A stretch of 60,077 bases of DNA, counting the filler, from Perkinsus olseni (lineage: Eukaryota), in NCBI GenBank assembly GCA_013115125.1. It is 3 parts of 3 records of this genome, joined end to end, with 100 filler letters (N's around TTAATTAATTAA, not from the genome) between each part and the next. Parts side by side here need not be neighbours in the genome. Positions count along the whole stretch, not along the records: positions 40,152 to 60,077 come from JABANN010000590.1; 2 more parts are not named here. One strand, written 5' to 3'. Below, piece after piece: positions 1 to 60,077 of this stretch. Both the position numbers and the translations under genes were made by a program. Numbering within the stretch: the stretch's first letter is position 1; each line of letters starts with the position of its first letter. The notes under the pieces were generated by a model, which did no database searches, was not told where the DNA came from, and was given only the letters and a program-made list of their open reading frames with translations.

Positions 1-368
1 CCAACGTTGTCAACATTAGCTGCGTTCGGAATTTGGACAACGTTGACGATGTTGACGAAATTAGGAGCCCCGGTTGTGTGTACTAGCCGATCTGCTGTCT
101 GCCTTGTGAGGTTTCTATGTTTCCTCGTTGGAGGTCTACGACGGATTTTACGATCCGCATGCGATGGATGTAGGGGGTACGATAGCAAGTAAGTCGATCG
201 AGTATTTGGCAATTGTAAAGATACGCTATAGCCTTCTGGAAAATCGGGTTGGCTGATGATGATGATGTAGGGTGGTATCTTGGAGGTTGATCTAGGAAGA
301 TACGAATCGGGTTACCACGGTTGGTAGCGCATTTTGGTATTTGAGCAGCTGCTTCTGCATCTCTAGCA

Positions 369-1233
369 ATGGCAACGACCGAATTCGAGAAGACCGCCGA
401 AGCGACTGCGACTGCTGAGAAGGCTGAAGTGATTGAGAAGGTTGATGAGGAAGAGGTGAGCATCTTTCAGCATGGTCGATTACCTGAAACTTGATTCCGA
501 CAGGTTACCGAGGTTGATGGATGGGCCCCTTCTGTGTCCCTTGAGGTCAGCGACAAGGCAGAGACTGGTGAAGAGGGCGAGCAGGAGCTCTACCGTCAAA
601 GGAGCAAGCTCTACAGGTTAGCGGCCGACTTTCTCACGATCATCTAATCTGAACGTCCGTCATGTCAGATGGGTGTCCAAGGATGAGGGCTCCGGTGAGT
701 GGAAGGAGCGTGGTACCGGCGAGATGCGACTTTTGAAGGAAAAGAAGAGCGGGAGGGTACGTGGCGGCGGGGCTGCGGTTGTGATCGATCTTTGTAGGTC
801 TAATGCATCAGGTTCGCGCTTTGATGCGCCAGGAGAAAACCCTGAAGATCATCGCCAACCATTACGTCGTTGAGAACGGTCCTTACTGCAGCCTCAAGCC
901 TAACGCTGGGTAGGCGATAGGAACTAGTCGGCGGTCGAAGTGTTGATCAACATTCTGGTCAGATCTGAGAAATGCTGGGTGTGGATGGCCAATGATTACG
1001 CAGAGGGCGAACAGCGTACCGAGCAATTTGCCTTGAAATTCGGCAACCCGGATCTTGCCAAGGCCTTCGAGAAGGCATTCAATGAGGTACTTTGGGAATG
1101 CTCTTTGAGTACGTCTTGTCGCTGGTGATGGTTCTTTGTTCAGGCTAAGCAGGAGAATGCCGATATCATTTCTGGTGAGAAGGCTGTTAAGAAGGAGGCT
1201 GAGAAAAAGGACGAGGAGAAGAAGGAAGAGTAA
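369..1233 (+). CDS. RANBP1: Ran-binding protein 1 (RanBD), 6 exons
   Basis: Spliced translation through GT-AG introns gives ...GEEGEQELYRQRSKLYRW...[37 protein letters not shown]...LKPNAGSEKCWVWMANDYAEGEQRTEQFALKF, the Ran-binding domain signature. ATG at 369, TAA at 1231-1233. Confidence 0.93.
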
Positions 1234-1795
1234 AGTGGAGACTGTGATGATTTGAATAGTGATTACTACTACTATCACTCTCCTCTCCTGCTGCATATGT
1301 ACGACGTTTCTCTGGATATAACAACAAACACTAGAAGCAATTTCCGATGTCGTTGAGTTAGTCATGTGGTTTATGGTTTCATAGAGGGTTTGCTGCAACA
1401 ATGACTACTGGTGGGGACCAGCATTTCTGGGATGAGACTAGGAAGCCCTGGAATGACTTGGAGAATGAACGCAGGCCAGTGAAGCCGCAGAAGAAGGCGA
1501 GTGGGAGTAAAGTCACACAGGACACGGGTAAGTCCGCTCGGCACGAAGTACTCGCAAGATCAACCCGATCGTAGTGAGTGGGTGTGCTCCATCGGTGGGG
1601 CGAGAATAGTATCCGAGGCCGAGGGGTTTTCTTCACCTTCTGATCATCGTGCTACGCGGCTGATAGTTCTCTCCATCCGCTGCTCGCTGCTGCTGCTAAG
1701 CTCGTCTCGCATCCGTCGGATGCTCCCGTACATGCATGCGCCGTTGGTTGTGAGTTTAATGGAAAGGTCGGCTGGAAGGTAAAGCGTCCCAAGCG

Positions 1796-3571
1796 ATGGC
1801 GGGCTACTTCGCGGATATGGTCATGCAGCAAGCGATCAATGACAAGATGAAGGCATCAGCAGCAGGGGACACAACGGGGTTTGGTATGAAGGTAATAGAT
1901 GTAGGCTGGTGGGGTCGAACCTGTGCGGAGTTACTGCTATTGCGTGGTGATCTTAGTACTCGCTACCCCCTCAAGTCGCGCTGCCGAGTGGCAAGAAAAG
2001 AGGGGAAGAGTCTTCTGACGAAACCGATTCCGACAGGGACAATGAGAAGGCGGGGAATACGGACTTGGACCTCGAGGCTATTCGCGCTCAACGTACGTGA
2101 TCATCCCTTCGGAGCGGTATTATACTCGTGCGATTATCGGTTCATAATTTTGGAGGTCGTGGGTTCAACTCCTGGCGGCAGAAACTCGCTCGATTCAGCC
2201 TCTTGATTATTGCAAGTCTAGTCTGAATGTGAATTCCCTTGAGAGAGCAACTAGCAAGAAATCAAGAGTGGACGAGCGCTCGTCGTGTATAGCGTTCTAT
2301 TGGTAGGGCTTGCTAAACTGAAGGCCGAACACAAGGCAGCCGCAGAGAACCGTGCCAAGGGGCATGGCGAGCTGAATGAGATCACTGAGGCTGAGTTTCT
2401 GGACACTGTGACGAAGAGTGATAAAGCTATAGTAGTAGCGAAGGCAGCCATACTCTATTAACCGACCATCGCCACCTGGCCAGAGACTCGAGGAAATCCA
2501 CCGAAGTTTGGTCTTGGGAGACTGGCCGCCCTCAGGTGCACTTTTATCATCGCAGTTTTAGAAAATGCAAAGTCATTGACAAGCATCTCGGCCTGCTAGC
2601 GCCATCACTGCTTGACATCAAGATGGCTCGGGTGAGAATTAGAACGTACTATAATGCTTTCATTCACGTGCTCGCTGTTCGGGAATTGGCCGCTGATTCC
2701 TTCAACCTAGAGAATGGTCAGAAGGACGACATATCCGCGATTGTTGTGTAGTTGGACGCCCAGAAGGCGCCGTTCTTCGTGGAGAGGCTCCGGATCAGAG
2801 TGCTGCCGACCACGGTCTTATTCGTCAAGGGAATAGCGGTAGTGAAGAGGTTGCATGACTAACTGACTCGTCTCCGCCGAGAACGGATACGTAGATCGCT
2901 CTTCTCCGGGATGAGGGGCTCAGTTTGATCCGTGCATGTGGTCGTATGGGCAGCATTTTGCAGCAGAAATACTCAATAGCGTTCTCGAGTCTCTTCTGTG
3001 TAACCAACTTCAGTAGCCGGTCGCCGGGTTGCATGAGCTCATGCCGCCCCTCGCGCGGGTAGGGAAGGCCACGCTGGCCTTTCAGGTATATCACATCGTA
3101 GGGTTCGAGGGTCTGCGCTGTATAGATGGCGAAGATATCACCACTCTCAGTCTGGCTAAAGTATTTCGCGCGCCCCGAAATTATCAGGGAGGAGCTCTAG
3201 CAGGTACTCTACGAGAATGACATGGTGTCTGATGGCGAGCTGGACAACCTTGAACGTAGGCGTCCGGTCAATGGTCAGATCGGTTGACGTGCAATCGCCC
3301 ATGTCATGCCTTTCTCGTTGCCGATTGTTGTAGTGATACTCATAGCCGTCCGTCGTACTCGGGGCGATTGTAGAGATTGTAAGTTCCTATGCGGAGAAGG
3401 CATCTCAGGAATATGCTTTCCCAATAATTCCGTAAAGTGGTTCGGCCGAGGAGAATGAGGATGGTGCTGCCGGCAGCCTACCGCTGCTGCATCTCAGGTA
3501 CCTTCGGCGCTGAGCATAACCGAGCCGAGCAGGGAAGTGTGGAAGTGGACGACGATGATGAGTTTAATTAG
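1796..3571 (+). CDS. Phosducin-like thioredoxin-domain protein (TXNDC9/PLP3-like), multi-exon
   Basis: Exons read KGHGELNEITEAEFLDTVTKSDKAI-VHFYHRSFRKCKVIDKHL...LDAQKAPFFVERLRIRVLPTTVLFVKG...IVGFEGL. An acidic tail ends at TAG 3569-3571. The 3' exon boundaries are approximate. Confidence 0.88.
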
Positions 3572-3809
3572 ACAGACGAAGACTATCACGATTGGTGGCT
3601 TCGTAACCTTGGGCAAGTTTGATCGATCTATTCTGTTTTGTTGAGTGCTGAATAATGGAAACCCGAATTCTGTCTCCTCGCGCAGCTTGCTCGGGTGAAG
3701 CTGTCAGCGTCGGCCATGCCTAGTTAGACTACTGGTGTGTTGATTGCGGGCTTAATCGTTCTATCAGGTGCCTTGTCAGAGTTTGGTGCCCCTGAGTTTT
3801 GCTCGTGCT

Positions 3810-5840
3810 ATGTCTCTCCGCGCACGTCGTGTGTTGGTCCGGCCACTGGCGAGCACTCGAGGCTTCGGCTCCATTTCGGGAAGAATGCCGGGGCAACCAA
3901 GTAGCACTGGGAAGGACACACTCTTAGTAGTGAAGGTCAAAGGCCTTCGAGTGCTTCTGGAATCGAAGTGACCCTAGTAGGGTCACTTCACGCGGTATGA
4001 GCCCGAGCGGTCAGCTGGGAGTGGTGATTGAGCCCGGAGGTGGTTGATGAGAGTACCCGTTATAGGCTTGGCTTGTTATGAAGTGAGGCTTCTCCGCCAG
4101 GCTTGTTATGCAAGCAACGCAGTCCTGCCAGCTGCGGCACTCTCTAATCCGCATATTGGTTGTCGGTGGCAGCTCACCTGTCATGCTGTAGAGTTGGTAT
4201 AGAAGGGGGCGCTTGAAAGTTATCCACCCAGGTCGCCAGCATCATCTTGATTCCTCGGCTACGATCATGCCTGGTCAAGAGCGCACGCCGGCGACGAGGG
4301 CGACACTGAAGACTGTGGGGAACAGCTACATAGGTCTTGGTAGGGAAGGGATGCGATCACTGCTGAAGGCCTCTGATCATCTCCATCATGAGCGTTTCGC
4401 CTGATGGGTGGGTCTGAGCGTGTCATACCCACTCCTTGGCGACTCACCCAACCTCTGAGATCTGCCTGGCCTGATAGCTGATCATACCGTGGTAGTAGCA
4501 CAGTCCTCGCGACTGTCGGTACTTATACAGACTAGGGTGAGGGGACCTCAGTATTGCTGGACATAGCTGAGTGTATGTTTTGGTGGTAGGTAAGTTCGAT
4601 GGCATTGGCGACGACCCAGTCCGACTGGCACAGGCCATAGCGTATATTGAAGGGGCCATAGAGGCTGCAGGGGAGGACCTTACCGAAGGAGTTGTAAGTT
4701 CCTGAGGGACCGCACGACATTGATTGCTGTGACAGGCTAAGCTGTATCGCGATCTGGGAATGCACTTTCATAGGGCTAACAAACTGGACAGAGCGGTGGA
4801 AGCCTACCGACAAGCGTGCGCAGTCCTCGACAGGTGAGTCCTGCCCTCCTTGATGCTCATCGAGGAATGGTTCGGCATTGGTATAACAAACTCCCAATGC
4901 TACACTAGTGCTCCTTTAATATTAACATTAGGCTTAAGTATAACAGCTCTCGGCTGCGCGAATGTGTGCTCATAAGTTGCTGTTACATGTGTACGGTTGT
5001 GGTTATTCATGTGTAATGTTCTCCTCAATTTCTCCACCATTCTTCTTCTCCCCGTTGCATGGGCATTCGGTTTCACTCGGGTTCCGCAGCCCCCTTCTGG
5101 TTTTTAGGATGATAAAGGAGACGCCGGCTGGGAACGTCGAGCGACTGAGAGCACTGAGATATCAGCTGGCATCGGCTTACAGTTGCCTAAGTGTCGCTGT
5201 GCGAGAGCGAGATGGCGATGATGGTAGTAACAGTAGCCCCTCACGTGAGGCGTGGGGGACCCCGATGTCCCCGTGGCCGCGCGGGTTTATGTTCCATTGT
5301 TGTTCTGGTGTCGCGTAGTACCACTCATATGGCAACCAGGCGATTTCGAAAACTACCGCGCGCCACGAAAATAAGATGTGGCTGTTCAGGTATTCCTGAG
5401 GCTCTGTCCATTTGCAACCAAGCGTTGGAGCTGAGGAAGGCGTGCGTGGGCGCGAAACACCTCTCTGTAGCGGAGTGCCTCAATAACGCGGCGGGGATGC
5501 TGCATGTGCAAGGTGTTTAGGAAATGACCAAGAGAGGCCAAGAGAGCAAGATTTATGTCCAGGTTCATATGAGCGGGCTGTGGAGCTGTACTCAGAGGCT
5601 CTCCAAATCTTACTCGCTCACACTGGGGGGAAGGAGGAGAACAGGTTCGTGGCGATGACGTATTTCAACATCGGCCTAGCGTATGAGAAGCTGGGTAAAC
5701 TGGAAGGTGCTGCAGATGCGGTAGGCGGGGGATTGTCATAGCACGTAGAGAGACTCGTGGTTAGCTACTGGCGTACGGCCCTTGTTGGGAGCACTCAATC
5801 ACTGAGGCGGATGGTGAGCGGTCGATGCAATATAGTAGAT
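3810..5840 (+). CDS. TPR-repeat protein with a basic, possibly mitochondrial N-terminal leader
   Basis: Exons EALSICNQALELRKACVGAKHLSVAECLNNAAGMLHVQG and YERAVELYSEALQIL...VAMTYFNIGLAYEKLGKLEGAADA are kinesin-light-chain-type TPRs. The N-terminus MSLRARRVLVRPLASTRGF is Arg-rich and acid-free. Ends are approximate. Confidence 0.65.
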
Positions 5841-6732
5841 TTCTAGACTGATAAGGTTTCCGCGAGGTGATTCACGAAGTCATACATATCAACACAATGG
5901 TCTTCTCGCTCGTATCGTAGGGAGAAGCCTTTCGTGGCACCCCAGGAAAAATTCAAGCTTGCTTCCGATGAATTGGAAGTCTGAGCATCCAGAGGCAGCA
6001 CTACCATCAGCAGTAGCTCATTCTCACGTTGAGCGATCGGCAGATCCGTAGGCTTAGCTTGGAGTATCGATGTGGCCGGCAAGAATATTGTGACGGTCTC
6101 CCTGTCTTTTCCTGCTGCTTCGAAGAGCATTCTCATTCATGTTGCCCAACGGAGTTCATTGAATGAACGCAGGAGATCGTGAGAAAGTGGGCGAGCGAGA
6201 GTTTAAACGGTTCTATATTCAGATGGAGAAGGGCGTGAACCTGTCGGCACACCTTTGGGGCCCCTCGAACGAGAATGTTAAGGAGATGCTGAAGCAGTTG
6301 ACGAGAGTTGTGGCCGAAATTAGAAAAAGGAAGCCGAAAGAGCCGGAAAACCGACCGATGCAGGGTCCACAGGACGACCCGGAAAAGAACAAATCACGAT
6401 TATGGTGAATTCTTGTTTCTGATGGTGTGCTTCCCTCGTCATTTGCGTTGTGAGGTTGTTCTGGGTCAGCCGGGATAGGTAACCCCAGAGTGCCCGTCCG
6501 CTTTCTGGGCGTCGGTGGACGGGTGAGGTAGTCACCGTTGCGAACCGAATCCGAGCGGCCGACGCTTGAATCCCCAAAGCTGTTGGATTCGGCCGTTCAA
6601 ATGAATAGCTCTACTCGATTTGTACGCTTAGTAGCGTTTCCAGCACGTTCGCAGGAACTGATCCGGACGCTCGATCCACCGATAGCTGGAGCTTACAGCC
6701 GCAGGGCACTTGTGGGCTATATTTCCGTTAAT

Positions 6733-7682
6733 ATGAATGTGGAACCGCTGTCCAGCCTAGACACCGCTGAGGACATGTGGCGAGAGGCGATGCTCAGCAT
6801 CGAGTACCCCCTGAATCACCCAGCTTATGCGGAAAGAATGGTATGGCAACTAATAACCCGCAAGAACATCAGAAGAGCGCGGTAGTGCCTCCGATCAGTG
6901 ACGTTCTAGCAGCGCTGCCGCCCTCTGTCGCAGGGCTCAGAGGGGACTAAATCAGAACAAGCGCAGGGTTAACCGATGGACTATCGCCTGAATAGCTACC
7001 TCCCCACTTTTCGAATGTTTTCGCATGTTTGGGCGAACTTTGTGTCAGCTCCCTCGTTACGGAGCTGCCGTACAACGCTAAAAGGGAGCGCTGGCACGGA
7101 TTATGCTGCCTGGGTGAAGGAGACCTCGACGGCGCCGCTGATGCCTTTATCGATGCTGTATTGTTATCACTCGAGGAGCGCAATCCTGTGAGAGCAGTGT
7201 AGATGCGTCACTGATATCGCTAGTCTGGATCCCTTTCAGGGAGTCCGGGCAGAGTGTCTTACACATCTTGGCCGCTTGCCTGATAGTCTGCTCCGGCAAG
7301 TTGAGACAGAGCTTTCGCAGACAAGAGTCTTGGAGGGCTCGGATAAGACCGAGAAGAGCCAAGCACGATTAGTGGGTATCTCATCGTTGACTGAGCGAAC
7401 GGGAGGATGTGGCGGCCTTGCTATGGGGAATGAACTTGAGAATGAGGTCTTCTCTCTCGTGGACGGGATACTGTAGTAAACCACTTTTCAGTTCCTCGAA
7501 TTTCGGGCAAGCACAAATCGCAACTCGAGAAGCTATTTATGAGAGCGCCAATTTGTTGTGTGCAGGTCGGCGACGTGCCTGACGTGGTTGCAGTGAAGAA
7601 TCAAACAAACTTTGATCACTCCGAAGAGTTATTGCGATTCATGTTGACTAGAGTAGGGACAGTGGTTGAAGCGCTGAAATAA
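6733..7682 (+). CDS. Hypothetical protein, multi-exon
   Basis: Protein-like segments (MNVEPLSSLDTAEDMWREAMLSIEYPLNHPAY; LLRQVETELSQTRVLEG; VGDVPDVVAVKNQTNFDHSEELLRFMLTRVGTVVEALK*) are separated by plausible GT-AG introns. No family recognised. Confidence 0.4.
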
Positions 7683-7684
7683 AA

Positions 7685-7766
7685 CGACAGCGGCAGGATT
7701 CGAACCTGCGCGGGCAGAGCCCAGTGGATTTCTAGTCCACCTCCTTAACCACTCGGACACGCTGTC
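7685..7766 (-). tRNA. tRNA-Ser(AGA)
   Basis: Reverse complement GACAGCGTGTCCGAGTGGTTAAGGAGGTGGACTAGAAATCCACTGGGCTCTGCCCGCGCAGGTTCGAATCCTGCCGCTGTCG forms a full cloverleaf with a long variable arm and anticodon AGA, followed by a TTTT Pol III terminator. Confidence 0.97.
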
Positions 7767-10226
7767 TCTGGACTATGATCCATTCGACCAAGTCTGCCTG
7801 TTCGACTCGGCCGATGTGCCACGTTGGACGCGGGCCCATGCAAATCTGGACCCTCAGTTCACAATTAAGTAGAACTTATGCGTGGACAACCTGGCCGTTG
7901 CTTGTCTGCAGCGTTCAGGAGGCTCCGTTTCGGAGCACTTAGTGCCTATTAAGTGCCACTTGAACGGTCAAAAGTTCACCTGCGGAGACTCCTCGGCGAG
8001 AACTTACGTAAAATAGTCGTTCGTTTCCCCTCAGCCTGGAGTGAAAGCATGTGAGAGTCTCGAAAGAGCAGCACGAGCGACTGCACTGCTGAGCGGCTCT
8101 CATTATCGCCGGTAGGACCTCGGCGCCCAGGGGAGGAAACGTTCAACACCTTAGCTGCCGCTTTGACCAGGCACAGCACCGCAGCGGCACTTGCGACGCT
8201 TGAAAGGGCCGTGAAAGACAAGTCAGTTGCAGCTGTTCACAGCGGCCTAATCCGCCTCCGGAATGTTTTGAGGAGGGGAACGTCTTGCAAGAACATAACA
8301 CTAGGTCGGGCTCGGTGTGGGCACTGGATAATGCCTTTAATGCTCTTCACTAATCGTGCCCTATGGTGGGGTCAATCATGGTGCCTTCAGAAGAGGGCAA
8401 GGACGTCGGCGAGGCCGTTCAGTCGATACTAGAAGGAGGCAGAGTTGACGAGCTGCACATCGGCAGGATCATGCGGGCTCTCGGATGCAAGAGCGAAGAA
8501 GTGGTCGCAGGGAAAGTCTTCACTCATGCACTGAAGCTCGGCCAAGAGTTGCTGAATAAATAACTTTCAGGTCGGAATGAACGAGCCCGAGGACGGCCAT
8601 GGTGGTGCAGGGGGAGGGAGAGAGTCTGCCTGTGAGAGGCCTGGTCACCTGGACATGACGAACACGTTCATTGCGGAGGCTGGGTCGGCTATATGGGGAT
8701 TTCCCGAGCCGGTGAGCTGGCCGTGTCTGGGTGGATTGGGCCCCAATCATTGGGGTAGAGGCTTCATATAGCACTTGATAACACCATGTGGAACTTTGCT
8801 ACGCGCTTTGACTTTATGAACAGGGCCTATGCAACAGGCTGAAGTAATCCCCCTCAGAAAGGTACGTCCGTGCTAGTCTAACTAAGCCGTTCTGTCGCCG
8901 TTGGACTTTAAACTCACACACACTTTGACTGGTCGCTGGGTGCCGACGGCTATCGTGGATTCACCTGCCAATGGGAGACTCCCATGTTGACTATCAGGTT
9001 AGAGTGGCCGGGCTCGACGGCAGAATCTCCTCGAGCAGCGCCTACTCGTGCGGCCCTGAATTTGAGGTGTGCTCGTCCACAATGTGTTTCGTTGGCACCC
9101 TCGCTGCCTTAGGGTACTGGCCTCGACTTTGAGGCTGAAAGCATGTACCACATTCTCAAGGACTTGCGCTTTCCTTGATGGCTCGGAGTTGCGTACTCAA
9201 GTGGCAGCGACGTGCCTGAATTTTCTCGCCAGCTTTGGGTGCGTCCAATTTGCCTTAGGATTTGAAAGGTCGTCTACCCTTACTTCGCTCATCAAGCTCC
9301 CTTGGGAACCACTAGTATCCCTCGTTACCTCGAGACACGTCTTTGAAACTTGGTCTTCAAGCATGTGTTTGGGCCCGTTGTGTGCCACTGTTGACTCCCA
9401 ACCAAGTTCAAGGCGCAGGAAGCCCCTGACGTATAAGTGCGAATGTGTGTGGGCCCCTCACCGAGGGGCGAAGCCAATTGCGAGATAGCTCAACTACAAT
9501 CAACGAGCACCAGTGTCCAATTTGGAATTGTGAAATCCACGTTGGAATGACGTCAATAACGTCGTTCAAATGAGTCGAGAACGCCAAGTTGGTAAATTTT
9601 CAAAAGTTGGGAGTTCAGTTTGAAATCGGACCTCCACTCTTAATTCGAAATTTTCGAATTGAAGTGTTAGTTCTCTAGGTGAAGACGGTGTAAATTGGTG
9701 AGAAATTCTCTGCCTACTCTAGCGGTGGCCGCGCGTTTGCGCTCAGATGGCAACACTGTTGCTGCAAAGAATGCCGGTATCTAAGCTGATGCTCTCACTA
9801 GGCGGAGAAATGGGCGTAACAGGAGGAGGAAGATAAGAGGGGAAGCACGCCGTCGAGCCATCCTCGGTCGCACTCGTGGAGTGGATGCATGAGTGATAGC
9901 AAGCCTGCCAGGCTCAGCCAGGCCCCAGTCTCGATCTGACCATTATTGGACAGTAACCCCCATGACAGTGACCCCCCCCCCAATCAGGCACTGGGACCAA
10001 TGGGGGTGCCGATATTAAGGCGCACCGTTGTAGGGCGACGCTCGCTCGCAACCCCGTCTTCAGTGCAGACGGGGTTGCAGACTCTGCACGCATGCGTTCG
10101 TCTATGGCGAAGCGTGACGCAGCGGGTCCCCTAGTTGCCGTACTCCTGGTAAAGCCGTCCATCTCACCTGTGTGCACCGCACGGAGTTAATCTCTCTTGG
10201 TCAGCCAGAAGCGTTCTCCTGGAGTA

Positions 10227-11780
10227 ATGCCAGCCTCCAACTGTCTGCGGCCTTTGGTAGCTGATACGGTCGAAGAATCCTCTGTGACATGCCATCGGCA
10301 GCAAGGCGTGACCGTGAATATGATGCTCAATGCTATGGATTTCAAGACCGTGGCGAGAAGTAGCATGAGATTTGGGCGGCTTGCCAACTCGTTATCAACA
10401 GAACCTCTCCCCCTCAGATAAGCTACCACAGGAGAGCTGGGACTACCTCTACTCGGGGGCTGGCGATGAGTTCACTTTCCAGGAGAACGAGGCCATGTTT
10501 TCTCGGTACGCGGCGACCCCGACTGGGTAGTTCCTGTGTTCTATACTCCTCAGATTAGCGTTGCTTCCTCGAGTACTCCGTAACGTCAGCAGCGTCACCT
10601 GCGCTACGACCGTGTTGGGCCACTCCTTTGATGTGCCATTTTACGTCACGGGTGTAGCCATGGGGAAGCTGTTCCACAATGACGGTACGCTTGGCTCACA
10701 TTTCGGCGAAATGATTCCGCGACTCGTAGGTGAAAAATGCATGGCTAGAGGTGTCAGTAAATGTGGTGCGGCTATGGGGTATATGGTCCCGTCCCTCGCC
10801 AGCTGTGGTGGGTTCACTGTACCCCTGCTGTATAATCCGAGGCTATCACGCTCAGGTTTGAGAGACATCGTAGCTTCAATGGGAGAGTCGTTGCCGAGAT
10901 GGTATCAGCTTTGTGTTCACCCAAACGCCACTACTACTGACAGAATGATCACTCGAGTGGTCAACTCTGGCTTCACTGCCATGTTTATTACTGTCGACTG
11001 CCCTGGGGTGGGCTTGAGGGAGAGGGATATGCGCCACAAAGTTTCGCAGAACGGAGGCCCTAAAGCATCCGGGTACTCGATGGCCGTCTCCCCATATCTG
11101 GCTTTGTCGATGGACTGGGACAGTGTGGCTGAGTTGACCAGAGCAACCAAAGCGAAAGCGAAAGCTCGCGGCAGGGGCATCGATATCTTCCTCAAAGGGA
11201 TAACTTCTCGTGAGTGCGATTCTCGTCTTCCGCAGATGGCCCAGCTTCCATGCCCGGCACAATGTATTCTCGTCTCAGCCGCTGATGCCTTAAAGGCTTA
11301 CACAGAACGGGGAAGCCTGTCCATCCGAGGAATTGTGATTTCAAATCACGGAGCGAGGCAGATCGATACGGTGAAGAGTGCCGTACAACTCCTATACGAA
11401 TGCACCCGCGCCCTCAAGAAGGTGAGTACCCAGTACTGATGACAGTAGCGGTACGGGTCTGTGTGTGTCAGGTTGGGTGGCTAGGCAGAGATGATCCCGA
11501 ATTCTCAGTGTTCATGGATGGCGGTGCCCGTCGAGGAACCGATATTCTCAAGTGTATCGCCTTAGGGGCTCGTGCGGTGGGAATGGGTAGGCCCTTCATG
11601 ACTGCCATGGCTGCCTTTGGTGAGGAGGGGATAGCTAGACTTGCTGGCATCCTCCACCAAGACATCATCGTCAGCATGAGGTTGATGGGCTGCCGTACGC
11701 TTGGCGAGGTGACGGAAGACGTTCTCGACACGAGGGCCCTGGATTTGCCCCTGCCTGGATATATCCGTTCTCGATATTAG
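10227..11780 (+). CDS. FMN-dependent alpha-hydroxy acid dehydrogenase (L-lactate dehydrogenase / glycolate oxidase family)
   Basis: Motifs WDYLYSGAGDEFTFQENEAMFSR, LLPRVLRNVS, ITVDCPGVGLRERD, LKGI, ISNHGARQID and MDGGARRGTDILKCIALGARAVGMGRP. TAG at 11778-11780. Additional 5' exons from about 9750 are possible. Confidence 0.9.
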
Positions 11781-12889
11781 TTGTTATGTACACGAGGATG
11801 CCTCAAAGTTCCACTGACTGTTTCCTACTCTTATTACGAGGCCATCAAGCGATATTGACTTCAGTCACACAGAATTGTGCTTCAGCTTTACTCTACCGTT
11901 CCGTAACCAGGCTTGCGTTCAAGAGTAGTAGAACTGACGTTGCAGCAGTTACGAGATGGATGCACTAGGCACTAGGCCGCGTCCCTTTTGATAGGGTTAA
12001 TCTTGACGTCCTCAACCAAATCAAGCATACGGATATACCTATAATATTGTAGCGATTCGCTGAGCGCTCGGTCGGCGAAACTTTTGCGAACCCGAGTTGC
12101 GGTTTCGTTTGCGACGCATGGGACTAGTTTCCGAGGACATTTTATCCGACAGGAAACGGGTGAACAGTGTTCACTGAACACGACACCACTTACATTTCTG
12201 TAGTACCACACATTTCACACAAAAGTAGCCCACACACTCAAACGTGCTCACAGTCTGCCGTCCAGTGAAAGCCTCATTTACGGTGAAAATCTATATACAA
12301 TTCATCGGAGATTGATAACACTACTGCTAAATGTAATCCCCTTCCTCCTGTTCACCATGTCTCATTCATCATATTTGCTATTATTTATGATCGATGTTTT
12401 TTGTTATGCAAATTCAGCACCTAAGATGAACGCAGATAATAATCAGAATCTTCTTCGGCCACAGTAATATTATTGAGCTGTTCTCGTGGACGACTGAGTT
12501 GGCCTTGTAAACGCCCACGACAGGAGTGAGCCTTCTCTCGGTGCTCCGGTCGGTGCTCCGAGAGCACCGACCCCAGATAAGTCCATGTGGAGGTTGCTAT
12601 CCTAGCGGAACTTCGACCCACTACAACCTATGCGATGTTACCGGGCTTCGATGCACCGAGAAACGAGGCGACACAGCAACCATAGTATCTTGATGATTAG
12701 GGCACGAAAGAGTCACTCGAGCGCGACTCGCGCTGCGCGGGCTAGGTTGAACCTAACAGGTTCACTCGTGCCCCGAACGTATGCAGATCGTAGCCCGGGC
12801 CGTGGTATCACAACGCTGATTCCCTGCGGGACAGGGGTAAGGGCTGGGATGAGCTAACGTGCCCGTGACAGGTAGTCGTAGGCGGTCCC

Positions 12890-13166
12890 GAGTTATACCG
12901 TATGATTATGATACTATCATACACAGTGTGCGTCATAATTTATACGCAGCTCATGTAATCTCGCGATATGAGTGTTCTGTGAGATACTCACAGTTAGAAC
13001 ATACGACAGTCAGACAATAGGACTGTATCGATGACAATAAGACGATACGACAGCATGCTTACCGCCTGTATTACAAGCCCGGTAACTATATCCAGTGATC
13101 TGTCTCGTGATTCCATATCCACAAGATATGTAAGATCGCGATATAAGAATCGCGAGAATTGCCCCT
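12890..13166. repeat. Palindrome-rich patch built from TATGAT/ATCGCGAT/CATAC motifs (possible MITE relic)
   Basis: Contains tatgata-c-tatcata, ctgtgag-ata-ctcacag and several (a)tcgcga(t) palindromes. It ends in gcccctg. Confidence 0.4.
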
Positions 13167-13566
13167 GAATTTTTTCTCTTACAACTCAGGTGAGGTCGAT
13201 CCTACAGTTTTCTAGGTGATGATTTCAGAACCTGTCCGGCCCACTGATAACGCCACCAAGATTAGTTGGGATATAGTTCGGGAAGTTCGGGATACATCTT
13301 ATGTTTGTGTGTGCAACAACTGGCCTACGTTCAAAGTGAGTGGACCATCATCGCGCGACACGCAGTACGGATACGACTGATAAAAAGGGTATTTCAAGTG
13401 AAAGCTGGAGCATAATACTCTACCACAGCAGATAGCGATATCAACACAGAAAGTAAAGATAAGAGTCGTTAAGATGAGGCCCGACGACCCGTCGTATGCG
13501 ACAGATACCCTCAGATTCTGAGTTCTGAGGCTCAGAACTTTGCTATTACAAAAGCGTCAATACTCT

Positions 13567-14997
13567 CTAACAAACGCCGACTGAACGAACCTTTTTGGGA
13601 GGAACAGTAGGTTTAGTTAAAGCGACTTCGACGCTCTTCGCAACGTTCAATCGACCGAAGTCGGCAATTTTATTGCCAGAAAGATCAGTCAGAGGGTCGA
13701 CGGGGGGCCAATAGCGAACTCCTGATATCACTGCCATTGAGACCAAGACCGTACAGAAGAGCGGCAGCACCGGCGACATGCGGACCGGCCATCGACGTAC
13801 CACTTTTCGAAGTATACCCATTATTGCGCTCAGTCACGAATACATGCTCCCCGGGGGCAGCGATGTCGACAAAAGGGGCATAGTTGCTGTGAGATGCGAG
13901 TTGAGCCAAACTGTTGCTAGAGGCAACACACAACATCTCGGCATCCTCGGTGTAAGCGCACGGGTACCGCTTATTGACGCTCATGTCCGAGCCATCGTTG
14001 CCTGCAATGGATATGATGAGATGACCTTGTTGAGCAGCTCTGGTGACTGCCACTTGAGCTGCCGAAGAGTAGCTAGATGTGGCGTAGGAATGAGATGACA
14101 AATCCGCTCCGTTTTCGACAGCATACTTCAAAGCTTTTATACCATTTGCGACACCACCACTACCATCGGAATCGAATGCTCTCACAGCCATGATTTTCAC
14201 CGGTGCAATATCCGCTATTCCGACTCCATCATTCGTGACGGCGCCCAATATACCGGCACAGGATGTGCCGTGGCCCTGAACATCGCTGACGTCACTATTG
14301 CCATTGGCGAAGTTATAACCGTGGGAGCAGTTCTCATATGCGAACATGTTACCAGTGAGATCCTTGTGGCGGTAGTCAACGCCCGTGTCAACGACGGCTA
14401 CGACGACCTCTCGCATTGAGCGGCCCTCCAGCGCCTCCCAGGCTTCATTCATGCCGGTTAACTCCAGGTTCCACTGCCTCTCGGAGAACTCATCATTTAC
14501 ATTGAGCTCGGCCAACGGCAGGGCTCGGACGGCTTCCTCAACCAAGCCGCCGTTCAGTTCCACGGCGAAGTTGGGCTCGCAGATAACTTCAAGCCCCAAA
14601 TTTTCACCAGCATCGGCCAAGTACTGACACAGCTCTTCTCGAGTAGATTCGCAGTCTACTGAGGCTGTGTTAATGACCTGCACTCCCACAGTGAACATGC
14701 TATCCACTGCTAGCTCGTTCGATAGGCAATCCACGACCGCCTCCTCGGTGGAGCTCAATCGTCTGGCGCCGAGGCGATCAGCCACCATGTCCGGTACCGA
14801 ACGTACGTCCACGAAGGATGAGATCGACACCGACTGTAATGAAGCTGGGGAAGATGAAACCGATTCGAGGAATGCTGAAGGGGGTGTCGAGGCTTTACTG
14901 ATGGATACAATCGTCCGGTCGTTGCCGACGACTCGTCGGCAACGTCTGCCTCCGAAATAACTAGGAGCGCCGAGACGAGGTAAAGTACTTGGAGAAT
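13567..14997 (-). pseudogene. Subtilisin-like serine protease (S8), intronless, apparently frameshifted
   Basis: The catalytic triad motifs VVDTG, HGTSCAG and GTSMAGP lie in ORF 13685-14830. A signal-peptide-like QVLYLVSALLVISEA and the C-terminal VDPLTDLSGNKIADFGRLNVAKSVE are in other frames. No in-frame ATG precedes the signal-like segment. Confidence 0.8.
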
Positions 14998-17900
14998 CTA
15001 ATGCTGGCAGATATCTTAAGACCGAAGACCCTAGGTTCGGGTCCAGATGTTCTATGTCCTAGCGTGCTCCCCCGAAATCACGGCAGCTGTCTCCATCGCT
15101 GTCTCTGGAAGACAGTCTCCCGGTGCTTTTTGCAGATCTCATAGCCTACGAACTCATTAACTCGTGTGTCGACCCAAAAAGTGATGCGGCCGAGATGTCC
15201 TACTCGTCGCCTGTCCGCACTGACCACTAGTAATTGTGTACCTTATTTGGCGAGTCAAGAAAGGAGCTTACTTCCTTTCAATAGTTTCGATTAAGGGCGC
15301 CAAGTTCGTACGTGAGAGTCATTAGTGTGACGAATCGCTGGTTGGGGCAGCGCACGGTACCGATTGGCCGAGGTTGTGTACTTCGTAGCTCCAGTTTTGG
15401 ACCAATGACGAAGTAGTTCTACCAAACATAAGAGAAGTACGACAGAGCTTCGCTCAGTCGTCCAGTAACGGAACAACCAGGGCCACTTCACGACCATATG
15501 AAAGGCCCTCAATTTCATGATTAAGGAAGTCCGTTTCGCCGAGAAGGACGTCCAATTGATGTCATCCATTTCGGGACTCAACTTGAGGCACGCCTGCGGT
15601 CTGTCTAAAGTCTATTTTCGGCCCGAAACAACTGTGCGGCAGTACAGCTTTCGTGACCAAAGTGACGTTACGTGAGCTTCCGTCCCTGAAAACTTGGAAC
15701 CCAGGGAAATACGGATATTTCAATGGCGAGCTCGAGTCCGGCAGGCTCATAAAAATGCAGGACCTGCATTGCAGGTCCGTCCAAGTTAATCTCGTGAAGA
15801 GTGTGGAGCTCTTCAGCTCGTTAGCAGCGGATTTTTGCCTCCGACCATTCGTCCAGGTGATCCCGAACGTTGTTGAGACCTTCTGTCAGACACAGACACA
15901 GACACGGTCTCACACCAAGAGGTACAGGTTCAACATCTCGGCCTTTGCTGCGCGGGTTGTCCGAAAGGTGATCGGCAGAACAGAACTTCTGGTCCAGAAG
16001 GAGGTAATACCGTTCTCGTCTGCTCTCTCGGGCCACCCAAGTTATAAAACGCTCGAGTATAAAACGCCTTTAACACTTGTCGAGAAGCCTTGGACGACCA
16101 ATAGTTCTCAATAATACTGAGTCAATATGTGAATCTCATGCCCGGCAAGAGATGAAAGTGCGGGAGGCCAAACTCACTCAGCCAAATATGGTCAACGAGA
16201 TACCCTGGTTAAGGTAGAGACTGACGCGCTACACGGCCATCTCGTGCGGATACCACCACGAATTGCGTGGTGTTCTTCGTTGGACATGTCACGGACTCGC
16301 GTGGCACGCAAGTGATGAGGAGTTTTTTGCCTCTATTTTGTCACTTGCTCATCAAGTACGAGCATGGTGAGGCCGAGGACTTCCTCTATGCGCTGTACAT
16401 GCAAGGGGATTCCGTGCCTGGGGATGCTGCTCACATTCGGGCGCTACTCAGATAGCGTTCGGGACACAACCAGTGTGAGTGCCGCGTTAGAGGTTACGCG
16501 TTCGACGTGAACGCCCTCATGAAATACACGCTGGCCCCTCGGACGCTTCGACTACCTACCGATCGCAGCGGACTCAGGTAATCATCAAGCCTCCTGTAAC
16601 AGGAGTCCTGTTGTGGAACAATCCCGTAGAAACGCTTTCTATGCGATCGCTCAACAACAGGTGTCTAAGAAACTGCTCATCAAGAGATGAGTCACATTGT
16701 AGATGCTTCGAGGGATGTCATCGCTGCGATGAAGATATAATCGACGGAGGTGTAGCTGAGGATAGAAGCGGTTCGTCTCAGACGAACGAGAGGCCATAAG
16801 CTACATTGCCAGTGTCACCCTGGTAATGAGTGGAACATTCCTTCAGAAGCGAGGCTCGAGGTACTTTGACTGTGTTACTGTCTGTAAGCTGTAAAACTAA
16901 GCTGCACGGAAACCCAATCGTCAAATACGGCTTCTCCAGTTCAGAGAGTGCCTTGTATTGCCAGCAGAAACAATTAAGAGATACATATAGTAGCAGCAAG
17001 GACCGGCCCGCAGCTAACGGCAGCTGCGCTCTCTTCGTTGACAGCACCGCGCTCGGAAGATTCATTCGTACGACTGATTTCCGTGCATATTGGTATGGCT
17101 ACAGGCTGTAACCGAACCCAGGCGATATGTTTGTTACACGTTGTGAGTACTAGCCTCTACCCTTGGTACCCGCAGTAGTGAATGTCGACACTCATCACCA
17201 CAGCTCAACACAAAGTTACGGAACACACCTAGCCTTCCACCGGACTACAACGACTTAGAATAGCACCTGGCCAGGCTAAGATACTAGTTCAAAAACACGA
17301 AAGTACACGCCAACAAAATATCATCACATAATCAGGCATCGAGACTGCCAGTGTGGTAGGCAATGGTACTAGGAACCTACTGAACAGCAGGATCGCCATG
17401 GAGTGGTGACGTTGAGCGCGAGTGCTCATAGAGAGGTGAGCCGCAAATATTGCGAACGCGAAGGGGACCTTCACGCAAGTAAATGGTCGAGTGACGCGCT
17501 CGAGAGAAAAGAGATATGTGGATCTATCAACTCCGTCGAAGGTAGTCGCGCCCTCAGGAATCTTCGGGGAAGAAGTCACTGGCATCTGATCGATGGAGAA
17601 TAGAGCTACCGACGATTCAATTCAAGTCCTACCGCCACCATTCTTAGCTTTAAGCGGTATAGCTAAGACTCCGCCTCGAGGAAAGCTGCCAACCGGGCAC
17701 TCTAGCGTCCACACGCCGGTAAGGCACTCGTAGTAGTACTGGAACTGAACCATAATGGAGTGAAGATGAATATCCAGGCGTTATCGCAGAGTGTGTGCAT
17801 CGGATCTCACCTCGCCGGCCGTCAGCCTTTGCCATATCTGCGCGTGGGTCCACCTTCCCGCCCTCACACGAGACTTGTGAATGTCGCTCTGGAAATGATT

Positions 17901-18332
17901 TTTCCAACTCTGCCAGGAAGGGAGGGACGACTCGCACAGTACGCAGGTCTGAAAATGGGCCCGCGGCAGCGCGCTACGGCGTCCGGCATTAGGCGGAGTT
18001 CAAGGGAGAAAATTTCTGCTCCTCTTAGCGATCGAGCACTGAACAATACCGCCTTGAAAGTGTTCCAACTTGCCATGAGCCACTACGCGTGCCGATCTAG
18101 GGCAGCTTACGATGTTATCATCGTTATGGGCTGGTGCGGATTCGAACGGCTGAGGATCATCCCGGAGAGGGTCGATGACACTGGTAGCGATCAGCGTTCC
18201 CGTGCCTGAAGGACACCAAACATTTCCGAGTATCTTCTCGACGAAAGCATGCTACTCGAGAAGAACTGATGCGCACATTGCTGGTCGAAGTCCTCGAGCT
18301 CTCCCTGCGATGTCTCAGGGTGAACATCGGAT

Positions 18333-18815
18333 TCATTCGCCTTGCTGTCTGCCGATGATGTAGCGATTCCTGGATGATAAAACTTGGTACTTTGGTACGG
18401 TCGAATGTGGAGGCTCACGGCTGTTCTGTCGCTGCCATCCTCCCATGTTGACTCTCTTGCTGTGATTCTTGCCATTCATGTGAGTCAGAAAGTGGTAGTC
18501 GCTCCACACCGTCACCTGATGGCCTACAGGAATACTGGAAGCTAAGTGGACAAGGAACCAAAGTGCAGGAACCGCTTCATACGCCTGCAGCGGACGCGGG
18601 AGTGGTGATGCAGATCTAAACAGACAAGTGAAACCCTCATGGTATCAATGGTGAGACTAGGAAAACATCTGATCTGGGCGGACGCCAGCAGAATAACCGG
18701 TTCGTTAGACAACTTGTCGTCATCTCACCTCACACAGGGTGCACACCCACGAGCCTTCCACAGTCGGGCCCGCGTAGAAACCTAGCTTGGCTACATCCGC
18801 TGATGCAATCGTCAT
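18333..18815 (-). CDS. 89-aa U1/matrin-type C2H2 zinc-finger protein (exons 18729-18815, 18333-18515)
   Basis: A GT-AG intron at 18516-18728 joins WVCTLCE to VTVWSDYHFLTHMNGKNHSKR in frame, giving C-x2-C-x12-H-x5-H. Confidence 0.8.
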
Positions 18816-19926
18816 TCGCCTTGGCAATTGGAAACAAGCAACTACCAAACACCTCTGTGACGCACCACCATATGCCGTGTGAAGACATTTCCCATTGCGA
18901 GAACGCATGTAGCGAAAACGTAGTGGGGAGGAAGTCCTATTAGGCTAAGCTCACACAGTACGCTTTACGCAACCAGCAGAGGGGAGCACGCCAGCTTTCT
19001 AGTCATAACAGCATTCTCATGTAACCCTGAGTGCATACGCGTAGCTAGGCTTGCTCGCAGAGAATAATTTCCCGTGATGAAATACTTTAGAGGGAAACAC
19101 TTGTCGCTTGGTTCGAATCGCGCGCAGCTGTGTGACTATCCTCATGATACTTGTGCACGTATGATGCGCAAGAGCTTCTTCGAGGAGGCCATTCGGCGTC
19201 GGGAAGCCGTCCAGGGCGAGTTGCTGCTCAGAGTAACTTCCGTCCTGTGAAGCCAGCTAGTAGCGTTTACCGGAAGTGTCGTTCGAATGTGCTTATGATA
19301 GCAGAACTTTGCTGGGCTTCAGAAGAAGTCATTCACGATAGGCTCCCTACTCGGGTTGCAGTCGTTTCACGTCAGGAGTCTCGACGAGGAAGACACAGCT
19401 CTGCTCAGATGTGACGCACGATACGCGAGGGAATCTTCAGGGCGCCTCGTGTTAGACTTTTGCTATTCCTTACTCTTGATTGATACTGAAACGCGACACG
19501 GAGTGACTTCTCAACGGTAATGAACTAACGTTGTTTCTACTGAATTTGGTCTCAGTTCACGCGTGGCTCCAGCGGCTCAGCACTATGTGAAACCCAGCGC
19601 CCTCAAATCCACGTTCCATCGCGGCCGGGCTCCAACGGGCTCATCTCCTGTTCTCTATCTGACGAAGGAAACTCGACCGGGCCGAGAGGTGTCAGAGAGT
19701 CGTGCCAAGTCAGCACTGCCGACCTAGCTCGTGATCCGGATTGCAGTAAGCATTCTTCACCAGTGGTTCCACGTAGACATCCCCATTAAAGTCATCAAAC
19801 GGCGGCTCAATAGTCCAGATACCAGTAAGGTGCTCGTAATAGTAGGGGAACTGAAGACGCACAAAAGAAAGCCTCTGCACGCAGCCAGGACAGGCCGCAT
19901 AACAAAGCACGCGCCCTTCGGCCATA

Positions 19927-19931
<5 letters not shown>

Positions 19932-20000
<69 letters not shown>
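19932..20000 (+). repeat. (CAA)23 microsatellite at the contig end
   Basis: Perfect CAA repeat following ccataataaa and running into the N gap. Confidence 0.97.
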
Positions 20001-20100
20001 NNNNNNNNNNNNNNNNNNNNNNNNNNNNNNNNNNNNNNNNNNNNTTAATTAATTAANNNNNNNNNNNNNNNNNNNNNNNNNNNNNNNNNNNNNNNNNNNN
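20001..20100. other. Artificial contig linker N44-TTAATTAATTAA-N44
   Basis: A six-frame stop spacer flanked by 44 N on each side, identical to the one at 40052-40151. Confidence 0.97.
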
Positions 20101-20171
20101 GGTTCTACCGGGATTTGAACCCAGATCGCCAGATTCAGAGTCTGGAGTGCTAACCGTTACACCATAGAACC
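20101..20171 (-). tRNA. tRNA-Gln(CTG)
   Basis: Reverse complement GGTTCTATGGTGTAACGGTTAGCACTCCAGACTCTGAATCTGGCGATCTGGGTTCAAATCCCGGTAGAACC forms a full cloverleaf with anticodon CTG. The discriminator base is cut off by the contig end. Confidence 0.96.
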
Positions 20172-22462
20172 GTCCACAAGGTAGTCCAGGATGGTACCCC
20201 GATCCAGTTGTGCCCAACAACTCCGCTCCGCCGTACATCTATGTGCATGCGTGCACAGCGTAAAATCGATCAAGGCTGCGCGAGCGAGAGTCACTCCAAT
20301 ACAAAACCATAGAATCGGCTCTCTCACGGGCTGAAACAATGTTGTAAAGCGTTCAGTATCCCGTCGTGCCCTATGATGTAGTCGTAGGAAGACACGCCCG
20401 TTTGTCGACGCGATATGAGCTAGTCCCCATCGTCGCCCGTTGTTCCCGCCTGTGGGTCCCACGTTGAAGATAGGGGAGTCAACCCAATTAGGTTGAGCCG
20501 AATTCGCATACTCGGTGATGGATCTCATCGGGTCAATGCTTGTCGCTCGGTAGAAAGAATCAAATCGGAATTAAACGGTATCTCTCTCGCTCTACCGAAT
20601 TGGTACCACCTGTCTTTCGATACAATCTACTCAGTACTGTCAAGTCAGAGAGACTCTACCAGGTCGCATTCATTGAAACGACTCCAGAGGTCCTGAGTTG
20701 AATTCTGAAATGCTAGGGCCTTTAGGCCCCGCTTAAACGACCCGATGGGGATTCAGGCAGATGTTTTCGTTCTCGGTTATGATCAGCGTACTTAATATCA
20801 GTACTACTACCGCCAATGCGTACTTATTAAGATCATCCACGTATGATATATACGTGTCACAGGGGGAGTGATAACTTTTTAACACGACCGATGCATAACT
20901 TGAAGCGAAAGTTTAATTACTCGTGATCACTCTCGATGTCGGCGGTAGTAATTCAATTTGGCTATAAGAGATTCTTCTTCTTTCAATAAAGACGGCAAGT
21001 CCGATATCGCCTGATTAACAACAACTCACAGTCGTAGCTTTCGAGGGCCTAACCTTCAACACCCTCGAGTGGACGTCCCTCATGCCCAGCACACAATCGC
21101 TCAAAGCCTGGGATGTCTCACAGCATCGGGGGCAGCCTACATACACTGAGCCCGAACAAGGCAATTGTCTTACCACCCTACCAGCCCTAAGAAGGCTATT
21201 CTCCTTCTGTAGGGAGGCTATGGTTTTGTCGCGCTCTCGGAGCTGATGAGAGGCTTTCGTTGATGATGCACCAACGTTGTATACTCACCATCACTTGCAG
21301 CCTTTCGACTTCTAGTGGCTCAACGCCCAAGTTGCCGGTGCTACCCGACCGTTTCAGTAGGGACGGAGCTGGCCTTGGTGGGGACCGATGGCGAAGTCTG
21401 ATACGCCACCGGTGATCATTAGACGAAAAAAACATCTGCCTTCTCACCCTCTGGTCAACTTTGGAGGCACCGACTTCGATGGCACGGGGCTTGGCAGCAG
21501 TTCTAAGATACTTCCCTCGGAAGGTTGCTCGACATCCCTAGACGTGCCTGATGCGTCCGCCTAGCCTCACTGGATTCGGCCACGGTGGGTGATACATCTT
21601 CTGGCTCGGAGGAGCAGACGGGAAGGCGACGGAGTCCGATGCTCTGTCGAATGGGAGACTCTGTCCTGCACCTCAGCCAACATATGCTTCAGCGTATCTA
21701 TCATGCATCGACCTTGGATACTTTCACTGGGTCAGGTGGACAACCATTAAAAGATTCCAGTGTCGCCTCATCCTCCGCCGTGACAGTACGGCCTTTATTG
21801 AGGACATGCTGGAAGTGCTGCAACCTAGTTCGATGCCTCGTGAAGGCGCTGATGTCGGGAGGCGGTACCACACCCTGACCAAATCAGAAGGAGCCCCGAC
21901 AAGACCAGCTGTCGTTACTTCGACCAACTCGCCGTCGACTGGGGCGGTGAGGATGCGATGTTGAAACTGACCAGGGAAAGGGCGTTAGTTGGGCCGATCT
22001 CAAGGCTGGCTACTTTGAGTCGTTCCAGCACCTCCCGGCACGAGTTCATATCGAGAACTCGGGATGAGTTGGTAGTAGGCCAATGATCACCGAAAGGAGT
22101 GGTAGGGAAGGCTCCTCGGGCTCGCGGCGGAGTGAAGGCCTCCGTCTGCTGCTGCTGTTGGGTGTGGCGGGGTGAGTAGTTGGTAGAAGACATTGTACGA
22201 TGGTAATTGACGGTAGACAGCAACTACCGTCAGCAAAGCTCACCACAGGCTTGTAATACCACACCAAACGATACTCTCAGAAACTTGAGCATCAAATTCT
22301 AGTGTAGCTCCCTTCCAAGACTGCTGCGTCTACTCGCTGCTGCTTTAGAGTAGTCAATAGTCGACCGAGTAAGCAGCCAAGAACGAAGGTCGTGATGGTC
22401 CACAGCCAGAAAAATCGCCCCCTGAGCGGAGCGATACGCCCGTGCCTCGACTAAGAACCCGC

Positions 22463-24288
22463 CTACTGGGAAGGGCCGGGAGGCCTAGGACTGATGGCGC
22501 TGTCCTCCAGGTCAGCTACCTCCTGACAACGTCGTTGGCGGTATGCCTCACTCGCCAGGACGGGGTCGGAGGCGATGAAGCCGTCTAGAACGGACAACGG
22601 GCACAGAGGGGATGCTGGCGGGCACCTGTCGAGGGGGAGTAGGGCCCGAGGAGGGACACGGGGCATACCCTGGGAAGTGGACGATCTTGTGGTTCCTCAG
22701 TATGCGGAAGAAGCGACGACCCTCCTCCGATTCGTAGGTCTCTACGGACACAGTCTCGCCGTAGTGGGGCCAATGACCGTCCCACAACTGCCATGAGATG
22801 GTTCTACACCATTGCCCGTGCAAGTTCGACGCATGTCAAACTTGTTAACACCAAGAATGTCATTGTGAAGTCCAAGTTTGACGAAGGTAAAATACCACAT
22901 GCAAGAAGGACAGTATCACAACCAAGTTTGACGATAGACGGGCAAGATTGACAAGTGCTGAATCACGTGTACAACTTCACAGTGGCCTCCCTCACCCCGC
23001 CCAGAGCCTGCAGAAGGCAAGCCACTGTTGTGTCATGCGTCCCTATCACATACAGTTTTTCGTTGGACCGTGCTCGACTGAGGAGGCCTCGGACCACCTG
23101 CATGAGAAGCGGTGCTGGGGTAACAGTGCCACATCTCACAGGAGCCACTCGGAGGCTGCATTTTTCGACGGCATCTTGGGGAGTCCAGGAAGGGTCATCA
23201 TCAGCCACGCTGAAACCCTTGAACCCATACTCGACGAAGCGTCGCTCCGCCCGCAGATTCGTCACGCAATCAAAGAGGGATGGTGTGACTGTAACCCCGG
23301 GAGGGTAGGTGGAGGTGGAGCAATACTGGCTCAGGAAACAGTCGTTGGCCGCGGAAAGGTCGAATTTCACCGGACCTGAGGGCCGACCTCGGATACGCGA
23401 CGGCAATGGGAGAGCTCCTTCTCACCGACGAGTTGGGTGTATAAGTTGGCGCAGGAGTGGTACGAGTCCGAGTGGGACTGCGTCCGGACGAACCTGCCTG
23501 TGTTGAACCTGAGCAGCCAGCCCCTAGTGTGGCAGTCCCCCCTAGCAACACTCGCCTTCCCTCCAGAGCCTTCACCCGCGGACAGTCCCGATAGTTAAGA
23601 CCCAGGGCGTCCTCAGCGTTGTCCTGCACTCTCACATCAAGCGTTTTTGGCAACTCATCTTGTGGACGGAGGAAGGCTGATAGCAAATAGTAGCTGAGAA
23701 TAGCCACGACATTCCGGTTGCTTCAGACACGTCGTACAGAGATCCCAGCGTTCTGCTCTTGTCGGTGGAGATGAGCTCCAAGCTGACCACTTCGCCGAGG
23801 GAAGCCCCATCAGGAAGGTAAGCGTCTCGCAGCCAGTGGGCGACTCTGGCCATCTGGTCCTTGGCACCATTCAGGAGCTGTCCCGTCTCGCATGTCTCCC
23901 TCCCTTCAGAATCCACAAACACTTTCCGAAGTTTCAAGCCCGAAACCGCCGCCACCTCGTCGATGGCATAATCGACGTGCACTCTTTTGCAGTCCTTGGT
24001 GTAGTTGACTTGCAGGCCTTTAGGGAAGCAGTTATGATGGGTGTACTCATCTCGTTGGGCATGGCGCACGTACACCTGGACCGAGGTCAGCCGTACCTTG
24101 CTGGTGATGTTGTTGAGCTTAGGATAGGGCTGCAGGGGGCGACGGAAGCAGTAGTCGTCGTCCTCGGCGATGCTGAGGGGTGAGTGTGGGAAGGCTTCTG
24201 ATGGACTGAGGCCTTGCAGCACCCACACGACCCACGGCCACGTCGTCATCAACACTATCAAAAAGCTACAGCCGCCCTGGGTGGGCAT
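22463..24288 (-). CDS. Secreted histidine acid phosphatase (branch 2), multi-exon
   Basis: Hydrophobic N-terminus; VQVYVRHAQRD (RHGxRxP variant); GQLLNGAKDQMARVAHWLRDAY; STDKSRTLGS; GTHDTTV (HD motif); WPHYGETVSVETY. Confidence 0.85.
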
Positions 24289-24435
24289 TGGCAGTCGATA
24301 CAGTAGGCGGTCCGCCGAAGAGGATGGGCTTGGGTGAGACCATCGCCGCCACCGCCACCTGGTTGACACTGCATGGAACACAAGAGACGAGACACAGGAC
24401 ATTCGAGCAATGAAACTTCAATCAATCAAAGTTAG

Positions 24436-26338
24436 TTAACTTAGATGAGCGAGCACGGTCCAGGTCGCAACCTGCAACCTGTCGCAGGAAAAAAGATATT
24501 CACGAGGAGGGAGGTGGTGGGATGGGGGTCGAGATACCCATCTCCGTCAAAGCGTCCTCGATGGCCCCTGAGGAAAGAGAAATACTCAGCAAGGACCGGT
24601 CGGCCAGGTCGTCCTACCGAGTAGCTCCTGACAGTCGTCCGGTGAAATCCTGCCGATGGTGCCAAGACGAAAGGACAGGCCGCTCGACAACTTGCCCGGG
24701 TAAATGACCAAACCTCTGTCTCCTGCATGAAAAGCAGATGACCCTCCAAACGCATCTTAGGTCGAACCTAGGAACTTATAGAATCGGTCGAAGTCCCAGC
24801 CTGGCATGTGTGAGGGTTGCATGAAAGTGGTGATGATAACCCCTCTGTGCTCTGGTTCGACATAATATTGGAAACCCATCTCCTCCATGCCAGTGCAGAT
24901 GATCTGAAAGAGGACACCTCCGACTCAGCCGACTCAGCCGTGACCCCAGTACATCATAATTCTGCTTGTATCGATCGAACCTGCCCTCTACCCCTCCCTC
25001 GGACTCCCATTCCTGCAAGGCTTCATTGAAGGCCATGATGACTTGGGTGGGAGGCGTGAACCGGAATTGTCCTGGCGTGCAGACTCACTGTCCATCACCG
25101 GACGATGGGCCTACCTGTGGTCTCGAGGCCCTTCCATTGGGCGAAGAGGTCGAGACAGAAGCTTCGTGCGTTCCCCTCGGCAGCCACCAGACTTGAACGC
25201 TTACACAGGGCAAAACAGAAGCCGGGGACGCCTTCGATGCACTTGTTGGCGCTCGAGATGGCGTAACTGGGACATGGAAAGTGATATGGAAGGGCAGACA
25301 ATAGTCGGGTCACCTGACGTTCCAGGCTTTGACGGGGAGGTCATAGGCACCCATGCTCGACATCGCGTCCACCACCAGCTCAACTTTGGGATACTTTCCC
25401 GCTAAAAACTCACCGACACTCTCGACGTCGTTCACGATACCTGACCGAATGGTACGTGCAGAGCCAGGCAAGCAGCAGAGTTGATCAACTCCAGCGGCGA
25501 AGGTGGTTGAGGAAAGGTCACTCACCAGCAGTAGTCTCATGATGCACCATGCCCACATGCGTGAAGGAGGGGTCCTCCCCGAGAGCCTCCTCCAGAGCCG
25601 CTACGTCCACGGGCTTCCGGTCAGTGAACTGAGGTGAAGGAAGGCCCGTTAAGGCCAGTAAGAAGGTGCTACGAGTACGTCTATCAATTTGTACTCTATC
25701 CCGAGGTAGTGGCAGATCTGAGCTTGACGCTGACCGTACCTGAGTTCGAACTAGTAGTGACCAGCAGCACTAGGCCCCGTCAAGCTGCTACGCTCCGTTG
25801 GCCAGGATGAGGATCTTCCCTCCCCTCGGGATGGCCGTGCCGAGGACTGCCTCGATACCGTGGGTACCAGCGCCCTGTACTATGACGCACTGAGGAAGAA
25901 GGCCCGATTCACTCAAGTCGAAAGACCCAAGGTTGACCCTAGTACTTCATAGCCTTCCTCCTTAGAGACTCCTCCCAGCGCCAGTAGACGATTTCGAATG
26001 CCAACAACAACATCTGTGAACCTGACGGGCCCTCGTCCAACCAACTCACAACCAGCCTCGAGCTCACCTCGTGTCCCTACTGCCCAGATCAACAAGCATC
26101 GCTTCCTTCACCCTCGCTGTGGTCGTCAGAGGCCCTGGTGTAAACAGCAGCGGTACCTCCCTCTTCCGCGTTGCCGTTGCGAAGGAGGACGCGGACTTCG
26201 AGTGCTTGGCCGCCTGAGACGACCGTACCGATGCGTGAGTGGAAATGTGTATATTACCCCAGCCAATGCACACCCATTCTGAAGAGAAGATGTTGCCGCT
26301 ATCCTAACCAGGTTGGGGGACTGCGACGTAGGGAGCAT
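24436..26338 (-). CDS. phnW: 2-aminoethylphosphonate--pyruvate transaminase (class V PLP enzyme), multi-exon
   Basis: [72 protein letters not shown] (PLP lysine), [10 protein letters not shown] and VIYPGKL...FRLGTIG are all PhnW-typical. Confidence 0.92.
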
Positions 26339-27028
26339 GCCCGAGGGGGACTGCACGGAAGAAAACTGAAGATCGATCGCCCTTGGTTGAAAAAGATTCT
26401 GATGCTCAATAGTTTCATCAACATAACACCGAGACGAGACCGTTGGTCGCTCCGTCGTCTACGGCATCGACGCTGTGGGCTGCCGACAGAGGCGGGAGAG
26501 GCTGACGCTAGTAGACGCTAGAGGGGCCCGGTGATGATTACACAGCTAGAGGTGTCAGTAAATTGGTTACTAGCTTGATTCGGGTGCATCACCGCTCTGA
26601 CCGCGGCACAGTAAGGCCTCTCGTCATTCTCAGCCGGTCGCCGCGACTTGGCCCTCCCTACTCAACTCGCCTTGGCCATGCTACTACAATCTGCCGCCTC
26701 CGCCTCCACGACTGCAGAGGTGGCCGCCCTAGCAACAACGGAGCAGCAGCCCGTACAAGCCTGCACTAGCGAGGATAGCCACGACCACCACGCTACTACT
26801 CGTAGACGAGTCCTTCATCACGGACCCCCCTATATGAAGACCCCCTGGCCGCCGGTCATTGACATCAACCCCCAATGCTTCCCATGACCCCTGTGCTGTT
26901 GTCACAAGTAAAACGCTTAGTGGTCGAGGAAAGTCTCTATGACCGGAGCTTAACATCATCAGAACACAGAAATGACGAGAGTTACCAAATTTATGGTATG
27001 TCGAAAGAATTCATCGCGAATAGAAGAA

Positions 27029-28551
27029 TCAGTTGATGTCTATCATGCACTTGTTAGTCGAACGGCCGTCTCTACCAACGCCCGCGCTGCAGTCTTCGAA
27101 GGCTTGCAGGACCTCGTCATTGTTGAAGTGGTACCTGATGGCCAGGATGCCCCTCCTTCAGGAGAGGAGGTGCCACTACTACCTGTGAGTGACGAGCTGC
27201 TTTACGTCCACTTTGCCCTTGCTGATCATGTCGATACATGTCGGGTAGGTATTACGGAATCTGAAAGGACGCCGATCATGAATTCGGCCTCTGTTACCGT
27301 CTGACGTGTACTACCTGAAGGTGCCTCTGATATCCACTTCCCGTATGAGGGCATCAACCACCGGCAACTCCATCTCCACAGCACCAATACCAACCATCGC
27401 TACACGGCCCCCTAAGAAGAGAAGACGATGGTCTTCGACACCCACCAGCCGGTGGCTCCAGTCGCCTACCAGACTGAGTCGCCTTGATGCAGGACGACAT
27501 CGCATCCTGTGCTCCCGTAGTGTCGACGGAGCAGTTGGCAGGCCCCTCTAGGGTATCCCTGACGTCACGGTTGAATTCCACTGATAGGAGTGTCCGGAGA
27601 TTACCGTATTTTCTCAGCGACTTGCGTGTAGTCACCAGCGCCCTTGACGTTGAGGACCTCAGCTTGGGGACAGGCGTCGACGATCCTTTGCAGCTTGTCA
27701 CTGTGGTGACCGCAGACCAGGACCCTGGCCGCACCCAGGGCGAAGGACACCATCGCCGACATAGTGCCTGAGGAGCACGCTGGTCGGGGAGGAGGGGTTG
27801 ACGAGGGTACTACCAATAGGGCCATCACCAAACACAAGGACCTTGTCTCCGGCCTTGACCTCGGCTCGGTCCTTGCAGCCATAGGTGGCCACGGCTAGGG
27901 GCTCACACATCACGCCCTGAGGGAGATGGTGCCGTTACAGCAGACGACGGTGATGATACCTCTTCAAGGGAGACATTTTCGGGCAACTTGAAACAGAGTG
28001 AGGCCGGATGGCGGACGTATCGCGTCAAGCAGCCATTGTTCGGAGGAGTTCCGAAGCACCTGCAGTGGAGACCTTTGCTGCACAGACGAAGCCAGCGGCC
28101 GCCTACTACTTGATGTCGGGGCAGAGGTTGTACTTGCCGGACTTGCACAGGTCGCAGTGGCCACAGGGGACTGCTGGCTCGAGGGCAACTCTATCACCAA
28201 CCTGGGAATAAAAAATCAACAGCCCCATCCACCCCGATGGCAAGCTCACCTGAAGGCCGCTGACACCCTCTCCGAGCTGTTCGATGACGCCGGCGCCTTC
28301 ATGGCCGATGACCATCGGGGACCTCACGACCTGCAAGATCCCCAGCAGGTGGCTCGGGAAGAGGACTGGAATTTCGCACTTACGTAACCACCAACCGCGC
28401 CGTTCTTGTAGAAGTGGACGTCCGAGCCACAGATACCAACTTTTTCAACTCTAATGAGACACTCTCCCTTCTGCGGGCTGCCAGGCATGGGGATGTCCCC
28501 CATGGACATGTCACCGCGACCTCTTATGATCATGCCCTTATTGCCGGCCAT
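27029..28551 (-). CDS. Zn-dependent polyol (sorbitol/xylitol) dehydrogenase, paralog A
   Basis: GICGSDVHFY, PMVIGHEGAG, GDRVALEPAVPCGHCDLCKSGKYNLCPD, CEPLAVA, VFGDGPIG, REVDIRGTFRFRNTYP. TGA at 27029-27031. Confidence 0.92.
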
Positions 28552-29549
28552 TGGAGTGAAGTGACGAGGAGGGAAGATCATCGGCGATGCTCGTCGCGCC
28601 CAACTCGCTTGTTGAGTGCTGGTGACTAGTGATCTCGCACAGGATACCTAGAAGCGGCAAAGACTGCTTCGGTCGTGACTCCGTTCCCTCGCCTACTCCT
28701 GCGAGCGCTGCAAGCCTACTGTAGATCTTGGGGGCCGCTGCTGCTGTGAGGAGGGTTTGTGAAGATGAAAGCATCTCTTAAGAACAGTGAAGGAAAGCTT
28801 CTGAGTTCGAATGAAACCCAGAGGGTAGCCATCTGCTTCTTCCCCACTTGCCTCCCACAAAGCCCCGCAGAACTGAGAGCATCTAAGGAGAACGTCTGGC
28901 CAAGCTGGTACTATGGGAGAAGTAGCAGGAAAACTACGGCAAAGGGCAATACGGCGGGGGGAGGGGTACTACGCTCCTTTCAGCAAAGAGCGTTTACGGC
29001 TGCCCGCCCGCGAAGGACCGCGAGCGTACAGGGATGATGGGCCGGGCAGGTCCGGTCAGAGTACCATCACTTGTGCGCATTAGGGGACAGCAGCTTTGTG
29101 TGGCGGCTGGCGGGTCCGGCGGGAAGTCTCGTTATCGGGCCTGAGTCCCCTTGCTAGCTACTAACCTGACGAACCCTAAAGGACGGTAGGAGAGGGCACA
29201 ACTTAGTATCCTAGACTGTAGTGACACATCTATTCGAAGCAGTACCATAACTCCCACTACTCAAAGGGAGAGCTACTTTGGGCGTCGGCTGATGGAACGA
29301 GAAGACCTTCTCCAACTTCCATTCGTTGGAGCTCCTCTTATACGAAATTCCCAACGGTCCAGTATCGCAAGCGGGAGTTGAGGAAGTTGACTACGAACAC
29401 CCACGCCCAAAATAGCCCACATCAGAGGGATATCTTCCTGCATCCTGCCCACAAGAAGACCACTGAAATCGACTCCTCATCGTACGGATGTGAAACACTA
29501 GAAACTTGATAATGAATAAATCATCAGCACCGCAGGCGCAGCAGGCCTA

Positions 29550-31365
29550 TCACTGTATATCGATCATGCACTTGATAGTACTGCGACCGTCTCTGCCGAC
29601 ACCTCTGCGGCAGTCTTCGAAGGCCTGGAGGACATCATCATTTGTGAAGGCGTACCTGATGACGACCACCCATGCCACTCGGTGGTCCTGCACATTCGAA
29701 GCGTATCCGCACGATTGGACGTCTCAGACCGCTATATAGAACTACAGGACCCCTAGCAGTCCACCCTAAGTAATTCCCATCAGTGTCCGGCGGTGGTTCT
29801 AGTGCACCTTAGCTGCTCTCAGACCAGTCAGATCGAGCGATGGTGACGGCACGTGTAAGTCATGACTCATGACAATGACGAGGGCTTACTTGTGAGTTAT
29901 CAAAGGCATAACATTGACCTTCTTGCTGCTGATCAACTCGATACAGGTAGGGTAGGTATTCCGGTACCTACCCCAGGCAGCAGACATGTCCCATCCAACG
30001 GACAGCGACCAAGGCCCACCTGAAGACCCCCTTGACGTCAACTTCTCTAACAGAGGCATTGAGGATGGGCAGGGTCATGTCAGGTGCTCCCATCCCGACC
30101 AGGCATACCACACCACCCGATTTCGTAACCTTGATGGCCGTCTGTACGGCCGGCTGAGCCCCACTGCAGTCGATTGCGCAGTCTGCTGACGAGCCGATCG
30201 TCTCCCTGTGGACAGGAGAAATTTCCCGAGGTCGTCGTTAAGAGAAGGTAGTACTTCAGGTGGTGAGCAACCTCATCAGCGGTACCCAAACGACTGGTGT
30301 CAAGTACTTCCACCTGCGGACAAAGCCCCTTCACCTTCTCCAGTCTTGCCTTGTCCACGTCACATACTACAACAGTCGAAGCCCCCACCCCGTGGGCCAC
30401 CATAGCGGTCATTGTACCTTACCAAGACAAGCACTAGCAGACCGACCCAATCCGCGTCACCATCAAGCGAGACAGAGGAGTGCTAAGGGAGTTCGTTATT
30501 ACCAACAGGCCCGGCGCCGAAGACAACAACCTTGTAGCCCTCCTTGACCTCAGCCTTGCTCTCACAGGCGTACACTGCCACCGACAAAGGCTCACACATG
30601 GCACCCTACGAGATGGAGGACTACCAACTTCCCACCCCTACCAACCCTACCTCCTCCAGTGTCATACTCTCAGGCAGCTTGAAGCAGAACCTCGCTGGGT
30701 GGATGACGAAGTTACTAAGACAGCCATCCACGGGAGGGGTGGCGAAGAACCTGAACCGAGCGCATCACGATCTGACGGTCCTCAGCACTACTACCTGACG
30801 TCCGGACAGAGGTTGTACTTACCACTCTTGCACAGGTCGCATTGGCCACAAGGGACGCCCGGCTCCATGGCCACCTTGTCACCAACCTGAGCAGCAAGGA
30901 GATGACCAGCTCTCTATTCTTTCCTATAAGACTTAACGAGGAGCGTAGCCAGGCCAGCAGTTCCCCTCGATGGTGGCACGTCAGTAGCCACAAGACAACA
31001 GCAGCGAAAACTCAATCGTAACCAACCCTCCCATCATCAGCCGCTAGCGTACCTCAACATTGGTCACACCATCACCAACAGCTTCGACGATACCCGCCGC
31101 CTCATGTCCGATCACCATCGGCGACCTCACAATCTAAGGACCAAACTACATCTAGTGGGGGCCAAGTCCAAGCCACCTCTCAGCCTACGAAGTCCCCAAT
31201 CCGGCCATTCTTGAGGTAGTGGACGTCCGAGCCGCAGATCCCGCATGCCTTCACGCGCACTAGACACTCCCCCGCAGCAGGGGCCGTCGTGATAGGCCTC
31301 GACTCGAACGACATGTCGTCCACTTTACGCAATACCATCGCCTTGTTCTCTTCTGGAGTCACCAT
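29550..31365 (-). CDS. Zn-dependent polyol (sorbitol/xylitol) dehydrogenase, paralog B
   Basis: GICGSDVHYL, PMVIGHEAAG, EPGVPCGQCDLCKSGKYNLCPDVRFFATPPVDG, VFGAGP, VVCDVDKARL, REVDVKGVFRYRNTYP. Several intron positions are shared with paralog A. Confidence 0.92.
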
Positions 31366-31911
31366 TCTTGAGAAAATTACCAACTACCGAATACCTTCTA
31401 GGAGCTCTAAAAACCACACTCATTGCGACTAGCGCCGCAGCAAAATCCCTAGGGAGACAGATCTTGTGCAACACCCCCCCTGGTTACAACTACAACTCAA
31501 CCTTTCATCCGTGTAAAAGCAGCACAGCATTTGAGTACGACAGAGGTAAGCTACGGCCATTGTCGGCCATGCTGGACTCGACGACGACTATTATGACCAA
31601 CACAACGGAATGCCGCTGCTCCCATAGTAGCAGCCGAAATCTTACCTCCAATCGAGATGGAAAGAAAACGGAAAATAATAACTTGAAAATGAGAACGGAT
31701 AAATATCACCATGAGCAAGCAGCTGATGATCAGCTCGCTTGCCGTGGATCAACAGCAGCGGCGCTACTGTCAATAATAATACTTGCTAACCACCATTTAA
31801 AATTCGGTGTTGTTGTTGTTGTCGAGGGCGAGTAATGGATTTACCGTTACCGCCAGAGCATGCCAAGTCGGCCTAGTGGTGAAGCATGGTTCACCCTCAA
31901 TGGCAGGCCAG

Positions 31912-32849
31912 CTAATCCAGATTGTGGAATCTAGTAGTACTAAAAGGGAGTTGGTGGGACTCGCTGGTGCTACTGCTACTGCAGTCTTGCACGAACAATC
32001 CACCAACGTCATCTTCTCCCGTCCCGTCATGGAGCTCGAGAAGCTCTCGCAGTAATGACAACTTAGTCGGAGACAACAAGAGCTCATCAGAGTTCTCAGG
32101 AAGGACAAATTCGACGTTCGATGATGCTTGGGCGGGGTCCGTAGGAGCCGCCGTGGGCTCCTGAGGCGAGGAAGCCTCCCGACGATTCGCGGGGTCAGGA
32201 CCCAGCTCGTCCGCTACTAACTCAGCCAGTTGAGACAGTACCTACAGCGCCGACGGGTGATGGGGAATGGCCAGCGGCGAGGAGCTCACGTCATTCAGCG
32301 CTGCCGCCTCTGCCTCTCTGTCAAGGGCGCTCTGGCTGTCGTCTGCTGCTACTTCCGTCCACACATTCAGCGACTCGCTGTGGGCATCAACTTCGCTGCT
32401 TTCCGTCACGAGGTGCTCAGGCCGCAGTTGATGGTACCATGGCGCCTTCGAGTGGCTGCCCTCGGACGATTCCGCAGAGTACCCGAAACTACCAGCGGCG
32501 CCGCCCTCGGCGACAGGGGTCATCACAGAGGCCATGCTGTTGCTGCTACTACTGGCATGAGTAGGCGACGACTGAAGCACAACTCCATCAACCGACGCCG
32601 CGTTGATCATTAACCCTACTTGATACTCGTAGTGGTCACTGACATTCTCACCAGCCAAAGCAGCAGGAGGGAGATGTAGGAGGAGCCCACTGGATGATTT
32701 GGTACGATTGTGTTGGTATGATTCTTGCGGTGGCAGACGGCGTGACCGCGACCATGCGGCCACAACCTTGACGGAAGGTCATCCTCCCGACACCATCAGT
32801 CCCGTCCGCCTACCTCATCCGTCAAAGGTTCTGTCGGTATGATGAGACC
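31912..32849 (-). CDS. Hypothetical Ser/Glu-rich, low-complexity protein
   Basis: Long stop-free acidic stretches (ORF 32242-32763 and a continuation ELVADELGPDPANRRE...LLRELLELHDG). No family recognised and boundaries are uncertain. Confidence 0.35.
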
Positions 32850-33439
32850 CTCCGCCGGGCGAATGAGTAGCTGCGAGGTGGGCTCCTCCGACCCTCTTGG
32901 ATACATCCATGGTGTCGACCCGCAGGTACGAACCAACTGAACCACAACAAGGTGGACAGAACGACGTGAATGTTAAACTCTTCAGCTGAGGACTTCCCCC
33001 TCAGCCTGTAAAGAGTAAAAAAAATAATACTTAAATTCCTAGTGATAAAAATGATAGATTTTTACCGAGCATAATATATATCATTACTAACCTATTTCCT
33101 AGTATATACAAAACCCAGTGATGAGCAGACAACAGCCACTACAATGCCTGATGAGCACACTTCCTCAAAACCCCACGACCACCCCCTAGCGAAGGGCCGT
33201 GTAGACAGAACCAGTGAAAGCGTCAAGACTCCACCTCAACGGTATCCTGCAGCTCCGGTCTGGCCATTAGGTCAGAGAGTCTGCTCTCTCCAAATTTAGT
33301 TTCCGACAGCTGCCGATGGCAGTACTGTGAGATCATGTTTTTTATCCGACCTGATGACACAGGCACAGGTTCGATCCCTGGCAGAGGCGTTTTTCCCTAC
33401 ACATGCTGATCGAGCCCGAGGTCTCTATCTGGAAGATAA

Positions 33440-34965
33440 CCCTCAAACAGAACTTGAGCTCATCAAGATTTGCAATGAAGGGTCCACCGTCACGCTGGTA
33501 TCTGCCACAACATAACCAATCGACGTAGGTGGTGGTGGATGTAGCGAAGGGAATCTTATCAACAACCGCCGCACACAAAAGAATACACAAGTGCCTCGTC
33601 GATAGCGAAGCACTCGACCGAAGCGTTGAGATCTTCTCACTCGGACACCTTTCAGATTTTACCCAACCATACCCCAGAATGAGCTTGATAGTGACCAGAG
33701 GGCGGGTCAAAAACACCGCCGTCACATACAAATCAACAGACGCTAACAACAATGATCGAACGGAATTCCCGGCACTACAGTTTAGAGTCTTCGGAAGGCT
33801 TCCGTTGCTGACTTCGTATAACCTTCTGAGCGGCCTGTGGCGGCCGAATCGACTTGTCCTCGTCAAACATGAGGAGGTTATGTCTGCCGATAATTAATTC
33901 AACCAGCCCTCGGTCCACGGTCGCCTACTTGCTCATCGCCAGCTGCACGACGTTGATGAGATGGCCCATAGTGAGTCCTTCGAAGAAGGCCAGCTTCCGG
34001 GCTTCTAACGCGTGCGCACAGGAGTATCTTCCCTTGGGAAAGATATACCTGACAAACCGACCGGTGATCAGAATACTACCAGGGTCACACTCGTACAGAT
34101 CGCGGCGGCCATCTTGCAGGGCCTTGTCGAGGTACCCTCTGAACTCATCCCACATCCTCCTTTCATAAATGTCATCAGCATGGGGGCTGACGAAGTAGAA
34201 GGAACCTAGAAGGAGCAGCAGCAGGTGAGATTTCGTAGCAAACACAAGGAAGCCGTTCAATTTCTGATGGGCAAAAGCGATACCACACCATTCGCAAATC
34301 CTGTCCCTCCCACCTTCAAATGTGGGGGAAATGACGGGAGTCTCCCGGAAGAGAACACAACAGTTTTGACCGTTCTTCGTTATTCTAGCGAAGATTGCCT
34401 GACCGACAGCAACTTACGGCGAGTCGCGTGGACGACAGACCCACCTCTAACGCTACTGCGTCGGGAGCGGCGTGGTCTACTATCAAAGGAAAAGGACTGG
34501 CTTCTCGGTAGGTATGTGTGACGCGCGGATCGGCTATGACTGCATATCTGAAGCAGAGGCACTCTCCAGCCATGGTAGACAGAGGAGTTCGGGAAGGAGT
34601 GGTATGGAAGAATACACCCCAGCCACTCACTTGTTTGACTGTGAAGGTGCTGCATAATATTGTATCATCCTGGTCATACCCTTCTCCAGTGAGGGTGAGC
34701 TAACCCATGTGTTCTTCCTATTACCGCTGTGCAGCAGATGATGGCTGCCCGATTTACTCAGGACAATCTCCGCTACGCGATGCTTGATATTATGCAACTA
34801 ACAAGAAGGGAAAGAAGGATACCACCGCAAACAGCAGCAGCAGGCGTTGCTGTTAGTACGTCGGGAAATATTCGCTGCTCGTAAAGACCGTGTATTAGCT
34901 TGTCACAGAACCTAGCCAGATCGCCACTGCCCGCCGGAGGGATGCCGTACTCCAACAACGCCGTC
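33440..34965 (-). CDS. Hypothetical protein, multi-exon
   Basis: Protein-like exons LLEYGIPPAGSGDLARFCDKLIHGLYEQRIFPDVL and IYERRMWDEFRGYLDKALQDGRRDLYECDPGSILITGRFVRY. Boundaries are uncertain. Confidence 0.4.
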
Positions 34966-35877
34966 CGCTCGTGACCACCACCACCTGCTCACAAGATACT
35001 CCAAGATATCTTCACCATAGGTTAACCTCTGCACACCACGTATCTTTTACTATATACACTATAGTGTTCCTACAAGTACCCCGGCATGCCTTCGAGCGAT
35101 TATCCCCGAAAATCTCCACTTCTTACGACCACCAGCTACCGTCAATGACCACATTCCGCCAACATCATACCAAAACAACACGAGATCGCGGTGCTCACTG
35201 GCCGAGAGGCAATAGATCCAGTAGTAATAGGATAAGTCTGGTTAGTACCGCAGTAGTGGGATATCGAAGTTAACAACAGCCACAAAGGACGCTGCCGTGC
35301 GTTTCAAAAAACGAAGCTGGCATGAGCTCACCTCGTCCTCGAGAGCCTCGGTAGTGCGTCGGTGACGAGTAATATCCTGAATGATTCGATGAGCCTGATG
35401 AAGCAGCACGCATGATGGTCCGGCAGTGCTCAGCTCACTTTGCGTTGATAACGCCATTCGCTTCTCAGCGCTGCTGTTCGACCGAAACCGAAGACCAAAC
35501 TAGACCAGAACTGTTCAGGTGGAGGGGGGCCGATCACAGTCCGACCACCACCGGAAAAAAGCCAACTGGAACGGCTTCTCTTCTTCCAATATCAGTGACA
35601 ACAAAACACGATTAGATTTCAATGGTAATAGCAGTGGATACACAAAGCAGCAGCAGACGAGGCGGACGTGACCACACAATAGTGGCCATAAGTACTAGTA
35701 CTAGTAGTAGCAGTAATAATAAGCAGCCATCAACCTCATCCATCCTCTAAGATACCCTTCAAGAATCTTTCAAAATATCTTCACCGGCCATGGCTCGATA
35801 CCTGAGCCAAAGACAAGCCTTGGTGCATAGGGAGTCGGTCATCGCAGTGATGAAGGTACCTTCTGTAAGGACGACGC

Positions 35878-37623
35878 TCAGGCGTAGTTAACGTGGATTC
35901 TTCGGCCGTTCATATCGCCACCGTCGTAAAGCTCAACTGCCTGCCTGGCACCGCTGGGGTCTGCAAAAAGCACCAAAAGGAATATCATCATAGTAACTCG
36001 CAGTTCATGTATGCGTTAATAGGAAGTTCAAGTAGAGGAAGACCAGAAGGTCGTGGGTTCAATTCCCACAGGTGATAATATATATATCAAATGCTCTGCA
36101 TGTGCTTGTCGATACCCAACAGGAATATCTTCCAAGATCTCATCAGAAAGCTGATGATAGCTGAAGCTGAATTCACTTGGCAAAAGCCAATACAGTGGGT
36201 CAAGTCTTACAGCAATAACAACACTTCAACCTAATCTTCCGCAGGAATTTTTTGCCGCTCTCACAGCTTCAACCAATGTCTCTTAATCCGTATCAAGGGG
36301 GGCAATCAGCGGCGCTTTATTAAAGCATAATAACCGTGATGATAGAACAAGACCTATTGCCTTTCTACACGACGACGACGACGACGACGACGATGTTAAT
36401 GAGGAGGTCAAGTCTTGACGAGTCGAGAGTCCAGTGGTAGTAGTAGCAGAAAATAGCCGCCCAGAATCGAGATCCGCCTCGGTACCGGAGAATGTCAAGT
36501 TGGCGCTAGCGCCCTTGGGTCCTGATGAGTCAACTTCGCAGTGGACGACGGTTCCAACACTCGAAAAGGCCTGCTTGATCTCGCGCCAGGTAAGGTCGTA
36601 TGGTATGTTGGTGACCACGACTCTTCTCCTGCTACCACCACCGCTGTTGCCAGCTCCTCCCCTTGACTGCTGTTGAGCCGCTGAGGCGTTGTTGTTATTG
36701 TTCTGCTGCCTGTAACCAGTGTCGTTTCTAGCATAGTAAGAGCCGCTGTTGTTGTTGTTATCGTAGTCGTTACCGCCACGGTTATCATGTTGATTCCAAG
36801 ATTGATTGCCCCCTCTGCTGTTGTTGTTGCCGCCCCAACTGTTGTTGTTGTTGTTGCCGCCCCAAGATCCGCCCCAACTCTTGTTGTTGTTGTTGGAGTT
36901 GCCGCCGTAGTAATAGCTGCTCTTCCCCTGGTTACGATACCCCCCTCCTTGTTGCCAGTTCTTGCCACCACTGCCATACGAAGACGACTGCTGCTGCTGC
37001 TGTTGCTGCCATTGGCCACGATTGTTGTTGTAGTTAGCCGGAGACTTGTTGTAGGGTTGGGCCGCGACCTTCATGTTAGGACCACGACTCTTACGAATTG
37101 GACCGGAAGTCTTCTTGCCACCGTCACCACCACCAGCCGCGGAAGTCCGAGCTGGACGCTTGGGCCTGACCAAATACGAATTCTCAGCACGCAGGCACAA
37201 CAAAGATAAATAGCCTCTAAAATAACGAAGTTCGCCTCACTAACGCACAGTTCACTGGAAGATAAGAGTAGACGCTGATGAAAAGCTCGCTCGAAGTGAG
37301 GGCGGGACGAGTTAATAAATAATAAACAGCACGCATGCACAAGGAGGCCTACCACTGAGGAAACATCCCCTTGGCCCTTGAGGGGACCCGAAGGGGTCTT
37401 TTGCGTGCACCCATAGCAACTACAAGGAATCCTCGCGCGAAGTCGATTATGGGATGCCAATTGACTCCAAAATCAGCCCAAACTGCTACCGAATCCAAAG
37501 ATTCCTTCCGACGCGCTCATTCTATTTGAAGCCATGATCGACCTTGGATACCCCCCATTACTTCTCAGCAGCCACGATGTCGTCCAAGGACATAGTGAGC
37601 TTCTTCTCAACGTCAATGGTCAT
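35878..37623 (-). CDS. ALY/REF/Yra1-like RNA-binding protein: N-terminal UAP56-binding-type motif, N/G/Q/Y-rich region, C-terminal RRM
   Basis: Exon 1 reads MTIDVEKKLTMSLDDIVAAEK (LDMSLDDII-like). The RRM RRVVVTNIPYDLTWREIKQAFSSVGTVVHCEV...ANLTFS is completed after a ~525-nt intron by DPSGARQAVELYDGGDMNGRRIHVNYA*. Confidence 0.8.
36369..36393. repeat. (GAC)n microsatellite in an intron
   Basis: acgacgacgacgacgacgacgacga. Confidence 0.85.
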
Positions 37624-38132
37624 GGTTACCGAGGTAGAGAGAGCGGAATCGGGTCGCAGTTGGTGCGGCAGTAAAGGACGAGACGCGAGAAAAGCGCGCG
37701 CCATTATAATCGATTACTGTGAGAAACCCCTCAACCCCGATCAGTATCCTTCTGTGATCGTCGACCTTCACCGCTTCGCACTAGCCCAGAGTAATCGACA
37801 CAGAAAGCTCACAGGGAAGCGTACTGATGGTATAGTAACCGTAGTCCGACCACCATAGCTCAAATCAAATTTTTGTGCGACCATGGAGCGCCTTAACAAC
37901 GCATTATCGTTCTTCACCGCTACTACGCTGGCTGGCTCAACTTCGAGCCAAACTCATTGGCAACGTCTACTTGCTACTAGGCGCTGCCACTCTGTACTGT
38001 GTGAGTTTCTAGTCTGACACTTACGCTACCAGCTGGATCTGGACAGGTCTCTGTAGCATTGACGTGCAGTGCGATCTGACCGTTTTTCAAGTATGTACTC
38101 TTAACCCTACTCGTATTAAACCTCTCTATTGA

Positions 38133-39618
38133 ATGCTTGGTGATCAGTTCTGCCATCCTCCCTTTTGCATGCCAGCTGATTTCTCTCTGCCCACAGTCCC
38201 TGTTACTGTCGTCTCGGGCTTCCTTGGCTCCGGCAAGACTACTCTCATTCAAAACCTACTTAAGAGTGGTAGGAAAATTGCAGTGGTTCAAAACGAGATG
38301 GGCTATGAATCGATGGGCATAGAGTCGCCGGTCCTGACCGATGGCGACGGTAACGTCATCGGAGACATCCTACTGGAGCTACCCGGAGGGTGCCTTTGCT
38401 GCACCATACGCGACGATCTGGTAACGGGCCTTGAGGCGATGCTGAAGAAAAGAAATTTCGACCAAATTGTTATTGAAACGTCCGGTGTGGCGGACCCTGT
38501 CAAAATGATAGAAATTCTGTGGCTCGATTCGGAGTTGGAAACGCCACTGAGATTGGATTCTACCGTGACTGTCGTTGACTCGAAGAACATCGCCAGTGTG
38601 CTGCATGGGAAGGGCCGGACGCTGGCTGAGGGGGGATCGTCGAGGGAAGCAGTTCGACAGATCTGCTGTGCTGATTTGGTTTTGTTGAATAAATGTGATA
38701 TTTGTGAGGGAGGTGAAATAGAAGTTGCGAAAGGAGTGGTATCAGCTACGAACCCTGACGCTACTGTCGAATTGACTGAGTTCAGCGGGCAGGGTGATCT
38801 GGAGAGGATCACCACGATGGTCCTTGATAGACAGGCGTATAGCGGCAACACAACAGCACGGTCGTTCGAGTTGAACGCAGCAGATTTACCACCGGCTGAC
38901 ACGCACGTACACGTTGACCACGTTGTTGTATATAGTAATACTCGACCGAGGAAAGCAGCGCTTGAACGATGGCTCGGAGCTGTGTTGTGGGGAAGAGAAG
39001 AAGGAAATGAGGTAATGGGAATTGGGAGAATTTTCCTATAAAATTGTGATAACTTACAGATCGAGACCCAATAGTTGCAAGGGAATTGATCTGGAATGGT
39101 TTCACATTTTGGTAGAAGCTGAAATAACGGCTATTATGGTAATGGGTGTCTTATTACTTCTCATCCCATTTTGTTGTTGAATTCCTCCTTGTGAGTTTTG
39201 GCTGCTGGTTTCTGAGGCGTTGCGGAATGGGATGAGAATCAGTGAGACAGTATCGAGACAGAATGAAGGACTCTTTTTCAGCGTCACTGTAGTTGTAGTA
39301 GTCATCATGAATTGCCGCGTTTCTTTCAAGGCGCACTTCCCGGTCAGGTATACCGGTTGAAAGGTTTGGTGGAGACATCCGATGAGGGTTGGTGTGCTAT
39401 CCAAGGCGTTGGGGAGATCTTCGAGGTCGTCGAACTGTCCATCCCTGTCGACCCTCAGACTCAGTCCAAGGTGGTATCAATACATGATGCTTGGTGCTGT
39501 TATTGGTGGTATCTTTTCTCAGATCCTTTTCGTCGGTACGGGGCCTCTAGATCGAGATGCACTACAGATGGGCCTCGATGGATGTGATGTTGAAGATGTT
39601 GAAGATGATGATGTTTGA
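38133..39618 (+). CDS. COG0523/CobW-family (CBWD/ZNG1-like) zinc metallochaperone GTPase
   Basis: PVTVVSGFLGSGKTT (Walker A), IAVVQNE, ELPGGCLCC (CxCC), IVIETSGVADP, LLNKCD, and CobW_C exons VYRLKGLV...IQGVGE...ILFVG. TGA at 39616-39618. Confidence 0.92.
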
Positions 39619-40051
39619 GAGTTTCATACGTAAATAGTAATTGAACAGGGCGCTTCTTGTGTTGATGCTAGTGGTGGAGGCGGCTGATGATACAGTGAGT
39701 CTCTAAGGTCCGAAGAGATGGGCTATCTTCCGATGCAAGCGCCGTTCTCAACGGTACAGATTTAACAACTTGATTAAAGGCGCTCATCCGGACGATCGGC
39801 TTGGTAGGGGCAGCAAGAGCCTCGCGTGATACTTCCCGACTGAACGCAACCGAGTAACGGAGATTAGCGATATGATGTGACTAGTAATCGCTAGCGATAA
39901 ACAACTTCGCTGGGTTAGGGGCGAGCGAGAATTACTGTGTCACGCGTCGCACTGCACGCGCACGCACACACCAGTACACCTCGTCAGAGTGGTGGCTCGA
40001 GAAATATACCGCGGAGTATCGGTGATGGAAGATGACATTGTGAGGAAGGTG

Positions 40052-40151
40052 NNNNNNNNNNNNNNNNNNNNNNNNNNNNNNNNNNNNNNNNNNNNTTAAT
40101 TAATTAANNNNNNNNNNNNNNNNNNNNNNNNNNNNNNNNNNNNNNNNNNNN
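40052..40151. other. Artificial contig linker N44-TTAATTAATTAA-N44
   Basis: Same spacer as 20001-20100. Confidence 0.97.
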
Positions 40152-40494
40152 GCGTACACAACACTTTCACCAACGGGAAACCTCGTTGGTCGGACCCAAG
40201 CGCCGCGAGTGAGAGGATTTAACACTTGGTTGTCGCCCCCGGACACGAATACGGCCCTGCCGTGTAGAGTGGCGAGGATTTGGTGCCCCCAAATCGTGCA
40301 TTCCCTAGGTTATAGGCCCAATGACTCCGGGGAGGAGAACGATTACTTGACGGAGAATGCCATCGGCCATGAACCCCGGGCACTCGAATTTGGTTACGCT
40401 GCGGGTTTCTTGATGTTTGGCGGCGTGGTCATTATGTAGCGCTTGCCATCGAGAGGGAGCCGGATCAATCCTCTGGGTTGTCACTTCTAAATTT

Positions 40495-40785
40495 ACTTCC
40501 TCAAGGAGCTCGTAAGCCGGGAGCAAGCTGGGTCCGGGCACACCTACACTCCTTACGCTCCTTGCGTAAGGTCCTCAAGGAGCGGCTCCTAAATGTTATA
40601 AGTAGCGGCTCCTTAGCCCCTTTCCTTAAGGACCTTACGTAAGGACCTTGAGGTCCTCACTCTAAGCAAGGAGGCTAAGGAGTCCTTAGTAAGGACCTTA
40701 CGCCCCTGAGTCTCCTCCTTTCTTAAGGGAGGAGGAGCTCCTACCTTAAGGAACCTACGGTCCTTCCTCGAGGAGAAGCTCTTAT
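40495..40785. repeat. Palindromic patch built from CCTTA/TAAGG/AGGAG motifs
   Basis: Dense overlapping palindromes: ccttaagg, taaggacctta, ccttacgtaagg, ctaagga-g-tccttag, gtcctta-g-taaggac, aggagctcct. Confidence 0.7.
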
Positions 40786-41211
40786 TTTATAGGGTCATTG
40801 TTCCCGCAATCTGTGCTAGCTGACCCGATGTGGGATCTGAAAGCGACACGAACCGGGGGGGGCTACTAGCCCCGGGCTAGAGCCTTCAAATGACACCATT
40901 CGCCCGTGTACACGCAATGAGCTGTTAAACTTCAGCCACTCAACTGAAGAAGCAGCACAAGTGTTGGGCGAGTCGTAGGAGAACTAACTCTAATAGGACC
41001 AGTCCGCGATTGACGAACATGATAGGGCGGGAAGAGCCAATATATGAGAAGGCCCTTCTCAGAAGAAACAACTAAGAGAATAGCTAACTAGCAAAGATCG
41101 ATGAACTTCATACGCGTACGCATATGCATTGGCGCCGCGCCGAACCTGAACGGCTCTACTAACAACTCTAACAATCTCGAGACTGGCTTACCTGCAAGTC
41201 TGAGGGTCTAC

Positions 41212-41724
41212 ATGCGTTACGCTACTCTACCTCTCTGTTTGGCTGCTGTGGCGGAGCTCGTCCAAGGGCTGTCTGCATGCCCTACAGGAGATGCTCAGTG
41301 CCAGGTCGACGACCCGTTGTCGTACTGCAAGTACTACCTAAGTGCGCCCGTCTGTAAGGGCAGTAATAAGTCATGCTCGTGTATCACTCCGCCCCCTCCA
41401 TGTCCCGAGGGTGATGCTTACTGTCAGCAGGTTACCGGCGATCCAGCTTCTTACTGCAAGGCTGTCTGGCAGTTCGGGCCTGGAGGGGGCGTCTGTCAAG
41501 GGTCTGACGATACTTGTACTTGCGGTGGGTCTTCTACTACTCCCGAGCCAACTACCGGCGAGACTACCACCCCTGAGCCAACTACCAGCGAGACTACTCC
41601 CCCTGGGCCAACCACCCCTGGGCCAACTACCAGCGAGACTACTCCCCCTGGGCCAACTACCAGCGAGACTACTCCCCCTGGGCCAACCACCAGCGAGACT
41701 ACCTACCCTGGGCCTACTTCTTGA
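41212..41724 (+). CDS. Secreted protein with two 6-Cys repeats and a mucin-like Thr/Pro tail
   Basis: Signal peptide MRYATLPLCLAAVAELVQG; two repeats of C..GDA.CQ...SYCK....VC.GS..C.C; a tail of 30-bp units encoding PTTSETTPPG (about 41548-41715). Confidence 0.85.
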   Translation: MRYATLPLCLAAVAELVQGLSACPTGDAQCQVDDPLSYCKYYLSAPVCKGSNKSCSCITPPPPCPEGDAYCQQVTGDPASYCKAVWQFGPGGGVCQGSDDTCTCGGSSTTPEPTTGETTTPEPTTSETTPPGPTTPGPTTSETTPPGPTTSETTPPGPTTSETTYPGPTS

Positions 41725-42533
41725 GAGACGACTTCGTCGATTACCACGACATCCGCTTGACAATTCTGCCATATTCACGATGGAGTGCACGAGCTGCCCT
41801 CGTAAGCAGTCCTTATAAGTGTGCCTTTACCATTGTTAAAGACCGGCTGTGCTAGGTTCGAATTGAACCGCGTAACATGTCAGGCAATTTGCCTGTTGTA
41901 AAGTATTGTCACGCAGCATGAGGTCAATGACGCTCAACATTTTCAGCTCACTCTCTTTTCATAGATATACAATCGGAGTTGTATATGACGCAGGGTAAAT
42001 CGTTCATAGTGGCTTCGACCTCCCAGCCCAACTCATCTTGCGTTTAACGTCATATTGAAGCGTTGCCGGTGGGCGCCGCAGCCGTGGGTTCAAGAGTCCT
42101 CACCATTCTCCAGTGTGGCTTCCTCCATATTTCTCGCTGTGATACTGCGTTATGCCACAGATCGACGAGTGGTCTAAGCATATGGTCACTGGTCATGCGG
42201 CCCTTATGACTAGTCCTATCATACGACTCGTATGCGTACAGCAGTTGTGCAGTCTATTCTTTCGTAGCGTACAACAAGCGTTGCACGTGAGGTGAGACAC
42301 TTACTCTTACCCTTCGTGGCCTACCGCACTGGCAACGCTATGCCACAGGGAAAATGTTAAACTTCTCCAGTGCCGCCGCAACAGGAAGCAAGCGAGTTAC
42401 CCTTCCACTCGCTCATGGTACAGCTTACGGTCAATGCTCCCAACCAATGAACATGACAGTTTGAAATGCTCAAGAAAATGAGGAGTCACACCGGCATGCT
42501 AACCGTCGCTTTCTGCATTCAGCCGAAGCCAAG

Positions 42534-45500
42534 CTAACCTCCACGACAGATAACCCCTGCAGCTCAGTTGAGTAACGTCGGATAAGCTCAACCTACCGAC
42601 GAGAGTAGCAGCGTCCCTGTCCTTGAGTGCCCTCTTGCATCCAGCGACCACCGCGGCCTGGGCTCTCCCGACCCGCAGATTCGCACCTACTCGGTTCGCA
42701 AAGCAGCGCAGGTACTAACAAGCGTACCGCGATTAATCCAGAGGTTCAGTTCCCTGAGCGCTTCGAGAAGCATTCCGTGGTTCCCACGCCGTTTGCTATA
42801 ACTAAGAGGGTCAACATGCCAAGGTCGCAACGGAGGGACTTCTACTCAGCGATCATCCCTCGACTGATACGATGCACATTGACAAGCGCTTGTCTCAGTT
42901 TTCTCGAGTAATCACAAAGCCTGAGATCTTCCATCCTCACAAGCAACTCTTTCCTGAGGAACACCCTGAGCCTTGCCCGGCCGAAGGTTGATGAACCTAC
43001 ACTGCGCGGGCAGATTCCGCCATGTCCGCCATCAACTTTTGTCGGAGATCGTCATACTCATCAACTAGCAGCATGGCCTGTTCGACCTCTGCCGTGGCCC
43101 TAGGGAAACTGGGAGCCGAACCTCCCCGAGCCACCCAGCGGGTCCGACCTACCTGCAGGAGGCCTCCAATTCCGTTACTTTGAGGAAGCAGCAAAGATGT
43201 TGTATCTGCGTCCGAGGAGCCTTCCGGTTCACGCGATACCTAGGATGTTTCCTACCACGTCAGCTGCCAGCTGCATGCAATCGGTGGTTATACTAACCGA
43301 CCCATCAACCTTCATAGCGATCTCCAAGCCCAACGCCTCTTCATCTGCAGACCTGGCCCTGACCAACTACTGAGCGTCACAACAACCGCAAAGGGCTTCA
43401 CTTCCGGCAGGACACGAATGCAACTTTCAAGAACTCTCCGGATCCCTCCTTGAGAGTCTTCGGCCAGTCGGCCATGAGGAAGCTTTCGCGAATCTGCGAA
43501 GGGCTCGGGCGAAGAATGTCGATCAGTCACTACCCAGAGTTGAACCTTCTCAATCCTCTCGGTTATCCTGAAGCTCGCGCTCCTACGGGAGGACAGATGA
43601 GAGCCCGACTTCAGCGCTGAGGTCACCCCGTTGGTGCGGTGCCGCCATGCTCCTCCAGACTCGAACCAACATACCGGTACATGGCGAATCGAGGTAGCTT
43701 GATCTGAGCCTCGAGGACGGTATGCTCCCGGCCTGAGACGCCGCCCTCTCTCCCCGTCCTAGATCTGTCCCCCAGCTCACTAGCCTTGGTGACGCCGGTA
43801 ATGCATTCGACTGTCAACGTCGTTTCCACATCTCTAGGGATTGGTAGTTCGACCTGCTCAGCAGTAGTCCTCGTCGAAGGGCATTCTACTAGTGCTGTGC
43901 TCTAGAGTCAGATTTCGCGACTCGCACCATTTCGAAGCATGAGAGTAGTACGCCACGAAACTGTACGAGATTTGTCTTGGCCACCACTTAGCCAAGTTCA
44001 ACCGGGATACGGCCTCTTAGGCCGTAGGACTACGAGGTCAATAGAGAGTATCGTTGCGTCAGAGAGGGAAAGATAAGGATATTAAATTCAAACCGAGGAG
44101 ATCCAAACGCACCTCGAGCTGTTTAGCCGGGGGCTGCGGGCTCACAACGTGCCCATCTGCACCGTAGAGGCCCTCGGCGGTAACGACAACCTCGAGCACC
44201 AAGGGTGATATTGATCGCCTGCCGTGGTCTTTACTTTTTGAATGACACCCGTTGGGACAGCGAGTCGGAGGGCTACTCCCTTGGCTGAGTCAACGACCAG
44301 GTCCGCGGCGAGGATGCCAACATCAGGCCCGGAGGCGTCTTTCTTGATCGTCGTTTCATCGAGGACCTCGAGAGGGCTAAGTTATTATCAGTGGAAATCA
44401 GCGGCTTATCACCGGGAGGTCGTCGACTGGCGCTTCCGAACTCAGCTGTTCCGTAGTATTAGAATCCGCTGGTTCGCTTCTGAAAATCTGTAACGATTCT
44501 TGCTCCGGCGTCTCTGAAAATCGCCATGCGTGTGAGTAGTCCATGGCGGCACGCACCCTCTCTTGACTGAGGCATCCAAGCGTGCACGCGACCCTGAGAT
44601 ATCCATCTGCAGCCAGACATGCCACAAAGACGCTACCTCGATGTCTATCGTCATCAACACCGGCACAGGGCAGCCAATGTAGTCCATGGTCACCACGCCG
44701 GCGAGCGGGTCCGGCCCTACTCGGCTCTTGAAGATGACCTGCGTGTCATCGAGAGCGCTGGGCTAGGTCCCATGGCCATCAACCTGTCCGTTGCTTTGTT
44801 CTCTGATCTCTACTAGCCCGTTCATCCAACCGATGGCGAGCTCCATGCGACTTCGATTATTCTCCTCAGTTTGAGGAGAGAAGGCCAGCAAACATGAAGG
44901 GGCGTGACGTGACCGAACCCGCCATAACTGAGGTAGGATCAATTCTTCGACACAGACGATGGAGACCCAACTACACGCTTAGCTCCCTCATACACCCCTA
45001 CTGTTCCATTTGCCAAACCGTATCCGAACCTGTTCGAGTACTTGCTTGGAATAAAACTTGGAAAGCACCACCTTCTACCGGTTTCGATGGTCCAAGGAAA
45101 CGAGGTGGCACACCGCGTCTGCCTCCGTGATGTCAGCGACGACTTCAGCCTCTCTTGCTAGCATACGTATCTTACGGGAGCCGTGCAACCTGAGCTTTTT
45201 CCGGGACGGTTCACCTGGTAGTCATCCGTGCCGCAGATAAGCACTGATGTGGCGAAGTGATGCTGTTGCTGGTCCTCTGTCGGAGGCTTCAACGACTCTA
45301 GAGCCATTACGCGATCTCCGGTGATCGTCCAGAATACTTCACCCCCTCCTCTATCGAAGCCCTAAGAACTGCCTTCCACAGGATGGCAGCCACAAAGTCC
45401 TGCAATACTCTAATATTGCAGTCGCCGCCTGCTAGGACCACCGACCCTCCGCCCTCGACGGCTGAGGACCCTGGAAGGGCGTCGGCGATCGATAGTGCTG

Positions 45501-46334
45501 AGACACCGTCCGGCATATCTCTGTAGAAAACGTCGCTGTTACGCTCGACCTGACGAGGCAATGGTTTGGTGACTTGGGTTGGCCAGACTGACGTCGTAAG
45601 CAGACAAGCTGCTGGATGTAGCAATACAGAGGAGGTCAGGTCCAGATTCGCCTTCGCTTCTCATCCAAGTCGCTAGGGCGGTAATCTACCGAGCATGGTG
45701 TCCACTAGGGAATCTCTTTTTCCTGATGGACCTTCTTGTTCACGTTGAGCTGAACAACCTTCCTCTCGCCAGCGGAGGTCGGAGTAACAATCAATACCTG
45801 GTCACAGGGTGGGAGGACGATTCCCGTGATGATGAATGGACGACCAAAGAGGGTGGGGCGACCAATTCTATTCGAGTGTAAATCGTGAGTGTGAATCAGT
45901 TCGAAGTCCAACGTCGTCACCGGCATGATTTTGATATACCAGCAGCTCAGCGATGAGCTCTGTGCTGTGCTATTCAGTCAGCTGCCGAATGCTGCCGTAA
46001 CCAGCGAAAAGAACAGACCATCATCTCATTCCCCGGGTCATTAATGGTCTCACTAGATGCTACTTTGCCCTCAGCAGTGCCCAATGCCAGGCTTGTCGCG
46101 AACTTCCCCTGCTCCTCCTCGTCCGAGGTGAACCTTCCAACGGTCGCCAAGCCCCGTACTATTGAATGGTCTCCGTCGACCGTGAAATTAATGGCACGTT
46201 CGAAGTGCAGCTGTTCGGTTGCCATGGGCAGGGCTAGACTCTGTTCCGACGTTACTATCGCACTTTACCAACACAACACAGTAGTGCTTTTGAGTACCCG
46301 ATTGAATACTTGAACTCTCACTGGTCTCGGGCAT
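42534..46334 (-). CDS. BBS2: Bardet-Biedl syndrome 2 protein (BBSome subunit), multi-exon
   Basis: LATVGRF..SLALGTAEGKV, NSDVFYRDMPDGVSAL, VLAGGDCNIR..GGEVFWTITGDRVMAL, VVADITEADAV...FGYGLANG, LVDEYDDLRQKLMADMAE and LRVGRAQAAVVAGCKRAL follow the order of conserved BBS2 blocks as I recall them. The start is approximate. Confidence 0.85.
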
Positions 46335-46759
46335 GATTGAGAAAGATAGACGATACAAGTAAGAATCTATACACTTTTCTCTACTACCATAGCCAAGAGA
46401 AGACACGCACAGTCAGTGGCCACACAGTCCCGGTAGCGATCACTTTGAGAGACACTCAGTACTACTACACCCTTCCAGGTGAAGGTGATTGACAACTCGA
46501 CCTCGGCGATGAGACCACGGGGGAAGCTGGTTGCAGTATCGGAAATCGGGATGACCGTTGGCCAGGGTAATAGTCAATCACAGAGGAGAAGGACAGTTGG
46601 CGGGAATGTTAACTTGAATAATAATTCTTGGACGGACGGACAATCATCATCACAATGTACGAGATATCGCGGCAAGGAATAGAACCCGCAACCTTCGACG
46701 TCATAGCGGGAACACAGCACTACTGCGCCACCACATCGGCCGACGATAGAAGAGCGCAT

Positions 46760-48021
46760 TCAGAGCCTGGACCCATGGCTGACCATGCCCGGCATCGCTG
46801 TCTCGTCAACTGGCTGGTTCACAGACGAAGAAGCACTTGCGCTGGTGGAGGCAGACGAGGCGTCTTCGGGACCGTTGGGTGTCGGCCAATATTCACGATA
46901 AGCAAGATGGGAACCGACCAGACGAGTCGTCAACCAGGGGTAGTAATCTTCGTCGACTCCTCCTCCCAGATACGCTGGCAACTCGCTTGGCTCACCTGAT
47001 TCAGGCACTCAGACAATGTAACGACCCAGGTTCAATCCCCGGCGAGGACAACTTACACACGCCCGCACACCATTCAACATCTCCATCATGTGTTGTATTG
47101 ACAAAGGTCACAACCTCCGTCAACGACGAGGGCAGGAGAGGCGACACCGCCGCCCACGCCGCCCGGAAGATGAAGGGCGCATCCACGAACATGACTCGAC
47201 TGATGTGGGAGATGTGACCCAAGCCGACGGCCCTGAGCACAGCAACAGCCACGAGAACTGAGCGCGGGTTGCCGACGCCTGACCACCTACAGTGCCCCCT
47301 TCTTGATATCCCCTACATTCAAGGTGATGTTCTTAAGACCAATACCAGCGAAGTCATACACCAGACACACGCCGAGACGGACCGATGCAGGGTCGGCCAA
47401 GGCCGCGTCAAGCGCCATCCAGGTGGACTTGATGCCTGAAACAAAACCTTCGCTGTGCGCACCGGGGGAAGATACTTACCACAGAGTATCGGTATCGCTG
47501 AGGGTGCCATAAACCTCATCCTAACCCATCCCATCGGCCGACCGTCGAGATCTCGTCCAGCCTTGACACTGAAACCTGCCGAAAAAGGATAGAGACGAGG
47601 AGAGTAGCGGAAATATTTTCAGCTCACCCGCGCTGAAGTTACGTTGGATCTCGGATTCCGGTATCTCTCGGATTGGTAGTTTCTTGAGAAGATCTTCATG
47701 ACGCCATGCCTGAGTTAGAAAGATGCTGGGTTCGAACCCACGACCAAGGCCATGCAATCCGAGCACCGTAACGAGCCGAACAAATGCTCCCTTAAACGAG
47801 CAGTGCTTACCAAAGCCTCGGCCTTGTTCACATCTAGATTACGCGCCCAAGCCAACTTGAGCCAGTCGTGCGTGACATACCTACGAGCACCCAGGTTCGA
47901 ACCCCACCCGCTCCATCCGAACCCACCTCCTGGTGAACTCTAGATTCTTGAGCCTCTCTCTCAGCTCACGTACGCACATAAGCTCGTCGGGTGTGAGGTC
48001 ATTATCGTCCTTACAGAGCAT
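46760..48021 (-). CDS. CRAL-TRIO (Sec14-like) lipid-binding protein, 7 exons
   Basis: WLKLAWARNLDVNKAEAL, GRDLDGRPMGWVR, VCLVYDFAGIGLKN, ISRVMFVDAPFIFRAAWAAVSPLLPSSLTEVVTFV, ELPAYLGG. Confidence 0.88.
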
Positions 48022-48998
48022 TGGTACCTTAGACACAAATTCGACCTGCGGAGCTCGATGATGATGGTGGCAGCACCTCGATACTCGGCATCACTTCGCC
48101 GTTCTCCATACGTTCCAACAGAGGTTCATTCAGGTCAGACCTGGCGAGAGGTCCCCAGTTCGATCCCTGGTCACGACATTTTTACCTACCCTGTAGATAC
48201 TGTATAAAAGCTCTGCATCGAATCCACTCTTCCTCTGCGCGGAGTCATAGCCGGACTGTTACGCTTGGAAGACGCCGCAGCGGCCATCATGGCGTCGCTC
48301 TGAGCTCTCCACCTAACACACCCGACCCTCCATTGTCGTCACGCGCCACGAAATGTTGGCATCACTTCGCCCTTGCCGCTCGCAATGTACTAGACTCCCT
48401 CCTCTGTTTCTTAATGCCCTTCGTCTTCTTCAAGTAGTTACACAAGAGCCAACCCATGTACATCGCGAAGGCGCACAACACCGCCGTATGCACCTGAGGA
48501 GAGCACCCGATGCAGTTCTATGCGGTCTCCTCAGATGCTCTCCTGTAACGTCGAGCAATTACGCACTTCTCTCTACTTAAAGGACGATTCCGGCTTGCAG
48601 ACCAATATACAACAACGCGCACCCCTCGAGTTTCTCTAGATCTCCTCCATGCAGAAGATGCTAGTTAACGCAGAGTCGCGGACTCTCTTTAAAATTTCCA
48701 TCTGCTGGTATACATAAATTGGTCAGGAGATTTAACCACTGTACGATCACATGAGATGGTATTACTATATATTAGTGAAGACCCCCGATTAAAATATGCG
48801 GAATTTTTCACCCGAACGATTATGTCCGTATTATTATCACCTTATACTCCAACGTGTAACCGTCATACTCCAGGAACGGCTGGCAGCTGTATAAGGCGCT
48901 TGATGACTCTGCAGGCTTGCCCTTGCATGAGAAGTCCGCCAAGAGCTCCAACAGGATTAATGGCGCATACCTGATGCACCGCTATGGTCATCGATACC

Positions 48999-49063
48999 GG
49001 TCTGATAGCGTAATGGTTAGTGCGTTGGTTTACGCAGGCGAACACCCCGGTTCTAATCCCCCT
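48999..49063 (+). pseudogene. Degenerate tRNA (Val-like) with A box and damaged B box
   Basis: GGTCTGATAGCGTAATGGTTAGTGCG...TTTACGC...ACCCCGGTTCTAATCCCC. The D-arm pairs but the anticodon and acceptor stems do not. Confidence 0.55.
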
Positions 49064-50489
49064 ATTATTACAATAAATAAAGCACGCATGCCGTTATTGT
49101 TGCAGCTTTGCTCTCCTGCATTTCCCACGCTAATAATGCGAAGCTTGCACAGCAGATGAGGATTGACCGGAGCAGATACCTGCACGATTATGGGAAGTTA
49201 TGGTATGCACACATACACGTGACAGTAATACATGGAAGAGGGTGATACATAGTACATCTCCTGAGCTTTACCATCAGTAATCAACGACACCACTGAGTCG
49301 AAAACTCCGACCATACCGACCACCTGAACGAAGGGCTCCATCCGGCACGCTAACGCCCCCGGGATATGTACTCGTCCAGCGGAAAATGACGCGGGGAATT
49401 ATGACCAATAATAACAACCTCGATGACCACTGTACATCCGAACGCGATATTGGACGGTCAGAGAATGGCCAGCGAAGATGATAGAACACTGAGTTCAGCC
49501 CGGTCTTTACTACCAGCCAGATGAAGGAGTAGGTCCGTATAGAATGAGTAAGGCGATTGATGTCCATGCTTCGTTGGAACTCGGCATGGGTTGCTGCCGG
49601 TGGTCGAGCATCGGCTCGGTACTCCGCCGGAGTGAAGCCTTCGTTGGGGAAGTACATTAAAACAGCAACCGCGGGTACTACAAACTACAGGATACTATCT
49701 CTTCTCGCGAATACTGAACTCGACAGTCTGCTTAGCGGAAACGAAAGCTTATCCGTGAAGCGTGATAGACTACTCAGCGGCAGTAAACCATGGAGGAAAA
49801 CAACAGGCAGGGGCCAACCGATTGTAGAGAACAGAATGAATCCAAGATCGCTGTGGCGCCAATAATCACGGAGTCAAGCCCAATTGATCCCTGCGATGCT
49901 TCTCCGTAAAAAGGAGGGGACCATTCTCACAAAAACACGAAGCATCACCGCGGGAAAAGTAGGGCATCCTCCACAGCGTCGAACTTCCTCTCATGGTAGA
50001 GACGCAAATCCACCAGTCCTCCCTGCGGACCCTGGATCCAGCGAACTATGTCGCTGCACGAGAGGCGCCCGTTCCCAACATCACTCCTAAGGTAGATACC
50101 GATTCGAAGGCTGTCCTCATCGCCCGCAACTCAGACTCTCTCAAAGACATTCTCTTCGACCAGCATATCACTCAACCCGATGCGCTGGCCTCGGTCCAGA
50201 CAGGCCGATTAAAGTCTGTTTTCTGATGAAAAAGTAGGAAATGCGAGGAATGATATCTCGGCCGCCCTAATTGCAAATATAAAAACCCGGAACCAGTCCC
50301 GTGTAAAGGACCAGTAGTGTTGGCCGACCTCCAAAACCATCCTCAATAGGGTGAAATGCAGAAACCTAAGGAAAAAGATTTTAATCTCCTCAATAGACCA
50401 CTTGAGGCATGGAGGAAATCCAAGATACTATAAGAAAGCAAGAGTGTAGTTCGCCCTGCACTGGGCCGCAACCATCATCACCAGTATTC

Positions 50490-60077: not shown

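Follow-up and report, generated by a model that had tools for sequence, protein, structure and literature searches.

The locus under study is a CRAL-TRIO gene of Perkinsus olseni, encoded on the minus strand of a 60,077-nt stretch of genomic DNA (the window). RNA contigs from four public runs were aligned to positions 40200-60077, and the gene model was built from the joints listed together with two annotated proteins. The model comprises an mRNA of 2180 nt with 14 exons and 13 GT-AG introns, and encodes 564 amino acids between an ATG at 49657 and a stop codon near 46760. One RNA contig across the gene spans 46301-49674. Among the joints listed, 7 of the 13 introns are directly joined in all four runs, and the remaining six are supported by an exact fit of contig sizes: the model predicts 2171 nt for 46301-49674, the length of one contig (X2 record 7), and 1964 nt for 46513-49679, where a second contig (X7 record 17) comprises 1964 nt plus eight spliced-leader letters. 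The mRNA is trans-spliced to a spliced leader with an acceptor at about 49679, the position at which the contig bearing these eight letters ends; its loose end, TGAGCCAA, matches the antisense of PmaSL1. An initial annotation of this DNA had given the gene six introns, a number that the RNA contigs and proteins raise to 13, with the gene extending to 49679. The introns it had placed at 46996-47056, 47710-47810, and 47881-47926 are indeed minus-strand GT-AG introns whose removal keeps the reading frame. The first is directly joined in RNA in all four runs (Table 1); the other two have indirect support from the contig sizes of 2171 and 1964 nt and from proteins P0002, P0003, and P0004.

The P. 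olseni protein P0003 is identical (100%) to the translation of one exon in the window, and the same translation is 91% identical to the P. chesapeaki ortholog P0004. P0003 matches the Pfam CRAL_TRIO domain (PF00650) at 41.7 bits against a cut-off of 22.6. A metagenome scan for relatives of the protein returned 371 pattern matches, none of which was confirmed. Introns account for 1203 of the 3383 nt of the CRAL-TRIO gene and for 1286 of the 2168 nt of another, or a third to half of the genes modelled in the window. The majority of introns in these genes measure 43-65 nt. For P. marinus, introns are reported to be mostly shorter than 100 bp (PMC3101222).

T-arm relics across the window

The three tRNA T-arm strings quoted in the initial annotation were re-read in the sequence and were found where, and in the orientations in which, it had placed them. 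They belong to a set of 12 stretches in the window, hereafter relics, that resemble the T-arm region of a tRNA without being tRNA genes (Table 1). The motif GGTTCRANYCC occurs 10 times in the window against 0.41 expected, and none of 100 shuffles reached 10; with one mismatch allowed, 31 matches compare with 14.0 expected. Hairpins of T-arm form with at least four of five pairs number 13 against 2.5 expected, the maximum in 60 Markov sequences being 6. A covariance model of the T-arm and eight flanking bases on each side, trained on 11 relics and two tRNAs and searched with filters off, returned all 13 training sequences at 20.7-30.2 bits together with one new copy at 52396-52428, for a total of 12 non-tRNA copies and 2 true tRNA genes. 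E-values of the relics range from 1e-3 to 3e-6. No window match fell between 11.5 and 20.7 bits, and no tail of half-decayed copies is visible. All 12 copies carry a T-arm with the B-box consensus, which is also the sequence feature of extra-TFIIIC sites in DNA; at the GGTTCRANYCC-type positions of the B box, eight relics have no mismatch, four have one, and none has two. At 12 copies per 60 kb, the relics are six times as numerous as true tRNA genes.

Table 1. The CRAL-TRIO gene, relics with their host introns, and true tRNA genes in the window (relic scores are those of the T-arm model)
Feature	Positions	Strand	Support and remarks	Score (bits)
CRAL-TRIO gene, P. olseni	46297-49679	minus	RNA contigs of four runs and annotated proteins	
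CRAL-TRIO intron 3, 101 nt	48971-49071	minus	joint 48967>49069 in 4/4 runs	21.4
CRAL-TRIO intron 6, 49 nt	48141-48189	minus	junction STG/SDLNEP in P0003 and P0004; RNA contig size arithmetic	26.3
CRAL-TRIO intron 8, 46 nt	47881-47926	minus	junction TRR/YVTHDW in P0002-P0004	26.9
CRAL-TRIO intron 9, 101 nt	47710-47810	minus	sense relic	25.1
CRAL-TRIO intron 13, 61 nt	46996-47056	minus	joint 46993>47055 in 4/4 runs	30.2
CRAL-TRIO 3'UTR relic, tRNA-sized, sense	46665-46737	minus	acceptor pairing 6/7	25.7
Thioredoxin-domain gene intron 2, 65 nt	1892-1956	plus	spliced map of P0007	20.7
Thioredoxin-domain gene intron 3, 214 nt	2093-2306	plus	spliced map of P0007; sense relic 2151-2183	27.5
OHA-domain gene intron, 50 nt	33351-33400	minus	junction SISMC/RIKNM in P0010 and P0011; splicing restores the junction	25.1
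RRM gene intron, 525 nt	35961-36485	minus	junction NLTFS/DPSGARQ from P. marinus P0006	30.2
Relic past stop codon	52396-52428	minus	found by the T-arm model only; E 1e-4; outside the training set	24.6
Relic with perfect stem	53329-53361	plus	genomic context unclassified	28.8
tRNA-Ser(AGA) gene, comparison	7685-7766	minus	true tRNA gene	59.1
tRNA-Gln(CTG) gene, comparison	20099-20172	minus	true tRNA gene; adjoins masked N	66.3

Within the CRAL-TRIO gene, relics occupy introns 3, 6, 8, 9, and 13, and a sixth lies in the 3'UTR. The three relic-bearing introns described initially are therefore real, but the count was too low, since 5 of the 13 introns carry a relic in addition to the one in the 3'UTR. 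Two further relics had been described as flanking the gene. Both sequences are present, but neither lies outside it: the one at 48143-48183 falls inside the 49-nt intron 6, and the one at 46665-46745 is placed in the 3'UTR. Six of 12 relics within 3.4 kb is improbable for a single window, at about 2e-5 per 3.4-kb segment; across an entire genome, equal to roughly a thousand windows of this size, chance could produce such a cluster about once. The locus was also picked for looking clustered, and we give the clustering little weight. The suggestion that clustered B boxes are selected at this locus found no support as a property of the locus, given that like stretches occur in introns of three other genes of the window.

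A repeat search of 45500-50000 found nothing common to the relics beyond the T-arm core, and no terminal inverted repeats, tail, or body. Acceptor strands differ in nearly every relic, and the copies align with low mean column identity once the T-arm is left behind. No target-site duplications were found; AG/GT flanks occur at 10 of the 13 CRAL-TRIO introns, whether or not these hold a relic. Within this one 60-kb window, the relics thus lack the near-identical copies, terminal repeats, or target duplications of an introner family. They likewise lack the body and tail of tRNA-derived SINEs, and their units fit introns of 46-101 nt. The relics are neither a usual introner family nor a SINE.

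tRNA-like marks and departures from a tRNA

The tRNA origin proposed in the initial annotation gains support from several features around the T-arm. An RGGTC-type variable loop precedes the T-stem in several relics, a spacer of acceptor length leads to a discriminator, T5 directly follows the discriminator in 2 of the 12, and one (49006, intron 3) has a canonical, correctly spaced D-arm. No relic has CCA after the discriminator (0/12). With CCA missing throughout and T5 present in two copies, genes or primary transcripts appear to be the source rather than mature tRNAs, and retrocopies of mature tRNAs are ruled out by the same count. The CCA that ends the third string quoted initially is no added tail; by register, it is acceptor strand plus discriminator. 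Remnants of primer-binding sites of LTR elements are also ruled out, as the copies extend past the T-loop and are without TGG.

Most relics are 5'-truncated, although the copies in introns 3 and 9 and in the 3'UTR appear to be full length. Of the 12, only those in intron 9 and the 3'UTR reach an acceptor pairing of at least 6/7. Across the window, D-arm-like motifs are no more frequent than expected (7 against 7.0), which fits a population of mostly 3' fragments. The antisense copy in intron 3 is a nearly full-length tRNA-like sequence running from intron position 3 to about 75, with its D-arm located by the D-arm scan, an anticodon-arm-like stem with ACG, and a T-arm at 49046-49062. The sense relic of intron 9 is tRNA-sized (about 47716-47791); its T-arm falls at intron positions 70-86, and 7 nt separate the 3' end of the relic from the AG.

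Standard tRNA searches do not recover the relics. With Rfam RF00005 (gathering score 29 bits), the window yields no match besides the two true tRNAs. None of five relic contexts of ~110 nt, those of the intron 3, intron 9, and 3'UTR relics among them, had a tRNA match at E<=10, and the 3.2-kb CRAL-TRIO locus gave no tRNA match for any relic; the context of the relic in the RRM intron gives a local T-arm match only. ARAGORN at its default and 90% thresholds reports only the two true tRNAs in the window. Lowering the threshold to 80% or 70% yields 48 and 256 matches, respectively, mostly noise and run without a control; the three relics among them, including that of intron 9, which matches only at 80%, were not counted as evidence. 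Given the Rfam result, it is the T-arm region and a few further features that carry the case for a tRNA origin, and from these we infer that the T-arm stretches probably derive from tRNA genes.

The T-stem itself departs from that of a working tRNA. The three outer T-stem pairs are intact in 19 of 36 cases, against a mean of 18.5 for permuted halves (P 0.49), whereas the B-box positions are preserved much better than the stems. If the relics were simply recent copies of working tRNAs, their stems should pair, so an extra assumption is needed: either the copies are mosaics, or decay has bypassed the B box. The outer stem triplets fall in a few tRNA-like classes (GTG four times and CCA three times; TGG four times and CAC twice), and in two relics the 5' and 3' stem halves belong to different classes. 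The combination of mismatched stems and a kept B box may reflect mosaics joined in the T-loop, selection on the B box, or sources that were never good tRNAs.

RNA folding finds no excess structure in the relic introns relative to shuffles. Seven of them gave z-scores of -0.47 to +1.15, like eight other short introns, and none of the 15 lay beyond -0.9 or +1.15 (the OHA-domain intron having been entered as 33350-33399, one base off register). Because there is no fold signal and splicing removes the fragments together with the intron, we take the relics to be inert at the RNA level, with no detectable RNA-structural role.

Placement of the relics within introns

Confirmed introns of four genes contain nine of the 12 relics, seven antisense and two sense to the host gene; outside the CRAL-TRIO gene, the introns were defined from protein junctions. 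The junction of the OHA-domain gene is seen in two proteins, one of them from another species. Of the relics outside introns, the copy at 52396-52428 follows the stop codon of a plus-strand gene by about 40 nt, in antisense orientation to that gene. Nine further RNA-supported introns in two other genes of the window hold no relic. As introns may form about half of the non-coding DNA here, the intronic position of 9 of 11 classified relics indicates no clear preference for introns.

All six antisense relics in introns no longer than 101 nt have their tRNA 3' end toward the donor, with 1, 6, 8, 11, 11, and 11 nt between the first intron base and the complement of the discriminator; the regularity of this offset was noted post hoc (roughly P 0.01, n=6). 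The remainder on the acceptor side ranges from 10 to 75 nt in the same introns. The donor GT of intron 3 complements the two bases directly after the acceptor strand. The T-arm of intron 13 occupies intron positions 15-31, with 6 nt from the start of the donor to the discriminator complement, and that of thioredoxin-domain intron 2 (antisense relic 1900-1932, minus strand) occupies positions 17-33. In the longest host, the RRM intron, the antisense relic (36045-36077) has a perfect 5-bp stem and lies 92 nt from the acceptor.

Three relic introns, of 46, 49, and 50 nt, have the T-arm at exactly positions 20-36. Intron 6 consists of a donor hexamer, A5 (an antisense T5 terminator), the antisense discriminator and acceptor strand, the antisense T-arm, and 13 nt to the AG. 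Its near-twin is the OHA-domain intron, in an unrelated gene, which runs from the donor through A5 and 8 nt to a 13-nt antisense T-arm core. The pair has a common layout: a GTAGG-type donor is followed by A5, by eight bases that differ, by a 13-base antisense T-arm core that does not, and by a final 13-14 bases up to the AG; the difference between their acceptor strands suggests two different tRNA sources. In intron 8, the antisense T-arm is preceded by a second, partial T-loop-like copy that forms the first 11 nt of the intron. Across these introns of 46-50 nt, the donor hexamer, antisense terminator, and fragment make up nearly the whole intron. These introns leave no space for a 5' half, and the neighboring exon is coding sequence conserved in P. 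chesapeaki.

Origin of the relics and comparison with known systems

The origin of new spliceosomal introns is a long-standing open question, for which introner transposons and rare captures of foreign DNA are the well-documented answers. The reading we prefer, with a probability of about one half, is that tRNA-gene fragments have inserted recurrently in this genome, invading short introns and probably creating the shortest ones. The relics would be fossils of the 3' part of Pol III tRNA genes, comprising the variable loop, the T-arm with its B box, the 3' acceptor strand, the discriminator, and sometimes T5. Mostly 5'-truncated copies of different tRNA genes or their primary transcripts would have been inserted repeatedly into transcribed DNA. 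In antisense copies, the bases just beyond the tRNA 3' end would serve as the GT donor or adjoin it, and in long introns the fragment would be a passenger, removed with an ordinary GT-AG spliceosomal intron.

For the introns of 46-50 nt, insertion most likely made the intron. Gain of introns from such fragments is plausible, and capture or intronisation appears to be the most attractive origin of these three. Insertion into older introns would need near-exact loss of the older sequence three times with a like result, for which reason we favor, with moderate confidence, birth of the intron by insertion. A more specific scheme is tentative. About 40 nt, made up of the 3' half of a tRNA gene in antisense and the terminator of that gene, might land in a coding exon and be spliced as a minimal intron of 46-50 nt via a donor directly beside the terminator. 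Such a process would be recurrent and stereotyped and, at the density seen in the window, would amount to thousands of introns per genome. Under this scheme, the swapped T-stem halves would be traces of template switching, during copying, from one tRNA to another in the conserved T-loop. PMC3706591 reports unusually many tRNA genes in Perkinsus, with more than 500 genes of five tRNA types in P. marinus. This number implies a large source pool and does not by itself explain the fragments.

Trimming offers a second route, possible though doubtful, in which the relics are tRNA-gene fossils, whole or in fragments, that entered existing introns; deletion then shortened these toward a preferred size of about 45-60 nt, leaving nothing but the splice signals and part of the insert, and no intron was born. 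Insertion into existing non-coding DNA certainly happens, as relics in the 214- and 525-nt introns, in the 3'UTR, and beyond a stop codon attest, and the three relics that look full length fit this route. Introns of mostly 43-65 nt here, and of mostly <100 bp in the P. marinus report cited above (PMC3101222), are compatible with a length optimum toward which trimming could proceed. Against this route, deletion would have to remove the original intron body near-exactly without losing the insert, on at least three occasions, and each time with the T-arm ending up at positions 20-36. Random trimming would also not be expected to give introns in two unrelated genes the same twin layout.

The well-kept B box invites a different explanation, that the B box itself is selected, with the relics being candidate extra-TFIIIC-type sites or sites of another factor reading the near-palindromic GGTTCGAANCC core. 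We consider this unlikely. The T5, the discriminator-like features, and the fixed place beside the donor have no role under such selection. The outer stem triplets are not randomized and fall in a few tRNA-like classes, which argues for youth rather than long decay around a preserved core. Selection would account for B-box positions that are nearly intact beside outer T-stem pairs at the permuted level, for the lack of half-decayed copies between 11.5 and 20.7 bits, for the failure of Rfam to recognize the rest of the tRNA in all five contexts, and for six copies in one 3.4-kb gene, but part of the contrast between B box and stem is ascertainment because the copies were largely found via the B box.

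Less probable still is a single mobile family, either an introner or a micro-SINE with a tRNA-derived head, that carries its own splice sites. Such a family would explain the twin introns in two unrelated genes, the non-canonical stem halves common to some pairs (e.g., CCAGC in 47725 and 52404), and the TCTNNTAC-type trailers after two relics. It is opposed by the restriction of shared sequence to the T-arm core, by acceptor strands that vary in nearly every copy, by the low column identity outside the T-arm, and by the lack of terminal inverted repeats, target duplications, tail, or body. Chance resemblance in GC-rich short introns, for which only the shortness of the motif speaks, has a negligible probability, being refuted by the shuffles (10 matches against 0.41, reached in 0/100), the hairpin count (13 against 2.5), and model E-values of 1e-3 to 3e-6.

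If recurrent insertion of tRNA-gene fragments is the true explanation, these fragments would be an added source of introns that is abundant in every cell. The question of intron origin would become directly testable, as three Perkinsus species are sequenced and culturable and the presence or absence of introns can be scored among them. Should the B boxes be selected instead, they would be the first hint of sites for polymerase III factors inside alveolate genes. Even with neither intron birth nor selection, the finding would account for a strange sequence feature that is very frequent in Perkinsus introns and escapes tRNA finders.

Introner elements occur in Micromonas, Aureococcus, dinoflagellates, and Amoebophrya. 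Introner DNA, as described in PMC7789003, becomes a spliceosomal intron on insertion into unrelated genes, with splice signals at or beside the ends of the insert, a pattern that the relic introns probably match. Introners, however, are near-identical copies with inverted and direct repeats, whereas the Perkinsus relics have only the T-arm core in common, appear to come from different tRNA sources, and show no end repeats. Extra-TFIIIC (ETC) sites of yeast and human are B boxes without a tRNA gene that are known mainly from between Pol II genes. The relics are like them in that a well-preserved B-box consensus stands alone, outside any working tRNA, and unlike them in lying inside introns, mostly antisense and with tRNA-like flanks.

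Human nimtRNAs, nuclear look-alikes of mitochondrial tRNAs, are intronic tRNA-like sequences in protein-coding genes that are reported to affect splicing (PMC7722341). They are mitochondrial in origin, full length, and folded, whereas the Perkinsus relics are nuclear-type T-arm fragments with no cloverleaf and no fold signal. Dada DNA transposons of P. marinus, described in PMC3706591 as 4.7-11 kb long and inserted within tRNA genes at the A box, show that Perkinsus tRNA genes are numerous and a hot spot for mobile DNA; nothing resembling Dada adjoins the relics. Searches of the full-text literature returned no account of tRNA-like Perkinsus introns or of tRNA-derived introners.

tRNA pseudogenes and tRNA-derived SINEs have their origin in Pol III tRNA genes, as the relics probably do, and like the relics they retain the B box and occur dispersed through non-coding DNA, introns among it. 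In contrast to them, the relics have no SINE body or tail, form units of about 35-75 nt, and mostly lack the 5' half with the A box. The relics are also missed by default ARAGORN and by the Rfam tRNA model, and they hold a stereotyped place relative to the donor. This antisense, donor-abutting layout of tRNA fragments in introns is new as far as the literature searched extends.

T-arm-like sequence and its two stem classes

The halves of the T-stem fall into two classes, GTGGG with CCCAC and CCAGG with CCTGG (T-arms 2159, 47891, 36053 and 53337). Two copies combine the classes: 2159 joins GTGGG to CCTGG, and 47891 joins CCAGG to CCCAC. Judged from these pairings, the halves look swapped between the two T-stem classes. 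Across the relics overall (tRNA T-arm stretches outside true tRNA genes), T-stem pairing was the same as that of permuted halves.

Further T-arm-like traces were observed in two introns of the CRAL-TRIO gene. At intron 8, a stretch made up of the exon end and the first 13 intron nucleotides recurs at intron positions 13-32 as a diverged direct repeat, and the pattern GGAG..GTGGG..TTCGRA is common to both units; the T-loop region appears to have been copied twice at insertion. Intron 7 contains GCAGGTCGAATTTGTG, similar to a sense T-arm minus one base. This stretch, which scores under all thresholds applied, may be an additional, more decayed relic or a chance likeness.

Positions of features along the stretch
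Feature	Positions	Strand
Masked run of 44 N	20001-20044	
Masked run of 44 N	20057-20100	
Masked run of 44 N	40052-40095	
Masked run of 44 N	40108-40151	
Fused model P0010	33232-37623	minus
Last RRM exon	35881-35960	
Deep-contig region	40863-42188	
210-aa ORF	41092-41721	
Intron 8	47881-47926	minus
Intron 7	48028-48076	minus
17-nt direct repeat	48087-48103, 48358-48374	
Exon missing from P0003	49072-49179	minus

Features elsewhere in the window

Two of the four masked runs flank the tRNA-Gln gene on its 3' side, and the trailer of this gene is therefore unreadable. The protein P0010 (626 aa) joins the RRM gene to the OHA-domain gene that lies downstream of it, and it omits the last RRM exon, which is part of the P. 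marinus model P0006; an annotation merge is the probable cause. In the deep-contig region, contig depth is very high (up to ~36,000 in RNA run X1), and each of the four runs departs from the window at 41465, 41484 and 41529, all three being fixed differences. An ORF of 210 aa within the region lacked a Pfam match. The region could encode an RNA that is highly expressed or multi-copy.

RNA contigs at the CRAL-TRIO gene and spliced-leader sites

One CRAL-TRIO exon, present in the RNA contigs and in the P. chesapeaki ortholog P0004, is missing from the public P. olseni model P0003, which measures 525 aa against 564 aa for the RNA-based product. P0003 also takes another donor at intron 12, giving GSTVGGQA instead of AL.

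Contigs from runs X2 and X7 depart from the window sequence at 48076, the exact donor of intron 7, and at 48357 (57-68 and 255 unlike letters). The 17-nt direct repeat adjoins both points. These departures could reflect an alternative 5' exon, or else sequence from a different haplotype or from a paralog.

At 49679 and 59733, loose contig ends start with TGAGCCAA and match PmaSL1, the Perkinsus spliced leader, in antisense. The two positions mark where the spliced leader is joined in trans to the transcripts of two genes on the minus strand, as trans-splice acceptors.
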